Of a stretch of DNA of 64,000 nt, positions 1 to 64,000 are shown in pieces (within the stretch, counting starts at the first letter, position 1; each line of letters starts with the position of its first letter). The translations under genes were made by a program, and so were the position numbers. The stretch is from a bacterium. Its GTDB lineage: Bacteria > Patescibacteriota > Minisyncoccia > Phycocordibacterales > JAUSHB01. Where the stretch lies: contig JAUSHB010000010.1 in the NCBI GenBank assembly GCA_030648955.1, positions 13,556 through 77,555 on the forward strand, in the 5' to 3' direction. The notes beneath the pieces are model-generated. The model made no database searches and was not told the origin of the DNA. It was given only the letters and a program-made list of their open reading frames with translations.

Positions 1-467
1 AAAATAACTAAACTAAAATACGAAAAAAATAAATAATATCCGAATCCTGCTATTGCATAATATTTGAAAACATATTTCTCAACCATCGCACTTTCAAAAA
101 TCCCCGGGAAATACAGCCAGCCAAGCAAGTTAAGCACCCACACAACAGCACTGAAAAAATAGGTAACTAAAATAATTATTTTAGTTTTGCTATTCTTTAT
201 ATCCAAAAAAGCATACACAAAATGCAACCAAAAAGCAGGGAGCAAAACGGAGCCGCTTTCCATAAACCAACGCCAAAATAATGCGGACTCTTCTGTGGAA
301 GAAAGAGTTAAGAAATAAAAGCCAATACTCCAAATTGATCCGCAGAGTGATAAAAAGGCAAATCTCTTTCTTATGATTTTATCTTGCCCCTTAAAAATAA
401 TCGCAAGCGCAATAAGCGCAGAAGAAATTGCTCCGAGGAGAAAACTGGTCTGATAGTAAAACAACAT
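1..467 (-). CDS. membrane protein, N-terminal part; the gene runs off the window start
   Basis: ATG at 467-465, then an open frame on the minus strand with no stop through position 1 (>155 codons in AT-rich DNA). The translation MLFYYQTSFLLGAISSALIALAIIFKG... is strongly hydrophobic and multi-TM. It is absent from the ORF track only because it has no in-window stop. Confidence 0.5.
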   Translation of the reverse strand, partial: MLFYYQTSFLLGAISSALIALAIIFKGQDKIIRKRFAFLSLCGSIWSIGFYFLTLSSTEESALFWRWFMESGSVLLPAFWLHFVYAFLDIKNSKTKIIILVTYFFSAVVWVLNLLGWLYFPGIFESAMVEKYVFKYYAIAGFGYYLFFSYFSLVI

Positions 468-469
468 GC

Positions 470-1258
470 TCAAATTTTATAAGGTTGTGATAGGACTTCT
501 GTTGCCTGACGATAGTGCATATGTTTAAGAGGCTTGTCACTTAGCATTAAGTTCTTAAAATACGTATTCGATATTTCATGATTACCAAAATTATATTCGT
601 TATTTTTTGCACCTAAATTTCGTTCGGCAACATAGGCATCAACAACCATCTCAACTTTATGTAGCTCATTATTGTTAGCAAAAAAGGTATTATATTTTTT
701 ATCCTGCATTGGATGATATGTTTTGAACCCCTCCATTTTCATTGAAAATATCTGTTCTTCTGCACTATACGCATTTATTTTTACAAACGATTTATCGTTT
801 TCAATATCGATGGTAACTTTCTTATTAAACGTAGGGTATCCAAAAACATCTTTGGAATGTTGTATGCCGAGATCAGTGTTCATAATTAAAAGTAATGTAT
901 AAAAACCAAAGTTAGAAAACAAAGAATCAAAAAGCAATGGCAAGATAGGTATTTTCTTATCTATTGTGGATGGAACTGATAATGCAATTTCTCTGTAAGG
1001 TCCGACCGGAGCGTCCATGTAGTCAAAAACCGTCACCGCAAGTATGGCCACACCCGGAAAGATTTTCATCGGAAAGATTCTTTTATTCCCGATAAGTTGT
1101 TCTACCTTAGTGTAGGATGCAGGGAAAAAAGACATGGTTGCGGAAACTTTTCCGTAGACGGCGGGTACGTCTATCTCTACACCAGAAACATTTACAGAAT
1201 ATAATTTACTGATTTTTGGTCTCCTCAATATTAAACCCTGCTTATCTGTAAAACTCAT
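470..1258 (-). CDS. hypothetical protein (possibly an acetoacetate-decarboxylase-like fold)
   Basis: 262-aa ORF lying 2 nt upstream of the next minus-strand gene (operon-like). There is no firm motif; the ADC-like suggestion is weak. Confidence 0.5.
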   Translation of the reverse strand: MSFTDKQGLILRRPKISKLYSVNVSGVEIDVPAVYGKVSATMSFFPASYTKVEQLIGNKRIFPMKIFPGVAILAVTVFDYMDAPVGPYREIALSVPSTIDKKIPILPLLFDSLFSNFGFYTLLLIMNTDLGIQHSKDVFGYPTFNKKVTIDIENDKSFVKINAYSAEEQIFSMKMEGFKTYHPMQDKKYNTFFANNNELHKVEMVVDAYVAERNLGAKNNEYNFGNHEISNTYFKNLMLSDKPLKHMHYRQATEVLSQPYKI

Positions 1259-1394
1259 ATTTGTTAAATTACGACAAAATTTTTAACTTTCTTCCGATTG
1301 ACTTACAACATTATAAAAATCTGGTTGATTTTCATCATCATAGTATGCTTGATGGGTATATATAAGTATACCACTGAGTATGAGAGATGGTAAA

Positions 1395-1551
1395 AAAATA
1401 AAGGGGACTACGTTTGTAGTCCCCTTTTCACACTGCTGGTCATCGGTTAGATGTCCAGTTTGCCCTCCTTAGATCCCTTGACGAGAACCCGGAATTGGTC
1501 TTTTGACATTGCGATCGTATTGCCGAAGTCGTCGGTGACAACCACTTGCTT
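1395..1551. repeat. 157-bp direct repeat, copy A; one mismatch to copy B at 2579..2735
   Basis: The copy carries the hairpin AAAGGGGACTACGTTTGTAGTCCCCTTTT plus the last 35 codons (KQVVVTDDFGNTIAMSKDQFRVLVKGSKEGKLDI) of small gene 1447..1638. Confidence 0.9.
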
Positions 1552-1638
1552 ACCCGGATCAGCTGCGTCATCAAGATAGACTTCCGGACATTCCGGATCT
1601 TCGTGTGGGCATAATGTTATAAGGTGCTTTTTGCTCAT
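1447..1638 (-). CDS. small Cys-motif protein (CPHEDPECP), paralog of 2631..2897
   Basis: 63 aa with an N-terminal C-x5-C motif. Its C-terminal 35 aa are identical to the paralog. A perfect hairpin plus T-run terminator lies just downstream on the minus strand at 1398-1430. Confidence 0.5.
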   Translation of the reverse strand: MSKKHLITLCPHEDPECPEVYLDDAADPGKQVVVTDDFGNTIAMSKDQFRVLVKGSKEGKLDI

Positions 1639-1640
1639 AA

Positions 1641-2585
1641 ATGGCCTCCATTAAAGAGCTGGGTGTTGTCAAGACAATCTTAACAACTTCATTATTATAT
1701 TTCCAAATATTGCATAAAATGTCAAGTTCTTGTACACTAAGTGCATTAAAATCTCATGTTAAACATCTGGGACTCGTGCCTATAAAAAAAACATTAAAAA
1801 AAGACGGATTTAATAAGGACTATATTAAACTCGTCTATTCAACACTTCCCCAGAAACTTGCCGACCAGCAAGTTTCTTTCATAATCAAAAAATTTAAGTT
1901 AAAGAAAGGTATGAAAATTCTTGATGTTGGATGCGGTAATGGTAGACACTCTTTAGAGTTTGCACGGGAAGGATACTCAGTGACAGGAATTGATTCTTCG
2001 AAAGATTTGATTGTGCTTGCAAAGAGGAATGCCCGAAAAGAAAAACTAACTATTAAATTTACCCAAAAAGATATGCTGTCACTTCCCTTTATTGAAGAAT
2101 TTGACGCAGTTATAAGTATATTTTCATTTGGTTTTCTTACTAAAAGAGACAATCATAAAATTGCAGTGGGAAAGCTTGCCCGTTCACTGAAAAAGGGAGG
2201 AAGGCTAATACTAGCAACAGGAAATTCTTTATTAAAAATTAAAAACGCAAGAAAGAATTGGATAAAAAATAAAAAGACTAGCTTAATTACAAATATCTCA
2301 AAAAAAATATTAGGCGATGGAATAGTAACTACCACAAAAGAAGTAGTTGATATTGTGTCAATGAAACAAGTGGTTGAGAGCACGTGGAAAGAAGGCGGGA
2401 AGATACATGTGCTAATGTCAACGATGCATCTTTTTACGCCCAATGAGATAAAAAAAATATTAACTGAGAGTGGATTACGTGTCGTGGGCATGTGGAGTGA
2501 TTTTGATAATTCTCATTTCTCACATAATTCTAAAAAACTTATTATTTCAGCAATTAAAAAAGAGTTGCCAGATAATATTAAATAA
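1641..2585 (+). CDS. class I SAM-dependent methyltransferase
   Basis: Motif I is ILDVGCGNGRHS, followed by the acidic-loop and post-I motifs typical of the Rossmann-fold methyltransferase family. The true start is probably downstream (for example the ATG at 1719), because 1641 lies only 2 nt from the divergent minus-strand start. Confidence 0.75.
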   Translation: MASIKELGVVKTILTTSLLYFQILHKMSSSCTLSALKSHVKHLGLVPIKKTLKKDGFNKDYIKLVYSTLPQKLADQQVSFIIKKFKLKKGMKILDVGCGNGRHSLEFAREGYSVTGIDSSKDLIVLAKRNARKEKLTIKFTQKDMLSLPFIEEFDAVISIFSFGFLTKRDNHKIAVGKLARSLKKGGRLILATGNSLLKIKNARKNWIKNKKTSLITNISKKILGDGIVTTTKEVVDIVSMKQVVESTWKEGGKIHVLMSTMHLFTPNEIKKILTESGLRVVGMWSDFDNSHFSHNSKKLIISAIKKELPDNIK

Positions 2586-2735
2586 AGGGGACTACGTTTG
2601 TAGTCCCCTTTTCACACTGCTGGTCATCGGTTAGATGTCCAGCTTGCCCTCCTTAGATCCCTTGACGAGAACCCGGAATTGGTCTTTTGACATTGCGATC
2701 GTATTGCCGAAGTCGTCGGTGACAACCACTTGCTT
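2579..2735. repeat. 157-bp direct repeat, copy B
   Basis: Identical to 1395..1551 except for one base (ccagTttgcc versus ccagCttgcc). Confidence 0.9.
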
Positions 2736-2897
2736 TGTAGACTCTGCAGTGTTGTCCGTGAAAATCTGTGGGCAACCATCGCACTTATCACCACATAAGG
2801 TCATGACAAGTTGCTTTTCTTTGCTATTCATATAAAGAACCTCGCTTTGATCTGTTACCAGGACAATCCCAGCAACCCTATTTTTAATGTACAGCAT
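2631..2897 (-). CDS. small Cys-motif protein (CGDKCDGCP), paralog of 1447..1638
   Basis: 88-aa ORF (the start may be an internal Met). It has a C-x3-C-x2-C motif followed by the shared C-terminal 35 aa and the same terminator hairpin. Confidence 0.5.
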   Translation of the reverse strand: MLYIKNRVAGIVLVTDQSEVLYMNSKEKQLVMTLCGDKCDGCPQIFTDNTAESTKQVVVTDDFGNTIAMSKDQFRVLVKGSKEGKLDI

Positions 2898-3032
2898 GAA
2901 AAAATTATGTCAACAGGCAATGGAAAATGGGCGTACGTATGGAAAAAACAATTTAAAAAGGATAGCCGTAGAAATACTTTCGGTCGTAAAGAAGGAGGCG
3001 AGACTTGTGGATACAATAAAAATCTATCGTCG

Positions 3033-4238
3033 TTACGACAAAATTTTTAATTCCTTTCCAATTAATTCACAACACTTTATAAGATACGCGATTTGATCAT
3101 TTGAATGTGTTGACATAACTGTTAATCTAAGTCTTGCTCGATGTTTAGGAACCGCGGGCCATCTTACACAAGGAGCGTAGATACCTTTATCAAGCAACAT
3201 TCTCGAAAACTCAATTGCTTGTTCGTCTTCTCCTATTAACACAGGAACAATTTGAGTTTGACTCCCCAATGTATCAAAACCAAGTGTATTTAATTTTGCC
3301 CTTAAATCATCTGATTTTTTATTTAATAAAACCCTCAGATTAGGTTCTGATTCTATAACCTCTAGAGAAGTAATGAGTGAAGCTGACACAGCGGGCGGTA
3401 GAGCTGCTGAAAATATATATGGTCTGCTTGCTATTCTTAAATATTTGATTAAATTTTTACTTCCCACTACAAATCCGCCAACTGAAGATAGTGCCTTGCT
3501 ATGTGTTCCCATTACAATATCAACATCAGTAGTTGGTTTTAAGTTAAAGTGCTCAAGTGTGCCGTGGCCATTTTTTCCAATCACTCCGGTGGCATGCGCT
3601 TCATCTACCATCAATAAAGAATTATATTTTTTGCATAAAGTTACTATTTTATCTAAGGGTGCTATATCACCCTCCATACTAAATACACCGTCAGTTACAA
3701 CTAATTTTCTTCTGTGTTTAAATTTTTTGAGCTTCTTTTCTAAATCATTCATATCACAATGCTTATAGACGACGACTTTTTGTCCGCTCGCTTTTGCACC
3801 ATCAACGATACTTGCATGATTCAAATCATCGCTTAGTATGACGCTTCTTCTCCTAAAAAAATCATATGGTCCAACCTTGAAGGGATTCATGACGGCGGAA
3901 ATAACACCAAGATTCGTTTGATACCCCGTAGAAAAAACAATTGCGTCTTCTCCCCCTTTAAATTTAGCTATAGCTAGTTCATACTCTCTGTGTACCTGTA
4001 AATTTCCTGACAACATCCTAGAACCTCCTGACCCGACTCCGTATTTCTTTGTAGCTTCAATTGCGGCTGCAACAACTTTTGGGTGCGTAGCTAGTCCAAG
4101 ATAGTTATTTGAAGAAAACATCAGTACCTTTTTTCCATTTATGATAACTTCTGGTTCCGCAGCCCCATCAATTACATGCAAATCGGGATAGAGATGGTGC
4201 TCCTCCACATACTGCATAATATCTTCGATACGTTTCAT
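3033..4238 (-). CDS. PLP-dependent acyltransferase of the glycine C-acetyltransferase (KBL) / 8-amino-7-oxononanoate synthase family
   Basis: 401 aa with the class-II aminotransferase fold. The lysine motif GTHSKALSSVGG and the FSSNNYLGL region are typical of KBL/BioF/SPT enzymes. Confidence 0.85.
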   Translation of the reverse strand: MKRIEDIMQYVEEHHLYPDLHVIDGAAEPEVIINGKKVLMFSSNNYLGLATHPKVVAAAIEATKKYGVGSGGSRMLSGNLQVHREYELAIAKFKGGEDAIVFSTGYQTNLGVISAVMNPFKVGPYDFFRRRSVILSDDLNHASIVDGAKASGQKVVVYKHCDMNDLEKKLKKFKHRRKLVVTDGVFSMEGDIAPLDKIVTLCKKYNSLLMVDEAHATGVIGKNGHGTLEHFNLKPTTDVDIVMGTHSKALSSVGGFVVGSKNLIKYLRIASRPYIFSAALPPAVSASLITSLEVIESEPNLRVLLNKKSDDLRAKLNTLGFDTLGSQTQIVPVLIGEDEQAIEFSRMLLDKGIYAPCVRWPAVPKHRARLRLTVMSTHSNDQIAYLIKCCELIGKELKILS

Positions 4239-4283
4239 ATACTTTTTGGACTATATTAAAACAGTCAAAATGAGTCTACTACA

Positions 4284-4334
4284 CCCCCAGAATACCAAAA
4301 ATCCCCCGATTTTTCAATGGGTTTGTGGGGATAT
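4284..4334 (-). promoter_or_regulatory. R-repeat copy 1 (promoter/operator-like), 46 nt upstream of the kbl-like start
   Basis: The minus strand reads TTGAAA-17 nt-TATTCT, with the spacer palindrome AAAAATC-GGGG-GATTTTT. It is one of six copies. Confidence 0.5.
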
Positions 4335-4398
4335 TGAGTTTAAGCCCTTGCTTTTTATATTTCAGACCCCACATAATCAATATGTTATAATTAAACCT

Positions 4399-4830
4399 AT
4401 GAAATTAGAAAATATAAAATACTCGACGGATATCAAAGAACTCCAAGGATGTAAATTAGGAATTTTTTTTGAAGGATGGGAAATTAAACCTTCAGATCAA
4501 GTATTTCGGGATTCATTGAAAAATTCATATAAGGTTATTTGTGCCATCGACACAGAAAAAAATATGATCATTGGCTACATAACCGCTATTTCAGATGGCG
4601 TACTAAGTTCTTATATCCCCTTTCTTGAAGTTGATAAGCGCTACCAAAAACAAGGTATAGGTAGTGCTCTATTTAAAAAAATGCTCGAAGAATTAGGTGA
4701 ATTATACATGACCGACCTTGTTTGCGATGAAGAAAAAGCCGGCTTCTATGAGAAAGCCGGCATGATAAGATGGAACGCAATGATTATTCGTCGCTTTAAA
4801 CACCAAGGTGGTGTTCGGCGCAAGGATTAA
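4399..4830 (+). CDS. GNAT family N-acetyltransferase
   Basis: Acetyl-CoA binding motif QKQGIGSALFKKMLEEL. The ORF-track start at 4246 is an artefact of translating R-repeat copy 1; the first plausible ATG is at 4399 (MKLENIKY...). Confidence 0.7.
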   Translation: MKLENIKYSTDIKELQGCKLGIFFEGWEIKPSDQVFRDSLKNSYKVICAIDTEKNMIIGYITAISDGVLSSYIPFLEVDKRYQKQGIGSALFKKMLEELGELYMTDLVCDEEKAGFYEKAGMIRWNAMIIRRFKHQGGVRRKD

Positions 4831-4929
4831 GCAGCTACTTGGAGTGCCTTTTCAGCGTCCTTGAGGGTAATGTCCCCGTTGGCGAGTAGGCGTGCAAAAC
4901 TGAAGATGATGATTGATTCAAGCTGACTC

Positions 4930-5640
4930 TTGAACTCTTCTTCGTGGTTTTTGTGTTTTAGGCAACCTGAATTTGGAAGTCCTGCTTCCAAATTCACTCA
5001 AGTAGTTAAAAGCTTGAGGGACTTTTTTAAAAAATTATTAGTATATGATATGAATACATTTTTACATTCTCAAAATCCAAATATTAAACCGCTTGAATTT
5101 ATTGAGAAAGTTCTTAGTTTTTGTGATACAGGAAATGCTTTAGATCTAGGTGCTGGAACAGGGAGAAATGCAATATTCCTTGCGAAAAAAGGATTTAAGG
5201 TTGTTGCACTTGATTTATCTGGACAATCTGTGGATGAACTTACTCAATACTCTGCGCGTGAAGGTTTGTCATTGAAAACTTTCGTGTATAATCTTGCCAC
5301 AAATACACCTGATTTTTCAAATTACAACATAATTTTATTTACGTTTATACTCCATTATATTTCTAAGGAGAGAGGAGAAGAATTGATTGCTACTGCCCAA
5401 AAACAGGCTAACACGGGGACTATTCACGCGCTGGCTGTTATTACTACGGAAGGAGATTTTTTTGCTAAGGAAACCCAAAAGAAGAATTTTTATCTTGAAC
5501 CGGGGAATCTTGCAAAAAAATATGAGAAAGAGGGGTGGACAGTATTATCGTCGTTTGAAGAAAATCGGGCTATGGCAATAAAGAATGCGGATGGAACTCA
5601 GATGAAAAATTTGGTGTCATTTTTGATTGCAAGAAAATAA
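4930..5640 (+). CDS. SAM-dependent methyltransferase, TehB-like
   Basis: Motif LDLGAGTGRNAIFLAKKGFKVVALDLS. The start may be the internal ATG at 5050. Confidence 0.75.
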   Translation: MNSSSWFLCFRQPEFGSPASKFTQVVKSLRDFFKKLLVYDMNTFLHSQNPNIKPLEFIEKVLSFCDTGNALDLGAGTGRNAIFLAKKGFKVVALDLSGQSVDELTQYSAREGLSLKTFVYNLATNTPDFSNYNIILFTFILHYISKERGEELIATAQKQANTGTIHALAVITTEGDFFAKETQKKNFYLEPGNLAKKYEKEGWTVLSSFEENRAMAIKNADGTQMKNLVSFLIARK

Positions 5641-5649
5641 CAAAGGATA

Positions 5650-5690
5650 AGGAGGTCAGCAAGAGAGGTTTCACCTCCTTACAGCGTTTT
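5650..5690. terminator. hairpin GGAGGT...ACCTCC followed by a T-rich run
   Basis: AGGAGGTCAGCAAGAGAGGTTTCACCTCCTTACAGCGTTTT lies directly after the 4930..5640 stop. It is also the first structure downstream of R-repeat copy 2 on the minus strand. Confidence 0.5.
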
Positions 5691-5717
5691 ACATAAAAAT
5701 TTTAACAAAGAATCTTA

Positions 5718-5768
5718 CCCCCAGAATACCAAAAATCCCCCGATTTTTCAATGGGTTTGTGGGGATAT
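5718..5768 (-). promoter_or_regulatory. R-repeat copy 2, between two convergent genes with no obvious target gene
   Basis: Identical to copy 1 over about 50 nt. Confidence 0.45.
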
Positions 5769-5795
5769 GTTACTTATTTAGAGCTGTGTCTGAAT

Positions 5796-7829
5796 TTAAA
5801 TTTTTAGATCTAAATTTTGAGCAAAAAACGTAAGCAAAAGAGTCTGACTTTCAACAATTTTCTTTATTGGCTTACCTGGACCATGCCCGGTTTCCATTTC
5901 TGTAAAAATCAGCACTGTGTTCTTTTTATTAACGGATTGTAGCATGGCGGTCATTTTTCGTGCATGAAGTGGATCGACACGAGTATCCTTACTTGCTGTT
6001 GTAAAAAGGAAGGAAGGATATTCAACTCCCTCTTTCACGTTGTGGTATGGACTCCACTTTAAAATTCTTTGCAGATCTTCTTTTACTTCGGGGTTACCGT
6101 ATTCATGGACCCAACGAGATGCAATACCAAACAAGGGAAATCTAACCATATCAATTAATGGAACTCGAGAACAAACTGCTTTAAATAATTCTGGTCGCTG
6201 AACGGCAACCGCAGAAACCAATAAACCGCCGTTACTTCCTCCCAAAATACCAAGATGATCTCGGTCGGTATACTTTTCTTGAATAAGATATTCGGCGGCG
6301 GCAATAAAATCATCAAAAGAATTTTGTTTATTTTCTTTCATGCCATCTTTGTGCCATTTTTCACCAAATTCACCGCCACCTCGAATATTCGCAATAACAT
6401 AAATGCCTCCACGCTCCATCCATGACACGAAGCCTCTCATAAACCCTGGTGTGTTGAGGTCTGCAAAACCACCGTACCCATAGAGGATAGTAGGATTAAC
6501 TCCATCAACAGATATATTTTTCTTGTGAAAAATAAAAAGGGGTACTCTAGTTCCGTCTTTGGACTGATACCATTCCTGCTTGGTAACATAATCATTTGGG
6601 TTTATTGGGTTATCTGTTTTTCGGTATACCTCAAACTTATTTTCAATTGGAGAATATCGATATGTTATTTTAGGAAAAGTAAACGAATCAACGCCATAAA
6701 AAAACTCATCTTCTTCAATGTTCCTAGAAATTCCGGCGAGACTCGAATACGGAGGAAGTGGTATTTCGCCGATTTCTTTACCACTATGGTCAAACATTAC
6801 CACCTTTGAACAAGCATCAACAAGATAAGTTACGATTATTTTAGTTTTTGTAGTAGTTTCTGACTGCAAAAGATATTTCCGCTCTGGAATTAATTCTTCC
6901 CAGTCTTCAGTCGGAGTAAATAGATTTATGATAGGAACCGAAAGGATTCTAAAATTATTTGCATTATAATTAGTACCTACAATTACTTTATCTTCTAAAA
7001 ACTTGAGTGAAAATTTCGCAGGCATACCAACTACAAAAGGTTTTGTTTGCTTAGTATCCCTATCGTAAATATAAATATCGTTTTCAGTCCATGTTACCGC
7101 TGATGAAATTGCCAAATATCGTCCATCCATTGAAATAGTAATACCGAGCATATCATCTTTTGGACGATCTTTACCGAAAATAAGTTCATCGTTATTTGGA
7201 TTATCACCAATTTTATGAAAATAGATTTTTGTATGAAGATGTTCCTCGTTTTTAGGAACAGTACCAGGTTCGGGGTTCTTCGTATAGAAAAAACCGGAGT
7301 CATCAGGAAGCCAACTTATTTGGGAATGTCTGCACCGAGGAATTTGTTCTGATAGATTTATACCAGTATCCACTCCCTTTATGTACATTATTGCCATCTC
7401 ATCACCTCCCTGCGAAAGACCATATGCGAGATATTTACCAGTTCGAGATACCGACCAAAAAGCGATATTGATCGTATTGTCATCCCTCATCCCATTAGGA
7501 TCTACAAGTTTAACGGGGTTGCCATTTATTCCAGTTCTCACATAAAGTGCGGATTGGTCCTCGTCCGGTTGGCGCTCGCTATAAAAATACTTTCCCCTAA
7601 CAGGAATAGGATTTGAAAAATTAACAACCTTAAAATTCTTAACGAGTTCGTTAGAGAATATTTCAAAATTTTCATTTCGTAGGAAGGAATCAGTATAGGA
7701 ATTTTGAGATTCAACCCATTCCTTTGTTTCAGAACTTTTTGCATCTTCAAGCCAACGGTATGGATCAGATATTGAAATGCCATTAATAGAATCAATGATG
7801 TTATCTTTTTTAGTTTGTGGAATTTTCAT
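5796..7829 (-). CDS. prolyl oligopeptidase (S9A family serine peptidase)
   Basis: 677 aa with a beta-propeller N-terminal half and a C-terminal alpha/beta hydrolase. Catalytic serine motif GGSNGGLLV, plus YGYGGF. Confidence 0.85.
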   Translation of the reverse strand: MKIPQTKKDNIIDSINGISISDPYRWLEDAKSSETKEWVESQNSYTDSFLRNENFEIFSNELVKNFKVVNFSNPIPVRGKYFYSERQPDEDQSALYVRTGINGNPVKLVDPNGMRDDNTINIAFWSVSRTGKYLAYGLSQGGDEMAIMYIKGVDTGINLSEQIPRCRHSQISWLPDDSGFFYTKNPEPGTVPKNEEHLHTKIYFHKIGDNPNNDELIFGKDRPKDDMLGITISMDGRYLAISSAVTWTENDIYIYDRDTKQTKPFVVGMPAKFSLKFLEDKVIVGTNYNANNFRILSVPIINLFTPTEDWEELIPERKYLLQSETTTKTKIIVTYLVDACSKVVMFDHSGKEIGEIPLPPYSSLAGISRNIEEDEFFYGVDSFTFPKITYRYSPIENKFEVYRKTDNPINPNDYVTKQEWYQSKDGTRVPLFIFHKKNISVDGVNPTILYGYGGFADLNTPGFMRGFVSWMERGGIYVIANIRGGGEFGEKWHKDGMKENKQNSFDDFIAAAEYLIQEKYTDRDHLGILGGSNGGLLVSAVAVQRPELFKAVCSRVPLIDMVRFPLFGIASRWVHEYGNPEVKEDLQRILKWSPYHNVKEGVEYPSFLFTTASKDTRVDPLHARKMTAMLQSVNKKNTVLIFTEMETGHGPGKPIKKIVESQTLLLTFFAQNLDLKI

Positions 7830-7832
7830 TGT

Positions 7833-8048
7833 TTAGCGCAGGTCCTTAAGCGAAGAAAGCTTCTTCCCTTTTCCGTGTTCAAATTGCTCTCGGTCTCTTT
7901 TTAGAGACGCAGTAAAATTTCGTGCTTTTTGCTCACGCAAAAGATGGCGAAAAAATTCACTCGTGGAAGAAAACCCCCCTATCCTCACCTCTTTTCGGAT
8001 TTCTTTGGCGGTTATTTCGGGAACAGAAATATTAATGATGGTACGCAT
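7833..8048 (-). CDS. ribbon-helix-helix (CopG/ParD-like) DNA-binding protein
   Basis: 71 aa. ...TSEFFRHLLREQKA resembles RHH antitoxin/repressor sequences. Its stop lies 3 nt from the peptidase start. Confidence 0.5.
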   Translation of the reverse strand: MRTIINISVPEITAKEIRKEVRIGGFSSTSEFFRHLLREQKARNFTASLKRDREQFEHGKGKKLSSLKDLR

Positions 8049-8062
8049 GATTGTGTATTATT

Positions 8063-8083
8063 TTGTAATAATTTGTATTACAA
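8063..8083. promoter_or_regulatory. perfect 8-bp inverted repeat TTGTAATA-N5-TATTACAA overlapping the RHH gene start region
   Basis: It lies 15-35 nt upstream of the 8048 ATG and overlaps TATATT/TATTAT -10-like hexamers. This is a typical RHH autoregulation operator arrangement. Confidence 0.45.
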
Positions 8084-8147
8084 TATAATACTACCTTCGT
8101 AAGCAGATACTGTCAAGATGTATTATCTCTATACGTTCCAAATACCA

Positions 8148-8184
8148 AAAATTCCCCGGTTTTTCAATGACTTTGTGGGGATAT
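8148..8184 (-). promoter_or_regulatory. R-repeat copy 3 (variant), about 90 nt upstream of the RHH start
   Basis: ccaaataccaaaaattccccggtttttcaatgactttgtggggatat. Confidence 0.45.
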
Positions 8185-8288
8185 TGGAGTAGCTACATAT
8201 ACTGAAATTTTACTTGACAGTAATAGTCCGCATACTATATACTTAAAGCACTAAACGTGAACGGCATCCTATATGGGTGCCGTTCTTG

Positions 8289-8912
8289 TTATCTCCTTTT
8301 TAATCGTTCACGAAGATATTCAAAATCCCTAAAATTACTCCCGGCGAATTGACGAATTTCTTTTGCAGTTCTCGGCCCCCTCGCTAGAACAATAACCTCC
8401 TTTTTTATTTCTCTAAGATACTTAAGCACGGGCAAGAAATCACCATCACCAGAAAGTACGACGATGCGATCAAATTTATCTCGTTCCTTCATAAGATAAA
8501 ATGCCATATCTACATCACAGTTCGCTTTTCGTTTTGTTGTTCCATCTTCCTGGTCATACAACTTCACTGGCTTAAGGAATAATTGATACCCGAACTGTTC
8601 AAGTCTCAGGTAAAATCTTGTTCTTTGTAGGTGTCTACCGATCAAAAGAATGTCAGCCTCATTAAGTTCTTTTCCGCTGTTCTGCAATAATCCAAGAAGA
8701 TGTTTTTCGAGGGATTTTAGCGGAACGGTTTCATTTGTTTGATAATTATATTTAAAATTATGAACTTCAACACCTCCGAAGTAGAGTGTTTTCTTGACAT
8801 CATATTTTTCTTGTAGATACTCTAGTAGTTTTTCGTAATCTATCTTCCACCCTAAACTTTTTTCTCCACCATAAAAGAGATTTGACGCATCAATAAAAGC
8901 AAAAGTTTTCAT
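8289..8912 (-). CDS. NYN-domain (LabA-like, PIN-fold) protein
   Basis: FIDASNLFYGG ... VVLSGDGDFLPVLKYL matches the NYN / LabA family. Confidence 0.75.
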   Translation of the reverse strand: MKTFAFIDASNLFYGGEKSLGWKIDYEKLLEYLQEKYDVKKTLYFGGVEVHNFKYNYQTNETVPLKSLEKHLLGLLQNSGKELNEADILLIGRHLQRTRFYLRLEQFGYQLFLKPVKLYDQEDGTTKRKANCDVDMAFYLMKERDKFDRIVVLSGDGDFLPVLKYLREIKKEVIVLARGPRTAKEIRQFAGSNFRDFEYLRERLKRR

Positions 8913-8937
8913 AGCGAAAAATTATATACCCCCAAAA

Positions 8938-8987
8938 TACCAAAAATCCCCCGATTTTTCAATGCTTCCGTGGGGATAGGTAATTAA
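8938..8987 (-). promoter_or_regulatory. R-repeat copy 4, directly upstream of the NYN gene
   Basis: A TATATAAT element lies about 8 nt before the ATG, so the transcript is probably leaderless or has a very short leader. Confidence 0.5.
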
Positions 8988-9001
8988 GCACGTTAAATCG
9001 T

Positions 9002-9670
9002 CTAATCAATATCGAGTAGCGCTTGTTCGGTTTTTTGATATAGTGCAGTTAATTGTTTTTTGTTGTACATATGGGGGTATTTTGTATTAACGATTTTCAC
9101 GTTTTTTGCCAAAATATCATTTTTGAATAATTCCACCCATACTGCCTTATCATCACCTTTGGAAAAATAAATAAATAATTTATATCCTCGTATATTTTTT
9201 ACCATTTTTCTGATATCCAATTTAGCGAGGTCTCGCGCTAGGGTTTTACTGATATGAAATTTATTTAATTTATATAAATATTTTCCGGCGCTTTTGAGTG
9301 TCCTGTGCCCGTCTTTTGGTATCCATGGCGATGGCGACCAAAAGACAATTTTTTCGATACTTTTAGGGAGTCTTGATAGCATGAGAATGCTCGACCCAAA
9401 ACTATGGCCGATTATATACACGTGCTTATATTGTTTTCTGCGTGCATAATGCGCAAGAAAATGATTAACTCTTTCTATAATTCTCTTTATGTCTTGATGC
9501 AACTTCGTTTTGCCATCATAAAGCGTCAACGAAACAATGTCGCATTTATACTTAATTCTACTTAAGGGGGTAATAATTTCACTCAACGCATTCGTCATCA
9601 ACCCGGGCAAGATAATAATCAGTCGTTGATTATTGTTTGTAGTTTTCAAATAATATTCCTGATTTTTCAT
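9002..9670 (-). CDS. alpha/beta hydrolase
   Basis: Nucleophile elbow GHSFGS; 222 aa. Confidence 0.65.
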   Translation of the reverse strand: MKNQEYYLKTTNNNQRLIIILPGLMTNALSEIITPLSRIKYKCDIVSLTLYDGKTKLHQDIKRIIERVNHFLAHYARRKQYKHVYIIGHSFGSSILMLSRLPKSIEKIVFWSPSPWIPKDGHRTLKSAGKYLYKLNKFHISKTLARDLAKLDIRKMVKNIRGYKLFIYFSKGDDKAVWVELFKNDILAKNVKIVNTKYPHMYNKKQLTALYQKTEQALLDID

Positions 9671-9699
9671 TAATTCTATTTACTTAAAAATATCAAAAA

Positions 9700-9728
9700 T
9701 TAAGGGCTGTAATTATTACAGCCCTTAA
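9700..9728. terminator. perfect palindrome TTAAGGGCTGTAAT-T-ATTACAGCCCTTAA
   Basis: 14-bp stem located between the 9738 stop and the 9670 start. Confidence 0.6.
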
Positions 9729-9737
9729 TCAGAAGGT

Positions 9738-9992
9738 TCACTTTAGATTGAAATCGCCGTTTTTTACTCCCTTGATGAAAAGATCCCATTCCTTGGGAGA
9801 AAAAAGTGCTGTGATCTTTTGGGAATCGTTTGTATTACGCACCACGATAACATCATGCCGCTGTGCGACACCAACACAGGTTTTAATCCCCCAACAGATA
9901 ACGGTACCCTGGGGAGCAACGAAATCTGAATCCTTCAGGCCTTTTGCTGCACGCTGTAATTTGTCCATGAAACGATCACGAGTTTTCGCCAT
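9738..9992 (-). CDS. DUF397-like small protein
   Basis: KTCVGVAQRHDVIVVRNTNDSQKITALFSPKEWDLFIKGVKNGDF matches the DUF397 pattern C-V-x-V-A ... V-R-[DN]-[ST]-xD ... F-[ST]-x-x-EW-x-F-[IL]-x-G-[VA]-K-x-G-[ED]-F. Confidence 0.55.
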   Translation of the reverse strand: MAKTRDRFMDKLQRAAKGLKDSDFVAPQGTVICWGIKTCVGVAQRHDVIVVRNTNDSQKITALFSPKEWDLFIKGVKNGDFNLK

Positions 9993-10026
9993 AATGAATC
10001 TCCTTAAATTTTCAAGATCAAATGCT

Positions 10027-10066
10027 ACTAACGACCGTTAATAGCTCTGTTGTTAGAATACATCAC
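10027..10066 (-). promoter_or_regulatory. conserved 5' element M, copy 1 (shared with 13475..13515)
   Basis: ACTAACGAccGTTAATAGCTCTGT-N5-AGAATACAT lies 34 nt upstream of the 9992 ATG. The second copy has the same geometry upstream of 13445. Confidence 0.5.
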
Positions 10067-10190
10067 CGTTTTAATTCGGTCAAGCAAAATTGCAAATTAC
10101 GAAACTAGAGGGAGATTTTGATCTCCATGAACGATAGCGGATAAAAAGATCCGCAATACTAGAAACTGCAAGCAAAATATGTTGCATGTA

Positions 10191-10240
10191 CACCCTAAAA
10201 ATACCAAAAATCCACTCGTTTTTCAACCCCGTGGTAGTCC
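10191..10240 (-). promoter_or_regulatory. R-repeat copy 5 (degenerate)
   Basis: ataccaaaaatccactcgtttttcaaccccgtggtagtcc. Confidence 0.35.
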
Positions 10241-10259
10241 ACACTGGGCAGATTATTAC

Positions 10260-10514
10260 TTACGCATACAACGTATGAGAACCGACATCCATAAAATATA
10301 CTTTTTTCTTGTGTAGTTTTATAATAATTCGATAAGCAAAATTCACAGAAAAAGCATGGTATTTTTTTAATTTTCCGTGCAATTTATGGAGTTTTATTTC
10401 CCCCTCGTTCTTTTTATTTTTAAACAACGCAACAGTGCGATAACAATCATCTTGGACCGCGGGAGATAATTTTCGAAAGGAACGCAAGAATCTGGCGGTA
10501 TAAAGATATTCCAT
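10260..10514 (-). CDS. type II toxin, RelE/ParE superfamily (YafQ-like)
   Basis: LHKLHGKLKKYHAFSVNFAYRIIIKLHKKKVYFMDVGSHTLY fits the RelE/YafQ C-terminal signature. It overlaps the upstream antitoxin by its start and stop codons. Confidence 0.7.
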   Translation of the reverse strand: MEYLYTARFLRSFRKLSPAVQDDCYRTVALFKNKKNEGEIKLHKLHGKLKKYHAFSVNFAYRIIIKLHKKKVYFMDVGSHTLYA

Positions 10515-10516
10515 TA

Positions 10517-10738
10517 TTACTTACTTCGTCCCGCTAATTTTTTGAGATCGCCCTTATAGACACGTCCTGTTTTAATATCGTTTTCCGCCTCCTGTATCCG
10601 CAAAAGTATCCGTTCTTCGCGAAGACGCTCGAGAGCAAACCGCACGAGATGCGCCTTGCTCTCACTTGTTCCCTGTGCAAGCTCCTCCTCAATAAAATTC
10701 TCGAGGTCTTTATTGATGGGTATGGTAATGGTAGTCAT
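10517..10738 (-). CDS. type II antitoxin, RHH/ParD-like
   Basis: 73 aa, ...SKAHLVRFALERLREE..., sitting immediately upstream of the toxin. Confidence 0.65.
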   Translation of the reverse strand: MTTITIPINKDLENFIEEELAQGTSESKAHLVRFALERLREERILLRIQEAENDIKTGRVYKGDLKKLAGRSK

Positions 10739-10792
10739 ATACTATATCTTAGTACTATATTATAGTAATTGCAAGTCAATAAAAGTGGTTCT

Positions 10793-10849
10793 CTGGAGAT
10801 ACCAAAAATCCCCAGATTTTTCAATGCTTCCGCGGGATACCGCCTATCA
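10793..10849 (-). promoter_or_regulatory. R-repeat copy 6, about 55 nt upstream of the antitoxin start
   Basis: ctggagataccaaaaatccccagatttttcaatgcttccgcgggatacc. Confidence 0.45.
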
Positions 10850-10863
10850 AGTTTCCCACAGGT

Positions 10864-12492
10864 GTGGTATTTTACTCTGTAATGGCCAAAGTAATACTCT
10901 CGGCAAAAGATACATCGTTTGAGCTCCAACATAAAACTCTTTTTAAAGAGCTTAATCTGACGATAAAAGAGGGCGATCGGATCGGATTGGTTGGGAAAAA
11001 CGGCAGTGGAAAAAGCACGCTTTTAAAATTGCTTGCGGGACAAATCGAAACAACAAGAGGCGTGATAGAAAACAAGGGTTCCTCGTACTATCTCCCCCAG
11101 TTAGACTTCTCGCTTTTTGGAAGCACCGACAAAATAGAAGAATATGTTTTTCGCCAAGGAGTAAATTGGTCCGCCCTTAATGCAAAGCTTCGCAAATGGT
11201 TTAAAGAAAACGAAATCAAGCCTGACCAAAAACTTCAAACACTCAGCGGAGGTGAGTTGATGAAACTCAATCTCGCGATCGCCGAAGCACACAATCCCAA
11301 TCTCTTGCTCCTTGATGAGCCAACAAACCACCTCGATGCAGAAGGTATTGATATTTTAAAGAAATTTCTCACAACATTCCCGGGGGCATTCATTATTGTT
11401 TCTCACGATCCATTCTTTCTTAATCTTGTGGTAAATCATATTTGGGAACTTGAGGAAGGAGCTGTCGCCGAGTATGGAGGGAATTATACACATTATGCCG
11501 ACCAGAAGCAGTTTAAGAAAGATGCGCGAGAACGGGATTATACGGCAACCAAGAAAAAATTAAAGAAGGTCAAAAAATCCATTGAAGCAGAACAAAAACG
11601 CGCAGACCGCTCAAAGCGCGTGGGAAGAAAAGAAGTGTTCGCAAACAACATGCCGCCGGTACTGAAAGGATTTTACGCAAACCAAGCATCCGGTACCGCG
11701 GGCAAGCAGGGAAAAAAACTAAGAAAAATCATGGCGCAACGAGATGAGAAAGCCAGTACATTAAAAAAGGAGAAACAACGTCCGCTGCGGTTTGTGATCG
11801 ACCACGACACTTCCGGCGCGCGAAAAACGTTAATTGCCATTAATGACGGAGTGCTTGGGGTTGCAGAAAAAACTCTTATCGAAAATATCGACCTTCGCAT
11901 TGTTTATGGCGACCGCCTTGTGTTAGTCGGCAAAAATGGCAGTGGAAAAAGTACGCTTGCAAAATCTATTGCAGGAGAAGATGCTGTGGTGGAACTCGGA
12001 GGGTACGTCAAACGCTCCCCCGACGCAGGTGTGGTGTATGTGGACCAGAAATACCAAATCATCGCCCCCAACCTTACGCTTATCGAGAATGTGGAAAAAT
12101 ATAATCCGAAACTTACTCATGAAGAAGTGCGGAGACAACTTGGTCGTTTTCTTTTCTATAAAGAAGAAGACGCGCGCAAGAAGGCGGGAGTCTTGAGTGG
12201 AGGCGAGGCGGCACGTCTTGTGTTTGCGATGGTCACGGCGGGATCAGTCGATCTTCTGGTGCTTGATGAACCAACCAACAACCTTGATATTGAAACACTT
12301 GATATTATCGCGGATGCTTTGAAAGATTTCGCGGGCGCATTGGTGATAATCTCTCACAACATACATTTTCTTAAACGTATCGGTATAGACACCGCGCTTA
12401 TCATCGACAAAAAGAAACTCAAAACCATGCGCTCGTCCCCCGCCGAACCAGAAGCGTTTTATAACGAGATGGTTAGTAGCATGAGTTCGTAA
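10864..12492 (+). CDS. ABC-F family ATPase (two tandem ABC domains, no TMD)
   Basis: Two Walker A motifs (GKNGSGKST twice), two LSGGE signature motifs, and an inter-domain linker rich in K/R/E. Confidence 0.85.
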   Translation: MVFYSVMAKVILSAKDTSFELQHKTLFKELNLTIKEGDRIGLVGKNGSGKSTLLKLLAGQIETTRGVIENKGSSYYLPQLDFSLFGSTDKIEEYVFRQGVNWSALNAKLRKWFKENEIKPDQKLQTLSGGELMKLNLAIAEAHNPNLLLLDEPTNHLDAEGIDILKKFLTTFPGAFIIVSHDPFFLNLVVNHIWELEEGAVAEYGGNYTHYADQKQFKKDARERDYTATKKKLKKVKKSIEAEQKRADRSKRVGRKEVFANNMPPVLKGFYANQASGTAGKQGKKLRKIMAQRDEKASTLKKEKQRPLRFVIDHDTSGARKTLIAINDGVLGVAEKTLIENIDLRIVYGDRLVLVGKNGSGKSTLAKSIAGEDAVVELGGYVKRSPDAGVVYVDQKYQIIAPNLTLIENVEKYNPKLTHEEVRRQLGRFLFYKEEDARKKAGVLSGGEAARLVFAMVTAGSVDLLVLDEPTNNLDIETLDIIADALKDFAGALVIISHNIHFLKRIGIDTALIIDKKKLKTMRSSPAEPEAFYNEMVSSMSS

Positions 12493-12512
12493 AAACATAT
12501 AATATTAAATGT

Positions 12513-13031
12513 ATGTCACCCAAGTTAGTAAAACCAAATACAACGTACCAAAAAAGCTATACTGAAGCTCTTTGTGAATTTCTTACTGAGTCTCAATCTC
12601 CAGAACATATTGAATCAGAAATTAGAAATGTACTAGATTCTATAAACCACAAAAATGATGCTGCGCAAGGAAAAAATTTAGTTAGTGGTGAAGTGACTCG
12701 AAGTGAATTTTGGCTCATTGATAAAGAAAAATACATCGGAATGATACAGATTAGACATAAACCAAGTGGTCGAATTCCTGAAGCAGCGAGCCATATTTAT
12801 TATGAAATACGTCCATTAGAGCGTGGAAAAGGTTATGGTGTTGAGATTCTTCGACAAGGACTTATTGAGGCAAAAGGGCTCGGGTTGCAAGAGATAATTA
12901 TTACCTGTGATAAGAATAATATTCCGTCTCAAAAAATTATTCAAACAAGCGGTGGTCAATTTATCGCGGAGATACCTATGCCTAACAAAGAAATCCCCCT
13001 TCTTAAATATAAAATTTCTTTGAGTGAATGA
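12513..13031 (+). CDS. GNAT family acetyltransferase
   Basis: ERGKGYGVEILRQGL matches the R-x-x-G-x-G/A acetyl-CoA motif. Confidence 0.6.
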   Translation: MSPKLVKPNTTYQKSYTEALCEFLTESQSPEHIESEIRNVLDSINHKNDAAQGKNLVSGEVTRSEFWLIDKEKYIGMIQIRHKPSGRIPEAASHIYYEIRPLERGKGYGVEILRQGLIEAKGLGLQEIIITCDKNNIPSQKIIQTSGGQFIAEIPMPNKEIPLLKYKISLSE

Positions 13032-13039
13032 GGAGGAGA

Positions 13040-13072
13040 AAACCGCCCCGAAAATAAATTCGGGGCGGTTAA
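13040..13072. terminator. bidirectional terminator ACCGCCCCG-N10-CGGGGCGGT
   Basis: GC-rich 9-bp stem flanked by A/T runs, between convergent genes. Confidence 0.7.
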
Positions 13073-13091
13073 AAGGGACTATCGAATGTAG

Positions 13092-13445
13092 TTAGCCACG
13101 AGAATGGTGTTCGTGACCATTAGGGGCTTGAATGCAAATACAAGCCATTTGGGGTTTCCCCGTATCGAGCCGCCAGCTTGTGATTCTGGCATGCGTAGCT
13201 TCGATTTCCGCAACCTTAACTGGCCGCATACGCAGTGTACGGTCGTCTGGGTTATTGGTTTCAAGCATCACTTCATCATCACCAACAGAAAAATGCTGGT
13301 GGAGCAAGTTCACCCCGAAACGGTCAAGGCACCTGTGCTTCTTCAGTACTTCCGCAACATCCGCAAGACATTTCTCGTCACTTACAGAGAAGAGAGGAAC
13401 CTGACTAAGGTCAGGGAGTGGATTGGTTTGTGAAATGTTCTGCAT
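13092..13445 (-). CDS. hypothetical small protein
   Basis: 117 aa, with a GGAGG-type RBS 9 nt upstream and conserved element M further upstream. The overlapping plus-strand ORF 13104..13433 is judged spurious. Confidence 0.4.
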   Translation of the reverse strand: MQNISQTNPLPDLSQVPLFSVSDEKCLADVAEVLKKHRCLDRFGVNLLHQHFSVGDDEVMLETNNPDDRTLRMRPVKVAEIEATHARITSWRLDTGKPQMACICIQAPNGHEHHSRG

Positions 13446-13474
13446 TTAAGTACCCTCCTGGGGTTCAAATGGCC

Positions 13475-13515
13475 ACTAACGAATGTTAATAGCTCTGTAA
13501 GGCAGAATACATTCT
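13475..13515 (-). promoter_or_regulatory. conserved 5' element M, copy 2
   Basis: ACTAACGAatGTTAATAGCTCTGT-N5-AGAATACAT lies 30 nt upstream of the 13445 ATG. Confidence 0.5.
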
Positions 13516-13593
13516 AGATAAAATATGTCAATAGTGGCAAGTGGTAATAAATTCTTAGTATTTTGAAGGCTTTGTGGAAATAGAAAAAATAAT

Positions 13594-15391
13594 CTACCGT
13601 AACCCAATATGAAGCTCATAAATGTGGCGATAGGAACCATTAGGAATTTTCATAAGTTCATCGTGACTGCCTTGCTCGATAATATTACCACCGGCCAACA
13701 CTAAAATTCTGTTTGCCTTGCGTACCGTACTTAAGCGGTGAGCAATAATAAATGTGGTACGTCCTTTCATTAACCGCTCAAGAGATTCAGTAATACTCCT
13801 TTCGGTCTTGGGATCAAGCGCGCTTGTCGGCTCATCGAGAATAAGAATTTTGGGATTGCGTAAAATGGCGCGAGCGATCGCAATACGCTGCTTTTGTCCT
13901 ACAGAGAGCTTCACCCCCCGCTCACCTACCAACTGTTCGTACTTCTTCCGAAAACCTTCAATGAACTCGCTCGCATATGCTTCTTTAGCGGCACTATAAA
14001 TCTCCTCATCAGATGCGCCTTGATTCCCATGACGAATATTCATTTTTATTGTGTCATTGAAGAGCACTACTTCCTGTGGCACCACGGCAATATACTTTCG
14101 CAAAAATTCCAAATCAAGATCACTGGTTTTATGCCCATCAACCAACACATTGCCACTTTTAGGAAAATAATAACCGGAAATAAGGTCGACGAGCGTGCTT
14201 TTACCCGCACCGGATTCTCCAACGAGTGCAACTACTTCCCCCGCAGTTACAGAAAAATTCACATTTTTGAGCACAGAATCCCCGCGTTTATAGGAAAATA
14301 CAACATTCGAAAACTCGATATTCCCCTGCAGTGGAGATAAGTTCTTCTTTTTTCCAAACCGATATCGCTCTATAGGCACCGCGAGTATTTTTTCCGCACG
14401 TTCAATCGCAATAATGCCGTTTTGGATGATCTGCCAATTGTGTCCCAGTGTTACAAATGTGTCCCAGTGTTACAAATGGACCAAAGACCATAGCCGCATA
14501 TCCATTGAGCGCGATGAGTCCTCCAATCGTAAGTTCCCCTGCTTGAATAAAATGTACCGACAAAATAAAAATAGTAAGCTGTGTCGCCGCAATCACCATA
14601 CGCTGATAAAATCCAATGCCACTCCAAATTTTCTCGACCTTATACCAAAATGTTGCCGCTTTGTTGATAAATTTTCTCCTTACTTTTTCTGATTCATATT
14701 CTTCCCCTGTTGATTGCTTGATCGTTTGCGTATTGGCAAATGCGTCATATGCATCCCCATATGCTTCATTCCACGCCTTGTTCCCCTTTCGTTGATATTT
14801 CACAATCGGAGGAACAATGATTGCAAGAAGTATCACATAGACTATGATTCCAACAACAATAACAGAAGCGAGAAGTGGATGAATTAAAAAAGCAATAGTA
14901 ACGCCGACTGCGACACTAAGAAATTGCGGGGCGAGATTGATCACTACCTGTTCAATAATATTCGAGAGCGCATTCCCTGCTCTCATAAAACGATCCCAAA
15001 TAATTCCCGTTTTATATTCCTTATGAAACGAGAGCGGGAGTCTTAAAAGGTGGGCGGTTGCACGTGCGGGATATTCCGCATGGATAAATGTTCCTATCCG
15101 TCGACGTTCCTTATCGTTGATCCAATCAGAAATATTTGCGACCAGTTGTACAATTACCCAAAATGCAATAAATCCCGTCCACTGGGGCATAACAACAGGA
15201 TAGTTAAACATAAGTGATGGATTGAGTAAGGAATCTAAAAACTTTCCAACAATAAAAGGCACTGATGCATTTGCAAACGCAGAAAATACCCCCAAAAGAG
15301 AAAGAAAGGTAATTTCTTTTTTATATTCCCCGAGATACTGGAAAAGTATTTTCCAGCCTTCTGTAAGATTAAGTGTTGCTTTTTTCTGCAT
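13594..15391 (-). pseudogene. ABC exporter (fused TMD-NBD, MsbA/ABCB-like) interrupted by a 19-bp tandem duplication
   Basis: 14402..15391 encodes a 6-TM ABC exporter membrane domain. 13594..14379 encodes the NBD (Walker A GESGAGKST, signature LSVGQKQR, Walker B ILILDEPTSALD) and begins at GTG. Deleting one copy of GTGTCCCAGTGTTACAAAT (14439-14457 or 14458-14476) joins them in frame as ...FGPFVTLGHNWQIIQNGIIAIERAEKILAVPIERYRF... Confidence 0.75.
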
Positions 15392-15467
15392 ATCCCTCTA
15401 TTTATAGCATTTCAAGGAACTTGCCACCAATCAAAAGTAATAAAAGGTGGGGAGCATGAATCCTCTA

Positions 15468-16196
15468 TTATCGTGCAACAGGTACTTTGTTAAAATTCGA
15501 GATACGTACATGTTCGCGAGCGGATGAATTGTGTAATTTTGCAACTTGCAACATTATTAATTGTGCCGCGTGTTTATAGTCCTCAATGGTTACTGTTGCA
15601 ACATCAGGAAAAATATCTTTGGGATACAGTGGTTTCCCATATTTAATACTGATTTTCCTTCTGCGCAACACAAAATCAATAGGACTCATTTTGAAATGAC
15701 CGTTCATTGCGACGGGAACAATAGGCACTCCTGTTATATGAGAAAGAAATGCAACACCTCCTTTCCCATTTCCCACTTCCCCGTTCTCTGTTTTCCCTCC
15801 TTCGGGAAACATAAGAATGCTTTTGCCCGCATTAAGGATATTGATGTGTTCTTGAAGCGAGAGTGTGTAATCTTTCTTTCCTGTATGTGCAGGATACGCT
15901 CCCCACAATTTAAACCAAAATCCACCATAAATATATTTACTGAAACCGTCTTTTTCGTAAAATTCCCGCTCGCGAGCAACATAAAATATCGGCGTTATGG
16001 GAGAGAAGGGATTAAGACTCGCAGGCACCAAAATGGGATCAAGCTCACTTCCGTGATTAGCCGCAAAAATTACTCCGTGGGAAAGCCCCTTAAGATTTTC
16101 CTTCCCAAAAACTTTGAAGCGTGCAAAAAAACCAAGCACTAGCCATGTCGGAATCCAAACGAGTGTCTGTAATATGAATGGTGAAAAATACCTCAT
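15468..16196 (-). CDS. plsC: 1-acyl-sn-glycerol-3-phosphate acyltransferase (LPLAT/PlsC family)
   Basis: HX4D motif AANHGSELD, the FPEGG motif, and an N-terminal TM segment. Confidence 0.75.
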   Translation of the reverse strand: MRYFSPFILQTLVWIPTWLVLGFFARFKVFGKENLKGLSHGVIFAANHGSELDPILVPASLNPFSPITPIFYVAREREFYEKDGFSKYIYGGFWFKLWGAYPAHTGKKDYTLSLQEHINILNAGKSILMFPEGGKTENGEVGNGKGGVAFLSHITGVPIVPVAMNGHFKMSPIDFVLRRRKISIKYGKPLYPKDIFPDVATVTIEDYKHAAQLIMLQVAKLHNSSAREHVRISNFNKVPVAR

Positions 16197-16201
16197 TGTT
16201 A

Positions 16202-16723
16202 TTATTTTCGTTCAATAAAAAACACTAGCCCCAAAGAACCTGCTATCCAAAAAAATAACGCCATAGGCGCTATGAATAACTTATCAATACTGGGAGAAAA
16301 ATTATATATAAGTACTTCCCCGTGAAGTAACTGATAATAATACGCAAGAATGAGCCCTGATGAGGCAAGTCCGAGGGATATAGATTGGAAAAACTTCATT
16401 GTCCCCGATGGATAGTCGCCGTGGATTATGCTTCTTAAAATCACATGTACTATTAAAAAAAATATGAAGAACGAAATGACATTGACCAAAAATGCGCTAT
16501 GGGGAAAAAGCGATGCGATAATTTTTTCCCGAAAAGAAAAAGCGACATACATCGAATGCGCGCCAATGAGTGCGATTAAAAATGAAATAGCGCTCCGCTT
16601 CCCCGCATAAAACGCAAACGCGGATAGTGAAACGATGATTACTAAAATGGCAATGGTATCGAGTGAAAAGCTCGCTAGGGGACTGAGGACATTTGCTAAT
16701 ATCTGCTTGCTTTCCATTGGCAT
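16202..16723 (-). CDS. integral membrane protein (hypothetical)
   Basis: 173 aa and hydrophobic throughout. Confidence 0.45.
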   Translation of the reverse strand: MPMESKQILANVLSPLASFSLDTIAILVIIVSLSAFAFYAGKRSAISFLIALIGAHSMYVAFSFREKIIASLFPHSAFLVNVISFFIFFLIVHVILRSIIHGDYPSGTMKFFQSISLGLASSGLILAYYYQLLHGEVLIYNFSPSIDKLFIAPMALFFWIAGSLGLVFFIERK

Positions 16724-16731
16724 AATCTTAA

Positions 16732-17808
16732 TTATATTCCCTCTTTTTTAAGATTTTCTATGATGCCTTCAACTCGCTTCGAGAGCTTGCCCGGCATTTT
16801 TATATTAAGTTTGACCAATAAGTCACCCCGACGCTTGTGGTCAATGGGCACTCCCCTTTCTCGGACACGTAAAATTTCTCCGAATGAAACTCCGGGAGGG
16901 ATTTTGAGAGATAGCGTACTCCCTTCAAGGGTGTTGATTGTATACTCTCCACCCAAAAGTGCGTCTGAAAGTTTAATACTAAGATCCATCACAATGTTGT
17001 TGCCCTCGCGCTTGAATACTGGATGCGATGTGACATGAATCTTGACATAGAGATCACCTGCCACTCCCCCTGAAACTGCTTCTCCCATCCCTGATAATCT
17101 AATCATTTCGCCAGCCGAAATTCCTGCTGGAATTTTTATGGTGATACTTTCTTCACGTTTTTCTACACCAACACCTTTGCAGGTAGGACATTTTTCTTCA
17201 GGAATCTGCCCTCGTCCATGGCAAGCGCTACAATCCACAACGCTCGTAAATACGCCGAAGAATGATTTACGCGTTTCATGAACTTTTCCTTGTCCATTAC
17301 ACGCAGAACATTTCTTCATCGAAGATCCCGGCTTGCCGCCTGACCCGTTGCACGTCTGACACGCAGAAACTTTATTGAGAAGAACGCTTCGCTCGGTACC
17401 CAAGATCGATTCAGTGAATGAAATCTGAAGGTCAATGGAAATATCTCTCCCCCTCTTTACCTTACTTCTTCCCCCCTTTGCACCACCAAAAAAATCACCG
17501 AAAATTTCATCAAGATCAACACCTTCAAATCCTTGCTGTCCCCCAAATCCAGAAAAATCGAAGCCGCCAAAACCTTGTCCGCCCTGTGGTCCACCCCCGG
17601 CAAACGTTTCCCCGTACGAATCATATTCCGCGCGCTTTCGGTCATCCGAGAGTATCTGATACGCTTCATTTACTTCTTTGAATTTTGACTCATCGCCCCC
17701 TCCTTTGTCGGGGTGAAATTTATGTGCAAGCTTCCTGAACGCCTTTTTAATCTCTTCTTTTGAGGCGCTTTTGGGAATCCCTAAAATTTGGTAATAGTCT
17801 TTTGCCAT
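16732..17808 (-). CDS. dnaJ: chaperone DnaJ
   Basis: J domain [31 protein letters not shown], a G/F-rich linker, and four CxxCxGxG zinc-finger repeats. Confidence 0.9.
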
Positions 17809-17842
17809 AAAATGTTGTTTATTGCCATATTATATCACAGCG

Positions 17843-17872
17843 GTTGTTTAAAAAAACAAACATGTGCTTGTT
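17843..17872 (-). terminator. dnaK-dnaJ intergenic hairpin plus T-run (attenuator/terminator)
   Basis: Minus strand: AAAAAAACAAGCACATGTTTGTTTTTTT. Confidence 0.4.
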
Positions 17873-17886
17873 TTTTTAAATGAACG

Positions 17887-19821
17887 CTATTTTTGGGGCG
17901 CTTCTCCGCTATCCCCCTCTTTGAAATCCGCGTCGCGGACATTTCCGTCTTGCCCTGAACTTGTCGAGGGGTCGCCACCTTTTTTATCATCTTTTTTATC
18001 AGAGGATGTAGTACTGGCTTGCGCTTTTGCCATCGCTTCACCAATCTTTTGCATTTCAAGCGAAAGTTCTTCAGTCGCTTTCTTGATGACTGTTGAGTCA
18101 TTGCCGTCCTTAACGCCTTTGAGTGCCGTAACCTTTGCTTCAACAGCTGATTTTACTGGAGCAGGCACCTTGTCGCCTGCGTCGCGAAGTGATTTTTCCG
18201 CAGTATAGATGGTCTGCTCGGCAATGTTGCGCGCATCGACAGAATCCTTTTTCTGACGGTCCGTTTCTGCATTTGCTTCCGCCTCTTTACGCATACGTTC
18301 AATATCTTGTTCTGAAAGTCCCGAACGCGCCTCAATGCGAATTGATTGTTCTTTGCCGGAAGTTTTCTCGCGCGCTTTCACATTGAGAATGCCGTTTGCG
18401 TCAATATCAAAGGTCACTTCGACTTGTGGCATACCGCGAGGTGACGGCGGAACTCCGTCGAGAATGAAGCGACCAAGACTCTTGTTATCTGCCGCCATAG
18501 CGCGCTCTCCTTGCACGATATGAATCTCCACCGATGTCTGATTATCAGCGGCAGTTGAAAACACTTGAGATTTTGATGCTGGAATTGTGGTATTGCGTTC
18601 AATTAATTTTGTCGCGACTCCGCCGAGTGTTTCGATGCCAAGCGAAAGCGGAATAACATCAAGAAGCAAAACGTCTTTCACATCACCCTGCAAAATTCCC
18701 GCCTGAAGCGCGGCACCAAGAGCAACAACTTCGTCAGGGTTGATCGAGCGATTCGGCTCTTTTCCAAAAAGCTTTTTCACCGCATCGATAATGGCAGGCA
18801 TTCTCGTCTGACCTCCCACTAAGATCACTTCTTGAATTTCCCCTATTTTAAATGGTGATGCGCCGATCGCTTTTTTCGTGATCTCAATTGAACGATCAAT
18901 GTATTCGCGTGCAAGCTCTTCAAGAGTTGCGCGGGAAAACTTCAGAAGCAAGTGTTTTGGACCAGAAGCGTCGGAGGTAATGAATGGAATATTGATTTCT
19001 GCTTCAGTTGTTGTTGAGAGTTCATGCTTCGACTTTTCTGCCGCTTCCTTGAGCCTCTGAAGCGCTAAAACATCTTTGGTCACATCAATGCCACTTTCTT
19101 TTTTGTATTCATCGGCAATCCAGCGAATGATTTTTTGATCAATGTCTTCCCCGCCCATGTGCACATCGCCATCGGTTGACTTCACTTCGATGACATCATC
19201 GGCAACTTCAAGCACGGAAACGTCAAACGTACCACCACCGAAGTCATAGACAACGATTTTTTCATCTTTCTTTTTATTAAAACCATATGCAAGCGCCGCC
19301 GCGGTTGGTTCATTGATAATGCGCTTTACGTCAAAACCAGCTATCTTTCCGGCATCTTTGGTTGCCTGTCGCTGACTGTCATTAAAGTACGCGGGAACGG
19401 TAATCACTGCTTCAGTAATTTTTTCTCCAAGTTTTGCTTCTGCGTCGACTTTCAGTTTTTGAAGCACCATCGCTGAAATCTCTTCGGGGCGGTACCATTT
19501 CCCACCCATATCAACCTTAACCCCGTCATTATCGGCGCGTTCTATCGTAAATGAAACATTTTTTTTATCGCGAATTACCCCCTCATCATCAAAACGATGA
19601 CCAATCAAACGCTTGATACCAAAAAGTGTGTTCTTTGGATTGGTCACTGCCTGTCGCTTAGCTAAAAGACCGACGAGACGTTCCCCTGCTTTTGATTGAG
19701 CGATCACCGAGGGTGTAGTGCGTACCCCTTCGGCATTCTCAATAATCTTCGGCTCTCCGCCTTCCATAACCGCCATTGCTGAGTTTGTAGTTCCCAAATC
19801 TATACCTATTATTTTTGCCAT
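17887..19821 (-). CDS. dnaK: chaperone DnaK (Hsp70)
   Basis: [18 protein letters not shown] and full-length Hsp70 homology. Confidence 0.95.
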
Positions 19822-19864
19822 AATTTTATTTTAAAATGATATTAATTAATGTTAAGTTTATGAT

Positions 19865-20476
19865 TTATAATTTTTCTTCAAACACTGCAACCTTAACATT
19901 GGGCGGTTTAATTATTTTTCCATTGAGCGCATATCCCTTCTGAACCACCGCGACAATTATATGATCTTCCTCCGGATTATCTGTTGGTACATTTTCAAAC
20001 GAAGCATGGTGCGTAGGATCAAATTTTTCTCCAACGGGATTTAGTTCTTTTAGCCCGTGTTGTATGAGCGTGCCCATAAGCTTACTGTGAATATACTCAA
20101 CGCCTGTCCGCCAATTTTTATCCACCTTCTCCCATGCTTCTTTGTTCCCAAATGCCATTTCAAAACTTTCAATGACGGGCAAAAGTTCTTCAATAAGACC
20201 TTCGTTCGCAAACTTAATGAAATTATTTCTGCTTTCTTCGTCAGATTTTCTTGCGTTTACGAAATCGGCTTTTGAGCGCTGCCATCCGAGAAGATATTCC
20301 TGTTTTTCTTTGACGCACACCTCGAGTTTTTGCCGTAACTTTTTCATGGCATCACGCGAAAGCGTTTCTCCTACCTCATCATCAATTTCCTTATCAAAGA
20401 TGACATCATCATACTCATTATTTTCACCCTTGTCAAGAGGGGTTTCGTCTTGATGATTGTTATTGTTTTTATTCAT
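19865..20476 (-). CDS. grpE: nucleotide exchange factor GrpE
   Basis: 203 aa with an acidic N-terminus, a coiled coil, and a C-terminal GrpE beta-domain. It sits immediately upstream of dnaK. Confidence 0.85.
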   Translation of the reverse strand: MNKNNNNHQDETPLDKGENNEYDDVIFDKEIDDEVGETLSRDAMKKLRQKLEVCVKEKQEYLLGWQRSKADFVNARKSDEESRNNFIKFANEGLIEELLPVIESFEMAFGNKEAWEKVDKNWRTGVEYIHSKLMGTLIQHGLKELNPVGEKFDPTHHASFENVPTDNPEEDHIIVAVVQKGYALNGKIIKPPNVKVAVFEEKL

Positions 20477-20637
20477 AGAAAAAAACGTGGTGCGTTATGT
20501 AAAGTATATACAAAATTATGGGAAAATTGAAGGGGCTATTTTAGCAGTTTTTTGAGGATGGGAAATTATTTATTTCCCCGCTTCAACTTAAGATAGGTGC
20601 GCACGATTTTTACTAAGGAAGTGATGATGGGGAATGG

Positions 20638-21033
20638 TTAAATTTTTTGATTTTCTTTTCGCAACTTCCAGGATTTTATGCCGATGACAACCAAGGAGAG
20701 AAGGAAAAAGGAAGGAAGAATAAAGAGGTATATTAAAATTTGTGCTTCACTTGAATCAAATTCATGTCTACCTATGACAGTAAGTGGATCAGTTACTGGC
20801 GCCGTTACCGCAAAATAGATGACGCCTAAAGAAATAACGAAAAATGCGACACAAAATTTCCACCACAGACGAAACACTTCTTCTTTTGAAAACGAGAGGA
20901 TTATCGCAAGAACTAGCATTGTAATTGCATAAATCCATAAATCACCAAGATCATCGCTCCCCATAAAACCGAGAATAGCGAAGGCAATCAAACAGGTAAA
21001 AACTATTTTTAAATACTTCATATTTGTATGCAT
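20638..21033 (-). CDS. small membrane protein (hypothetical)
   Basis: 131 aa with about 4 TM segments, downstream of the giant protein gene. Confidence 0.45.
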   Translation of the reverse strand: MHTNMKYLKIVFTCLIAFAILGFMGSDDLGDLWIYAITMLVLAIILSFSKEEVFRLWWKFCVAFFVISLGVIYFAVTAPVTDPLTVIGRHEFDSSEAQILIYLFILPSFFLLSLVVIGIKSWKLRKENQKI

Positions 21034-21047
21034 TAACTTTTAAACTC

Positions 21048-24000
21048 CTAATACCCGACCAGTAACTGTCCTTTGTCTGTCATCACCGTAACCACCGCAA
21101 TTCCCGGCTTTGATATTTTTATTTTTTTACTTTTTCCCTCTTCAACCTCATCCACAATCTTGGTTTCGTTGATTGCTTGTTTATATTTCGTTTCAATTTT
21201 GCGCATATCCTTAAGATGAATTTCTTGAGAGAGTGACTTTAGTATATCATTTTTGAATTTCCATTCATATTCGAGTGTTGTTTTTGGTGTTGCTGTGGCA
21301 ATGCCATTGTAGATGATCGTATTAAAAACAACCTTAATTTCCGTGGGTTCTTCTTCGTACTCAAGGAAAGGGATGTTGGTTGTGTTGCCTGCTTCGTCGG
21401 TAATCGTGGTGCTGGTTGCGGTGGTGTTTACCGTAGTGGATGAGAGATTATCGATGCCCGTGATAAAAAATTTGTTGGCAGCGGGGTCAAAAGTAAAACG
21501 TGCTTCTGGTGGGGTTGCATCATAGATAGTGGTACCGCCAAGAGTTGGTTTAAGTGTGGAATCGATTGTGTTATCGTTGTTGAAATCAATCGCGAGTGTA
21601 GTCGTAGTTGAAAGTACTCCTGTCCATGTAAGAGTCACTTGTGTGGTTGTAGCAGTGGGAATAGCTTCGTAGGTGGTGGAAGCCATGACAATGTCGCCAC
21701 GAAGCTCTTCAAGGTCAAGAGTGAACGAACCTGAAGCGTAGGCATCAAGTTTTACGGTATGCAAAGTATCGGCAGAAACAATGATAATTTTGGTATCACC
21801 AAGAGTGTAGTAAGTACTACCCTTGATGCCTTCTTCAATCAATCCCGTGGTCGTCGAGATACCAGTATGGTTGCCTGCTTGGTCATAGATGTTGAGGTTG
21901 AGGGGTGAATGAAGTTGATACTTGATATATGGTTTTGTGGAGACAAGTAATGAAGAATCATTGGTAATATATTGTTCAGGGGTCGAACTGCTTATGACAA
22001 TCGAATGGATGAAGGAGCGAAGGGGATCAACTTCAAGAATATTTTTGTGCTCACGGTCAATTGTTGATGTTAAATTGTTATACTTTCCCAAATCCACCCA
22101 CCACTTTTGCGTCATTGAAGAAGTCGGCATGAGATGCGCGCTTTCTTCCACCACTGTTTTGTCGCCGTTTAACGTTACCTTATCTTGAATTTTAATGACA
22201 TCAACATATCTCTCACAAATAATTGGTTGTGGTGCGCCGATTGTTTGCGGTGTCGATGGGGGATCTCTGGGGATACATACTTTATTCTTTTCGTAACGAA
22301 TCACCGCGGGAGTATATATCCCCCACCCTGCGATTTCATAAACCATAGTCGATGTGGCAGGAGTCCATTGGTCGAGCGTCGCGTGGATTGTTTCGGCGTT
22401 TGAAAGCAGGGTTGAATTTCCAATCGCAGGAGAAGAAAGATCGTCATAGGCAGGTACAGCCCGTCCGTCACCGCCCGTGAGATAATCTGCAAGCTCATCA
22501 TAGGTGTCGATGGTATCGCCATAACGTGCTGAGATTACGGGACTCACTGCGTTTCCTCCAAACTCAATGAGCGGCGTTGAGGAGCCGATGTATGCACGCG
22601 ATGGAAGGAGATTGTATCCCGTTGGCATATTGTGCAAAAGGTCACGAACGCGCTCCGCATCCATGAGAAAACCTAATGGACCAAGACTTCCGCCATGAAG
22701 AAGCTGGCCGACAGTGTCAGGCGTTCCTGCTTGGGGAACGGCGACAAAAATAACATTGTCGATTCTGTCGTAGAGGGGGTCGTTGGCCTCCTTCAGTTTT
22801 TGAATGAGCGCCTTGGTGACGAGTCCACCGTTTGAATGCGCAACGATGGTGACCTTTTGGGTCTTCGACGAATCCGCGAGTATTTTCAACTGCTTGTATA
22901 GGTAACTATTTGTGAACCCTTGCGGGGTACTGTATGAAATCCCGTCAGTTGATGTTGCGCCATTCTGAAGAATATCCTCGAGTGAGAGCCGCCAATCGTA
23001 TGCGATCATAGAGTAATCGTTGATGATGTGATCGGCTTCTTTCCACTTCTTGAGGTCGTTTATAAACGATTGGTAAATATTGGAAGCATATACTTCATCA
23101 ATAACACCAGCGGTGCCTTCTTTTGTGTATAACGAGTTAATGCTCTTCCCTGCTCCATTGAGTACGAGGCGTTGGTGATTGCAGTCCAGTATTGAAACCC
23201 AGCGTTCTTTTTCATTGTTAAATACTCCACAATCGCTGCTTTTTTCAAACAGTCTTGATCCCATCATCCCCGGCAAAAACAGAACGTTGGAATAACAGTC
23301 GGCGGTGCAGGGAGGGGGTATATTGTTCCACCCATCTTGTGTTGTCCACGGAAGATTATCCTGCCCGCCATAAAAAATATATGGCGAATCGCAGAAGTTG
23401 TCGTTATTTGAATCACTACAACCCTCTGCTGTCGTATCAAAGTTACTCCAGTAGTTGCCACCGATTGATGGGGTGAGATTAAAAACATTACCGTTGCCAC
23501 CATTGACACGAGCCTGCGTAAAGTTGCCGATAAGATTGTTGTTGTAAACTTGGTTGTTGTTGGAAGAGAATAGATAGATTCCGTAAACGTTATTGTTTGA
23601 TGCAGTGTTGTTTGTCAGAATGTTGTTACTGGATAAGGAAAATAAGATTCCATAAAAGTTGTTCCCTAACACAGTGTTGTTTGTCAGTGTGTTATTGTTT
23701 GAGGAACCATAGAGGAGAATTCCGGAGTTGTTGTTTGATGCGATATTGTTTGTCAGAACGTTATTGCTACTGGAAGAGTCGAGATAGATTCCAGAGTTAT
23801 TGTTTGAGGAATTTACGTTCGCAATTGTGGATGAGCTTGTTTGTATGAGAAATAAGCCGTTGTTTTTCTTCGTTATCGAACCGTCAATTGTGATATTGTT
23901 TATATTTGAACCGCCGGCGTTGCACAGTATCAATTCAGAAAAAGTTTCATTACTTAAGGTAACCGCGCTGTTGAAGTATCTGATTGGTCTCCCGCCGGAA

Positions 24001-24977
24001 CCAATAGTGTTGGTAATACTGTTGTCACAATGGCTATCTGACGATACTTGAACATGAAGGTCGTCGGAAGAGTTTTCCTGCGCAACATTGTTCATCAGAA
24101 TATTATTACTGGAAAAGTAGAGGTAGATTCCAAAACCATTTGAACTCGCGGTATTGTTGGTTAAAGTGTTGTTGTTACTAAGATATCCAAGAAAGATTCC
24201 GTAACTATTTGAGGTCGTAGTGTTGTTGGTTAAAGTGTTGTTGGATCCACGGAGTAAGATTCCATTCAAAAATTTCTTAACATTTAAATTCTTGATAGTA
24301 ACGCCAGTCCTTCCAGAAAATCCGGAAAGATAGACACCGTTTCCCGTATTGCTCCCGGTTAACATGTGGCTGTTGCCGTCAAGCGTTATGCCATTGCTGT
24401 CGATCTGAATGGTCTCGGTTAAATCCACATTCAGTGTGCAGGTTTTAATAGCGGAATCCCAGTTGCCAATCAAAGTGCAATCGCCGCCAGTGGCATCATC
24501 ACGAATGAACTTGGTGCTTTTGTGGGTTTGGATAAAGACAATGTGGGGAGTTGAAATGTCTTGCGTGTATGAATATGCGCCGTTTTCGTCAGTGGTAAAT
24601 TGAGTCAGGTTGTGATAATTGTCTTCATATTTATAGTAAGTGGTTGAGGTAGTAAAACCATAAAGGGTGATCTGGGTTGAGGTTGCAATTAAAAGAGCGG
24701 GCGACTCAATCGTCATTGTTACCATGTTGGGAACCGACTCCATTCTAAGTTTGATTACTTCTGTGCTGTCTAAACTGATATTTAAATATGCGCTGTCGGT
24801 GATAGAAAAGTTTGCGCTCGTACCTTCTACGACGCCTGATCGTGTCGATGGTTCAAACGATGGCAACTCTTGAGCTCTTGCGCGATCAGCGAATAAGAAT
24901 ACCCCTGCGACAAAAACCGCCGCAAGTACAAGATGGGGCGCAAAGAAAAACTGTGATTTTAGGTTCGATATATTCAT
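21048..24977 (-). CDS. giant secreted multi-domain protein: signal peptide, parallel beta-helix repeats, lipase-like alpha/beta hydrolase, C-terminal beta-rich domains
   Basis: Signal peptide MNISNLKSQFFFAPHLVLAAVFVAGVFLFADRARA. Repeated N-N-x-[TL]-x-N-N-T-A-S-N-N / GIYL units indicate a right-handed beta-helix. The motif VLFLPGMMGSRL ... VTIVAHSNGGLV is a G-H-S-x-G nucleophile elbow of the PGAP1/LCAT-like lipase type. The C-terminal 400 aa are Thr-rich and Ig-like. Confidence 0.8.
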   Translation of the reverse strand: MNISNLKSQFFFAPHLVLAAVFVAGVFLFADRARAQELPSFEPSTRSGVVEGTSANFSITDSAYLNISLDSTEVIKLRMESVPNMVTMTIESPALLIATSTQITLYGFTTSTTYYKYEDNYHNLTQFTTDENGAYSYTQDISTPHIVFIQTHKSTKFIRDDATGGDCTLIGNWDSAIKTCTLNVDLTETIQIDSNGITLDGNSHMLTGSNTGNGVYLSGFSGRTGVTIKNLNVKKFLNGILLRGSNNTLTNNTTTSNSYGIFLGYLSNNNTLTNNTASSNGFGIYLYFSSNNILMNNVAQENSSDDLHVQVSSDSHCDNSITNTIGSGGRPIRYFNSAVTLSNETFSELILCNAGGSNINNITIDGSITKKNNGLFLIQTSSSTIANVNSSNNNSGIYLDSSSSNNVLTNNIASNNNSGILLYGSSNNNTLTNNTVLGNNFYGILFSLSSNNILTNNTASNNNVYGIYLFSSNNNQVYNNNLIGNFTQARVNGGNGNVFNLTPSIGGNYWSNFDTTAEGCSDSNNDNFCDSPYIFYGGQDNLPWTTQDGWNNIPPPCTADCYSNVLFLPGMMGSRLFEKSSDCGVFNNEKERWVSILDCNHQRLVLNGAGKSINSLYTKEGTAGVIDEVYASNIYQSFINDLKKWKEADHIINDYSMIAYDWRLSLEDILQNGATSTDGISYSTPQGFTNSYLYKQLKILADSSKTQKVTIVAHSNGGLVTKALIQKLKEANDPLYDRIDNVIFVAVPQAGTPDTVGQLLHGGSLGPLGFLMDAERVRDLLHNMPTGYNLLPSRAYIGSSTPLIEFGGNAVSPVISARYGDTIDTYDELADYLTGGDGRAVPAYDDLSSPAIGNSTLLSNAETIHATLDQWTPATSTMVYEIAGWGIYTPAVIRYEKNKVCIPRDPPSTPQTIGAPQPIICERYVDVIKIQDKVTLNGDKTVVEESAHLMPTSSMTQKWWVDLGKYNNLTSTIDREHKNILEVDPLRSFIHSIVISSSTPEQYITNDSSLLVSTKPYIKYQLHSPLNLNIYDQAGNHTGISTTTGLIEEGIKGSTYYTLGDTKIIIVSADTLHTVKLDAYASGSFTLDLEELRGDIVMASTTYEAIPTATTTQVTLTWTGVLSTTTTLAIDFNNDNTIDSTLKPTLGGTTIYDATPPEARFTFDPAANKFFITGIDNLSSTTVNTTATSTTITDEAGNTTNIPFLEYEEEPTEIKVVFNTIIYNGIATATPKTTLEYEWKFKNDILKSLSQEIHLKDMRKIETKYKQAINETKIVDEVEEGKSKKIKISKPGIAVVTVMTDKGQLLVGY

Positions 24978-25107
24978 AACATCTACACCCTAGCAGAGTT
25001 GTTCAGGGGGTCAACAGGCAAGTTTCTAGCCCTTTTCTCCCGCAATTCTGTAAACTAACATTTACTCCCTAATGCGCCTTAGGGGCACGGGCGACACTAG
25101 CCATCGC

Positions 25108-25680
25108 TTAGCGTTTAGACCACTGCGGAGCTTTGCGGGCTTTTTTAAGACCGAATTTTCGGCGTTCTTTCATTCTTGGATCTCGCTTGAGAAAACCAAG
25201 TTTCTTCAAACGCTTACGAAGTTCCAAATCATATTTTACAAGCGCACGAGAAATGCCATGGCGAAGCGCTTCCGCTTGGGAATGAATCCCTCCGCCGTAG
25301 AGACGTCCTTCAACATGAAACTTTGTTAAAACTTTTGATTTGAGACCTGCATCGGCGACAATCATCTGAAGTTCTTTGGTTGGGAAATATGTGGCGAGGT
25401 CTTTGTGGTTGATAGTAAAGGTATTCTTTGAGCTTTCTGTAATTCTCACACGAGCAACAGATGTTTTCCTTCTTCCAATAGCAGAAATATATCGCCCCGT
25501 TGTTTTTGTGGTTGGTTTTTCAACATCCCGCACAAGTGCGTGATCTTCTTCCTGTGGTGTAGAAATTGCACGCGCTGACGTAGTCGCAACTTTTTTAGCG
25601 GTTGGCTTGGTTTTTGTTTTTACCCCTTTGACTGCGAGCGACTCAACAGGGGTGCTTGTGGTTTTTGTATCGTTTTCCAT
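25108..25680 (-). CDS. rpsI: 30S ribosomal protein S9 with about 60-aa low-complexity N-terminal extension
   Basis: C-terminal 125 aa: ...GRRKTSVARVRI ... GGGIHSQAEALRHGISRAL ... KKARKAPQWSKR. The N-terminus is T/K/A-rich, so the true start may be internal. Confidence 0.85.
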   Translation of the reverse strand: MENDTKTTSTPVESLAVKGVKTKTKPTAKKVATTSARAISTPQEEDHALVRDVEKPTTKTTGRYISAIGRRKTSVARVRITESSKNTFTINHKDLATYFPTKELQMIVADAGLKSKVLTKFHVEGRLYGGGIHSQAEALRHGISRALVKYDLELRKRLKKLGFLKRDPRMKERRKFGLKKARKAPQWSKR

Positions 25681-25709
25681 AAATAATTATTCAAATTATA
25701 TTTACATTA

Positions 25710-26066
25710 CTACAGACTAATTTTAAGATTCTTCATCATTAACGGACGGATACTGTTGCGCGCCAACATTCGAGTAATCGCCTTGATAAGAACCTCTTCA
25801 TATCCCTTTTTTGCGATCATGCTTTCAAGCGTCTGCTCTTTAAGACCGCCCGGATATCCGGAATATGATTGATATATTTTTTGCTTTGTTTTCTTTAATG
25901 AAATGGAAAGTTTTGATGCATTAATAATCTCTACTTTTGAAGTAGGGATGGTATGTCGTTCAAATGAAGGAGAATTCTTACCACGTAATGAGGCCGCCGC
26001 TTCGGTCGCAACCCTGCCAATCGTTCTTCCTGTCGCATCAATAGTATGTGTTTTTGTTGTTGTCAT
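25710..26066 (-). CDS. rplM: 50S ribosomal protein L13
   Basis: IDATGRTIGRVATEAAASLRGK ... GYPGGLK. Confidence 0.85.
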   Translation of the reverse strand: MTTTKTHTIDATGRTIGRVATEAAASLRGKNSPSFERHTIPTSKVEIINASKLSISLKKTKQKIYQSYSGYPGGLKEQTLESMIAKKGYEEVLIKAITRMLARNSIRPLMMKNLKISL

Positions 26067-26077
26067 AATTATAGTAT

Positions 26078-26428
26078 CTAAACAAATTCAATGATCGCCA
26101 TTTTACTTGCATCTCCTTGACGCGGAGTGAGCTTCACAATTCGTGTATAACCACCCGTACGCTCTTTGTATCGAGGTGCTATTTTCTCTACAAGCTTTTT
26201 AGTGGCACTTTCATTACCCAACCGAGACACCAATAGCCTGCGAGAAAAAACATCTCCCTTGCGCCCACGTGTTACCATTTTTTCAATATATGGTCTAAGT
26301 TCTTTTGCTTTTGCTTCCGTTGTTCTAATCTTCTCTTTTATTATAAGAGAGCAAGCAAGAGAACGAATCAGCGCTTGGCGTTGGTCGGCCGTTCTTCCAA
26401 ATTTTCTAATTGCGTTGTGGTGTTTCAT
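26078..26428 (-). CDS. rplQ: 50S ribosomal protein L17
   Basis: MKHHNAIRKFGRTADQRQALIRSL ... GGYTRIVKL. Confidence 0.9.
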   Translation of the reverse strand: MKHHNAIRKFGRTADQRQALIRSLACSLIIKEKIRTTEAKAKELRPYIEKMVTRGRKGDVFSRRLLVSRLGNESATKKLVEKIAPRYKERTGGYTRIVKLTPRQGDASKMAIIEFV

Positions 26429-26450
26429 GGTTAAACCAATATTAAAGTTA

Positions 26451-26469
26451 AAAAATCAAAGTTTAAAAT
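26451..26469. repeat. AT-rich element core AAAAATCAAAGTTTAAAAT (family copy i)
   Basis: The same 19-mer, or its reverse complement, recurs at 37703-37721, 57190-57208 and, as a variant, at 60924-60956. Confidence 0.6.
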
Positions 26470-26550
26470 TTTTGTATTCGCCTGTCTGCGTGCATCGCAC
26501 AGGCAGGCCAGCGACGAATACCATGATTTTTCATTTTGATATTTGCATTT

Positions 26551-27513
26551 TTATTTTTCCCTAAGAACTAGGCCAAGATTCCCAAGCGCCCGCCTGATTT
26601 CCTGAATTCCCTTTTCGCCAAGTCCCTCGAGCTCAAGAAGATCTTCTTCACTTTTCTTGGAAAGTCCCCCTACGGTTCTGATGTTTGCGCTTGCAAGAGC
26701 ATTCGCAGTACGCGTCGAGAGATCGAGACTTTCGACTTTCATTTTTGAAACTTCTTCTTCGTCGGTGGTTTTGATTGCGTTTCCTTCGCTAATATCAACT
26801 CCACTTGAAACAAACTCTTCTTCCTTAAATCCAACAATCGACTTAAGTTGATTGATCATTATCTCGATTGATTTCTCGAGTGCTTCACGTGGAGTAAGTG
26901 TTCCATCTGTCTCAATGGAAATTTTGAGCCTGTTGTGGTCTGTCCTATCACCTACGCGCATGTTTTCTACTTCGTAATTCACGCGACGAATTGGAGTAAA
27001 TATAGCATCTACCGCAATAGTTCCAATGTCCACTTTTTCTTTTTGATGTACATCTTTTGCAATATACCCGAGACCTTTCTCGACTCTCAATTCTATATCA
27101 AGCGTTGTTCCCTTGTCAGTAATAGTAGCGATCGGAGCATCTTTTGATAATACTTCAACTTGACCGGGAACTTTGATGTCTGCCGCCGAAACATTTTTTA
27201 CACCCTTCACCGTCAATGTTACGGTTTGCGGTTCATCAGTCAACATCTTGAACCGTACTTTTTTTAAATTAAGCAATATGGTGATAACATCTTCTTTCAC
27301 GCCTTGAATGGTTGAAAACTCATGTGACACGCCACTGATCTTTACAGACGTAATCGCCGCTCCCGGAAGAGACGAGAGAATGATCCTTCGTAATGAATTA
27401 CCAAGTGTGTGACCATATCCCGGGTACAAACCGTCAATCTCGTAAACACCGGAGATTGCATCTTCGGAGATTACACGAGGTTTTGAGGGAAGAATGACAT
27501 TGTATTCAGGCAT
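26551..27513 (-). CDS. rpoA: DNA-directed RNA polymerase alpha subunit
   Basis: N-terminal dimerisation domain and a C-terminal domain (...EDLLELEGLGEKGIQEIRRAL). Confidence 0.9.
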   Translation of the reverse strand: MPEYNVILPSKPRVISEDAISGVYEIDGLYPGYGHTLGNSLRRIILSSLPGAAITSVKISGVSHEFSTIQGVKEDVITILLNLKKVRFKMLTDEPQTVTLTVKGVKNVSAADIKVPGQVEVLSKDAPIATITDKGTTLDIELRVEKGLGYIAKDVHQKEKVDIGTIAVDAIFTPIRRVNYEVENMRVGDRTDHNRLKISIETDGTLTPREALEKSIEIMINQLKSIVGFKEEEFVSSGVDISEGNAIKTTDEEEVSKMKVESLDLSTRTANALASANIRTVGGLSKKSEEDLLELEGLGEKGIQEIRRALGNLGLVLREK

Positions 27514-27557
27514 AAATTTCGAAATAATTAATAAATAATAAATTCCAATAATAAAAT

Positions 27558-28169
27558 TTATCTGCTGTAAAATTCAATAACTGAAGCTAGGTTAAACGTC
27601 ATCTCTCCTTCTGCAAGTTTAGGGCTCGAAGCAAGAGTCCCCTTAAGTTGCACCGGGTCCATTGTCGCCCAGTATGGAGTTTTATGCTTTTCGAGGCGCT
27701 CAGCTAATCCTGAAAAAAGTACTTTTGATTTGCTTCCCTCACGTATTGCAAGAACGTCTCCCGTTTTGACACGATACGATGGAACATTCATTCTTTTTCC
27801 ATTCACGGTAATGTGCCCATGTGACACCATTTGGCGAGCAGTCGATCGAGCAGTAGCAAACCCCAAGCGGTATGCGACATTATCAAGACGTGACTCAAGA
27901 TTCTCATAGAGTCGCTCAACGGGATTTGTTCCTGATTTCGAAGAAGCTTCTTTCACATAGTTTGAAAATTGTTTTTCACGAAGTCCATACGTATTGCGCA
28001 CCTTCTGCTTTTCACGAAGCTGAGTACCAAACTCGGAAACACTTCCACGATGCTTGCGATCGCTATCCCGAATACCAGGAGGGTACGGCTTTTTTACCGA
28101 GGCGCATTTATCGCCACGCCCACAAATACTTTCTCCTAATCTTCTACATGTTTTACAACTTATTCTCAT
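27558..28169 (-). CDS. rpsD: 30S ribosomal protein S4
   Basis: Zn-ribbon CKTCRRLGESICGRGDKC, and an S4 domain HGHITVNGKRMNVPSYRVKTGDVL. Confidence 0.9.
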   Translation of the reverse strand: MRISCKTCRRLGESICGRGDKCASVKKPYPPGIRDSDRKHRGSVSEFGTQLREKQKVRNTYGLREKQFSNYVKEASSKSGTNPVERLYENLESRLDNVAYRLGFATARSTARQMVSHGHITVNGKRMNVPSYRVKTGDVLAIREGSKSKVLFSGLAERLEKHKTPYWATMDPVQLKGTLASSPKLAEGEMTFNLASVIEFYSR

Positions 28170-28183
28170 ATCAGTTAAAATAA

Positions 28184-28615
28184 TTATACTCTTCGGGGTT
28201 TCTTTGGCCTTGGTCCATTGTGTGGAACAGGTGTTTTGTCGCTAATCCCCGTAATATCAATCCCTTTTGAAGCAAACGCTCTAATCGATGATTCACGACC
28301 AGAACCAACACCCTTCACCACCACATCAACTTCCTTGATTCCCATGAGTACTGCTTTCTCGCCAATTAGTTCTCCAACTTTTGCAGCTGCAAACGGTGTC
28401 CCCTTTTTAGCTCCAGAAAATCCAAGCGCTCCGCATGATGAAAATATAAGCGAGTTTCCTTCTTTGTCGGTCACAAGGAGTTTAGTGTTGTTATATGTTG
28501 ATTGAACATATAAAACACCTGCCGTAACACGTTTCTTGGGTACGCGCGCCGCCGATTGAGATATTTGCCCATCTTCTTTGTCTCCTCCCTTTTTTACAAT
28601 TCGTTTTTTTCCCAT
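28184..28615 (-). CDS. rpsK: 30S ribosomal protein S11
   Basis: ...FSSCGALGFSGAKKGTPFAA ... GIKEVDVVVKGVGSGRESSIRA ... DKTPVPHNGPRPKKPRRV. Confidence 0.9.
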   Translation of the reverse strand: MGKKRIVKKGGDKEDGQISQSAARVPKKRVTAGVLYVQSTYNNTKLLVTDKEGNSLIFSSCGALGFSGAKKGTPFAAAKVGELIGEKAVLMGIKEVDVVVKGVGSGRESSIRAFASKGIDITGISDKTPVPHNGPRPKKPRRV

Positions 28616-28694
28616 GTTTATTTTATAGCTTCGTTAGCTTCTAGCTTCTTAAGCTTCGGAAGCTTTTGAAGCTCGTGAAGCTGGAACCTTGTTT

Positions 28695-29075
28695 CTATGT
28701 CTTCTCAACCTTGCGACGACCAGAACCCATGGTTTTTCTCACGTTTCCGCGAACAGTGCGAGAATTTGTCTTTGTTCTTTGTCCGCGTACCGGCAATCCG
28801 CGCATATGACGACTACCACGATAACTTTTAATGTCCTTCAATCGCTTAATATTCATAGAGATCTCGCGCTTAAGATCTCCTTCAGTCTTAAATGTTTCAA
28901 TAATCTTTCTGATCTTATTTTCATCTGCAGGAGACACCTCTTTCCCCTTTGTATCAAAACTTACCCCCGCCTCATTAAGTATTTTTTGTGCACGAGCACG
29001 TCCAATACCAAAGATTGCGCTTAATCCTATCTCTAATCTTTTATTGTCTGGTATGGTAATTCCTGAAATACGCAT
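28695..29075 (-). CDS. rpsM: 30S ribosomal protein S13
   Basis: MRISGITIPDNKRLEIGLSAIFGIGRARAQKIL. Confidence 0.9.
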   Translation of the reverse strand: MRISGITIPDNKRLEIGLSAIFGIGRARAQKILNEAGVSFDTKGKEVSPADENKIRKIIETFKTEGDLKREISMNIKRLKDIKSYRGSRHMRGLPVRGQRTKTNSRTVRGNVRKTMGSGRRKVEKT

Positions 29076-29076
29076 A

Positions 29077-29175
29077 AAATGAAGTTTTTAAAGTTTATAA
29101 AGTTAAAAGTTTATAAAGTGAATCTCTTTGTTGTTGTCTGACTTTATGAACTTTATGGACTTTATAACTTTCTAC
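29077..29175 (-). promoter_or_regulatory. AT-rich imperfect inverted-repeat structure in the rpsM leader / rpmJ-rpsM spacer
   Basis: AAGTTTATAAAGT x2 ... GACTTTATGAACTTTATGGACTTTATAACTTT. Its position matches where S4 autoregulates alpha operons (established in E. coli). Confidence 0.35.
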
Positions 29176-29179
29176 TTGG

Positions 29180-29293
29180 TTATCCTTGCTTCTGCTTGTG
29201 TTTTGGGTTAACACAAATAACATACAAAAGTCGTTTTCGTCTGACCATTTTGCATTTTACGCAGATTTTTTTTACCGATGATCTAACCTTCAT
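29180..29293 (-). CDS. rpmJ: 50S ribosomal protein L36
   Basis: Not in the ORF track because it is under 60 aa. Minus-strand translation [37 protein letters not shown] (38 aa, CxxC ... C ... H zinc ribbon), in the canonical infA-rpmJ-rpsM position. Confidence 0.75.
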
Positions 29294-29358
29294 CCTATAA
29301 TGAAAACGGCATCGCTCTTAATTGACGGAGCAGATGTGCCATATTATTTTGTTATTAA

Positions 29359-29559
29359 TTATATTTCGACACAGTACTTACTCATAAAATTATGCTCTTC
29401 CTCCAATACTGTTTCCCCTGCCTGCCAGTAGATAGGACAGACGAGTACTGCGGGATTCGTAGCACATATACACAAAAATGAAACCAATGGTTTGCCATAC
29501 AAACCATCAGTAATAATTCTCAAAACCAAAACAATGGCTAAAATTCCGACTGCCTGCAC
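29359..29559 (-). CDS. hypothetical 66-aa hydrophobic protein between infA and rpmJ
   Basis: ORF only, with no recognised motif; it may be spurious. Confidence 0.25.
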   Translation of the reverse strand: MQAVGILAIVLVLRIITDGLYGKPLVSFLCICATNPAVLVCPIYWQAGETVLEEEHNFMSKYCVEI

Positions 29560-29628
29560 TACAATGCCCGGAGACGTAAAAATGCGAGTATTTTTGCACA
29601 GGAAGACCAGAGTGCGATTATATATTAT

Positions 29629-29874
29629 TTATAATCTTTTGACAACCCTTCCTTTCCCACCATAGGGGTCAAGCTTAATCATAACTTTATCGCCAATAAG
29701 AACCCGAATGCGATTAAACCGCATTTTCCCTGAAAGGTACGCGAGTATAACACTTTTATCAGGAAGCTCAACACGAAACATTGTATCCGGTAATGCCTCG
29801 GTGACAACCCCGTTAACGTGAAGGTCCTTATCGTCTTTTATATCAACCATTTTTTGATGTAAAGATATTATCAA
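29629..29874 (-). CDS. infA: translation initiation factor IF-1
   Basis: S1-like OB fold: ...GVVTEALPDTMFRVELPDKSVILAYLSGKMRFNRIRVLIGDKVMIKLDPY. Confidence 0.9.
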   Translation of the reverse strand: MIISLHQKMVDIKDDKDLHVNGVVTEALPDTMFRVELPDKSVILAYLSGKMRFNRIRVLIGDKVMIKLDPYGGKGRVVKRL

Positions 29875-30127
29875 ATATAAACAAAAGCGTCAAGGAAATA
29901 AAGCGAGTTCGGTACAGATTATCAACTAATCAATCTGCGCCAGATGTGGTTATCTAAAGCACTATCCCCCTCCCGTTTTAATAATATCCTGGCGGGGTAA
30001 TATTAAAACTATTAACAATACCTCCCCTATTTAAATAGTAGGTAGTTGTATGTCTCGCCTTTCCAGTATAAATGTTAAAATATATATACTTTATATCACC
30101 CTGGGATATCGCGATAGAAATCTACTT

Positions 30128-31564
30128 TTATTCAAGTGCTTCAACGATGGTAATGTTCTTAGGATTTTTAGGAAAATTTGTCATCCAAAATGGCTGTATA
30201 ACTGCTTCTGCTTTCCAAATTGAAGCATATTGACTAATAACATTCTTAAATCCATCTTTTTTAGAAACACCCGTAAGTTCCCCCTTAAGTTTTTCTTGGT
30301 CAACATCCCACACAATAGAAGCTTGACCCGATATCACCAGAGAAATGTCTTTTAGATTTCCTGGATCAAGAATCTCGTGTTTGGGCTCCACATCAAGTTC
30401 CTCAATATTACGAATTAGCAAAGGACTTCCGTCATATGAGTCATCTATTTTTTTGACGATAAACCCACTAAGAATGCTTCTATTGAACATAACACCGTAC
30501 AGTGAGCCTTTTACCGTGATATGAGTCGGATTTTGAGGATTTATTGCCTCAAGGTCATTAAATATTATGAATATGGTGCTATCGTAGAGGATAAAACCCT
30601 CCGGAATCTGTGCTCGCGCTTTTTTAATGAGTTCACCTCGCAATGATTCTTTTAAGCGAGCAACTGCTTTATTTTGATCCTCTTCCGAAGGGACTTTTAC
30701 CTTGCCAGAAAACCCTCCCATCAAAGGAGTCTGGGATCGAGCATAAAATTTTGTATAACGGGGATCACCCTTAAAACCAGGAATGGTAAAATCTGATGGA
30801 CCACTGTTGTATTCTTCGCCCGGAGCGTCTCCATAAACTTTCGCTTCAACGCTTCCCGGGGTGGTTTTACCTCCCGCAACAGACATTCCGGGCACTACGA
30901 TTGAGTTATCAATACGATAAATTTTTCCGCTCTTTGATTCAAACCGTGTATTTTTAATCAATCGCTGACTTGCTGTACTATATTCGTTGTAAATTTTTAT
31001 TGTTCCCGAAGCTTTTTTTGTTATCTCTTTCTCAAGTGTTGCGGGAATATCTTCCGACATTTCTTCATTGGGGAGAGGAATCTTTTGGTAAGGAACGAAC
31101 CCTTCTTCGGTTGTATTTTCTCGCGCAACAATATCCAACTCAAGGGAAACAGATTTATTAAGTGGTATTATTTTAATTGTTGCTCCAAAAAAAATAGTGG
31201 AAAATGCAACACCAAGCGTGCCAACAATGACCACTACGGCAAGAATCCAAAGTACAAAATGAGAAGATTTTTTTTTGACATTATTTGAATTGCTTATCCG
31301 TGAAGACATACCGCTGCGAGAATGCTCGAAATCAGACACGTTCGATTCTGTGTGGTACGACTTCTTTATCAAGCGAGGAAGAAAATTTTCTGGCTGACCA
31401 CTTTGTAAAATCATTGGTGGTTTCTCGACAGTATCGTGTAAATCACGTGATTGTGTTGGGGCACTATTGGACGATGCACCAGGAATCTCACCTGAAACAT
31501 TTTTGAACCCTTCTTTCATCCTCTTGGAGGGAAACACGACATCCTGAATAATTCTTCTTGCCAT
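30128..31564 (-). CDS. single-pass membrane protein with a large extracytoplasmic domain (hypothetical; possibly PilN/O- or FtsQ-like)
   Basis: Cytoplasmic N-terminus of about 120 aa, then a TM segment FVLWILAVVVIVGTLGVAFSTIFFG, then about 330 aa of beta-rich domain. Confidence 0.55.
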   Translation of the reverse strand: MARRIIQDVVFPSKRMKEGFKNVSGEIPGASSNSAPTQSRDLHDTVEKPPMILQSGQPENFLPRLIKKSYHTESNVSDFEHSRSGMSSRISNSNNVKKKSSHFVLWILAVVVIVGTLGVAFSTIFFGATIKIIPLNKSVSLELDIVARENTTEEGFVPYQKIPLPNEEMSEDIPATLEKEITKKASGTIKIYNEYSTASQRLIKNTRFESKSGKIYRIDNSIVVPGMSVAGGKTTPGSVEAKVYGDAPGEEYNSGPSDFTIPGFKGDPRYTKFYARSQTPLMGGFSGKVKVPSEEDQNKAVARLKESLRGELIKKARAQIPEGFILYDSTIFIIFNDLEAINPQNPTHITVKGSLYGVMFNRSILSGFIVKKIDDSYDGSPLLIRNIEELDVEPKHEILDPGNLKDISLVISGQASIVWDVDQEKLKGELTGVSKKDGFKNVISQYASIWKAEAVIQPFWMTNFPKNPKNITIVEALE

Positions 31565-31596
31565 AAATTTCTTAGTATTGTATCAAATAAAAAAAA

Positions 31597-32787
31597 TTAT
31601 ATATGTCCGAGCTCGACAATACGATCAGCAAACAATGCTTCAACAACAATGAACGGGTCTTTTTCGGTCTGCGGACTGAAAATGGAGAATTTTCCCATGG
31701 TTGCATTATCGAGCAACGTGACTTCAAATGGTGATCCTGTTCCGGTAAATTCTCCTAGACTTGGGGATGTGAGACAATCAAAAAACCATGGAGCAACATC
31801 AGCGTCCGAAGTGAAGAAAACTGTATTCGGAAGTGAAATATCATCAGAAAGACTTCGGAGTCCCTCTTTGAGCGAATAGGTCCATTCCCCCTTTGATTCA
31901 TTAAGAATTTTTTGAATCTTTACCTTAGTACTATCGTTCGTCTTCCCTTCACGATACATGGTGTAGAGTGAGGCAACTTCTTCCGGTATCGTATTTAATC
32001 CACTTGATAGTCGTCGTAGTAAATAATTCTTCCCCAAGGGAAATGACGCCGTCTCGAGAAGAACATTGCTTTTCACCAATGATATGTCCGCAACTTCGCC
32101 ACTGATATCCATAAATAAGAAGTCGCTCTTGTGTGAGAAAATATCGCGTATCGTGCTAAATGCGGTAAGTGAAAATGAACTAAATTTAATATTTCGTGAA
32201 CCAAAAATTTTAGATACGCGAGATTTCACTGAACTCAATACTCTTTTGGGGACCATGCTGATGTAGAGTGATATCTCAAGATTTTTTGCACGCATGCCGT
32301 ACGGATTATCTGTAACATATCCATTCAACTTCATTTGAATGGTATGCGTTTCCATAATTTCTACTTCTTCCTCCCCCATACGTTTATACTTGCCAATATT
32401 GTGTGCCTTAAAACTTTCGATTTCACTCTCAACAAGATCATCAATACCATGTCTACTTACTGCAAATTCTTTACCTTGTTTCATCTTTATCACACGAGTC
32501 TGAGATACATACCATGGAGATGAAAAAACGCATAAAAAACTTCGTGGATTTTGCATTCCTGACTTCTGCATCCTTACCAACACCTTTTCAAGCGTCTCGA
32601 GCATAGAAGAAAGAAATCTCCCGAAATTAAGATCACTTTGAAATACCATACTTTCCCGAGCACTCCAAAGTATTTTTGGGGTAGAACCAGCCTCAAAGGA
32701 AATAAGCGCTCCACCAATACTCGCTGAACCAATATCAAAGACTGCAATGGTAGTCTTTTTGTCGGATTTTTTTAAAAAAGAGAACAT
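31597..32787 (-). CDS. actin-like ATPase (ASKHA fold; FtsA/PilM-like)
   Basis: Phosphate-1 motif IAVFDIGSASIGGAL and phosphate-2 motif FLFMDISGEVADISLV. It lies upstream of the membrane protein at 30128. Confidence 0.45.
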   Translation of the reverse strand: MFSFLKKSDKKTTIAVFDIGSASIGGALISFEAGSTPKILWSARESMVFQSDLNFGRFLSSMLETLEKVLVRMQKSGMQNPRSFLCVFSSPWYVSQTRVIKMKQGKEFAVSRHGIDDLVESEIESFKAHNIGKYKRMGEEEVEIMETHTIQMKLNGYVTDNPYGMRAKNLEISLYISMVPKRVLSSVKSRVSKIFGSRNIKFSSFSLTAFSTIRDIFSHKSDFLFMDISGEVADISLVKSNVLLETASFPLGKNYLLRRLSSGLNTIPEEVASLYTMYREGKTNDSTKVKIQKILNESKGEWTYSLKEGLRSLSDDISLPNTVFFTSDADVAPWFFDCLTSPSLGEFTGTGSPFEVTLLDNATMGKFSIFSPQTEKDPFIVVEALFADRIVELGHI

Positions 32788-32893
32788 ACATGTTCAGTAT
32801 AGCACAATAGAAAATAAGCTATGTGGAAAATTGAATCGTTAGAGCACTGAAACGTCTAGCCATAACAACCGTGGTGAATTTCCATAGGAAACA

Positions 32894-34720
32894 TTATTCC
32901 ACAACTGCCTTAATGCGCCTTACTCCAGCCGCAACCGCCTCTTCTTTTATTATTTTAAATTTACCGATTTCTTGTGTGTTTCCTACGTGAGGACCCCCGC
33001 ATAATTCGCGAGAATAGACCACGCCATCAGACGCTTTAACCACATACACATTGACCGTATTCGGATACTTTTCCCAAAAACTTCCCTCAACGCCCACTTT
33101 TTGTGCTTCATCTTTTGGCATCTGTTCAATGACCACCGTGCATTCCTTAATAATCGCTTCGTTAACATAGTCTTCCACTTTTTTGAGAATCTCTGGAGAT
33201 ACTTTTTCCGGATGAGTAAAATCAAAACGCGTGCGTTCTTGGGTGATATTGGAACCTGCTTGATGCACATGGTTACCCAAATATTTACGCAACCCTGCGA
33301 GCATCAAATGTGTGGAAGTGTGAAGCATGGTGGTTTTCTCGCCTGTGTCAGCGAGTCCTCCTTTGAATTTTTGTTCTGCACCAGCGCGAGAGAGGTCTTG
33401 GTGTTTTATTAATATTTCAGCATATTTTTCCTCGAACCTATCTTCTAAACTCATTTTCTTCTCTTGCACAATCTCTTTAGTCATTTCAACAGGAAAACCG
33501 TAAGTTTGGAAAAGATCGAACGCCTTTTTTGCAGATAATTGATTACTCGAAATAACCTCACCATCACCAAGGTTACGCACCTTTTCAAAACGGATGAGTC
33601 CTAATCCAAGCGTCTTTCTAAACTTATCCTCTTCAGCCCTAATCTCAGTTGCAATATGTTCTGCTTTTTGAGTGATGTTGTTGTATACCCCTTTATATTT
33701 TTGAGCAACAGTCGGCACAAATTGAGAAAGCATATTGTGTGAAATGCCAAGCACGTCTGCGTAACGCACTGCGCGGCGAAGAAGGCGGCGTAAAATATAT
33801 CCTTGATCAGTATTGGACGGAACTACCCCATCAGCAATCATAAAGACTGCTGTTCGAATATGGTCTGCGATGATACGTGCCGCACGTTCGTCGTATTCCC
33901 CCGCAGAAGATCGGATTTGTTTCATAAGCGGAGCAAATAAATCCGTATCAAACACATTATTCGTCTCCTGCATCACCATCGTAAGCCGCTCAAGTCCCGC
34001 GCCCGTATCAACATTTTTATTTTTAAGCTTTCCAATCACTTTGCCATCCTTTTTTTCATATTCCATAAACACGTCATTCCAAATTTCAACCACATCTTGC
34101 CGCTCATCAGCTACCAAATATTCTTCTTTACTCATTCCTTTATCAATTTTACCTGTTACATCGTAGAACATCTCCGTATCGGGACCGCATGGGCCATTGT
34201 CTCCCGCGCTCCACCAATTTTTACTTGCAGGCAAGAAATAGATTCTTTCGCCTTTGATGCCCTTCTCTTCAAAAATCTTTTTCCAAATTTCCGCTGATTC
34301 ATTGTCGCGCGGCGCATCATCATTTCCCTCAAACACAGTCACGTAGAGCCGATTTGGATCAAGCCCGAGCCCCTCTTCTTTTGACGTAAGAAATTCATAG
34401 CTCCACTTGATTGCATCCTCTTTAAAGTAGCCCCCGAGCGACCAATTGCCAAGCATTTCAAAAAACGTGTCGTGAGTGTTGTCCCCTACTTCATCTATAT
34501 CCTGCGTACGAACGCATTTTTGAGCATTTACGAGACGTTTCCCTGCCGGGTGTGGCGCGCCAAGAAGATACGGTACGAGCGGTTGCATGCCCGCAGTCGT
34601 AAAAAGCACCGAGGGGTCGTTCTCGGGCACAAGAGAAGCCGAGGGGATGATTGCATGCCCTCGTTTTTCAAAAAATTTGAGGAATTTTCCCCTAATCTCT
34701 TTTGAGTCCATAATACCCAT
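32894..34720 (-). CDS. alaS: alanine--tRNA ligase (short form: catalytic + tRNA-recognition + editing domains, no C-Ala domain)
   Basis: FLKFFEKRGHAIIPSASLVPENDPSVLFTTAGMQPLVPY; editing-site HTSTHLM and CGGPHV. Confidence 0.9.
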   Translation of the reverse strand: MGIMDSKEIRGKFLKFFEKRGHAIIPSASLVPENDPSVLFTTAGMQPLVPYLLGAPHPAGKRLVNAQKCVRTQDIDEVGDNTHDTFFEMLGNWSLGGYFKEDAIKWSYEFLTSKEEGLGLDPNRLYVTVFEGNDDAPRDNESAEIWKKIFEEKGIKGERIYFLPASKNWWSAGDNGPCGPDTEMFYDVTGKIDKGMSKEEYLVADERQDVVEIWNDVFMEYEKKDGKVIGKLKNKNVDTGAGLERLTMVMQETNNVFDTDLFAPLMKQIRSSAGEYDERAARIIADHIRTAVFMIADGVVPSNTDQGYILRRLLRRAVRYADVLGISHNMLSQFVPTVAQKYKGVYNNITQKAEHIATEIRAEEDKFRKTLGLGLIRFEKVRNLGDGEVISSNQLSAKKAFDLFQTYGFPVEMTKEIVQEKKMSLEDRFEEKYAEILIKHQDLSRAGAEQKFKGGLADTGEKTTMLHTSTHLMLAGLRKYLGNHVHQAGSNITQERTRFDFTHPEKVSPEILKKVEDYVNEAIIKECTVVIEQMPKDEAQKVGVEGSFWEKYPNTVNVYVVKASDGVVYSRELCGGPHVGNTQEIGKFKIIKEEAVAAGVRRIKAVVE

Positions 34721-34777
34721 TACTATAGCAGAAAGTTGCCAGCAAAAGAACGATACGCCCTATCGTAAGCCATATTA

Positions 34778-36577
34778 TTAGGATTGTGGCACCGCAAGCG
34801 CGCGGGAAATTTCATCATCGCTCCATCCGGCATCCTTAAGCGCCTTCTCGATTGCTTGAAATGTAAGCCCCGCCTCTCGTGCTTGTTTAATGTAATCGAG
34901 AAGCGACTTGTTTGGTGGCTTTAGTTCTCCATGATTGAGAGTTTTACTCTCAATGTTGTTTACATTACTTACTTGACTAATACCAGAAGCAGTGTCGGGC
35001 ATACCTCCTTCTTCGGTAGTTTCTTTTTCAGCACGTAGATTTTTTAATGTACCTACTTGTTCTACTGCAGTGGCGAATGGACTTTGTGGGGAAACTGCTT
35101 CGCTTGTTGTGTTTTGATGCCCTATCACGTGTTTAAGATGGTCCACGTCTAGGTGATCTTTTTTAAAATGCTTAAAAAGAATTGCGATGCCGATACCAAG
35201 ACCGATGAGAAGAAAGATGCCTGAAGCTACGAGTGCCCATGCAAGCATCCCCATCGAACGAATCTTATTCATAAACTCATCCCACTTTGAATCAATTGAA
35301 ACCCCCGAAGCAATAAGGGCATTGCACTGTTCAATATACGGTTCGACGTATTTTTCAACGCCAAATTTCTCGTTGACACTTTTTGCAAGTTCAAATTCAT
35401 CGATAGCCAATTTGCAGTGATTGTCGTGAAGAAGAATCAATCCGGATTTTAGATGCCCGCCATAGTTACCCTCATCGTTGATAATAAATGAATTGGAAAG
35501 AATTGCCTTTGCAATATCTGCAGGAACGGCAAATGCAAAATTATCGCCCGCCTGTTCCGTTGACACAACAGACAGACCATTTGATTGACTTTGAGAGCTT
35601 GTTTGCATGGTGACAAGCCCGGCTACTTGTCCATCAGTGTCAAACAAGGGTCCCCCGCTGGAACCAGTAGAAATTTTTGCGTCGGTTTGGAATATTTTAA
35701 AATCAGTATTTTGTGAATTTTTAAATGCACTGACTACTCCTTTTGTGAACATTGATTCGAGTAGATTGTTGCCATTCAACTCGGCATTTGAAGGAAAGCT
35801 AAATACATATACCGGACTTCCTATTGATAACTTATTCCCCCCTCCCAATCGAAGCGACGGAAGATTTTTTTCTAATATTTTTAATACGGCGACATCCTTA
35901 TCGTCTTTATACCAATTGTCATTCACACTCATAATCTCGACAGGAAATCCTGTTTCAGTAAGTTTTTTAAGCGTAACTTCTTTTGAAGTCGGATCAAGAA
36001 CAACAATCTTTTTTGTGAGATTAAAGGTGCTCTGTTCCACTACATAATCAAGGATCTGGCGCCCAAAGGCTACCCCCTCTTCTTTTGTTCTGCTACTATT
36101 CATTTTTGTAGCCTCGACATCACTGAGAGAAGATAGCTCCCCAGCAAGAAGAAGGTTAATAATGGGCTCCACAACTTGAATCTTTGCTGTGGCATCAGAA
36201 ACCACATGTGAATTCGTGAGGATATATCCATCCGGATTAACGACAAAACCGCTCCCCGCAAAATCAAGATTGACGGGCATCTTAAGTGGTTTTTCCCCGG
36301 GAATTGAACGCACGGTAAAATCTTTCAGATTGATTTTGAACGGTGCGATTGAAACATCGCCTTCAACGTGTACAACGATGCGTACGACTGCTGGCTTTAC
36401 CATACTCACCAATTCTTCTTCGGAAAGCTTTAATGGTGAAGCATCGAGTGATGTATCAAGAGTGCTTGCGAGTTGGCCTTGTGAAATGTCCCCCTGTTGA
36501 TAGATCTCCAATACGGAGGCGGATGAAACACCGAACAAGACAAAGAAAATGAGAAGGTAGAAATACTGTTTACGCAT
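34778..36577 (-). CDS. trypsin-like serine protease (S1C/HtrA-like) with signal peptide, a TM segment and a C-terminal domain
   Basis: TNSHVV (His), the D site, GSSGGPLF (Ser); a late TM segment WALVASGIFLLIGLGIGIAILF. Confidence 0.7.
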   Translation of the reverse strand: MRKQYFYLLIFFVLFGVSSASVLEIYQQGDISQGQLASTLDTSLDASPLKLSEEELVSMVKPAVVRIVVHVEGDVSIAPFKINLKDFTVRSIPGEKPLKMPVNLDFAGSGFVVNPDGYILTNSHVVSDATAKIQVVEPIINLLLAGELSSLSDVEATKMNSSRTKEEGVAFGRQILDYVVEQSTFNLTKKIVVLDPTSKEVTLKKLTETGFPVEIMSVNDNWYKDDKDVAVLKILEKNLPSLRLGGGNKLSIGSPVYVFSFPSNAELNGNNLLESMFTKGVVSAFKNSQNTDFKIFQTDAKISTGSSGGPLFDTDGQVAGLVTMQTSSQSQSNGLSVVSTEQAGDNFAFAVPADIAKAILSNSFIINDEGNYGGHLKSGLILLHDNHCKLAIDEFELAKSVNEKFGVEKYVEPYIEQCNALIASGVSIDSKWDEFMNKIRSMGMLAWALVASGIFLLIGLGIGIAILFKHFKKDHLDVDHLKHVIGHQNTTSEAVSPQSPFATAVEQVGTLKNLRAEKETTEEGGMPDTASGISQVSNVNNIESKTLNHGELKPPNKSLLDYIKQAREAGLTFQAIEKALKDAGWSDDEISRALAVPQS

Positions 36578-36642
36578 GCGTTATAGTATATATTAAATTT
36601 AAAACTCCGTAAAAGTTATAAAAACACCCGGTGCGCAAGATG

Positions 36643-36930
36643 TTAGTTACCATGTTTTTCTGCAACAATGTATCGACATCCTTCGCTTCCCATTTTGACA
36701 GAATGGACCGTTCCCGCAATCACGTCTATGCGATCGCCACGTTTTAAAATTCGGCCCGTGTGTTCAGAAATAACTTTCATTTCTCCTTCTAATACAATGT
36801 GTGCGGAAGTAAATACATGTGAGTGATCGCGATATTCAGCGTTGGGACCATCGTGCCAAAGATAGATGTTTTCAAATCCTTCATCAAGAAGTTTTCTTCT
36901 CCATTGTTCTTCTATTGATGGTTCGTGCAT
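36643..36930 (-). CDS. cupin-domain protein
   Basis: 95 aa with His-rich cupin-like motifs HDGPNAEYRDHSH ... GTVHS. Confidence 0.45.
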   Translation of the reverse strand: MHEPSIEEQWRRKLLDEGFENIYLWHDGPNAEYRDHSHVFTSAHIVLEGEMKVISEHTGRILKRGDRIDVIAGTVHSVKMGSEGCRYIVAEKHGN

Positions 36931-37097
36931 ATAAACAATAGTTATATATTAGAATCTCCATTATCAATTGCAAGATGTTCCTGGTGTTTCTTTTTTCTTC
37001 GGTGAAGTGCCAGAGATCGCCCAAGTAAAATACCAGCGGCAAGAGATAACAATAAAATAAAATATTCAAAGAAGGTGTCCATGTATGTGTAAAATAA

Positions 37098-37601
37098 TTA
37101 TTCGTTGTGGTGTTTGTTTTCCTGATTCGATCCACTATACAGCCCCTTAAACGTTCCCTGTTCAATATACCGCTCTTCAACAAACCACATTACCGTAAAA
37201 ATAAAGAGAGTGATGAGGGTCGCGATAAGCGCAAGAAGAAAAAGACCGAAACCAGACGCCATGCCGATTCCCGCAGCAACCCACAACCCCGCGGCAGTAG
37301 TAAGACCACTTAGGTGAGATTCTTTGAAGACAATGAGTCCTGCACCAAGAAAACCTATCCCTACAACGATTTGTGATGCCATACGAAGTGGATCAAATGA
37401 CACTTGCCCAAGATACCAACCGGAAACGATCAAAGAAATAATTACAAATAATGCCGCACCGATGGAAACGAGTGCATACGTTCGCACGCCGGCGGTCTTT
37501 CCCGCAACAGCGCGCTCAATACCAAGCAAAACCCCAAGAACCATCGCAATAAGAAGACGCGCAATGAGATCTATGTTTGAAATGAGAATGTGTTGATCCA
37601 T
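37098..37601 (-). CDS. MgtC/SapB family membrane protein
   Basis: LIAMVLGVLLGIERAVAGKTAGVRTYALVSIGAALFVI. Confidence 0.75.
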   Translation of the reverse strand: MDQHILISNIDLIARLLIAMVLGVLLGIERAVAGKTAGVRTYALVSIGAALFVIISLIVSGWYLGQVSFDPLRMASQIVVGIGFLGAGLIVFKESHLSGLTTAAGLWVAAGIGMASGFGLFLLALIATLITLFIFTVMWFVEERYIEQGTFKGLYSGSNQENKHHNE

Positions 37602-37604
37602 GAT

Positions 37605-37740
37605 GATAATTCAAAATGTAAATATCAAAATGTAAAATTACAGTTTAAAATTTAAAGACAAGGAAGGATTGTGCTGTTTTTCTTTTTGAATTTTCATTTG
37701 TGATTTTAAACTTTGATTTTTTAATTTGTTGTAACAGAAT
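37605..37740. repeat. AT-rich palindromic element (family copy ii) upstream of the MgtC gene
   Basis: CAAAATGTAAAT direct repeats on one arm, and the reverse complement of AAAAAATCAAAGTTTAAAATC at 37703-37721 on the other arm. Confidence 0.5.
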
Positions 37741-37818
37741 TCCATTCCTTTAATTAATAGTACTAGAAAGGATGGGGACGTGCAAATAAGGGGGGTGTGG
37801 TGAGTATCGCCACACGAG

Positions 37819-38439
37819 TTATTTAAGCACCTTCTGCAATATAGGATAAATACGATCTGCAATAATGGCATACCCGGAATTATTTGGATGCACAGAATCA
37901 CTCATATAGTTAGTATTCCCCAGTAATCCCTTGAGCACATTGGGGACATACGCACTGCCTGTTTTTTCCGCAAGCGACTGCAAGTCAGATTCATATCCAT
38001 CAGTAATCAGTCCGCCACGCACACCAAGGAGAATGACCACGGCACCCGCATCTTGTATGGTGATAATTATTTGTTCAAGATTCTTAAGTGTTTCTGTTTT
38101 GGGAACACGCCTGAGAAAATCATTTCCTCCCAAAAGCACCATGACCACCTTGGGATTTTTTGAAAGTACACTCTCAATGCGCGTTAATGCCATTGCAGTC
38201 GTATCGCCTGCATATCCAAAATTTTCAATTGGCGTATTGATGCGTTCTGAAAGAAGCGACACGAAATCATTCCCTTCTGTGGATCCCACACCGCGCGCGA
38301 GACTATCTCCAAAAACAATGACTGCTTCACCCGACGATGGATAGTTTTTTATATCGTAACCCCTGTTCATTCCAAACCAAAGCGCGACTGCAATAAATAT
38401 GAGAACAACTGCAACGCCTGTAATTTTTGAGTATTTCAT
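37819..38439 (-). CDS. SGNH/GDSL hydrolase
   Basis: Block I VIVFGDSLARG, block III GGNDF, block V DSVHPN; N-terminal TM anchor. Confidence 0.75.
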   Translation of the reverse strand: MKYSKITGVAVVLIFIAVALWFGMNRGYDIKNYPSSGEAVIVFGDSLARGVGSTEGNDFVSLLSERINTPIENFGYAGDTTAMALTRIESVLSKNPKVVMVLLGGNDFLRRVPKTETLKNLEQIIITIQDAGAVVILLGVRGGLITDGYESDLQSLAEKTGSAYVPNVLKGLLGNTNYMSDSVHPNNSGYAIIADRIYPILQKVLK

Positions 38440-38447
38440 GGAAACAC

Positions 38448-38810
38448 TTATACCAGCAGTGAACTATGAGCAAAGGTAATGATGGCAACAACAATCCCAG
38501 CAAATATAAATGAAACGAGAACGGCACCAGAAGCGATATCTTTACTTGCTCCGATTAATTCATGATGTTCAGGGTGAAGTTTTTTAAATGCAGTTTCCAA
38601 TGCAGTATTGGTAAGTTCTGTAACGAGAATAAGTGCGTAGGCAAGAATAAGAAATAGGAATTCCGTCTCTGTGAGGGGCCACAATAAAAATGCTATTGCG
38701 ATAAATGGAAAACAACCCCAAACTTCCATGTGAAAACTTTTATCGGATTGATATGCAAATCGTATTCCCCGCATTGCATGACATATCGATATGTAGATTT
38801 TTTTAATCAT
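38448..38810 (-). CDS. dgkA: diacylglycerol kinase / undecaprenol kinase (DgkA family)
   Basis: 120 aa. EFLFLILAYALILVTELTNTALE ... HELIGASKDIASGAVLVSFIFAGIVV closely parallels the E. coli DgkA sequence ...EILNSAIE ... HELSGRAKDMGSAAVL. Confidence 0.8.
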   Translation of the reverse strand: MIKKIYISICHAMRGIRFAYQSDKSFHMEVWGCFPFIAIAFLLWPLTETEFLFLILAYALILVTELTNTALETAFKKLHPEHHELIGASKDIASGAVLVSFIFAGIVVAIITFAHSSLLV

Positions 38811-38843
38811 TACCTTTATAGTATCTTATCTGTACAGGAAGCA

Positions 38844-39698
38844 TTAATCCTGAACAGGTAAACACAACTCTCCTGCTTCATCCAAAACATTTTTAATTTC
38901 GTTTTCAGTCATTCCATGTTCTCGTAAAATATTCTGATTACGTTCCACATCGCGACACAGCACGACATTGTTTTGAAGTAGGTGATTTTTTGAATTACTG
39001 GGAAGCGTAGACAGGCAGGTGAGCGGATGAACACCAGTATTTAAAATAAGATCCTGGAGATTCCCCTTTTGGGGATAATTCCAGCCAATAAGCGTGAGTC
39101 CGGCGCATGTTCCATAGTCAATTGCTTGCGAAGTTAGTTTTGTATTTGTCATAAGCCACCCCTCATGTACTCGCGGACTTCTTCCCTCTTTTTCCGCACG
39201 CGCTTCGTGAGCCTTGGTGATATCATCAAAGCGAGCCTTTACGTAAAGCGCCACCTTCACATCACTTTTAATCCCATGACTGTTGTGAAATTTGCATTCT
39301 ACAAAAATATGCTTATCTCCTTTTTCGGCAAGAATATCAACTTCGTGTTCAACGCAATATCCGGGCAAAATACCTCCTACCTTTACAGAATACCCTTGCG
39401 CTTTCAAAATCTCACCGACAAAACGTTCAAAAGGAAACCCTGATGGCCCGAGTTGCATTATGGCTTGCCTCAAACTATACCGTGCCGCAACAGGCGGACG
39501 GTGGCGTCGTAGAAGCGTAAATGCATGGTGATAAATGTCAGAAGTTTTTACATCATCACCGAGCTCACTTTCAACGTGTGCGATGATTTCCTCCGTAAGA
39601 GCTGATGGCGCACCAGCACTTTTAAGAGACATGCGAAGTTTGTTTGCCGAAAATTCCTCGCGTTCTCCTGATGCTTTTGTAATCCATCGTGGGGACAT
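38844..39698 (-). CDS. ATP-cone domain fused to an Mrr-like (PD-(D/E)xK) restriction-endonuclease-fold domain
   Basis: N-terminal ITKASGEREEFSANKLRMSLKSAGA ... is an ATP-cone, as in NrdR/RNR. The central FERFVGEILKAQGYSVKV ... HEVDILAEKGDKHIFVECKFHN gives the D ... E-x-K Mrr_cat pattern. Confidence 0.7.
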   Translation of the reverse strand: MSPRWITKASGEREEFSANKLRMSLKSAGAPSALTEEIIAHVESELGDDVKTSDIYHHAFTLLRRHRPPVAARYSLRQAIMQLGPSGFPFERFVGEILKAQGYSVKVGGILPGYCVEHEVDILAEKGDKHIFVECKFHNSHGIKSDVKVALYVKARFDDITKAHEARAEKEGRSPRVHEGWLMTNTKLTSQAIDYGTCAGLTLIGWNYPQKGNLQDLILNTGVHPLTCLSTLPSNSKNHLLQNNVVLCRDVERNQNILREHGMTENEIKNVLDEAGELCLPVQD

Positions 39699-39702
39699 AA
39701 TT

Positions 39703-40359
39703 TTAATTACACGTTGCTTGTTTAATTATTTCTGGATTATCAAACATTACTGTCTCAAGAATATCACTAAATTTAGTTTCTGGATAATCATTTGTGCCAG
39801 AGAAAATGAGAAGTCCCCCTTGTAAAATAATTGCGTATACTTCGGGTCTTCCTGGATTGGCTCTACCATCTCCTACAAAATAAGAAGGTATGCTCTGTAT
39901 CCCTAAGGGGAGGGTGCGTTCACAACTAGGGTTGCCGTCATGAATCCAGCGATTTGTATTCCGATCATAATGTAATTTCTCACTTGCCGCTGCAATTGAG
40001 AATTTAGTATCGAAAGGAGCCATATAGATTTCATGACAGGAAAATTCATTTTCACCGCAGTTCGGAAAAGAAATAGTTATCGAATCATCTTTATTAACTT
40101 GAACACTATTTTCTGCAGGATATTTAAACGATATGTTGTATTTTGTGGAAGAATATGTCTTCCAGCTAGATATCGCTGGGTCATTATCCATAAATAATGA
40201 AGAAGTAGATTGGGTTTGCAGAATATCTTCTGTGGTAAATATTCGATTGTCTGAAGCTAATTTAATTCTCTCCCTACTATAATACCAGACCCCTCCCCAT
40301 AAAATTATTAAGCCCGTAACAAGCAATATGGTTATTGAAATAATAGTTTTATTTTTCAT
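39703..40359 (-). CDS. membrane-anchored/secreted hypothetical protein
   Basis: N-terminal TM segment IISITILLVTGLIILWGGVWYY followed by a Cys-containing beta-rich domain. Confidence 0.45.
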   Translation of the reverse strand: MKNKTIISITILLVTGLIILWGGVWYYSRERIKLASDNRIFTTEDILQTQSTSSLFMDNDPAISSWKTYSSTKYNISFKYPAENSVQVNKDDSITISFPNCGENEFSCHEIYMAPFDTKFSIAAASEKLHYDRNTNRWIHDGNPSCERTLPLGIQSIPSYFVGDGRANPGRPEVYAIILQGGLLIFSGTNDYPETKFSDILETVMFDNPEIIKQATCN

Positions 40360-40387
40360 ACTCTGATTATCTCATACCATGTCTCTT

Positions 40388-41542
40388 CTAATCAACAACC
40401 CCTCCACCAAGACACTCATCTCCATCATAAAGAACCAGTGATTGCCCAGGAGAAGCAATCTGGGAATTAGCGAAAATGATTTCAGCGTTTTTTATATCAA
40501 CGTGAACAATAGTGCACGTTTCGAGTGGTTGACGGTACCGCACACGCGCTGTATACCGATCTCCTTTTTTTGGAGAAACACCCCTTATCCAATTTATGTG
40601 TGAAATGTTGACTCGTTTACGTTCTCCTCCACCTGCAATCTCAAATGGCTCATGCGATACATCAACTCCGCTAATCGGACCGTGCGATACCGTAATTGTA
40701 TTTTTAATAATATCTTTTTCTACAACATAATACGGCACATCATGAGTCCCCTTTTGGGTTATCGTAAATCCATGTCGCTCGCCCAATGTAAAAAATACAG
40801 CACCCTTGTGTTCGCCTATAATTACCCCTTTTACATCAAGCACGTCACCAACTTTTTCCTTTATGAAATGTTTTAGAAAATCTTTCATGTCAAGTTTCCC
40901 CATAAAGCAGAGCCCTTGACTGTCTTTTTTTTCGGCAGTTGGCAAGCCAAATTTCTTCGCAAGTTTTCGCACTTCAGGTTTTTCATATCCGCCGACAGGA
41001 AATAATGTTTTTGAAAGTTCTTTTTGTGTGAGCGTCCATAAAAAATATGACTGGTCTTTTTCTGTATCAACGCCGGCGAGTAATGTATATCCAACCGTAG
41101 ATTTTTTCTGCGTAGGTCTGCGTTTAGTCTGCAAGAATCTACGGTCGCCACGGGCGACACGCGCGTAATGCCCCGTTGCGACAAAATCCGCACCTGCAGC
41201 AATGGCTTTCTTAAAAAACGCACCAAATTTAACGTACTGATTACACATCACATCCGGATTGGGGGTTCTTCCTTTTTTGTATTCGGCGATCATATAATCA
41301 ACCACCTCTTTTTTATATTCCTTTTCAAGATCAAGGGTAATGAATGGAATATCAAGATGCGCCGCTACGCGCATCGCATCAAAACGATCTTCTTTCCATG
41401 TACAGGGCAAGAAGTCCGGCTGCCAGACCTTAATAAAAACCCCGGTGACATCATATCCCTCCTTTTTAAGAAGCGCCGCGGAAACAGAAGAATCAACTCC
41501 CCCTGAAAGTCCCACAAAAACCGTACCCTTGCTTTTATTCAT
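40388..41542 (-). CDS. mnmA: tRNA-specific 2-thiouridylase MnmA
   Basis: PP-loop VFVGLSGGVDSSVSA; catalytic Cys residues; 384 aa. Confidence 0.9.
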   Translation of the reverse strand: MNKSKGTVFVGLSGGVDSSVSAALLKKEGYDVTGVFIKVWQPDFLPCTWKEDRFDAMRVAAHLDIPFITLDLEKEYKKEVVDYMIAEYKKGRTPNPDVMCNQYVKFGAFFKKAIAAGADFVATGHYARVARGDRRFLQTKRRPTQKKSTVGYTLLAGVDTEKDQSYFLWTLTQKELSKTLFPVGGYEKPEVRKLAKKFGLPTAEKKDSQGLCFMGKLDMKDFLKHFIKEKVGDVLDVKGVIIGEHKGAVFFTLGERHGFTITQKGTHDVPYYVVEKDIIKNTITVSHGPISGVDVSHEPFEIAGGGERKRVNISHINWIRGVSPKKGDRYTARVRYRQPLETCTIVHVDIKNAEIIFANSQIASPGQSLVLYDGDECLGGGVVD

Positions 41543-41571
41543 AGAAATACTGTAGTATTCGATAGAGAAAT

Positions 41572-41730
41572 TTGCAAGTATTCAAAACTATTTTATTTAT
41601 AACCCCTTCTTTCAACTTACTACTTTCGATCATTGCCATTATTGTTGCACTATTGATTTTCGTGGGAAGTTGGGCAATTATTGACTGGGAAGGAAGGGCG
41701 CAGCGATTTATTAAAGCTGAAAAAAAATAA
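41572..41730 (+). CDS. possible small hydrophobic protein (about 52 aa; TTG or other non-ATG start)
   Basis: Open frame ...FNLLLSIIAIIVALLIFVGSWAIIDWEGRAQRFIKAEKK, followed at 41755-41784 by the hairpin AAAACCACTGCTGTTGGGCGGTGGTTTTTT (plus-strand intrinsic terminator). There is no ATG start. Confidence 0.25.
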   Translation: MQVFKTILFITPSFNLLLSIIAIIVALLIFVGSWAIIDWEGRAQRFIKAEKK

Positions 41731-41821
41731 AAGTTTATTTCCAAATTTCTTTATAAAACCACTGCTGTTGGGCGGTGGTTTTTTGTACCCATAATAACCT
41801 TCCGTAATATCACTCTGCAGC

Positions 41822-42826
41822 TCAAAGGTACTTCGCTTTATTTTTCTTATGTTCCTCAAATGTTTTACTGTAGTGCATCATTCCTTGCTTGTCTGAAAGA
41901 TAGTATAAATACGAAGACGTTTGCGGTTCTATCGTAGCCATGATTGCATCCAGTCCCGGATTTCCAATTGGCCCCTTAGGAAGGCCTTTGTAACGATATG
42001 TATTATAGGGAGAGTCGATTTTTAAATCTTCGAGAGACAATCCTGCAGTTGTTTCACCATTTACATACAAAAATGCCGCATCAACTTGCAGGGGCATGCC
42101 GATTTTCATACGATTCCACAATATTCCAGAAACAAAGCGACGATCTTCCGGGGTCATAGCTTCTCGTTCTATAATAGAAGCCATGATGATTATATCGTGA
42201 AGGGGTTCTCCAAAAGCATTTATCTTATCTTTAATCCCGGCGATTTTTTTATTAAAATTCTCACTCATGATCTTTATACTTTCATCGGGTGAAATATTAG
42301 GATGTAAAAAATATGTGTCGGGGAATAGATATCCTTCTTTTTCTTGGGCTTGTGCAAGAAACATTGATTCATTGAAATTCAAAATTTTCTGCTTGAAAAT
42401 ATGTGCGATTTCGCTCGCCATCGCACCTTCAAGAATAGTCACGCGAATAGGAGTCAAGCCAAATTCTCCGCGCGTAAATCTTCGAGCAACGGATTCCGAT
42501 GAAAGTGGTCTTGTAAAAAAATAATCACCTGCTTGTACGCGCCGTTCCCCCCCTCGAAGAGTGACTGAGATTTCAAAGAGAAGTTCTGACCGGATTAGAT
42601 GTTGCGCCTTAAGAGTGTGTGATATATCGACAAGAGGTATCCCCACTGGTATGGATATAATAGTCCGCACGGGGAAATCTGCGGGCGGACACAGTGTGTA
42701 CCAAATGAATAGCGTGAAAAGCAAGAGCGCAAAGAGAACTGCTCGGATACGAAAATCACACCAACTTTTTTTTAAAAATATTATTATTCGATTACTCAAG
42801 GCAATGTTCTTCATGGCAAACATCAT
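41822..42826 (-). CDS. mltG: endolytic murein transglycosylase MltG (YceG-like)
   Basis: N-terminal TM segment and a YceG domain: ...YNTYRYKGLPKGPIGNPGLDAI... Confidence 0.85.
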   Translation of the reverse strand: MMFAMKNIALSNRIIIFLKKSWCDFRIRAVLFALLLFTLFIWYTLCPPADFPVRTIISIPVGIPLVDISHTLKAQHLIRSELLFEISVTLRGGERRVQAGDYFFTRPLSSESVARRFTRGEFGLTPIRVTILEGAMASEIAHIFKQKILNFNESMFLAQAQEKEGYLFPDTYFLHPNISPDESIKIMSENFNKKIAGIKDKINAFGEPLHDIIIMASIIEREAMTPEDRRFVSGILWNRMKIGMPLQVDAAFLYVNGETTAGLSLEDLKIDSPYNTYRYKGLPKGPIGNPGLDAIMATIEPQTSSYLYYLSDKQGMMHYSKTFEEHKKNKAKYL

Positions 42827-42838
42827 TAATCAATTTAT

Positions 42839-44065
42839 TTACACAGGAAGGTTTGGAGGGGGTTCGGCTTTACGCGACTCAATACGTCCGAAAGTCGGAG
42901 TCTGAAGAACACCGCCGGGGAAATGGTAGATGGTAGCCAATTCTTCGGTGTTTAATATAAACGGTTTCCATTGAAACGGCTTGTAAAAATATCCCCGACT
43001 TTTATATGCCTTAAATAAATCAATTTTTTTCTTTGTTACGCGATACTTGTTGTAATCCTGCCATGGAAAATCAAATGACGTAACTCGTGTAGGCTTAAAG
43101 CCATTGAGATCATTGGTCGTATATTGTCGTAAAATCCCCATAAGTCCTTTGATGTGCGTACCATTAAATGAGTCTTTTTTTGCAAGATACATCGCGCGAA
43201 TTCCACAATCAAATCCTAATTTGGAAATACTGCGATTCAGTGCTTTGATTAAATCTTGTTCTGCCGTGGTAAGAAATCTCCCCGTTTTACCCTCTCCTTT
43301 CGGTTGTGATTTTTCGGTAATTTTACTTATCAAATCTTTGCCCTCATCTTTCCAACTTCGCATTCCCCACCCCATAAAACTATCCGGGTCCCGGTGACGA
43401 TCTTCGGCAGCACGAATTAATATCTGAATCCAAAATTGTTCATCCTTCTCCATTGTACCCAAAAATTCAAGCGTTGCTGTCATGGGGTCAGTTTTGAATT
43501 CTTCCTTGGTTGATTCTCTATCAAGACCATAATCGACATACGTTTTGATCGGATATGCATCTTCTTTTGAAAGAACAAACTCGGTTCCGAAAATTTCCCA
43601 CGAAGATTCTTTGCCGACATATTTTACATAACGAGTATAGTCGGGAACTTCATAAATTTCTACTTGAGGGTATTGTGCGTAAATCTGCGACTCAATAAGA
43701 TTTTTGTACACTTTATTGGTACGAATGAAAAACTTCACCGCGCCACCGAGTGACACCATTTCAAGAGAAAACCAATCTCGCACACGACCCTTGAAATACC
43801 AGTCATACCACGTCCCCTTGCTTGTTTGAAAAAATACATTAAGTAAAAGCTCCATCGCAAGGGGTGGTTTTGTAATTTCTCTTGGAAGTCTTACCTCAAG
43901 GATGACCCACTCAATCTTTGAAAGATATACCGCGCGAATATAATAGAGCCAAATGCGCCACAACACAATGAGAAGTACGAAAGGACCCCAAAAAACAAGA
44001 TAGCGAAAGGCTGCTTCGTAGATACTTAAAACTTGCCCGAATAGTTGAAAAAGCTGTTCAAACAT
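42839..44065 (-). CDS. hypothetical membrane-anchored protein (two N-terminal TM segments plus about 330 aa of soluble domain)
   Basis: No recognised motif. Confidence 0.5.
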   Translation of the reverse strand: MFEQLFQLFGQVLSIYEAAFRYLVFWGPFVLLIVLWRIWLYYIRAVYLSKIEWVILEVRLPREITKPPLAMELLLNVFFQTSKGTWYDWYFKGRVRDWFSLEMVSLGGAVKFFIRTNKVYKNLIESQIYAQYPQVEIYEVPDYTRYVKYVGKESSWEIFGTEFVLSKEDAYPIKTYVDYGLDRESTKEEFKTDPMTATLEFLGTMEKDEQFWIQILIRAAEDRHRDPDSFMGWGMRSWKDEGKDLISKITEKSQPKGEGKTGRFLTTAEQDLIKALNRSISKLGFDCGIRAMYLAKKDSFNGTHIKGLMGILRQYTTNDLNGFKPTRVTSFDFPWQDYNKYRVTKKKIDLFKAYKSRGYFYKPFQWKPFILNTEELATIYHFPGGVLQTPTFGRIESRKAEPPPNLPV

Positions 44066-44157
44066 ATGTTCCTTGTATCATATCGCACAATATCGATTTT
44101 AGGTAGTGGAATAAAGCTTCCAGAGCTTCATAAGCTTCGTTAGCTTTCTGAAGACTT

Positions 44158-44192
44158 AAAAGGGATTTGGAAGCAAGGCTTCCAAATCCCGC
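44158..44192 (-). terminator. intrinsic terminator GGGATTTGGAAGC-AAG-GCTTCCAAATCCC plus T-run (minus strand)
   Basis: 13-bp perfect stem. It lies downstream of the 44226 stop and is embedded in a GAAGCTTC-rich spacer. Confidence 0.65.
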
Positions 44193-44225
44193 AAGCTCCT
44201 GAAGCTATTGAAGCTCTGTCTTTGT

Positions 44226-45257
44226 CTATGCCGTAACTCGATATTTCCCTTTCTCGTCTCGTGCAAAATAATTGCTGTTTTGAAGATTTACCATAATAGT
44301 ATTTTCTTTCACCTGTCGTTCTTTGAGCACACGATCTACAATTTCTTTTTTTGTAAGGGGTCCCTCTTTTTTGAGAATCTTGCCAATAACATCACGCACA
44401 ACACCGCCTTCATAGCCCCATTGAGAGAGAGCGTAGAGACCTCGTCCAACAAGAACAAAACGTTTGTCTTTTATAAGTTCGTTGTGTGTTGTTGCAATAT
44501 GAGCACGCTTTCCAAAAACATCTGATATTGTTTTCGCGACATCGGTAAAATGCATGGGATTTCCTTGTTTTCGAAGCACTAAAAAAGCGTAATCTCTCAC
44601 ACCACGTGCAGACACATTGGGTGATGTTGAAACGCCCCATTCCCCCATAAGATTTCTTTTAATCTTTTTTGAAAGAAAAAGCCATCGTTTGAGAATTTCT
44701 TCATTTTTATATTGTTCTGAAATGTCTTTGAGGTGGTCAAGAAAGGAAGCGATCATTTCTGCTTCAGAAATAAGATCGTCGTCTGAAATATTTTCAAATA
44801 ATTTTTTGAGAGATTGATGAACTCTTTCGGCTATATTTTTATCGACAACCCAGCGATTCTTAAAGTGTTCATCTTCTTTGTGTTTCTCAAAAAGATGCCC
44901 GAGTACGAGTAAAAAGTTTATATTATTCTGAATAATTTTATCTGTTGAAATGTGCGTCAAAAGGCTTTCTTCGTCCACTACTCCACCCAATGAAACAAGT
45001 ACATCCTTAAGGTCGCTAAATGATTCCTGTGATTGCTTGAAAACTTCAGATTTTCTAATAATTTCAAGTGCAGCATTTTCAATCTGACGCACTCTCTCTC
45101 GTGTAATTGAGTACTTTTTCCCTATTGCCTCAAGCGTCATTTTCTTCCCATCACTCAATCCAAAACGGCCCTCGATTACGTTTCGGGCTCGCTCCGGTAT
45201 TACGGTAAGAAGTTTCTTAACAACTTGTTTGGGCTTGAAGGCTATAGTTTTTGCCAT
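44226..45257 (-). CDS. DNA-binding protein with an N-terminal sigma-70 region-4-like HTH and a C-terminal HARE-HTH-like winged helix
   Basis: MTLEAIGKKYSITRERVRQIENAAL is a classic region-4 signature. C-terminal MHFTDVAKTISDVFGKRAHIATTHNELIKDKRFVLVGRGLYALSQWGY fits the HARE-HTH / RpoE-N pattern (RFV-x-VG-x-G-x-Y-x-L-x-x-W). Confidence 0.55.
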   Translation of the reverse strand: MAKTIAFKPKQVVKKLLTVIPERARNVIEGRFGLSDGKKMTLEAIGKKYSITRERVRQIENAALEIIRKSEVFKQSQESFSDLKDVLVSLGGVVDEESLLTHISTDKIIQNNINFLLVLGHLFEKHKEDEHFKNRWVVDKNIAERVHQSLKKLFENISDDDLISEAEMIASFLDHLKDISEQYKNEEILKRWLFLSKKIKRNLMGEWGVSTSPNVSARGVRDYAFLVLRKQGNPMHFTDVAKTISDVFGKRAHIATTHNELIKDKRFVLVGRGLYALSQWGYEGGVVRDVIGKILKKEGPLTKKEIVDRVLKERQVKENTIMVNLQNSNYFARDEKGKYRVTA

Positions 45258-45376
45258 GGGGAGAATATTTATACTATTTGATAATTAATATATGGTTGCT
45301 ATATTTTTAGCATTAATGGAGAAATAAGTCAAATATTTGCACTGGGTCAGTGTATAGTTGACAGTAGACGAGCCCC

Positions 45377-46776
45377 TTGAAAACAATGAACAACCTGAAA
45401 ATACCGCTAAGAAACGACTGGCTGGGGGAGATCAAAAGGCGTAGCCTTGAGCGTATGCGAAATACTGCTGAAAAGGAGCTGAATCCAAACCATTACCAAT
45501 TGTCGAGCGAGGCAAAGAAGAGACTATGCTGGATGTATGCGCTTTACAAAGAACAGGGCGGGAATGTGACTGTCGCTGCACGCAATATCGGGATTTCCAG
45601 ACAGTGGCTGTCGGAGCTGAAGGCAGTCTTTGAAAAGCACAGGAAAGATCCCCGCTCGCTTGAACCGGAATCGAAAGCTCCAAAGAATACGCGGAACAGA
45701 AAAAGGATATCGAAGGAAGTGGAGGGTAAGATACTGGAAGTGAGGGCTCTGTCAAAGAATGTGTGGGGAAAACAGAAGATTGCGGTGGTGCTTCTGCGAG
45801 ACCATCACATCGTCGTTGCCCCCAACACCGTGAACAAATATCTGCACAAACACAAGAAGATTGACCCAAAAATATCACTGAAGAATGAGCGTGCATGGAA
45901 AGCAAAATTGGAAAGAGAGAAACCGGAAGCAGAGTTGTTTGTAAGATACCGCCCGCCGAAAGCAATCAGAAAGCAATCAAGGATTTGGCACCGGGAGCAC
46001 TTGTGGAGAAAGACATGAAATATGCTGTAAAACCAAGCTCAAACGATACACACGGCACCGTGAGCAACTTCTGGTATCAACATACAGCAACAGATTCTTT
46101 TACGAGAATCCGAGCACTCACGCTCGCGAAAGACAGCACCGCAGATGGCTCTGCAATTGCGTATGCGGAGTCAAAAGAAAAGTTTCCATTCCGTACCGCA
46201 TGTGCGAACACCGACAATGGGAGCGAGAACAAGGGGGAGCTCCGCGAGATGCTCAAGAAAGATACCGTCTTCCACTTCTACTCAAACGCAGGGACTCCAA
46301 CTGACAATCCGAGAGTCGAGAGATCGCACCTCACGGATGAGCTTGAGTTCTACCAGAAAGGCGGTTTCAAGAAAACATTTGGGGAGCAACAAGAAGCGAC
46401 GGCAGTATGGGAGCACTTCTACAACTTCGTGAGACCGCATCAAGCACTGGGATACCTGACACCGATGGCATTCTATGAATTATGGAAAACGGATGAAGAA
46501 AGTGCGTTTGAAATCGTGGGGAAATATCAAAAGTATTTGGCGAAACAAAGTAAGAGGCTTGCGGGGGCGAGGAGGATTAAAAAGACGGAGCAAGTACAAA
46601 AACTTATGGAATTTATCGATGTAAAATTAAATCAAAAGGTCGGACTAAAAAGAGCTAAAGAAGCTCTGATCAACTGTCAATTATGTTCCATAGCTTGAAC
46701 ACAATCGAATGGCCTCACCAAAAATCTAAGTGTGGCAAGTATCGTGACCTCACGAAAAATCTAACTGTGAGATATT
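45377..46776 (+). mobile_element. insertion sequence 1: rve-type DDE transposase in two overlapping frames (orfA 45377..46018, orfB 45895..46698); ends not resolved
   Basis: orfA has an HTH and an IS481/IS3-like N-terminus (...VTVAARNIGISRQWLSEL...). orfB has an integrase-core DDE domain (...DNGSENKGE ... NPRVERSHLTDELEFYQ ... FVRPHQALGYLTPMAFYEL). orfB is in the -1 frame relative to orfA with a 124-nt overlap. A 65-bp block with two CCTCACsAAAAAT subterminal repeats sits at 46707-46771. Confidence 0.7.
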
Positions 46777-46898
46777 GACAGAGGAGATCGGGAATTCAAA
46801 TATTACGCCACACAATTACCGAAACAATTACGGCTGTCCCTATTATCCCACCTATTATCCCACCTATTATCTATTATCTTTATAAAAAACACACCATT

Positions 46899-47405
46899 TT
46901 ACTTATTTGTATTTATTTTTTTGAAATGTAAAAAACCAATAACCACAGTACTAATCCCAATGCTCAATGTAACCACATCGACAATCTGCAAAAAAATATA
47001 AGAATCGTATCCTCTTGGTAATAATATTACTCCACCAAATACTATCAGAAACAAGCTCGCAAGAAACATATTAGCAAGACTGACTACATGGAGAATTACA
47101 TAACAATCACTAAAATTACTCCCACTAATCCAATTTTTTTTGTTAAAAATAATGAAGGGTGCGCCATACAGCGCAACTCCTAAAATGCCCAGAAATGGGT
47201 CGTACCATGAGGGTGCGGCGGGTTCAAAGATTATTGAAAATAAATAAATATACACTGAAAAAAACGTGACCCATTTATACACAGCGACACTCAATTGAGA
47301 GATTCTGTGCTCCTTGTACATTTGCATTGCAAGTAACGGATTAAAGAATTTTTGTATATTCATATATATTAAAATAATGATGCCCAAATATCCTGTACCA
47401 ACCAT
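46899..47405 (-). CDS. small multi-TM membrane protein (hypothetical; candidate immunity/transport partner)
   Basis: 168 aa with 4-5 TM segments, located between the two insertion sequences. Confidence 0.45.
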   Translation of the reverse strand: MVGTGYLGIIILIYMNIQKFFNPLLAMQMYKEHRISQLSVAVYKWVTFFSVYIYLFSIIFEPAAPSWYDPFLGILGVALYGAPFIIFNKKNWISGSNFSDCYVILHVVSLANMFLASLFLIVFGGVILLPRGYDSYIFLQIVDVVTLSIGISTVVIGFLHFKKINTNK

Positions 47406-47502
47406 TTAAAAAATTCCTTGATTTTTAAGAGTGTTTTCTTTATCATATTTTGTTACAAAAAGTGGGTTGGATAAATCCAACCCACCGAAGGTTACTGTAT
47501 TT

Positions 47503-47826
47503 TCAACATGAAGGCTGTTGAATGGTTGGTGCACAAGCTTTTAGTGGTGAAAACAAGGTAAAGCGAGAATCGCTTCCTATCCAGCCAGCAATTACATTGT
47601 AAGTTGCACCTATGATTTTATTGATAAACCACCCCTCCCCCCTCATCTCCGCCGCATCAGCATCCGAGAGCGGAAGACCGATCTTCTCGATCTCTGCCAG
47701 AGCTGCGGTTGGGTTTGACGCTAAGGCGTGGTTGATTTCACCTGCGGAAACAAATGAAGGAACAAGTGCAGTACACGCAATGGTGATTGCGATTGCAACG
47801 GATGCTACCTTTTTCTTCAAAAGCAT
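47503..47826 (-). CDS. small secreted protein (signal peptide plus about 79-aa mature peptide with two C-terminal Cys)
   Basis: MLLKKKVASVAIAITIACTALVPSFVSA | GEIN ... ACAPTIQQPSC. The transcript appears to end in a hairpin at 47466-47490 (TGGGTTGGATAAATCCAACCCA). Confidence 0.5.
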   Translation of the reverse strand: MLLKKKVASVAIAITIACTALVPSFVSAGEINHALASNPTAALAEIEKIGLPLSDADAAEMRGEGWFINKIIGATYNVIAGWIGSDSRFTLFSPLKACAPTIQQPSC

Positions 47827-47942
47827 GAGTGACCTCCTAGGGTCGCGAGTGGTATCTATGGTGTTAAGGGGCTACTTTTCAGGTACGGTGATCTGTATCT
47901 AGGGGAGAGTATATATGAAGTGTGGCGTGTTGTAAATACCCC

Positions 47943-49263
47943 GAATGGCCTCACCAAAAATGTTACCAGCCAAGGTATCGTGACCTCACGAAAAAGGTTA
48001 CCAAGGATTAGTATTGGTGCATATGAAAATGCATACAAAACATGAAGTAACAAAAGAGATACTACCAAGATATTTAAAGGCCAGTAAAGACGAAAAGGGG
48101 AAAATTCTAGATGAGTTTGGAGCTATCACGGGATATCATAAAAAATCGGCGATTAGAAAACTACGAGAACTTCAAATGACTCCGCATAGTAAGGAAGGCA
48201 TAGCGGGGAAACATACGAGAAATCGTGAAAGAAAATACGACGGGTATGTCGAGGTTGTTGTGGAACAACTATATGAAGCTTTGGGTGGTATCGGTTCAAG
48301 AAGAATATATCCCTTACTTGAGACAATGATTGATAAAGGAATTGAGTTTGGACATATTAAAACTGATCCGATAACAGAAATGAAAGTTCGCGTCATGAGC
48401 AAAAGCACTCTTGATCGGATGATTACGCGGGTCAGAGAAAGAAATGCCATCAAAGGTATTTCAACGACCAGGCCGGGAACACTGTTGAAAAGCGAGATAC
48501 CGCTTCGGGTCGGCGTGTGGGAAGAAACAGATCCCGGGTTTTCCGAGATTGATCTGGTTGCTCACTGCGGAGACAGTGGTGCTGGAATGTTCATTTCGAC
48601 CTTAAATACCACGGATATTGCGACAGCTTGGTTTGAGGCGGAAGCTGTCATGGGTAAAGCTCAAGAACGCGTATTGGACGGTATGCGAGAGATTGAAGCG
48701 AGACTGCCTTTTACTCTCGCCGGTATCGATTCCGACAATGGATCAGAATTCATCAATCGTCAGTTGTATGGATATTGTTTAAAAAACAAAATCATTTTTA
48801 CCAGATCAAGGCCGTACAAGAAAAATGACAATGCACATATCGAGCAGAAGAATTATACGACCGTCAGACAAGTATTGGGATACCAAAGATTTGATACTGA
48901 AGAAGTACTTAAGCTGATGAAAACTTTGTATCGCGGACCGCTTCGATTGTACATTAATTTTTTTCAGCCTTCAGTAAAATGTGTGAAGAAAACAAGAATC
49001 GGTTCGAGAATCAAGAAAATATATGATGTGGCTAAAACTCCGTATGAACGAGTGCTTGCTCATCCAAAGATATCACAGAAAACAAAAGAGACGCTTACGC
49101 GTCTCTTTAAGAGTCTTGATCCATTCGAACTAAGAAAAGAAATTGATGTCTTGGTTAGAGAAATTCAAAAGCGCGGACGATGGCATTTGTGATATACTTT
49201 TTGCATTAAAAGTTAATCGCGCCCAGATTAATCCTCGGTAACATTCTTAGATGAGGTCATGCG
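47943..49263 (+). mobile_element. insertion sequence 2: single-ORF rve-type DDE transposase (48014..49192) with imperfect terminal inverted repeats
   Basis: Transposase of 392 aa with an N-terminal HTH and DDE residues in DLVAHCG / IDSDNGSEF / NAHIEQKN. The left end 47975-48010 (CGTGACCTCACGAAAAAGGTTACCAAGGATTAGTATTGG) matches the reverse complement of 49223-49263 (CGCATGACCTCATCTAAGAATGTTACCGAGGATTAATCTGG). The left end carries two subterminal direct repeats. Confidence 0.75.
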
Positions 49264-49374
49264 TCCCCCTTCATACAGCTCTACCCTTATGATCTGACAA
49301 GAAGTGAGAGTGACTTAGAACCTGCCTAAAATCTCACCGCACAGTAACCCAATACATACAATGCTTGTCGTCCG

Positions 49375-51801
49375 CTATATAACAATACTCACGAGTTTCC
49401 CTTTCACATAGATTACTTTTTTGATATCCTTCCCTTCTGTCCACTTTCGCACGCTCTCCTCGGTTAATGCATGCGCCCTTGCGTCATCCTCGGAAATTCC
49501 CGTGGGGGTAATAAAACTTCCCCGTACCTTGCCGTTAACTTGAATCATGATCGTCACCGATTTTTCTCGTATTTTCGCCTCATCCCACTTGGGCCACGGT
49601 TCAATGTGGATCGACTTCTTGTGCCCTAGTGTCTCCCAAAGCTCTTCGGTCACATGGGGCGCGAATGGAGCAAGAAGGAGGAGGAGTGTCCCAAACTGAT
49701 TTTTCGAAGGCTTCGCTTTCTCTATGCCATTAATAAAAATCATGAGTGCTGAAACTGCCGTATTGAGACTGAATAATTCAATATCTTCTGTGATTTTTTT
49801 TATTGTTTTATGGGTAAGCGCTTCAAGGGTGACATCATCAACAAGAGCAAGTTTCTCTGTAAGCCGCCAGACTTTTTCCAAAAATCTCCGCGGTCCGATA
49901 ATGCTTTCCGTGCTCCATGAGACAGATTGGTTGAACGGCCCCATGAACATCTCGTACAAACGAAGCGTATCGGCGCCATAGGTCGCCACGATATCATCCG
50001 GGTTCACCACATTGCCATAGCGTTTACTCATTTTACGTCCGTCTTCCGCCTGAATGATTCCCACATTTTGAAGACGTGAAAATGGTTCCACATAGTTCAC
50101 TGCTCCAGTATCATAAAGAAACTTATGCCAAAAGCGCGCGTAGATAAGATGGCGTGTCGCGTGCTCCGCTCCGCCGACATACATATCAACCGGCGACCAG
50201 TATTTTTCTTTTTTCTTGTCAACAAGCGCTTTTTTATTTTTCGGATCGACATAGCGAAGGTAATACCACGAAGACCCTGCCCATTGCGGCATCGTGTTTG
50301 TCTCTCGCTTCGCGGGACCTTTACATGTGGGACATTTTACGTTGACCCATTTAGAAATCCCCGCAAGTGGTGATTCCCCTGTTCCCGTTGGTTCGTATGA
50401 TTTAACATTAGGAAGCTTAACAGGAAGATCTTTTTCTGGAACTGCAACAACACCACATTTCTTGCAGTGAATAAGCGGAATCGGCTCGCCCCAATAGCGC
50501 TGACGAGAGAATACCCAGTCTTTTAACTTATATTGGGTATTTCTTACTCCCCACTTATGACTTTCTATATAATTTGCAATATCGCTCCTTGCTTCATCTG
50601 GTCTTCTGCCTTTAAATTCTTTTGGTTCAAGAATAATTGAATGTTTAAAATCAGAAAAACAAATCTCATAATTCTCTACTTTACTTTGTAGTGTTTCGTC
50701 GTCAGGAAGCAGTACTGTTATAAGATTGATTCCATACTTCTTTGCAAAAGCAAAATCACGATTATCATGCGCGGAACATTTTACAATACCTGTGCCATAA
50801 TCGGCTAAAGCATAACTACTCACCCAAAGAGGAAGGTCTCGTTTGGTTATAGGGTCCTCAAGATAAACACCCGTAAAAACACCTTCGCATATTTCGTCTG
50901 TCTTAAAACCAGCACTACTGCGAAGTGCTGTAATTTTTTCTGCATTTTCAATAATTTCATTTTTTTCAGGAATATCTGATAGAAGTTCGGGTAAAAGTTT
51001 ATGATCAGAGGCAATTACAGCAAAAGTATCTGCAAAAAAAGCTTCGTAGTGAGTCGAATATGTTTCTATGTATTTATCTTTCCCTTTTACTTTAAGTTTA
51101 TATTTAACGCCATAATTTCTTCCGATCCAATTGCGTTGAGACTCTTTGATCGATTCCGGCCAGTTAAGCATGTCTAGGTCTTTGAGCAAGCGGTCAGCAT
51201 ATTTAGTGATGCGAAGCACCCACTGTCGCACAGGTTTTTTCTCCACGACCGTGCCGCATCGCTCACACCGATCTCCCTCAAGATCTTCATTGGCAAGGCC
51301 TGTCTGACACGATGGACACCAATTGATCGGCTCGTGCGATTCATACGCAAGCCCTTTTTTGAACATCTGTAAAAATGTCCACTGTGTCCATCGATAATAT
51401 TCCGAGTCAGTGGTATTGATCTCTCGTTCCCAATCGTAACTAAATCCAATGATAGAAAGCTGCTCTTTGTAGCGTTTGGTATTTTTTAAAACGGCCACGC
51501 GAGGGTGAGTCTTGGTTTTGATCGCGTATTGTTCCGCGGGAAGTCCGAATGCATCCCAACCCATTGGATGCAACACGCTAAAATTGTTCATTCTTTTGAA
51601 CCGCGCGTAGATATCCGTTGCGATATATCCCTTGGGATGCCCAACATGAAGACCTTCGCCTGATGGATATGGAAACATGTCAAGAACATAACACTTTTTC
51701 TTTTTTGTGTCCGTGCGTGTTTTATAGAGTTTCTTTTTTGCCCACTCCTTTTGCCACTTTTTCTCAATCTTTTTGTGGTCGTATGATTTATTTTTCTTCA
51801 T
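49375..51801 (-). CDS. leuS: leucine--tRNA ligase
   Basis: HIGH motif (HVGHPKGY) and KMSKS motif (KMSKRYGN); 808 aa with editing and anticodon-binding domains. Confidence 0.95.
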   Translation of the reverse strand: MKKNKSYDHKKIEKKWQKEWAKKKLYKTRTDTKKKKCYVLDMFPYPSGEGLHVGHPKGYIATDIYARFKRMNNFSVLHPMGWDAFGLPAEQYAIKTKTHPRVAVLKNTKRYKEQLSIIGFSYDWEREINTTDSEYYRWTQWTFLQMFKKGLAYESHEPINWCPSCQTGLANEDLEGDRCERCGTVVEKKPVRQWVLRITKYADRLLKDLDMLNWPESIKESQRNWIGRNYGVKYKLKVKGKDKYIETYSTHYEAFFADTFAVIASDHKLLPELLSDIPEKNEIIENAEKITALRSSAGFKTDEICEGVFTGVYLEDPITKRDLPLWVSSYALADYGTGIVKCSAHDNRDFAFAKKYGINLITVLLPDDETLQSKVENYEICFSDFKHSIILEPKEFKGRRPDEARSDIANYIESHKWGVRNTQYKLKDWVFSRQRYWGEPIPLIHCKKCGVVAVPEKDLPVKLPNVKSYEPTGTGESPLAGISKWVNVKCPTCKGPAKRETNTMPQWAGSSWYYLRYVDPKNKKALVDKKKEKYWSPVDMYVGGAEHATRHLIYARFWHKFLYDTGAVNYVEPFSRLQNVGIIQAEDGRKMSKRYGNVVNPDDIVATYGADTLRLYEMFMGPFNQSVSWSTESIIGPRRFLEKVWRLTEKLALVDDVTLEALTHKTIKKITEDIELFSLNTAVSALMIFINGIEKAKPSKNQFGTLLLLLAPFAPHVTEELWETLGHKKSIHIEPWPKWDEAKIREKSVTIMIQVNGKVRGSFITPTGISEDDARAHALTEESVRKWTEGKDIKKVIYVKGKLVSIVI

Positions 51802-51826
51802 AATATATATGACCCATTCTAACGAA

Positions 51827-51861
51827 AAAGCGCGACGTGCACAATGTGCACGTCGCGCTTT
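51827..51861. terminator. perfect 17-bp palindrome AAAGCGCGACGTGCACA-A-TGTGCACGTCGCGCTTT
   Basis: Located between the 51874 stop and the leuS start, and flanked by A/T runs. Confidence 0.7.
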
Positions 51862-51873
51862 AAAACAAAAAGA

Positions 51874-52839
51874 TTACTTTTTTTTCAGTGATGGGTAGAG
51901 TTCGGGGTCAATCGTACGGTCAAAGCATGTTTTCCCAACACCGTGTTGCCAATTTTCATCAAGGCCATTCCCGTATCCCTTGGCTGGAATTGGCATAGGA
52001 ACCGGGCGAGAAGTTTCGTAAGACACTTGACCGCCTTGGTTTGAGGCGCCAAAGGTAGCACAGAGTTTAAATGCATTCTTCCCCGTAGTTTCATATCCAT
52101 ACGCCTCCCCAGAAACAGGGTCCGTCGGAACAATAAACCCACCGATGGGATCATGAAGTTGATCGAGTGTCTCTGGTAATTTCTCTTTTTGCTGCCAGTA
52201 ATTAACAATTTGCCATTGGATACTGCTCAGTGCTTGGACTCGTTGATCATCAAGCCGAACCAGACGTTGTGCTTGGGGGGATCCCATCACCATAAAACCA
52301 ACAACAATTGAGACAAGGATGAACAATGTGGATCCCCAAACAAAATACCTACGACCCTTTTCTTGAGTAAACTTCCCATGAATATCTGACATGTAATACC
52401 CAAAAATAGAACCAATCACTGCCAGCACGACGAGTACTTTGAGAATAAAGCGCGTAGTAATTTCTCCCCCGAGAAATGTATTGATGAGCACGATAAGATC
52501 TACCGCGATAATTACACTTGCGATAAATAAGGTGAGGAACGTGAGCCATTTACGAACCGAGAGTTCCTTTTTCTCTGGGTTTTTTTCAATATCACGATTG
52601 AGGATCCATGAAAACAAAATATGGAGCGGGAAAATAATAACAAGTGAAGCAATAGTCCATCGAATGGTTGAAGAATATGGATCGATATACATCTGCAACG
52701 GATCAGGGAACACGCGATTAATTACCTCAAATAAGAGGTTGAGGATACTCACCACACTCACATACAGTGTTGCAATCACGGCGAGATTAAGAAAAAAATC
52801 TTTAGGAGTTGTTTTTGGTTTTTGTATTGGTGTTTCCAT
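51874..52839 (-). CDS. multi-TM membrane protein with a C-terminal soluble domain (hypothetical)
   Basis: 321 aa with about 5 TM segments. Confidence 0.5.
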   Translation of the reverse strand: METPIQKPKTTPKDFFLNLAVIATLYVSVVSILNLLFEVINRVFPDPLQMYIDPYSSTIRWTIASLVIIFPLHILFSWILNRDIEKNPEKKELSVRKWLTFLTLFIASVIIAVDLIVLINTFLGGEITTRFILKVLVVLAVIGSIFGYYMSDIHGKFTQEKGRRYFVWGSTLFILVSIVVGFMVMGSPQAQRLVRLDDQRVQALSSIQWQIVNYWQQKEKLPETLDQLHDPIGGFIVPTDPVSGEAYGYETTGKNAFKLCATFGASNQGGQVSYETSRPVPMPIPAKGYGNGLDENWQHGVGKTCFDRTIDPELYPSLKKK

Positions 52840-52898
52840 AATTAAGAATTATACAAAAATTAAGCCCCCATGTCCATGGGGGCTTAACGCAATAGTTA

Positions 52899-53405
52899 TT
52901 AATCCTGTGATAATGTTTTTGCGATACGTTTGGAGGTTCTCTCCCTACTGTGAGACCTCGCCTGTTCTAAAGCAGATATTGCTTTCGAGGCAAGATAGCC
53001 ATCCTCGTTGAAAAAACCTTGCTCAACAAGTAATGGATCAATTTTACCCCCATAACGTAGCGGATCTTCCATAAAGTCACTTACAGTAAAACAAAATGAT
53101 AATGTGACTTTTCGAGGACACGTCGAGACATATTTTCCATAATCTCGATACGCACATGCCCGATCATGATTATCATAATTACTTTCAAGAAATGATGAGA
53201 GTCGTACATCGATGAATCGAGATTCATCGCTTGAAAAATACTTACGCCCCTTTGGTGTTAAATGTCCTTTCTTATTTGAAAGCCCTTTTTGTAAAAGTGC
53301 TTTCAAAATTTCGGGTTCATTCCCAGTATAGCGATTGGGATCAAGGTTAAGATCTTTATCAGGAAATGTCAGTATAACGTCAAATTCCACTGTATCTGGT
53401 GGCAT
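52899..53405 (-). CDS. hypothetical protein
   Basis: 168 aa with no recognised motif. Two palindromes lie upstream: TAGTGTA-N5-TACACTA at 53488-53508 and ATTATATAGG-GTAAT-CCTATATAAT at 53528-53552. Confidence 0.4.
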   Translation of the reverse strand: MPPDTVEFDVILTFPDKDLNLDPNRYTGNEPEILKALLQKGLSNKKGHLTPKGRKYFSSDESRFIDVRLSSFLESNYDNHDRACAYRDYGKYVSTCPRKVTLSFCFTVSDFMEDPLRYGGKIDPLLVEQGFFNEDGYLASKAISALEQARSHSRERTSKRIAKTLSQD

Positions 53406-53562
53406 GATGATTCACCTCGCTCGTAAATTGAGTTTTGAAGAACTAAACTACTATCGAAAACTTACCATAAGAATTACTGGTGAGCAAGGTTAGTGTATGT
53501 AATACACTAAAATTCAATCAACTTTCAGATTATATAGGGTAATCCTATATAATTCAAGATTC

Positions 53563-54663
53563 TTAGATCTTAAATTCTACCACATCGCCATCTTTAACAA
53601 CATATTCCTTCCCTTCCGTCCGTACAAGCCCTTTTTCGCGAGCTTTTGCGTAGGAACCGACGCCTAAAAGGTCTTGCCAAAATATGACTTCTGCGCGGAT
53701 AAACTTGTCCTTAAAATCATTATGAATCGCGGTTCCAGCAACGGGCGCTGTGGAATCCTTTTTGATCGTCCATCCGCGTGTTTCATCTTCTCCTGTCGTG
53801 AAGTATGTGATGAGTCCCAACATCTCATATCCTTTTTTAATAAGCTCGTTAATTCCCGAACCGTCCTTGACACCCAATTCTTTTTTAAACTCCTCGCGTT
53901 CCATGCCAGTAATCCCCGAGAGTTCTTGTTCAACTTTTGCGTCAATCACTACCCATGAGGCGTTCATCCCGTTGAGAAAATCAGTAAGTTTTTTGAATCG
54001 CTCGTCTTGCATCTCATCAAGATTTTTCCCGCCAGCTTTTTTATTGAGTGCGTAAAGAATTGGCTTCGTGGTAAGAAAGTTGAGGCTTTTGACGGCATTT
54101 TTTTCATCATCAGTAAGAATTGCGGATGACGCGAGCTTGCCTTCTGTTAATACTTTGTCCAGTTTTTCCAAAACCGCCTTTTCGGCGACTGCAACTTTGT
54201 CTCCCCGCTTTGCATCCTTTTCAACACTCCCGAGTCGTTTGGTAACGGTCTGTAAATCTGCAAGAACAAGTTCGAGATTGATCACTTCGATATCATCCAC
54301 AGGGTCTACACGGTTGCTTACATGAATCACGTTATCGTCTTCAAAAATCCGCACAACCTCAAGTATCGCGTCCGTCTCGCGAATGTTCGTAAGAAATTTA
54401 TTTCCCAACCCCTCGCCTTCAGAAGCGCCTTTCACGAGTCCTGCAATATCCACAAACTCAACTGCCGCCGGAACTGTTTTTGCGGATTGTGAAAATTCAG
54501 ATAATTTTCCAAGACGCTCATCGGGTACACCAACAACACCTACCGACGGATCGATGGTGCAGAATGGATAGTTCTCCGCGGGAACGGATTTTTCCGTCAA
54601 CGCGTTAAATAGTGTAGACTTTCCGACATTCGGTAAACCAACAATTCCTATAGATAACGACAT
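53563..54663 (-). CDS. ychF: ribosome-binding ATPase YchF (Obg-family GTPase fold with TGS domain)
   Basis: GIVGLPNVGKSTLFNALT and a C-terminal TGS domain (...KDGDVVEFKI). Confidence 0.9.
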   Translation of the reverse strand: MSLSIGIVGLPNVGKSTLFNALTEKSVPAENYPFCTIDPSVGVVGVPDERLGKLSEFSQSAKTVPAAVEFVDIAGLVKGASEGEGLGNKFLTNIRETDAILEVVRIFEDDNVIHVSNRVDPVDDIEVINLELVLADLQTVTKRLGSVEKDAKRGDKVAVAEKAVLEKLDKVLTEGKLASSAILTDDEKNAVKSLNFLTTKPILYALNKKAGGKNLDEMQDERFKKLTDFLNGMNASWVVIDAKVEQELSGITGMEREEFKKELGVKDGSGINELIKKGYEMLGLITYFTTGEDETRGWTIKKDSTAPVAGTAIHNDFKDKFIRAEVIFWQDLLGVGSYAKAREKGLVRTEGKEYVVKDGDVVEFKI

Positions 54664-54873
54664 AATAAATGCGATGAAATAAAGTATTAGATTACCACTA
54701 CTCGCCCCGTAGTCAGCTTTGCTGTACTACTGGGGCCCACATTGGGAAGCCCTACGATGCCGATAGATAAAGACATGAGTGATTATGATTATGGCGACAC
54801 GAAATAACTAGTTTACCACAACACTAACCCCCGTGCCATAAAAAGCACGGGGGTAAAACAAGTACCTATTACT

Positions 54874-55089
54874 TCACTGAAAATCGATTGCTCGATATGG
54901 GCAACATGAGTCACTGGCATTATGCCCCACATTGCCACACACGGAACAAAATTCGACCTTATTGGAAGAGGGCTTCTTCTCTATTTCCCCTCCTTGAACT
55001 TCCCCTACGCCTGCATGAAATACTCCCTCTGCGAAGAAAATTGATGCTGTTGTGTTGCCATTTTGCACAATACTCCGTTGTGTACTCAT
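54874..55089 (-). CDS. possible small Cys-containing protein (71 aa)
   Basis: GGGAGG lies 9 nt upstream of the ATG, and a hairpin CCCCCGTGC-N6-GCACGGGGG sits at 54828-54853 downstream. C-x2-C ... H ... CC motif (CSVCGNVGHNASDSCC). Three overlapping ORFs exist here and the choice rests on the RBS. Confidence 0.3.
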   Translation of the reverse strand: MSTQRSIVQNGNTTASIFFAEGVFHAGVGEVQGGEIEKKPSSNKVEFCSVCGNVGHNASDSCCPYRAIDFQ

Positions 55090-55127
55090 ATGAATATCCT
55101 CCCAGTTGACAAGTTACGACGAGAAAA

Positions 55128-55157
55128 ATGTACTGAAATGTACTGAAATGTACTGTG
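55128..55157. repeat. 10-bp tandem direct repeat ATGTACTGAA x2.8 upstream of the small ORF
   Basis: The helical-turn periodicity is typical of response-regulator (OmpR/PhoB-type) binding sites. Confidence 0.5.
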
Positions 55158-55240
55158 ACTGTTCCCAATCATACAGATACCTTCGTGATAAGAACATGAA
55201 GACACCGAGAACGCCCTTACATTTTTAACTCAAGTTTACG

Positions 55241-55825
55241 TTATATCCCTTTGCGTCCAAAATCGCGAATTTTTTCAATAACAGCTTTTTTCTTTGCATC
55301 GCTCATGCGCGGCAACGGACCAATCGTCGTAAGCCACACAGGGCGAACACCGCAGAACATTAGAATTGCGCGGCGAAGTTCATTGGTGAAATCACCAAAG
55401 AGCATGCGCGTATGAAACGGGTTTGTGTCCATTGTGATGACCACGCGACCACTTTTACCGCGCAAGAGACCATCCCATCCAAAATCAACCTTATGAAACT
55501 TAAAAGAAAATCCGGGAATAAATGCCCGATCAAAAAACCCCTTGAGAAGCGCGGGCATTGTTCCCCACCAGTTAGGGTAGATAACGACAATATGATCAGC
55601 CCATTTAATATCCTCTTGCGCTTTCAAGAGGTCGGGTTCGAGCGCCTGAATCACCTTGTATCCCTTGTGTAAAATCGGATCAAACACAAGATCACCGATA
55701 TTAGTACGCCTGACTTCATGCCCTGCACTTTTAGCACCCTCTTCATAGGCGGATGCAAGGGCTCCCGACATGGTCTCTTTGTCAGGATGACCAACAAGAA
55801 GATAGATTTTTTTTGCCATAATCAA
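55241..55825 (-). CDS. NAD(P)H dehydrogenase (quinone), flavodoxin-like fold (MdaB/YwrO-like)
   Basis: KIYLLVGHPDKETMSGALASAY ... VIYPNWWGTMPALLKGFFDR. Confidence 0.7.
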   Translation of the reverse strand: MIMAKKIYLLVGHPDKETMSGALASAYEEGAKSAGHEVRRTNIGDLVFDPILHKGYKVIQALEPDLLKAQEDIKWADHIVVIYPNWWGTMPALLKGFFDRAFIPGFSFKFHKVDFGWDGLLRGKSGRVVITMDTNPFHTRMLFGDFTNELRRAILMFCGVRPVWLTTIGPLPRMSDAKKKAVIEKIRDFGRKGI

Positions 55826-55895
55826 TTTTTAATGAGTGATACGATAATCGTAGCAAAACTAAAGGTTTTTGCAAATGATATCGAGGAACAACTAA

Positions 55896-56219
55896 TTAGT
55901 GTTTGAAAAATTCATACGTAAAAAATAGGAAAAGCGTGAGCGCGCCGAAAATTAAAGTCCACGCAAGAGCGCGCATGAAGCGGGTGGTACTATCGCTTGT
56001 ATCTATTTTTTTTATAAAAAAATATCCAGAAGTGACCGCAACAAAAAAAATAGTCGCCCATATTCCTTTCCCCACCCAATGGTGGTAATGCGCGTCCTTG
56101 AGAAGTTTTTTAAGCGGTGCATATAGATCGGCGACAATAGTAAGCACGACAATGAAAATTACCGCGGAGATCGCTCCAATAATACATGCGTTTACCAGCT
56201 TTGTTTTTGAAATTTCCAT
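55896..56219 (-). CDS. small membrane protein (hypothetical)
   Basis: 107 aa with 3 TM segments. Confidence 0.4.
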   Translation of the reverse strand: MEISKTKLVNACIIGAISAVIFIVVLTIVADLYAPLKKLLKDAHYHHWVGKGIWATIFFVAVTSGYFFIKKIDTSDSTTRFMRALAWTLIFGALTLFLFFTYEFFKH

Positions 56220-56225
56220 ATATTT

Positions 56226-56684
56226 TTAGCGCACAGCGCCCGATATGATAATGCCGGCTAGTGCGATTAAAAGTCCTAATACAGTTATCGATCCAGCAAG
56301 AAATACGGCCCCTTTTCGTAACCCCTCATTCTGTGATAAATCTTGATTCATTTTCCATATAACGATCAGCAAAGCAAGGGCTGCAAAAGGAAGGAAGAGA
56401 AAAATATGTTCCTTTGCTTCCGTAAAAATTTTGTGCGCCCACGGATACGCTCCGGCAACAATTTTTGGCTTTTGAATATCTCCATAATACACAACGTAAT
56501 AGTAACCCCCTGAAAACCATGAGAAAAGATACGAGAAAAAAGAGATAAGCGAGGATTTCTTGAGGAAGGATACGGATGGAGATTTTTTGATAAGTTCCAA
56601 CCATACCGCATAGGACGCGGCAACAGCTATGATTCCAAGAATCACATGGGCGATCAAGGAAAATGTTAGTAGTGGGGTAATCAT
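56226..56684 (-). CDS. membrane protein (hypothetical)
   Basis: 152 aa with 4 TM segments. Confidence 0.4.
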   Translation of the reverse strand: MITPLLTFSLIAHVILGIIAVAASYAVWLELIKKSPSVSFLKKSSLISFFSYLFSWFSGGYYYVVYYGDIQKPKIVAGAYPWAHKIFTEAKEHIFLFLPFAALALLIVIWKMNQDLSQNEGLRKGAVFLAGSITVLGLLIALAGIIISGAVR

Positions 56685-57184
56685 GCTTTTGCGCTAGAGG
56701 ATTTTCTAATAAGATCCAGAATGATACTTCCCGCAATAACTGCGATCGTATAGTATAGCATCACCTCAAAATATGAATATGACTTCGCATTGGTAAGAAA
56801 AACTCCAACAATCAGAGCTCCATACCATGATACAAAAGAAAATGCACTTCCCCAATAGAGAGAAATTTTATGCGCCTGAAGGAGGAGCGCATTAGCGGCA
56901 ATAACAATGACAATAGTGAGTTTTGCCCAGAGAAGTGGATTATAAAGTTTGAATGCCTGCCCGTTCAGCTGATAGTAAAGAAGAAACCCGAAACCAGAAA
57001 GAAGGGCGAGGATGAGACCCACTCGCACTACTGTGAATGTTGTTTTAAGAAAATCACCTTCTACAGGGTCTACATGACCATCTCTAAGTGATTTGGTAAG
57101 AAAGATTTCAATAAACGTTGCCCCGCCTACACCGAGAACGGTTCCAATGAGATGAACGATGACGAGAAATATATAAATGTCCAT
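56681..57184 (-). CDS. membrane protein (hypothetical)
   Basis: 167 aa with 5 TM segments; its start overlaps the stop of the next gene by 4 nt. Confidence 0.45.
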   Translation of the reverse strand: MDIYIFLVIVHLIGTVLGVGGATFIEIFLTKSLRDGHVDPVEGDFLKTTFTVVRVGLILALLSGFGFLLYYQLNGQAFKLYNPLLWAKLTIVIVIAANALLLQAHKISLYWGSAFSFVSWYGALIVGVFLTNAKSYSYFEVMLYYTIAVIAGSIILDLIRKSSSAKA

Positions 57185-57316
57185 GTTATAAAATCAAAGT
57201 TTAAAAATCAAAGTGCAAAATGGCATTGTAAAATTTAAAATTTTAGAGACCTTTCCCTTTTATTTTGCATTTTTAATTGTCATTTTTAATTTTGATATTT
57301 ACATTTTACATTTTTC
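57185..57316. repeat. AT-rich palindromic element (family copy iii) between copZ and the membrane-protein operon
   Basis: Arm 1 AAAATCAAAGTTTAAAAATCAAAGTGCAAAATGGCATTGTAAAATTTAAAATTTT. Arm 2 TTTTGCATTTTTAATTGTCATTTTTAATTTTGATATTTACATTTTACATTTTT is roughly its reverse complement. Confidence 0.5.
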
Positions 57317-57523
57317 TTACGTCGCCGTATATCCAAGTTCCGCAATCGACTTAATAATAGCATCTTTAGTCACTTTTGCCGAGTCAAACTCTACCTCTCC
57401 TTTCTTTTTATCGTAATCGACAAAGATAGATTTAACGCCATCCATCCCGGATACAAGCATTTGTATGCCAGTCGCGCATGCCCCGCAGTGCATTCCTCCT
57501 ATATCAAGTGTTATTTTTTCCAT
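57317..57523 (-). CDS. copZ: copper chaperone CopZ (HMA domain)
   Basis: MEKITLDIGGMHCGACATGIQ contains the G-M-x-C-x-x-C motif. Confidence 0.8.
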   Translation of the reverse strand: MEKITLDIGGMHCGACATGIQMLVSGMDGVKSIFVDYDKKKGEVEFDSAKVTKDAIIKSIAELGYTAT

Positions 57524-57728
57524 AGTGTTTTTTTAATCAAAAGGGTTGTAATCACATAATCTTACATCTCCCTGCCAACAATTACCAAAATACTCGAGAG
57601 AATTAATTCTTTTACCTCCAAATAAACTGTCATGTTGCCACACCGGCAATAAACTAAGGACGAGGATACTTATTACAATTACGACACCGGACTTCATGCC
57701 CAACACTATATCACTTCTCTATACTACG

Positions 57729-57752
57729 CTCAATCGGCGGGACATAACGCTT
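57729..57752. repeat. 24-bp direct repeat CTCAATCGGCGGGACATAACGCTT (copy 1; copy 2 at 58139..58162 inside the copA 3' end)
   Basis: Exact 24/24 match. The pair brackets a 386-bp low-GC segment carrying ORF 57761..58084. Confidence 0.85.
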
Positions 57753-57760
57753 TTATATTT

Positions 57761-58084
57761 TTAAAAAATGATTATATGACCAAGCCAAATAAGAATAAAA
57801 AAGATATTAATAGAAAACGCAATAAAGCTAGCGATGACAAGCAAGGCATTAGGAGCATGTTCTCCTTTTTCTTGCTTTTCTTTTAAGGACTGCTGGCTAA
57901 ACATTGAAAGAATACCCACCGAAAAAGTAACAAAAATGATTACAACACTAATAGAAATTATTCCTACCCCGGAACATATATGATATTTGTAATTAATCAC
58001 CTCACAAAATGCCACCATAAAACCGAGAATAATCGATGTAATTACCACAAGGTGGTTTATATCTATATTTATTTTTTTCATCAT
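57761..58084 (-). CDS. small hydrophobic protein encoded on the low-GC insert
   Basis: 107 aa with 3 TM segments. Very AT-rich compared with the flanking copA. Confidence 0.4.
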   Translation of the reverse strand: MMKKINIDINHLVVITSIILGFMVAFCEVINYKYHICSGVGIISISVVIIFVTFSVGILSMFSQQSLKEKQEKGEHAPNALLVIASFIAFSINIFFILIWLGHIIIF

Positions 58085-58122
58085 AAAGTTTAATCGCGTT
58101 AGATGTTATAGAATTTGAATAA

Positions 58123-60468
58123 TTACTTAACGCCCTTCTCAATCGGCGGGACATAACGCTTGAGGAGGAGGGAGTTGAGAACGACTGATACTGATGAGAA
58201 TGCCATGGCGAATCCCGCGATTTCTGGGCGGAGCGTTGCTTGCGAGAGGCTCAAGAAATATGTTCCGAATCTTCCCAAGTTTTCACTCATCACAATCACC
58301 CAAGCCGCGGGGACGCCACCCACGAACGCAGTCTTTGTTATCAGGAGATGAATTCCTCCGGCGACTGGAATAGCAATAACGTTATAAAAGAACGCCCAGA
58401 AAAGATTCTGCCAAACTTTCTTAATTGTTTTTCCGGAAAGTTGGATCGCGGTCACCACGTCGCGAAGATCGTCTTTCACGAGCACGATTTCGCCCGTTTC
58501 AATAGCGACATCAGTTCCCGAACCGATTGCAATACCGACATCCGCTTGCGCAAGCGCAGGCGAGTCATTAATACCGTCTCCCACCATCGCGACAGTTTTT
58601 CCTTCTGCCTGAAGCTGTTTAACCATTTTTGCTTTATCTTGCGGCAACACTTCCGCCATCACCCGATCGATGCCGACTTCACGTCCGATCGCTTCTGCTG
58701 TTTTTTTATTATCGCCAGTAATCATCACGATCTCTTTGCCCATTTTTTTCAATTCCGCGATAGCTTCTTTTGCAAATGGCTTCAATGTGTCCGCCATTGC
58801 GATCATCGCGGTAGGAATTCCATCGACTGCCATAAACACAACTGTTTTTGCTTCGCCCTGCAATGTATCAACCTTATCTTGGTATAAAGCAATATCAATA
58901 CCGAGGTTTTTCATATACGCAGGATTTCCAATTTCAACTTTCTTATCGCTTCCCTTATCAAAAACCATCCCATACACGCCGTATCCAGAAATAGCTTTAA
59001 AATCTTTCGGCGATACGAGTTCCCCTTGCGCTTTTCCTTTCTCAATGACTGCGCGGGCAAGAGGATGTTCGGATCCTTGTTCTACGGACGCCGCGAGGAA
59101 TACTGCTTCCCCCTCATCAACTTGGGCTAATGGAAGCATGAGAAAATTTGTTACCACTGGCTTTCCTATTGTAAGTGTTCCCGTTTTATCAAACACAATC
59201 GCCGTAACCTTGTATGCTTTTTCAAGCGCTTCGCCGCCCTTCAAAATAATTCCATATTTTGCCGCACGTCCGATTCCCACCACGAGCGCTGTCGGTGTCG
59301 CAAGACCCATGGCGCACGGGCACGAGATCACGAGCACTGCAATCGTCGTCATGAGCGCCGCCCTAAACGGCAGCTCCGCAATGAAATACCAGCCGACAAA
59401 AACCAATATCGAAAGAACCACCACGGCAGGCACGAAGTATTCGCTGATTTTATCCACAAGATCCTGAATGGGGGCGCGAGATGCCTGTGCTTCTTCAACC
59501 ATTCTGACAATTTGAGATAAAAGCGTGTTTTTCCCGACTTTGGTCGCTTTGAACCTAATAAGTCCTTCTTGGTTTATGGTGGCGCCGATTACTTCTTCTC
59601 CGACACCCTTGCCAACCGGAAATGATTCTCCTGTTACTACCTTTTCATCAATATGAGTCCTCCCTTCAACAATAATGCCGTCCACGGGGATTTTCTCTCC
59701 CGGACGCACCACAACAATATCTCCCTCTTTAATTTCATTGATGGGAACCGTCATTTCCTTTCCATCGCGCACCACATGAGCTTCTTTTGCTTCAAGCTTA
59801 AGAAGTTCTTTGATAGCGTTTGACGCTCTCCCGCGCGCGAGCACTTCAATGTATCTGCCGAGAAGAATAAACACGAGAAGCGCAGCAGAGCTTTCCCAAA
59901 ATGGATGGCTTATATTAAACCAAAGGAATCCGATCATACTATAAAAATATGCGGCGGAAGTTCCGAGGACTACGAGCACATCCATATTTGCCGATCCGAC
60001 ACGAATCGCCGTGAATGCATTCCTATAAAATGACCAGCAAATAACAAATTGAATGGGCGTTGAAAGTATCCAGTAGAAGTAATTGAGATCGATCCCCCAG
60101 AGCTGATGCACGTGCTGGAGATTGAACATATGAACCGCCATGTAATACACAACAATGGGAGCGGCCAAAATAAATGCCGCGATCACGCGGTTTCGCGCCT
60201 GTTTGATCTGTTTTGCTTCTTTTTGTTCTTCTTCTTCGATCGTTGCGCTCTCTTCATCGGGACGAATCACATCATATCCGAGCTTATTGACAAACGCGTC
60301 AATTGTTTCGAGAGAAATTTTTGATTCATCAAACTCAATCGCTGTTTTTGCCGAGCCATAATTTGTTTTTACGCTCGTGACACCCGGCTGCTTGCCAACC
60401 AACTTGTCGATGAGAATCGAACACGATGCGCAATGCATTCCTTTTACTTTGAGTACTAGTTTTGCCAT
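58123..60468 (-). CDS. copA: copper-translocating P1B-type ATPase
   Basis: N-terminal HMA (GMHCASCS), a CPC motif in the TM region (SCPCAMGLATP), DKTGTLT and GDGINDSPAL. Confidence 0.9.
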   Translation of the reverse strand: MAKLVLKVKGMHCASCSILIDKLVGKQPGVTSVKTNYGSAKTAIEFDESKISLETIDAFVNKLGYDVIRPDEESATIEEEEQKEAKQIKQARNRVIAAFILAAPIVVYYMAVHMFNLQHVHQLWGIDLNYFYWILSTPIQFVICWSFYRNAFTAIRVGSANMDVLVVLGTSAAYFYSMIGFLWFNISHPFWESSAALLVFILLGRYIEVLARGRASNAIKELLKLEAKEAHVVRDGKEMTVPINEIKEGDIVVVRPGEKIPVDGIIVEGRTHIDEKVVTGESFPVGKGVGEEVIGATINQEGLIRFKATKVGKNTLLSQIVRMVEEAQASRAPIQDLVDKISEYFVPAVVVLSILVFVGWYFIAELPFRAALMTTIAVLVISCPCAMGLATPTALVVGIGRAAKYGIILKGGEALEKAYKVTAIVFDKTGTLTIGKPVVTNFLMLPLAQVDEGEAVFLAASVEQGSEHPLARAVIEKGKAQGELVSPKDFKAISGYGVYGMVFDKGSDKKVEIGNPAYMKNLGIDIALYQDKVDTLQGEAKTVVFMAVDGIPTAMIAMADTLKPFAKEAIAELKKMGKEIVMITGDNKKTAEAIGREVGIDRVMAEVLPQDKAKMVKQLQAEGKTVAMVGDGINDSPALAQADVGIAIGSGTDVAIETGEIVLVKDDLRDVVTAIQLSGKTIKKVWQNLFWAFFYNVIAIPVAGGIHLLITKTAFVGGVPAAWVIVMSENLGRFGTYFLSLSQATLRPEIAGFAMAFSSVSVVLNSLLLKRYVPPIEKGVK

Positions 60469-60486
60469 ACATTATTTATTATTATA

Positions 60487-60918
60487 TTACCGTGTTTCCA
60501 TAAGAGATTTTATATGAAGCTTGCCCACCTGATCTATGTGGCCACGGGCATGCCCATTTACCTCCCCATCACCACATGGGACAGAGCAATAAAATGGAAA
60601 TTCGCCCGGTTGTGTCGCCACAAATTGAATGTTGATGGTTGAAAGTGCCGGAATTCTTTCTGAAACGCCAAACGCGTCGATAGCAATGCCGTGGTCATAA
60701 CTATCTTCGTTTACTATCTTCAACATAACTTTGTCGCCCTGATTGACGGTTATATCGTCGGGTTCAAATTTCCATTCGTCTTTCTTTGCGGTCAGAGTAA
60801 ATTCGCGGACAATCCCCGTATCAAGGGGTTTCCGTTCGTCTCCTGAAAAAAAACGAAATGCGACACCAGCGCCAATGAGCACGACGAGCACTATTCCTAA
60901 TGTAATGTATTTATTCAT
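60487..60918 (-). CDS. cupredoxin-like small secreted protein
   Basis: N-terminal TM/signal segment; C-terminal ...HGIAIDAFGV ... FYCSVPCGDGEVNGHARGH ... M has Cys/His spacing resembling CuA / cupredoxin copper sites. Confidence 0.5.
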   Translation of the reverse strand: MNKYITLGIVLVVLIGAGVAFRFFSGDERKPLDTGIVREFTLTAKKDEWKFEPDDITVNQGDKVMLKIVNEDSYDHGIAIDAFGVSERIPALSTINIQFVATQPGEFPFYCSVPCGDGEVNGHARGHIDQVGKLHIKSLMETR

Positions 60919-61103
60919 GGCTACAAAATCAAATTTTAAAAATCAAAAATTAAAGTCACAATGTAAAGATAAAAATTAAAACATTAACATGCGCCTGTTA
61001 AGTCTTATAATCCTCTTACGTTTATAATTCCGATTTTACCATTCATTACTTTTAAATTTTCAATTGTCATTTTGCATTTTGACATTTACATTTTTATTTT
61101 TTG
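60919..61103. repeat. AT-rich palindromic element (family copy iv)
   Basis: CAAAATCAAATTTTAAAAATCAAAAATTAAAGT ... TTTTGCATTTTGACATTTACATTTTTATTTTTTGTCATTTA. Confidence 0.5.
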
Positions 61104-63590
61104 TCATTTAACCTGCAAAAATCGATGCACCCCATAACTCAAAAGTGACATAAGAATGATCGAGCTAATAAAAAGTGTCCACCATCGTGCCTGCGGATCA
61201 ACCTTGTTTGTCGATGGCACGACTGGTTTATTGACCTCTTTTGCGACCTTCACATAAAATTCAGCGCGGATTGCTTCATCGGGCGCAAGGTTTGCATCTT
61301 TGGGTCTGAACTGCGCAAAAAGTTTATACACGCCTTCCGTGGGAAAGGTAACACTGAACGGGAGTTCCGATGATTCTAGGTGGGGTTCTTCCACTCCACC
61401 ATGCGCACGAGCTGTTTTTATAATTACTTCCGACAACTGGGATTCTTCTCCATCGATCATCCCGTGATGACCGTCTGAATCATCGTGTCCGGTATTGTCC
61501 GGAGTAATTTCACTACCCGGACTGGCTGCAGCGCCCGGATGAGTATGAACATACTCACTTAAATCATCTTTAACGAGCACAAGATGCATAGGTGCCCCGA
61601 GATAACTTTCAAGCTCCACGCCATTGCCATAGAGATTTTTTACCGCAAGACGAATCGTTTCTTCTCTACCCTTCACGAGCGGCGCGCCATGACTAAACGC
61701 AACTTGATAATCGCCTACCATCGTATTCGAGAGAAAATCAACAGACTGCTTTGTGGAGGATACGACACTTCCATCCTTTCCAAACACCGAAAGTTTCGTG
61801 TGACCGAATGTATAAGCAGTACCGCCCTGTTTTATATCAGACCAAATTTTATATGTTCCCCCCTCGGTGAATGTATAGAGAACCTCCCACGTTCCCGCTT
61901 TTGTTTTCTTCGGATGAAGATGGAAGAATTGCGTAAGATCGTCTCGCATACCGATGACATGAATATATTTCTCGTGCGATATTTCAAGATCGTCAACCGG
62001 CTTTCCGGACAGTTTTTCATTCACAAAAAATTGCAATTTCACCGGCACTCCCACACCCGGATTCTTTGGAGCGATACTATTAACCACAAGACCTTCGATA
62101 ATTTCTCCTTCTTCACGTAATTGCGCGCTCGCGGACATTATATGGTCGTTTCCCATCATCATATCCCCATCGGTCATCACGTGACCGCCCGCTGTTGCAT
62201 TTGAGTCTATGGAATTTCCGACATCATCGTGCCCGTGAGGCATGCTTTCATCAAGAATAACGGGAGTTTTTTGGTCGGCAGTTTGAGTATTGTCTTCTTC
62301 TCCCATTACATGCGAAGTATCATTGGCGTCGAGAACTGAGTTTCCTGTCGAATCGTGTCCGTGAGGCATATTCTCGTCAATCGTGACCCCCATATGTCCG
62401 CCTTCAAGCGCTTCGTGTTTAAGAAAATTATGCGGAAGTATGTAGATAAAAATAAGTGCCAACACTATGGTGAGGGTGGTGAAGAATTTTTCACGGGACA
62501 TTAAAAGACCGTGCTCCGCATCTTTTTCCTTGACTTGATTCGCCTCGGGAATCATACTGACACGATTCTTTTCCCTAAACCACCACCACCAAATAGGGAA
62601 TACCCACAAAAACACCAAGAACCAATTGCCGAGCCAGAGCGGGAGACCAAAAAGTCCTGTCCCCACTTCCATGCCATGGTCATGAGTTACCGCACTGCCA
62701 ATATTTTGCTTAACGATATTAAGAAGTGATTCTTCTTGGGTTAGCTTTTCAAGCCCTGTATGAATCCCGGAGTTCACCCACCAATCGTGACTGAAAAGTC
62801 CGAGAGTGAGGATAAATCCAGCGACAAAAACCATCGCCCAGCCAGTAATTCGTTCAACTTTATCCTTTCGCGCAATAATCCATGAAAGCCCGTTGACTCC
62901 CATAATACCAAGAAGTGCAAGGAAAATAAGGGGTAATACTCGCCCAATCGCATGAACAAGGAAAAGCATCCATCCGTAGAGAACGTCTCCACTTGAAGCG
63001 ATCTCAACCAAGATAAGTGGCGTTGCGGGATGTGGACATCCGATGCCGACATTACCCAAGAAAAGTCCGAGAAGAAGCGCCTTGAGATAATCTTGTTTCT
63101 TTTGAATGAACGCCGGAGCTGCGCCAGTATAGGTCGGCATTCGGAATTTCATAAGGCCGATTTCGCTCAATGCAAAGACAAGCGCGAACATTCCGGCAAT
63201 AAAGTACACCCAGTTTTTAATAGTTTCGGCGGCATCAGAGCCGAGCGCACCGATGGCAGCCTTTCCAAAAAGCGCGGCGGCAACTCCGTAAAGACTTAGG
63301 GTAATCGCTATACCAAGCCCGAATGAAAGCGCCATACCAAGACCTTTCACAATTCCACGTCCCATAGAGAGCGGCACAATGACAAACGCGAGCGGCAAGG
63401 TGCACGGCAACACAATCATGGAAAGCCCGGCCGCAAAACTGAAGATCCACCAGAATAGTCCGAGGTTATTCGGATCTCCTGCCACAACGGTTCCCTTATA
63501 CGAAAAAAGCCAAAATAGACCTAGTGCGATAACTGCGAACAATACAATAGCGAGAAAAATAACAATCTTCTTAGAAACTTTTGATTCCAT
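61104..63590 (-). CDS. DsbD/CcdA-like transmembrane thiol-disulfide transporter fused to His/Met-rich segments and two tandem beta-rich domains
   Basis: The TM domain has Cys in VLPCTLPLAFV and GCPHPATPL. The periplasmic part has two MPHGHD motifs, an M-M-M-G-N-D-H run, and two roughly 100-aa repeats each ending in ...DDL[TS][QE][FY]xHxHP. Confidence 0.6.
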   Translation of the reverse strand: MESKVSKKIVIFLAIVLFAVIALGLFWLFSYKGTVVAGDPNNLGLFWWIFSFAAGLSMIVLPCTLPLAFVIVPLSMGRGIVKGLGMALSFGLGIAITLSLYGVAAALFGKAAIGALGSDAAETIKNWVYFIAGMFALVFALSEIGLMKFRMPTYTGAAPAFIQKKQDYLKALLLGLFLGNVGIGCPHPATPLILVEIASSGDVLYGWMLFLVHAIGRVLPLIFLALLGIMGVNGLSWIIARKDKVERITGWAMVFVAGFILTLGLFSHDWWVNSGIHTGLEKLTQEESLLNIVKQNIGSAVTHDHGMEVGTGLFGLPLWLGNWFLVFLWVFPIWWWWFREKNRVSMIPEANQVKEKDAEHGLLMSREKFFTTLTIVLALIFIYILPHNFLKHEALEGGHMGVTIDENMPHGHDSTGNSVLDANDTSHVMGEEDNTQTADQKTPVILDESMPHGHDDVGNSIDSNATAGGHVMTDGDMMMGNDHIMSASAQLREEGEIIEGLVVNSIAPKNPGVGVPVKLQFFVNEKLSGKPVDDLEISHEKYIHVIGMRDDLTQFFHLHPKKTKAGTWEVLYTFTEGGTYKIWSDIKQGGTAYTFGHTKLSVFGKDGSVVSSTKQSVDFLSNTMVGDYQVAFSHGAPLVKGREETIRLAVKNLYGNGVELESYLGAPMHLVLVKDDLSEYVHTHPGAAASPGSEITPDNTGHDDSDGHHGMIDGEESQLSEVIIKTARAHGGVEEPHLESSELPFSVTFPTEGVYKLFAQFRPKDANLAPDEAIRAEFYVKVAKEVNKPVVPSTNKVDPQARWWTLFISSIILMSLLSYGVHRFLQVK

Positions 63591-63598
63591 AAAATAAA

Positions 63599-63862
63599 TT
63601 ATTTTGAAAGTTCTGTGATGTACGTAATAAATTTTTCTTTATCAAACCCTCCTGTCGCCCATAATTCCCCGTTTATGATAATCCCTGGTGAAGCAAATAT
63701 CATATATTTCTGCGCAATCTCTTGCCCTTCTGAATCCATGATACTTACATTTTTGTAAGAAACGTTAGGCCAGTCTTTCTCCACTGAATGCCAAAATTCC
63801 TCAAATGCCTTGCAGTTGTGACAACCCGGCGATGATAATTCCTCAAGAGTGATTGGTTTCAT
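63599..63862 (-). CDS. thioredoxin-fold protein (CxxC)
   Basis: SPGCHNCKAFEEFW, 87 aa. It sits upstream of the DsbD-like gene, an arrangement like ScsB/ScsC or CcdA/ResA modules. Confidence 0.7.
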   Translation of the reverse strand: MKPITLEELSSPGCHNCKAFEEFWHSVEKDWPNVSYKNVSIMDSEGQEIAQKYMIFASPGIIINGELWATGGFDKEKFITYITELSK

Positions 63863-64000
63863 TATGTAGTGCGAAAATCAAACTCGCCGGTTTTTTAAAA
63901 CATTTAAAGATATCACGTGGGTACAACAATAGTATATCAATTAAACAGAAGCTTAAGAAATAAAGTTATCCACAAAGTGCCTACCTGCACCCAACCATAC

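Follow-up and report, generated by a model that had tools for sequence, protein, structure and literature searches.

The genomic stretch analyzed here (the window, 64,000 nucleotides) contains a block of genes that, in transcription order, encode a thioredoxin-like (Trx-like) protein, an 828-aa membrane protein, a cupredoxin, the copper ATPase CopA, an insert of two small ORFs, and the copper chaperone CopZ (Table 1). These ORFs had been listed in an earlier description made from the sequence alone (the sequence-only reading), and all were found at the coordinates and in the order given there, every one on the minus strand. The same description called the block an island, which it is not: it is a syntenic core operon, conserved together with its neighbors YchF and LeuRS. 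A Flavodoxin_2/FMN-reductase gene is syntenic downstream of the operon. In relatives, genes for three small membrane proteins directly follow copZ (syntenic in L006, L031, L064, and L086), and the three encoded in the window may be part of the operon; orthologues of the largest have a sub-threshold match to DUF2214 (5.6e-6).

The operon, in which a divergent relative of CcdA, a membrane electron carrier, fused to two domains of copper-binding type is encoded with a CuA-like copper protein and a copper pump, is shared by hundreds of tiny Parcubacteria. Homologues of the 828-aa protein (n = 515) come without exception from Patescibacteria, and a relative is encoded in at least 256 GTDB species genomes. 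The fusion, previously considered unusual, is the standard form of the family. The genes for Trx, the transmembrane (TM) module, cupredoxin, and CopA occur together in 60 of 80 Patescibacteria loci from other species, a gene order far beyond chance. We found no paper in the literature that describes this operon.

Table 1. Genes and protein features of the operon and of the region following copZ in the window.
Feature	Coordinates	Strand	Basis
Trx-like protein, 87 aa	63599..63862	-	Pfam Thioredoxin_3 E 2e-8; NCBIfam MJ0307-type redox_disulf_1
828-aa, 10-TM fusion: CcdA-like module, His/Met-rich linker, two beta domains, C-terminal TM anchor	61104..63590	-	ORF
CcdA/DsbD-type six-helix core, aa 45-274	62769..63458	-	Pfam DsbD_TM; NCBIfam
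His/Glu loop after TM6, aa 268-312, extracytoplasmic	62655..62789	-	Invariant columns in 34 sequences
His/Met-rich linker, disordered, aa 397-488	62127..62402	-	pLDDT <50 (AF2)
Beta domain 1, aa 489-605, YtkA/CopC-like	61776..62126	-	Invariant E493, H544, D551, F555, H557, H559
Beta domain 2, aa 620-785	61236..61733	-	Invariant H669, H682, H684, Q760, F761, R762, P763
Membrane-anchored cupredoxin, 143 aa	60487..60918	-	Pfam Cupredoxin_1 E 1e-12
CopA, P1B-type copper ATPase, 781 aa	58123..60468	-	NCBIfam ATPase-IB1_Cu 6e-177; CopA PRK10671 3.5e-177
Insert, two small ORFs	57761-58084 and 57533-57706	-	ORF calls
CopZ-type copper chaperone, 68 aa, GMHCGAC	57317..57523	-	Pfam HMA 2.8e-15; NCBIfam CopZ models
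Three small membrane proteins, 167, 152, 107 aa	55896..57184	-	Conserved His motifs in each

We analyzed the 828-aa protein by hydropathy, the positive-inside rule, and an AF2 model (mean pLDDT 72.7). Its TM domain had been assigned to the DsbD/CcdA type, and Pfam DsbD_TM (PF02683) indeed matches aa 50-226, scoring 35.3 bits against a gathering score of 27.1; NCBIfam matches of the six-helix core are to TsoB (1.4e-12) and DsbD (1.1e-7). The whole protein has only two cysteines, C63 in the LPCTLP motif of TM1 (codon 63402-63404) and C185 in the GCPHP motif of TM4 (codon 63036-63038), the latter motif being found in 85 of 85 loci. With DsbD_TM matched in 34 of 34 homologues and both cysteines invariant in close relatives, neither of the outcomes that had been named as counting against the assignment (a TM domain of another type, or homologues without the conserved Cys pair) was found.

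In these features, and in having a thioredoxin-type CxxC protein available on the cytoplasmic side, the module resembles CcdA and DsbD-beta. It differs from them in additional helices (one N-terminal, two following the core), in a His beside the second Cys, and in an invariant His/Glu loop (H268, W270, W271, H277, E281, T284, E286, H303, and H305). The positive-inside rule places this loop outside (2 K/R vs. 6 D/E), and we regard it as a candidate metal site where the core opens to the exterior. H213 and R217 in TM5 are also invariant. The clade is isolated: phmmer with the module recovered just 361 relatives among 1.84 billion representatives, so that canonical CcdA proteins were not reached, and solved CcdA was not matched. 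In more distant relatives both membrane cysteines are absent, with no replacement ligands found, yet the upstream Trx-like gene keeps an intact CxxC. Thus, a strict relay from Trx to the Cys pair cannot hold for every member of the wider family.

The two MPHGHD copies and two DDL[ST][EQ][FY]xHxHP motifs noted earlier are present, the former at aa 408-413 (62352-62369) and aa 450-455 (62226-62243), the latter at aa 550-560 and aa 675-685. MPHGHD sits in the variable linker, which differs in sequence and length among homologues; the repeats arose by a 126-bp duplication (a 126-bp direct repeat in the linker) and are not conserved, and MPH[GST]H turns up sporadically in other architectures. Three His are invariant in each beta domain, and the second domain also holds a disordered His/Asp-rich insert (aa 687-737, including HDDSDGHHG). 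There is no cysteine in the extracytoplasmic domains. Whereas a profile search of 61104..63590, as had been suggested, was positive for the DsbD_TM part, the protein's own YtkA match is weak and sub-threshold (E 0.089); 12 of the 34 homologues do have a YtkA hit. In structure, the beta domains come closest to the copper-resistance protein CrdA and next to the Cu-binding P19/Tp34 family. The domains resemble YtkA/CopC-type copper-binding folds and are putative copper-binding sites.

Across the family, TM module and beta domains are fused, split with translational-coupling junctions, or permuted in order, which argues for their functional coupling. In some relatives a multicopper oxidase or NirK stands in place of the beta domains: the TM module is fused to a multicopper oxidase in 18 loci and to NirK in one (19 of 85 loci), fusions that the sequence-only reading had missed. 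The beta domain 2 type is also found after the multicopper oxidase in L035, L048, and L057. Family members of about 500 aa consist of the module and a short C-terminal tail, ending ...ESMPH[GT]H in 5 of 8.

The Trx-like protein has its CxxC as CHNC (63812-63823); PGCxxC is kept in at least 90% of 66 orthologues, and the gene lies directly upstream of the TM-module gene in 70 of 80 related loci. Because it has neither a signal peptide nor a TM anchor (hydropathy shows no hydrophobic segment), the protein is probably a cytoplasmic donor and not an Scs-type periplasmic partner. The ligands of the cupredoxin form a CuA-like set (Cys2His2: H76, C111-x3-C115, H127-x2-Q130), which had gone unremarked; the protein, encoded in 72 of 80 loci, is a putative CuA protein. 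Its ligands are conserved as H, C-x3-C, and H-x2-(M/Q) across 71 orthologues, short forms reading CSVPCGEGHxxQ, and phmmer aligns it with the CuA domains of cytochrome oxidase subunit II (1.6e-7) and NosZ, as well as with nitrosocyanin (2.8e-8). CopA carries an N-terminal HMA domain (CASC) and the motifs CPC and DKTGT, and a small HMA protein is encoded in 56 of 80 loci.

As noted before, no CsoR/CopY-type regulator is visible: no CsoR, CopY, or MerR gene was seen in the 2.2 kb upstream, downstream, or in the loci of relatives. AT-rich elements had been described as flanking the block and suggested as its operators. The elements exist, but one (60919-61103) lies inside the block and one (57185-57316) after copZ. 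They belong to a dispersed repeat that occurs four times in the window, two of the copies lying elsewhere than the block, and they are absent from a relative with 80% identity, in which the genes abut; the operator suggestion thus falls.

We tentatively propose, at a probability somewhat short of even, that the operon encodes a Parcubacterial system for copper export and for the assembly or maintenance of extracytoplasmic copper proteins. CopZ would pass Cu(I) to CopA for outward pumping, while the linker and beta domains, tethered at the membrane surface, would capture copper and hand it to client sites. Through C63 and C185, the CcdA-like module would move reducing equivalents of the Trx-like protein to the outside, and the His/Glu loop would couple this reducing power to copper, to the cupredoxin Cys pair, or to both. 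Copper and the cupredoxin cysteines, kept reduced, would allow metallation of the CuA-like site or, elsewhere, of the fused multicopper oxidase or NirK. Support comes from the DsbD_TM match with its two invariant cysteines, the adjacent Trx gene without export signal, the YtkA matches and CrdA/P19/Tp34 likeness, the alignment of the cupredoxin with CuA domains, the copper-enzyme fusions, and the co-occurrence of the four genes. In CuA assembly, YtkA domains have a known part, and their fusion to a copper membrane protein has a precedent in YcnJ (PMC13344008, PMC12362106); multicopper oxidase maturation in Rhodobacter needs the CopA efflux route (PMC8456105). On the other hand, every characterized DsbD-family protein uses an extracytoplasmic thioredoxin-fold acceptor (PMC3322552), and the operon genes encode none. 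The Cys-less distant relatives and the sub-threshold YtkA score also count against the proposal. Furthermore, the T1, T2, and T3 sites of multicopper oxidases and NirK do not need disulfide reduction, so that Cys-pair reduction alone fails to explain the module in these fusions.

Known systems offer partial parallels. YtkA/CtaK and YcnJ (CopC-CopD-YtkA) of Bacillus subtilis share with the operon an extracytoplasmic Ig-like domain of YtkA type that is joined, by tether or fusion, to a membrane protein handling copper, as well as a genetic link with a CuA-type site, but the membrane partner here is of the CcdA family in place of CopD, and the domain is present twice in tandem, with a three-His signature of H...HxHP. 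Sco/TlpA with PCuAC is alike in inferred function only (disulfide reductase for CuA cysteines, Cu(I) chaperone, CuA-type cupredoxin); here there is no Sco, TlpA, or PCuAC homologue and no heme-copper oxidase or NosZ client, and the reductase would be the membrane transporter itself. The CcoGHIS cluster (cupric reductase CcoG, FixH-domain CcoH, Cu-ATPase CcoI) likewise combines a membrane reductase, an Ig-like domain, and a P1B ATPase for cuproenzyme biogenesis; however, its client is cbb3 oxidase, and CcoG, an Fe-S protein, works at the cytoplasmic face of the membrane, with no sequence relationship to the operon proteins.

CuA centers are known for electron transfer, and the cupredoxin ligand set would also suit a thiol-fed transmembrane electron conduit, which we consider unlikely. 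Power from NAD(P)H on the Trx-like protein would pass through the module Cys pair to bound copper, reduced at the His/Glu loop or beta-domain His triads, and on to the cupredoxin and a terminal copper enzyme, which may be NirK, a multicopper oxidase, or one of another kind. Consistent with this are the covalent joining of the module to enzymes that need or move electrons, the stand-alone NirK genes found no more than a few kb away from the operon (L051, L066, and L076), the downstream Flavodoxin_2/FMN-reductase gene, and the published account of NirK in Parcubacteria, in which electrons are explicitly said to go "to a cupredoxin by an unknown means" (PMC5581439). Yet neither an oxidase nor a reductase domain is present in the window's own protein, the Cys pair is entirely missing from one relative with a fused multicopper oxidase (P0247), and CopA and CopZ in nearly all loci suggest copper handling, not respiration. 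We know of no DsbD-family protein that reduces a metal center, and two-electron thiols feeding one-electron copper centers across a membrane are, to our knowledge, unprecedented. It is rather improbable that the module conducts copper ions (as importer or insertase) and not electrons, with copper from the linker and beta domains following a Cys/His path (C63, C185-P-H187, H213) to or from a cytosolic CxxC protein, as in YcnJ. CPx is a metal-binding motif of P1B ATPases, which the invariant C-P-H in TM4 resembles, and CxxC, which can bind Cu(I), persists in the Trx-like protein where the membrane cysteines are lost. The invariant H213, R217, and outer His/Glu cluster, the members of about 500 aa with their MPH[GT]H ends, and the precedent of YcnJ, a copper importer with a fused YtkA domain (PMC13344008), point the same way. 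Against an ion path, the module matches DsbD_TM and no transporter family (Pfam, NCBIfam), H187 is Asn or Phe in more distant Cys-containing relatives, the Cys-less relatives lack replacement ligands, and an importer next to a dedicated exporter within one operon is counter-intuitive.

The pairing with Trx had been likened to Scs modules, in which case electrons from the DsbD-like protein would serve for the reduction or isomerization of copper-induced non-native envelope disulfides. ScsB is a copper-linked DsbD class (PMC3322552), and the membrane protein here is likewise tied genetically to copper genes. The analogy nevertheless finds no support, and we regard such repair as very improbable: ScsB has eight TMs and alpha and gamma periplasmic domains with redox Cys pairs, all absent here, and reduces exported Trx-fold ScsC and TlpA, whereas this operon encodes no exported ScsC, ScsD, or TlpA-like protein, its sole Trx having no signal peptide. 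At position +8 from the first Cys, ScsB carries a signature Lys (PMC3322552), but the residue here is Ile71, and the domains fused to the module are of copper-binding or copper-enzyme type rather than oxidoreductases. In source annotations the name given, because of the DsbD_TM match, is "cytochrome c biogenesis protein CcdA," a function to which we give almost no credence. The loci lack ResA, CcmG, ResB, ResC, Ccs, and cytochrome genes, the operon partners are copper proteins throughout, phmmer does not reach canonical CcdA, and CPR lineages are generally inferred to be without electron transport chains (PMC5581439).

The operon may account for how Parcubacteria build or power outer copper enzymes. 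If the electron conduit were real, it would provide an external electron sink or a route for O2 and nitrite detoxification in organisms without quinones or cytochromes. If the proposed export and assembly system is correct, a single polypeptide would unite the Sco/TlpA (reductase) and PCuAC/YtkA-CtaK (copper chaperone) roles of CuA assembly.

The copper block encodes a thioredoxin-like protein (Trx), an 828-aa membrane protein, a cupredoxin, CopA, an insert of two small ORFs and CopZ on one strand, and this order, proposed in the sequence-only reading, was confirmed by ORF calls and by Pfam and NCBIfam matches (see table). CopA carries CASC at aa 13 (in its HMA domain), CPC at aa 383 and DKTGT at aa 427 and qualifies as a P1B-1 Cu ATPase; CopZ qualifies as a small MxCxxC chaperone. 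The block had been described as an island that holds an unusual fusion. Neither description survives, as the block is syntenic with a Flavodoxin_2 gene, YchF and LeuRS in the window and in relatives, a homologue search with the 828-aa protein scored 515 sequences (of the 120 listed, almost all measure 650-880 aa), and a scan covering one genome per GTDB species found relatives in 256 genomes. The window belongs to a Parcubacterium (Paceibacteria). Among the matches listed, all named homologues are Patescibacteria, and the next relatives carry the name Candidatus Yonathbacteria. With the CcdA/DsbD-like membrane part (TM module) alone as phmmer query, 361 proteins matched at E <= 1e-3 among 1.84 billion cluster representatives; thus, the family is compact and well separated from ordinary CcdA. 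The window copy is an ordinary member, in which an MPHGHD duplication (also found in close relatives) and inserted repeats are lineage-specific. Among 80 loci fetched from related genomes, many of them on truncated contigs, the neighbors include Trx in 70, the cupredoxin in 72, CopA in 66 and a small CopZ in 56, and Trx, TM module, cupredoxin and CopA occur all together in 60.

Features of the copper operon and its surroundings in the window, and of related loci (L0xx)
Feature	Locus	Position	Strand	Remarks
Trx, 87 aa	window	63599-63862	minus	active site CHNC; Pfam Thioredoxin_3, 2e-8
Membrane protein, 828 aa	window	61104-63590	minus	Pfam DsbD_TM, 35.3 bits
TM0, then six-helix CcdA-type core	828-aa protein	core aa 45-274		
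Outside loop	828-aa protein	aa 268-312		followed by two helices linked by a basic cytoplasmic loop
Disordered outside linker	828-aa protein	aa 397-488		
Beta domain 1	828-aa protein	aa 489-605		
Beta domain 2	828-aa protein	aa 620-785		disordered His/Asp insert; followed by C-terminal anchor
Cupredoxin, 143 aa	window	60487-60918	minus	Pfam Cupredoxin_1, 1e-12
CopA	window	58123-60468	minus	NCBIfam ATPase-IB1_Cu, 6e-177
copA-copZ insert, two small ORFs	window	57527-58135	minus	
24-bp direct repeat	window	58138-58161; 57729-57752		
CopZ	window	57317-57523	minus	Pfam HMA; NCBIfam CopZ models, up to 6e-16
AT-rich elements	window	60919-61103; 57185-57316; ~26447-26558; ~37613-37720		
Three small membrane proteins after copZ	window	56681-57184; 56226-56684; 55896-56219	minus	HLIGTxLGVGGAT; PWAH..EAKEH; HHHW.GKG
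Flavodoxin_2 / NADPH-dependent FMN reductase	window	55241-55825	minus	
1309-aa protein	window	21048-24977	minus	NosD/right-handed beta-helix repeats, lipase-like (LCAT/DUF7379) region
TM module + three-domain multicopper oxidase	L030-L034			
Same, plus beta2 domain	L005, L035, L039, L048, L049, L056, L057			
TM module + three-domain multicopper oxidase	L065			contig truncated
TM module + two-domain multicopper oxidase	L037, L038, L047, L077, L078			split in L066
TM module + bona fide NirK	L064	7114-9396		E 5e-93 to solved NirK
Separate NirK genes	L051; L066; L076	4151-5278; 5098-6327; 13298-14509		
Four-TM protein genes (examples)	L010; L062	7492-7881; 1941-2348		
DsbA-like protein (ECPFC)	L083; L027; L022	6539-7303; 6535-7272; 6542-7249	opposite to operon	upstream of Trx
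Cys-less loci	L087; L088	4577-7815; 4342-5914		

Ten TM helices, with both termini inside, are predicted for the 828-aa protein by hydropathy, the positive-inside rule and an AlphaFold model (mean pLDDT 72.7) alike. Its Pfam DsbD_TM score lies above the gathering score of 27.1, the same model matches all 34 aligned homologues (best E 3e-11), and NCBIfam DsbD PRK00293 spans aa 49-228 (1.1e-7). The protein has only two Cys, C63 (LPCTLP, TM1) and C185 (GCPHP, TM4), a Pro-flanked pair that is invariant in the 34 homologues; GCPHP is present in 85 of 85 loci. Since both the DsbD_TM match and the Cys pair are found, the assignment of the membrane domain to DsbD/CcdA stands at the sequence level. Other features are non-canonical, namely the His directly after the Pro of the second Cys motif (C-P-H) and the outside loop, in which H268, W270, W271, H277, E281, T284, E286, H303 and H305 are invariant. 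A profile search of PDB sequences with the family alignment gave no relevant match to solved CcdA or DsbD, and an internal inverted repeat was undetectable (hhalign of TM1-3 against TM4-6, probability 0.8%). On the cytoplasmic side, 70 of the 80 loci have, immediately ahead of the TM module, a Trx-like gene that encodes CxxC and no export signal, a gene neighborhood that supports a cytoplasmic thioredoxin as the candidate electron source. On the outer side, the extracytoplasmic segments contain zero Cys, and no exported thioredoxin-fold gene was found in the operon or in the visible parts of the relatives' loci, so that an exported thioredoxin-fold protein or domain to which electrons could be passed is missing from the locus.

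The MPHGHD pair (aa 408 and 450) and the DDLxxxxHxHP motifs (aa 550 and 675) are present as first described; the linker that holds the former is variable, the two MPHGHD copies derive from a 126-bp duplication, and similar MPH[GST]H tails recur in other architectures. Among the 34 aligned homologues, H544, H557 and H559 are invariant in beta domain 1 and H669, H682 and H684 in beta domain 2. Both domains have a Greek-key beta sandwich like that of solved copper-binding YtkA/CopC-type members. Pfam YtkA (PF13115) matches the window protein weakly (E 0.089; 13.9 bits, gathering score 25.9) and matches 12 of the 34 homologues, at best with E 3.2e-7. The domain order is reversed, with the beta domains first, in the distant relative P0161.

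The cupredoxin, which has one N-terminal anchor helix, aligned in phmmer searches with nitrosocyanin (2.8e-8), the CuA domain of ba3 oxidase subunit II (1.6e-7) and NosZ CuA, placing H76 on a CuA His and C111/C115 on the CuA Cys pair. Conservation across 71 orthologues extends to NEDxYDHG, YCSVPC, a subsequent His and the ligand set H76, C111-x3-C115 and H127-x2-Q130. The shortest orthologues (CSVPCGEGHxxQ) have the exact CuA spacing C-x3-C-x3-H-x2-(M/Q); the window protein has 8 extra residues before H127-x2-Q130 and Gln where the CuA motif has Met, and many orthologues have H-x2-M. Together, the alignments, the ligand conservation and the spacing of the short forms make a binuclear CuA-like site plausible but unproven. 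Some annotation pipelines already call such proteins 'cytochrome c oxidase subunit II'.

Comparison of related loci indicates that the parts of the 828-aa protein act in concert. In at least ten loci the gene is split within the cytoplasmic loop into one gene for TM0-TM7 and one for TM8, linker, beta1 and beta2; stop and start abut or overlap (-35 to +6 nt) in six (L015, L020, L061, L084, L066, and L072), and in L066 and L072 the second gene has no beta domains. In other loci the module is fused to a three-domain or two-domain multicopper oxidase or to NirK, and in three other Parcubacterial genomes (L051, L066 and L076) a separate NirK gene is found a few kb or less from the operon. In eight loci nothing but a cytoplasmic coiled coil and a short tail accompanies the TM module; five of these tails terminate in ...ESMPH[GT]H. 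That copper enzymes replace or join the beta domains is the most telling of these observations; in Patescibacteria, the TM module thus pairs generally with copper sites outside the cytoplasm. Both membrane Cys are missing from the distant relatives P0189, P0196, P0226, and P0247, the last of which is still fused to a multicopper oxidase. Co-loss of these Cys and the Trx CxxC was rejected, given that both loci examined (L087, encoding P0247, and L088, encoding P0189) have a Trx-like gene of 88 aa, its CxxC intact, immediately upstream; cupredoxin, CopA and CopZ are all lost from these loci. Retention of CxxC beside Cys-less modules counts against a strict Trx-to-Cys relay.

Several additional genes accompany the operon. 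The Flavodoxin_2 / FMN reductase gene just downstream of the copper genes is also syntenic in L002, L030, L040, and the 80%-identical close relative L086, and its product could serve as a redox partner in the cytoplasm. Three small membrane proteins with conserved His motifs follow copZ and are likewise placed in L006, L031, L064, and L086; for orthologues of the first, DUF2214 scores below threshold, and the trio may form an uncharacterised membrane complex of the operon. In many relatives (L010, L062 and about 40 other loci) the Trx gene and the TM module are separated by a gene for a four-TM protein of ~130 aa with no Pfam match; this protein is fused to the N-terminus of the TM module in P0143. 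The window lacks the gene, a tblastn search having given no match. Just upstream of the operon, three relatives encode divergently a membrane-anchored DsbA-like protein, a possible exported thiol-oxidoreductase partner, and none was seen in the window. Elsewhere in the window, the 1309-aa NosD-repeat protein is probably a large surface protein.

The observation that no CsoR/CopY-type regulator is visible still stands. Genes for CsoR, CopY or MerR were found neither in the 2.2 kb upstream (taken from an identical Logan contig), nor downstream of the block, nor in the relatives' loci, nor by comparing upstream regions across relatives. A conserved 73-aa upstream ORF (four loci) was rejected as a CsoR-/CopY-type regulator, having no Cys or His. 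Scans of the intergenic regions for inverted repeats gave no convincing operator palindromes, promoter and terminator scans performed no better than chance, and no Rfam families were found in the window. The AT-rich intergenic elements had been proposed as operators. Four lie dispersed in the 64 kb, with conserved, partly inverted-repeat-like ends (GTTAcAAAATCAAAGTTTAAAAATCAAAG ... CATTTTGATATTTACATTTTTATTTTT) and a variable core; in L086 the matching junctions measure 5-30 bp, the genes abut and the element is absent. Given this dispersal and absence they are not conserved operators, and look like MITE- or REP-like insertions. The copA-copZ insert is also lineage-specific (~609 bp, where L086 has 30 bp). 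A perfect 24-bp direct repeat, which duplicates the copA 3' end (encoding KRYVPPIE), brackets its first part, and the ancestral copA stop is kept after the second copy. Its ORFs encode 107 aa with three TM and 57 aa; a PHROGs scan gave only a weak holin match for the former (E 0.083).

The most economical reading of the operon, which we favor tentatively, is a system for copper export and for the assembly or maintenance of copper proteins. CopZ would pass Cu(I) to CopA for export, and the tethered His-rich linker and YtkA/CopC-like domains would hold the exported copper and hand it on. The Trx-like protein, cytosolic and dedicated to the system, would supply reducing power that the CcdA-like module brings in and that may allow metallation by holding copper and the CuA-type Cys pair in reduced form. 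CuA assembly follows the same reductase-plus-chaperone logic, Thermus Sco/PCuAC being one case. Another is documented in B. subtilis, where YtkA/CtaK acts with Sco (PMC13344008). A role in assembly also agrees with the finding that multicopper oxidases need the CopA route to mature (PMC8456105). Against the favored reading stand the Cys-less relatives, the fold without match to solved CcdA, and the locus without an exported thioredoxin-fold acceptor; every DsbD-family protein characterised so far makes use of one (PMC3322552).

The same components could instead form a thiol-fed transmembrane electron conduit, in which TM module, cytosolic Trx and CuA-like cupredoxin feed copper redox enzymes; NirK and multicopper oxidases are candidate recipients in some lineages. 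We consider this unlikely, though it would answer how electrons reach the cupredoxin of Parcubacterial NirK, which they are said to do 'by an unknown means' (PMC5581439). That the TM module might be a Cys/His-lined copper channel, by analogy with CopCD/YcnJ, seems to us distinctly unlikely. Little credence is left for Scs-type disulfide repair, the original interpretation of the block. ScsB proteins have alpha and gamma domains with redox Cys, a Lys at +8 from the first membrane Cys, and ScsC/TlpA partners (PMC3322552), whereas the 828-aa protein, with its two Cys, has no such domains and Ile71 at the signature position, and genes for ScsC or TlpA were not found.

Full-text literature searches for the family or its context returned no description of either the family or CcdA-copper-enzyme fusions. 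The family belongs to a known superfamily, in an architecture and context that are new and dedicated to copper. Three classes are recognised in the DsbD/CcdA superfamily (DsbD, CcdA and ScsB), and all of them feed exported thioredoxin-fold proteins. Adding a fourth class that is dedicated to copper, carries an outer His/Glu site and lacks a thioredoxin-fold acceptor would widen the presumed roles of these transporters. As a label of function, the database name 'cytochrome c biogenesis protein' is almost certainly wrong. Thousands of entries name the TM protein 'cytochrome c biogenesis protein CcdA' and the cupredoxin 'cytochrome c oxidase subunit II'. For organisms that possess neither, this may lead metabolic reconstructions astray. 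Were the electron conduit true, it would supply a missing route to nitrite or oxygen in Parcubacteria without quinones or cytochromes, and would be the first case of a DsbD-family protein shown to reduce a metal center and not a protein disulfide. For the NirK, multicopper oxidases and cupredoxins of Candidate Phyla Radiation bacteria, whose assembly and supply with electrons await explanation, the conserved operon and its fusions offer a concrete, testable candidate.

Follow-up and report, generated by a model that had tools for sequence, protein, structure and literature searches.

How did a small, AT-rich gene come to lie at the 3' end of copA, with a short part of copA repeated on either side of it? 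The repeat is the 24-mer CTCAATCGGCGGGACATAACGCTT, which has exactly two occurrences (57729–57752 and 58138–58161) in the window, the whole 64-kb stretch of DNA that was analysed. No match to it arises in 100 dinucleotide-preserving shuffles, even when three mismatches are tolerated. Read on the minus strand, both copies are AAGCGTTATGTCCCGCCGATTGAG and encode KRYVPPIE.

Organisation of the copA 3' end

The elements of the locus are the following, where L004 is a relative described below:

58123–60468, minus strand: copA, P1B-type Cu+ ATPase, 781 amino acids, present carboxy-terminus ...KRYVPPIEKGVK*
58138–58161, minus strand: upstream copy of the 24-bp direct repeat, inside copA
58123–58137, minus strand: current copA tail, AAG GGC GTT AAG TAA (KGVK*), the first 15 nt of the insert as the sequence-only reading defined it
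57753–58122, minus strand: foreign DNA proper, 370 bp, GC 0.29, made up of a 38-nt spacer, orf107 and 8 nt
57761–58084, minus strand: orf107, an orphan of 107 amino acids with three hydrophobic helices
57729–57752, minus strand: downstream copy of the repeat, with which the copA 3' remnant begins; its counterpart in the L004 alignment is the true 3' end of copA
57711–57728, minus strand: remnant tail, CGT AGT ATA GAG AAG TGA (RSIEK*), homologous to CGT AGC ACA GAG AAG TGA (ERSTEK*) of L004
57705–57733, minus strand: promoter-like TTGAGC-17-TATAGT with a TG extension, a match in a consensus scan only
57533–57697, minus strand: orf57, small membrane protein of 54 amino acids counted from its ATG, with a C-x7-C motif, common to L004 only
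57317–57523, minus strand: copZ-like heavy-metal-associated chaperone gene, 68 amino acids, Pfam HMA 2.8e-15

The copA product has the features of a CopA-type P1B Cu+ ATPase: an amino-terminal HMA domain, the motifs CPC (residue 383), DKTGT (427) and GDGxND (630), and the Pfam domains HMA, E1-E2_ATPase and Hydrolase, the last three assigned on the identical protein P0002. Its reading frame runs through the upstream 24-mer and ends in KGVK*, while the downstream 24-mer is followed in frame by RSIEK*. The DNA between the two copies measures 385 bp (57753–58137), has a GC content of 0.296 against 0.468 for copA and contains orf107 as its single open reading frame, the stop codon of which lies only 8 nt from the downstream repeat. 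With a GC content of 0.31, orf107 is the lowest of the 63 open reading frames of the window; at this composition, the probability of 107 codons without a stop is about 2e-4.

These data bear out the claim of the sequence-only reading that perfect 24-bp direct repeats flank an AT-rich insert with one small membrane ORF, with 24/24 identity between the copies. Its position for the downstream copy is correct, while that for the upstream copy (58139–58162) is one base off, and the insert, which it gave as 386 bp (57753–58138), is one base pair shorter. The further copies of the 24-mer and of the insert that it proposed to look for do not occur, the former in the 64-kb window beyond the two described, the latter in the window and about 175 related loci, and the GC profile that it suggested agrees with a foreign composition of the insert.

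The Pfam search assigned orf107 to no family. Among 5.8e9 proteins (word-indexed search) and among 1.84e9 representative proteins (phmmer), orf107 retrieves itself only; neither it nor the insert DNA has a relative in viral contigs, and phmmer and blastn against all open reading frames and DNA of the window and the 175 loci found nothing. The foreign 370 bp likewise show no similarity to the remaining window or to the related loci, and are missing from all of the 12 closest copA loci. As orf107 lacks homologues, the cargo gives no clue to origin or function. The coding pattern for KRYVPPIE has a sole match in viral contigs (L166), which is a chance occurrence within an unrelated phage protein of 957 amino acids.

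Empty site and copA tails in relatives

In L004, copA ends in ...IERSTEK* and is followed by an orf57 homologue and then by copZ, with one copy of the 24-mer. The alignments of L004 to window positions 60469–58138 and 57752–57317 overlap in L004 by exactly this 24-mer and by nothing else, and L004 lacks the insert. By these alignments, L004 is a precise empty site and the window arrangement an insertion relative to it, in line with the insertion proposed from the sequence and with the comparison to an empty site suggested there. The ancestral copA end proposed at the same time, ...RYVPPIERSIEK*, matches the real end of L004, ...RYIPPIERSTEK*. The sequence-only reading had named relatives with the same arrangement and diverged repeats as evidence against an insertion; no diverged orf107 between diverged repeats was found, and none of the 12 closest copA loci has orf107. 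An empty-site allele would read ...CCGATTGAG joined straight to CGTAGTATAG.

The conserved downstream neighbour of copA is copZ, and this synteny is kept in all relatives. In the majority arrangement (eight relatives), copA is followed by 18–20 nt and then by copZ. The slot after copA varies: L004 has orf57 there, L002 and L007 have a 260-amino-acid open reading frame, and the window has orf107 together with orf57.

The two copA tails of the window each have counterparts among the relatives. The tails of P0004 and P0006–P0010 follow the pattern K-x-x-[KR]-stop, which KGVK* fits, and RSIEK* fits the tail of P0005. At the nucleotide level, the KGVK* tail is identical to the tails of six relatives at 8–10 of 15 positions. 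A random 15-mer would encode K-x-x-[KR]-stop with a probability of about 3–4e-4 and would reach at least 10/15 identity to any of the six tails in 1–3% of cases. By this comparison, the KGVK* tail is homologous to the majority tail type among close copA alleles, and RSIEK* is the tail with which the resident copA allele formerly ended. Since KGVK* matches the tail of most close relatives, the locus holds two allelic 3' ends of copA, of which one is intact and the other is a 42-nt remnant (24-mer plus RSIEK*). This corrects the sequence-only reading, in which the insert sequence itself gave rise to EKGVK* as the new end. Between relatives, the 24-mer has two to four synonymous differences. Along the gene, identity of copA to six relatives is flat at 80–96%, with no mosaic breakpoint mapped, the nearest relatives being only about 88% identical in nucleotides.

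The promoter-like site extends over the remnant tail and the last part of the downstream repeat and is located upstream of orf57 and copZ. Directly after the copA stop, 6 of the 10 listed relatives have the sequence gTGATATA(C/G)T, of which L003 (atgatatact) and L004 (tgatatagt) have close variants. The promoter scan gives 8 sites in the region, compared with 4.5 ± 2.3 in shuffled sequences, and a promoter role of the site in the remnant is putative. No structured RNA was matched in Rfam between 56500 and 59000 at a permissive threshold, the terminator scan found no terminator on the coding strand, and the window contains no tRNA gene as an integration target.

Analogous loci and known systems

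About 150 Patescibacteria copA loci were scanned for recurrence of this layout, i.e. an intact copA, cargo and a copA 3' remnant. Four further loci have it, with other cargo:

L035: cargo HicB and HicA; repeats of 86 nt, 85% identity
L137: cargo DUF433 and DUF5615; repeats of at least 49 nt, 94% identity
L125: cargo a 319-amino-acid membrane ORF; repeats of 30 nt, 90% identity
L060: about 70 nt between the repeats; repeats of 17 nt, 94% identity

Including the window, the repeats start at five different positions of copA in five loci and are from 17 to at least 86 nt long; the differing starts argue against a single defined attachment site. In L035 and L137, 10 of the 11 codon differences between repeat copies are synonymous, where about 26% would be expected under neutrality (P about 1e-5 with every change neutral, and still 0.03 at an expectation of 60% synonymous). 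The copies of these two loci therefore both come from functional copA alleles, and not from a decayed duplication in place. None of the inserts contains an integrase gene, a transposase gene or a terminal inverted repeat. The closest relatives of the L035 HicA (88% and 80%) are located in other contexts, without flanking direct repeats.

By description, the window locus is an "insertion with long target duplication" that carries no mobility gene. This class (Nobusato et al. 2000, cited by Furuta, Abe and Kobayashi 2010, Nucleic Acids Res 38:2428, PMC2853133) was established with restriction-modification genes and requires repeats of more than 30 bp, and low-GC inserts and repeats overlapping gene 3' ends are among its cases. 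The window insert resembles it in being a gene unit between direct repeats, the sequence of which is present only once in an empty-site relative, with no transposase or integrase gene; shared features are also the variable repeat length, the overlap of some repeats with the 3' end of the upstream gene and inserts often below the genome GC content. The likeness extends to the toxin-antitoxin pairs of L035 and L137, which can be counted, like restriction-modification units, among addiction modules. The window differs in its repeat, which at 24 bp is below the 30-bp threshold that L035 and L137 would pass, and in its cargo, an orphan membrane ORF and no restriction-modification unit. A further difference is that the two copies, or their continuations, stem from different functional target alleles at three loci (the window, L035 and L137), which points to recombination between donor and recipient and not to duplication of one target sequence.

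Homology-facilitated illegitimate recombination, described for natural transformation (PMC3240628), offers another parallel. It combines one homologous anchor, here copA, with one illegitimate or short-homology junction and needs no enzyme encoded by an element. The locus differs from it in that part of the anchor is duplicated; usually, this process deletes recipient DNA past the anchor and does not duplicate the anchor.

Integrative islands at the 3' ends of conserved genes (tRNA, tmRNA) also have direct repeats that correspond to the target 3' end and leave the displaced end as a remnant at the far junction; many of them supply a replacement for the end, which keeps the target gene intact. 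The window has the identical core at both junctions, present once at the L004 empty site. It differs in the lack of a tyrosine or serine recombinase in the insert or its operon neighbours, the size of 385 bp with one orphan gene, the absence of other copies and the varying repeat extent in the five loci. In the sequences searched, the element does not recur at the core elsewhere, and the other copA-end insertions have different cargo and boundaries. With integron gene cassettes, of which orphans and toxin-antitoxin pairs are typical contents, the insert shares a small, compact, single-gene and promoterless-looking cargo; it differs from them in having no attC hairpin in the 8 nt after the orf107 stop and no intI or attI in view. 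An integron cassette was rejected on the lack of attC and of any suitable inverted repeat, and integron insertion is not known to duplicate 24 bp of a target gene.

Target-site duplications of insertion sequences are about 2–14 bp long, and the 24-bp duplication lies outside this range, as the sequence-only reading had already remarked. No terminal inverted repeats pair the ends of 57753–58137, no transposase is encoded, the sole open reading frame is the orphan, and the insert DNA has no second copy in the window or the 175 loci. Readings as an insertion sequence, a MITE, a dif/Xer element or a casposon-like element were discarded for want of terminal inverted repeats, palindromic arms or an associated enzyme gene.

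Origin of the insertion

We lean towards reading the locus as a homology-anchored recombination scar between two copA loci, and not as the footprint of a mobile element. It takes up what is observed here: the repeat, the empty site, the foreign orphan cargo, the allelic tails and the recurrence at other copA loci. We infer the donor, the order of events and the type of junction as follows. The resident state would have been L004-like, with copA ending in ...IERSIEK*, then orf57 and copZ. Incoming DNA would have come from another copA locus with a majority-type tail (...IEKGVK*) and foreign, AT-rich orf107; such a donor would read copA ...EKGVK*, then TTATTCAAATTC..., then orf107, without the remnant. 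The incoming DNA would most likely have been anchored by homology in the highly conserved copA, and its far end may have rejoined the resident copA 24 nt before conservation among copA alleles ends, either by an illegitimate or short-homology junction or by a single crossover of a small circle inside the 24-nt identity block. The product would be an intact copA with the donor tail, orf107, the 42-nt resident copA 3' remnant, orf57 and copZ. Retention of the remnant is probably due to the promoter-like element that it provides for the genes downstream, and it is probably too short for efficient homologous deletion.

Some observations are less comfortable for this reading. At each of the five loci, only a few nucleotides separate the end of the cargo gene from the remnant, which is tidier than random illegitimate joins predict and counts against a recombination scar. 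A donor locus, with copA, a KGVK tail, orf107 and no remnant, was not found among the loci compared. If donor and recipient differed like the relatives do, 24/24 identity would be expected in only about 5% of cases, so the donor would have been very close or the crossover would have required an identity block. An integrase core or duplication in place would predict the same perfect identity of the 24-mers.

Duplication in place is possible, if rather doubtful. Foreign DNA would have entered a staggered break in the resident copA, the repair of which doubled 24 bp, and KGVK* would be a coincidence, retained because CopA stays functional. The perfect repeat and the outer flanks, which are the original neighbours as judged by L004, agree with such an event, and there is precedent for the class in restriction-modification units that lack mobility genes and have repeats tens to hundreds of bp long (PMC2853133). 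Against it stand the low chance probabilities of the KGVK* tail given above, and the nearly always synonymous differences between the L035 and L137 copies, which indicate two functional alleles at each locus and not one duplicated sequence. Site-specific integration we consider unlikely. It would involve a small non-autonomous cassette, the attP of which contains the 24-bp core and a substitute for the copA tail, a tyrosine or serine recombinase with its gene elsewhere, and the two 24-mers as attL and attR. Such a cassette would account for a core that is perfectly identical where relatives differ at two to four sites, for the substitute 3' end of the target gene, for the compact cargo and for the four other copA 3' ends with cargo, two of which are toxin-antitoxin pairs, a typical island or cassette cargo. 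However, the insert has no recombinase gene, and the only integrase-like open reading frames in the scanned part of the window are of the DDE type, about 9–12 kb away:

45895–46698: DDE (rve) ORF
48014–49192: DDE (rve) ORF

The restriction of the 24-mer to two sites in the window, the lack of relatives of orf107 and its insert in the protein, viral-contig and related-locus searches, the five different copA start positions, the occurrence of close HicA relatives without flanking repeats and the lack of an attC-like hairpin or inverted repeat at the insert ends also speak against it. Of the two options in the sequence-only reading, site-specific integration gains nothing from the locus beyond the repeat, with no integrase in or adjoining the insert and no second copy of element or gene; insertion mediated by homology or microhomology is the better one. 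The opposite polarity, with the window state ancestral, perhaps as an old structured region, and orf107 lost from the relatives by recombination between the repeats, is very improbable. Recombination of 24-bp direct repeats would, we infer, yield exactly the L004 state, but the 12 closest copA loci contain no trace of orf107, eight of them with the short copA-copZ gap, orf107 is an orphan with the lowest GC content in the window, and the repeat copies are identical and undiverged. Least credible is an assembly chimera of two co-occurring strains joined via the shared 24-mer. In its favour are the origin of the sequence from a metagenome-assembled genome and the different allelic types to which the two tails belong. 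Against this, a separate Logan assembly of SRR13727527 (L001), which may share reads with the window, has the same arrangement in an identical 5969-bp contig over both junctions. Logan assembly uses 31-mers, which exceed the 24-bp repeat in length and would thus take in each repeat copy plus sequence on either side; in any case, the reads must contain the junction of the orf107 end with the 24-mer.

On the favoured reading, recombination between copA loci, the locus reveals no new kind of element or enzyme. It is a clean empty-site case in which the compact operon of a bacterium with a reduced genome gains a gene without mobile-element machinery, and in which the target gene and a putative downstream promoter can both survive the insertion. 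Together with the analogous loci, it adds examples other than restriction-modification genes to the poorly understood class of insertions with long target duplication. Five independent copA loci with this scar, two of them with toxin-antitoxin cargo, suggest that accessory genes repeatedly enter Patescibacteria genomes at the conserved and often-exchanged end of copA. A more far-reaching idea, which we hold to be quite improbable, is that Patescibacteria harbour recombinase-free "hitch-hiker" cassettes, toxin-antitoxin pairs or small membrane orphans that travel with a short copA 3' end as homology arm and enter any copA by a single crossover through host recombination. If it were true, a widely transferred metal-resistance gene would serve all such cassettes as their attachment site, and copA would be restored intact, along with a downstream promoter, at each integration.

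The repeat-flanked insert and its empty site

Exactly two copies of the 24-mer CTCAATCGGCGGGACATAACGCTT are present in the window (57729-57752 and 58138-58161), and 100 shuffled sequences gave no match, even with up to three mismatches permitted. The sequence-only reading had described this pair, placing the second copy one base too high. The elements of the locus, from copA (encoding a P1B-type Cu+ ATPase) to copZ (encoding an HMA chaperone), are as follows.

Features of the copA-copZ region (window coordinates)
58123-60468, minus: copA, 781 aa, with HMA, E1-E2 ATPase and hydrolase domains
58138-58161, minus: copA end, upstream repeat copy, AAG CGT TAT GTC CCG CCG ATT GAG, encoding KRYVPPIE
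After the upstream repeat copy, minus: present copA tail, AAG GGC GTT AAG TAA, KGVK*
38 nt, minus: spacer between the copA tail and orf107
57761-58084, minus: orf107, 107 codons, its end 8 nt from the second 24-mer
After the downstream 24-mer copy, minus: tail CGT AGT ATA GAG AAG TGA, RSIEK*
57533-57697, minus: orf57, a 54-aa small ORF 3' of the remnant tail
57317-57523, minus: copZ-like HMA gene, next after orf57

CopA contains the motifs CPC (residue 383), DKTGT (427) and GDGxND (630). The 385 bp between the repeat copies have a GC content of 0.296, compared with 0.468 for copA. An assembly chimera is unlikely, as a separate Logan assembly of run SRR13727527, possibly built from the same reads, gives a base-for-base identical arrangement. 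An empty site is present in the related locus L004 (JGI Ga0209542_10078387), in which CopA is 96% identical to that of the window in amino acids and about 88% in nucleotides. L004 aligns in two parts, to window 60469..58138 and 57752..57317, and the overlap in L004 is exactly the 24-mer. Its copA ends in ...RYIPPIERSTEK*, followed by TATAGTGTTGAGG and an orf57 homologue, and then copZ. The window contains an insertion relative to L004, as had been proposed together with a search for empty sites in relatives, and the L004 end bears out the predicted ancestral copA end ...RYVPPIERSIEK*.

The product of orf107 has three hydrophobic segments and belongs to no Pfam family. Searches among 5.8 billion proteins, and exhaustively with phmmer against 1.84 billion representatives, returned only the protein itself, and no relative was found in viral contigs or in the 175 related loci collected. 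At 0.31, its GC content is lower than that of any other of the 63 window ORFs of at least 80 aa, and the chance of an open frame of 107 codons at its composition is about 2e-4. Given this orphan status, low GC content and low chance of an open frame, orf107 is probably a real, recently acquired gene. No terminator-like sites were found on the coding strand from copA to copZ, and co-transcription of orf107 with the operon is plausible.

The copper operon and other repeats of the window

Groundwater metagenomes and Patescibacteria MAGs of Parcubacteria/Paceibacteria type are the source of all close CopA relatives. The operon is syntenic among them, in the order thioredoxin-like, DsbD-like, cupredoxin, copA, copZ, three small membrane ORFs and flavodoxin-like reductase. 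The copA-copZ gap is only 18-20 nt in 8 of the 12 closest copA loci. Among these relatives, orf57 is found only in the window and in L004 (3230-3400 in the latter); it encodes a conserved small membrane protein with a C-x7-C motif (…CWQGDVRLCDYNPFD) and is itself an insertion with respect to the majority layout of copA, 20 nt and copZ. In two other loci, L002 (3085-3867) and L007 (about 2290-3080), the copA-copZ slot is filled by a different ORF of 260 aa, with hydrophobic N-terminal segments and a Cys-rich C-terminal part; it matches no Pfam family, and neither locus contains a copA remnant. A AAAATCAAAGTTTAAAAATCAAAG-like motif, located in AT-rich intergenic DNA at window 57176-57220, 60925-60955 and 26438-26468, lies upstream of a 167-aa ORF and of the cupredoxin-copA unit, and may serve the copper operon as operator or promoter.

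Elsewhere in the window, repeats of about 52 nt (ACCCCCAGAATACCAAAAATCCCCCGATTTTTCAATGGGTTTGTGGGGATAT) are dispersed at 4283-4334, 5717-5768, 8133-8184, 8928-8979, 10192-10243 and 10790-10841. Two copies are 100% identical, and within the unit lies an inverted repeat (AAAAATCCCCCGATTTTT); the family may act as a regulatory or RNA motif or represent a miniature repeat element. A 156-nt direct repeat (99% identity, 1184 bp apart) is present at 1396-1551 and 2580-2735. Tandem 69-nt units of 61-84% identity (23553-23759 and 24125-24243) lie within a 1309-aa ORF (21048-24977, minus), suggesting a repetitive surface-type protein. Two small ORFs are enclosed by a pair of DDE integrase-core ORFs (rve / rve_3), at 45895-46698 (+) and 48014-49192 (+). 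An exact repeat in two parts, CGAATGGCCTCACCAAAAAT ... GTATCGTGACCTCACGAAAAA, is located after the first integrase-core ORF (46706-46759) and before the second (47942-47995), 1236 bp apart, and probably represents insertion-sequence ends or a composite structure.

Copies of the copA 3' end in the window and at other loci

In seven of the eight loci with a short copA-copZ gap, copA ends in a K-x-x-[KR]-stop tail (KDVR, KNIK, KDSK, KNSK, KGSR), the exception being L167, with RSSR*. The window tail KGVK* matches this pattern in length and end residues, and 8-10 of its 15 nucleotides are identical to those of six such tails, while the pattern occurs in random window 15-mers at a frequency of only 3-4e-4. 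The new copA end had been attributed to the insert; these matches instead identify the first 15 nt of the "insert" as a genuine allelic copA tail, with the foreign DNA proper beginning past the stop codon (57753-58122). With KGVK* of native type, the locus holds copA 3' ends of two different native kinds, that of the majority on the intact gene and that of L004 as a 42-nt remnant (57711-57752). At another copA locus, L102, the copA tail and the stretch 4-21 nt past the stop form an 18-nt perfect inverted match (5750-5771), possibly a terminator hairpin to which the coding tail contributes.

Patescibacteria copA loci with usable downstream sequence, roughly 150 in number and taken from metagenome and GTDB genome contigs, were scanned for a repeat of the copA 3' end downstream of copA. 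Intact copA, cargo and a copA 3' remnant were found at four independent loci besides the window.

Other copA loci with a 3' remnant
L035, 2364-3130: cargo HicB and HicA (Pfam); repeat 86 nt, 85% identity
L137, 1744-2659: cargo DUF433 and DUF5615/Mut7-C pair; repeat at least 49 nt, 94%, reaching the contig end
L125, 838-1995: cargo 319-aa membrane ORF; repeat 30 nt, 90%, tail included
L060, 3100-3260: cargo a hairpin-containing non-coding stretch of about 70 nt; repeat (second PPIEK...) 17 nt, 94%

The remnant's starting point in copA differs from locus to locus, lying 7 to about 96 nt ahead of where the conserved PPIE ends, and no recombinase is present in the inserts. In the repeats of L035 and L137, the two loci with toxin-antitoxin cargo, 10 of 11 codon differences are synonymous, the remaining one being a natural M/I polymorphism; about 26% would be expected under neutral change (P about 1e-5 with all changes taken as neutral, 0.03 with a generous mixed model). 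This excess indicates that both copies evolved within functional copA genes, as donor and recipient alleles, and not by in-place duplication followed by decay.

Origin of the insertion

Recombination between two copA loci is the simplest account covering all observations. The incoming DNA would have comprised the 3' part of copA, or the entire gene, together with its own tail and an accessory gene next to it; copA, with 70-97% protein identity across these bacteria, would have served as the homology anchor, and the far end would have been rejoined into the resident copA slightly upstream of its stop. This could have occurred by homology-facilitated illegitimate recombination of linear DNA or, with a small circle, by a Campbell-type single crossover inside the 24-nt identity block, two routes with the same outcome that fit the data equally. 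Among relatives this stretch varies at 2-4 synonymous sites, so that the 24/24 identity of the window copies is notable and points either to a very close donor or to a crossover requiring the identity block.

Of the sequence-only reading, the repeat, the insertion and the ancestral end were upheld, and an empty site of the kind it suggested looking for exists. Site-specific integration at an attachment site, which it also proposed, would account for the perfect core and the replacement tail. No positive evidence for it was obtained: there is neither a recombinase in or next to the insert nor a second copy of the element in the sequences searched, repeat boundaries are heterogeneous among the analogous loci, and the hicA genes most closely related to that of L035 lie in other contexts, without flanking repeats. 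That unrelated DNA entered by nothing more than an in-place long target duplication is unlikely in view of the native-type KGVK* tail and the synonymous bias in the L035 and L137 repeats. The reverse polarity, in which relatives lost orf107, is unparsimonious, as none of 12 relatives retains any trace of this low-GC orphan. The defining features of insertion sequences, MITEs and integrons were absent.

A promoter-like consensus match, TTGAGC-17-TATAGT with a TG extension (57705-57733), overlaps the remnant. Its conserved gTGATATA(C/G)T motif, which resembles an extended -10 element, directly follows the copA stop in the related loci L005, L168, L169, L170, L171 and L173; L003, L004 and the window (57705-57716) have variants of it. 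The copZ (or orf57) ATG lies 10-11 nt farther downstream, suggesting an internal promoter and a near-leaderless transcript. Retention of the remnant would keep orf57 and copZ expressed, and judging from these consensus matches the promoter-like site may explain the persistence of such scars.

The closest described category is the "insertion with long target duplication" (Furuta et al. 2010, PMC2853133), in which restriction-modification units lie between long, variable direct repeats, the target being single-copy in a relative. Mobility genes are lacking, GC content is sometimes low, and the repeats sometimes overlap the 3' end of a gene (PMC2853133). The window shares this architecture, but its 24 bp are under the 30-bp threshold of the class, its cargo is of another kind than restriction-modification units and its two copies belong to different alleles. 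We file the event in this descriptive class, as one that works like homology-anchored capture, and not as a mobile element. In kind it is ordinary genome evolution, with modest added interest in its recurrence at Patescibacteria copA ends with toxin-antitoxin cargo.
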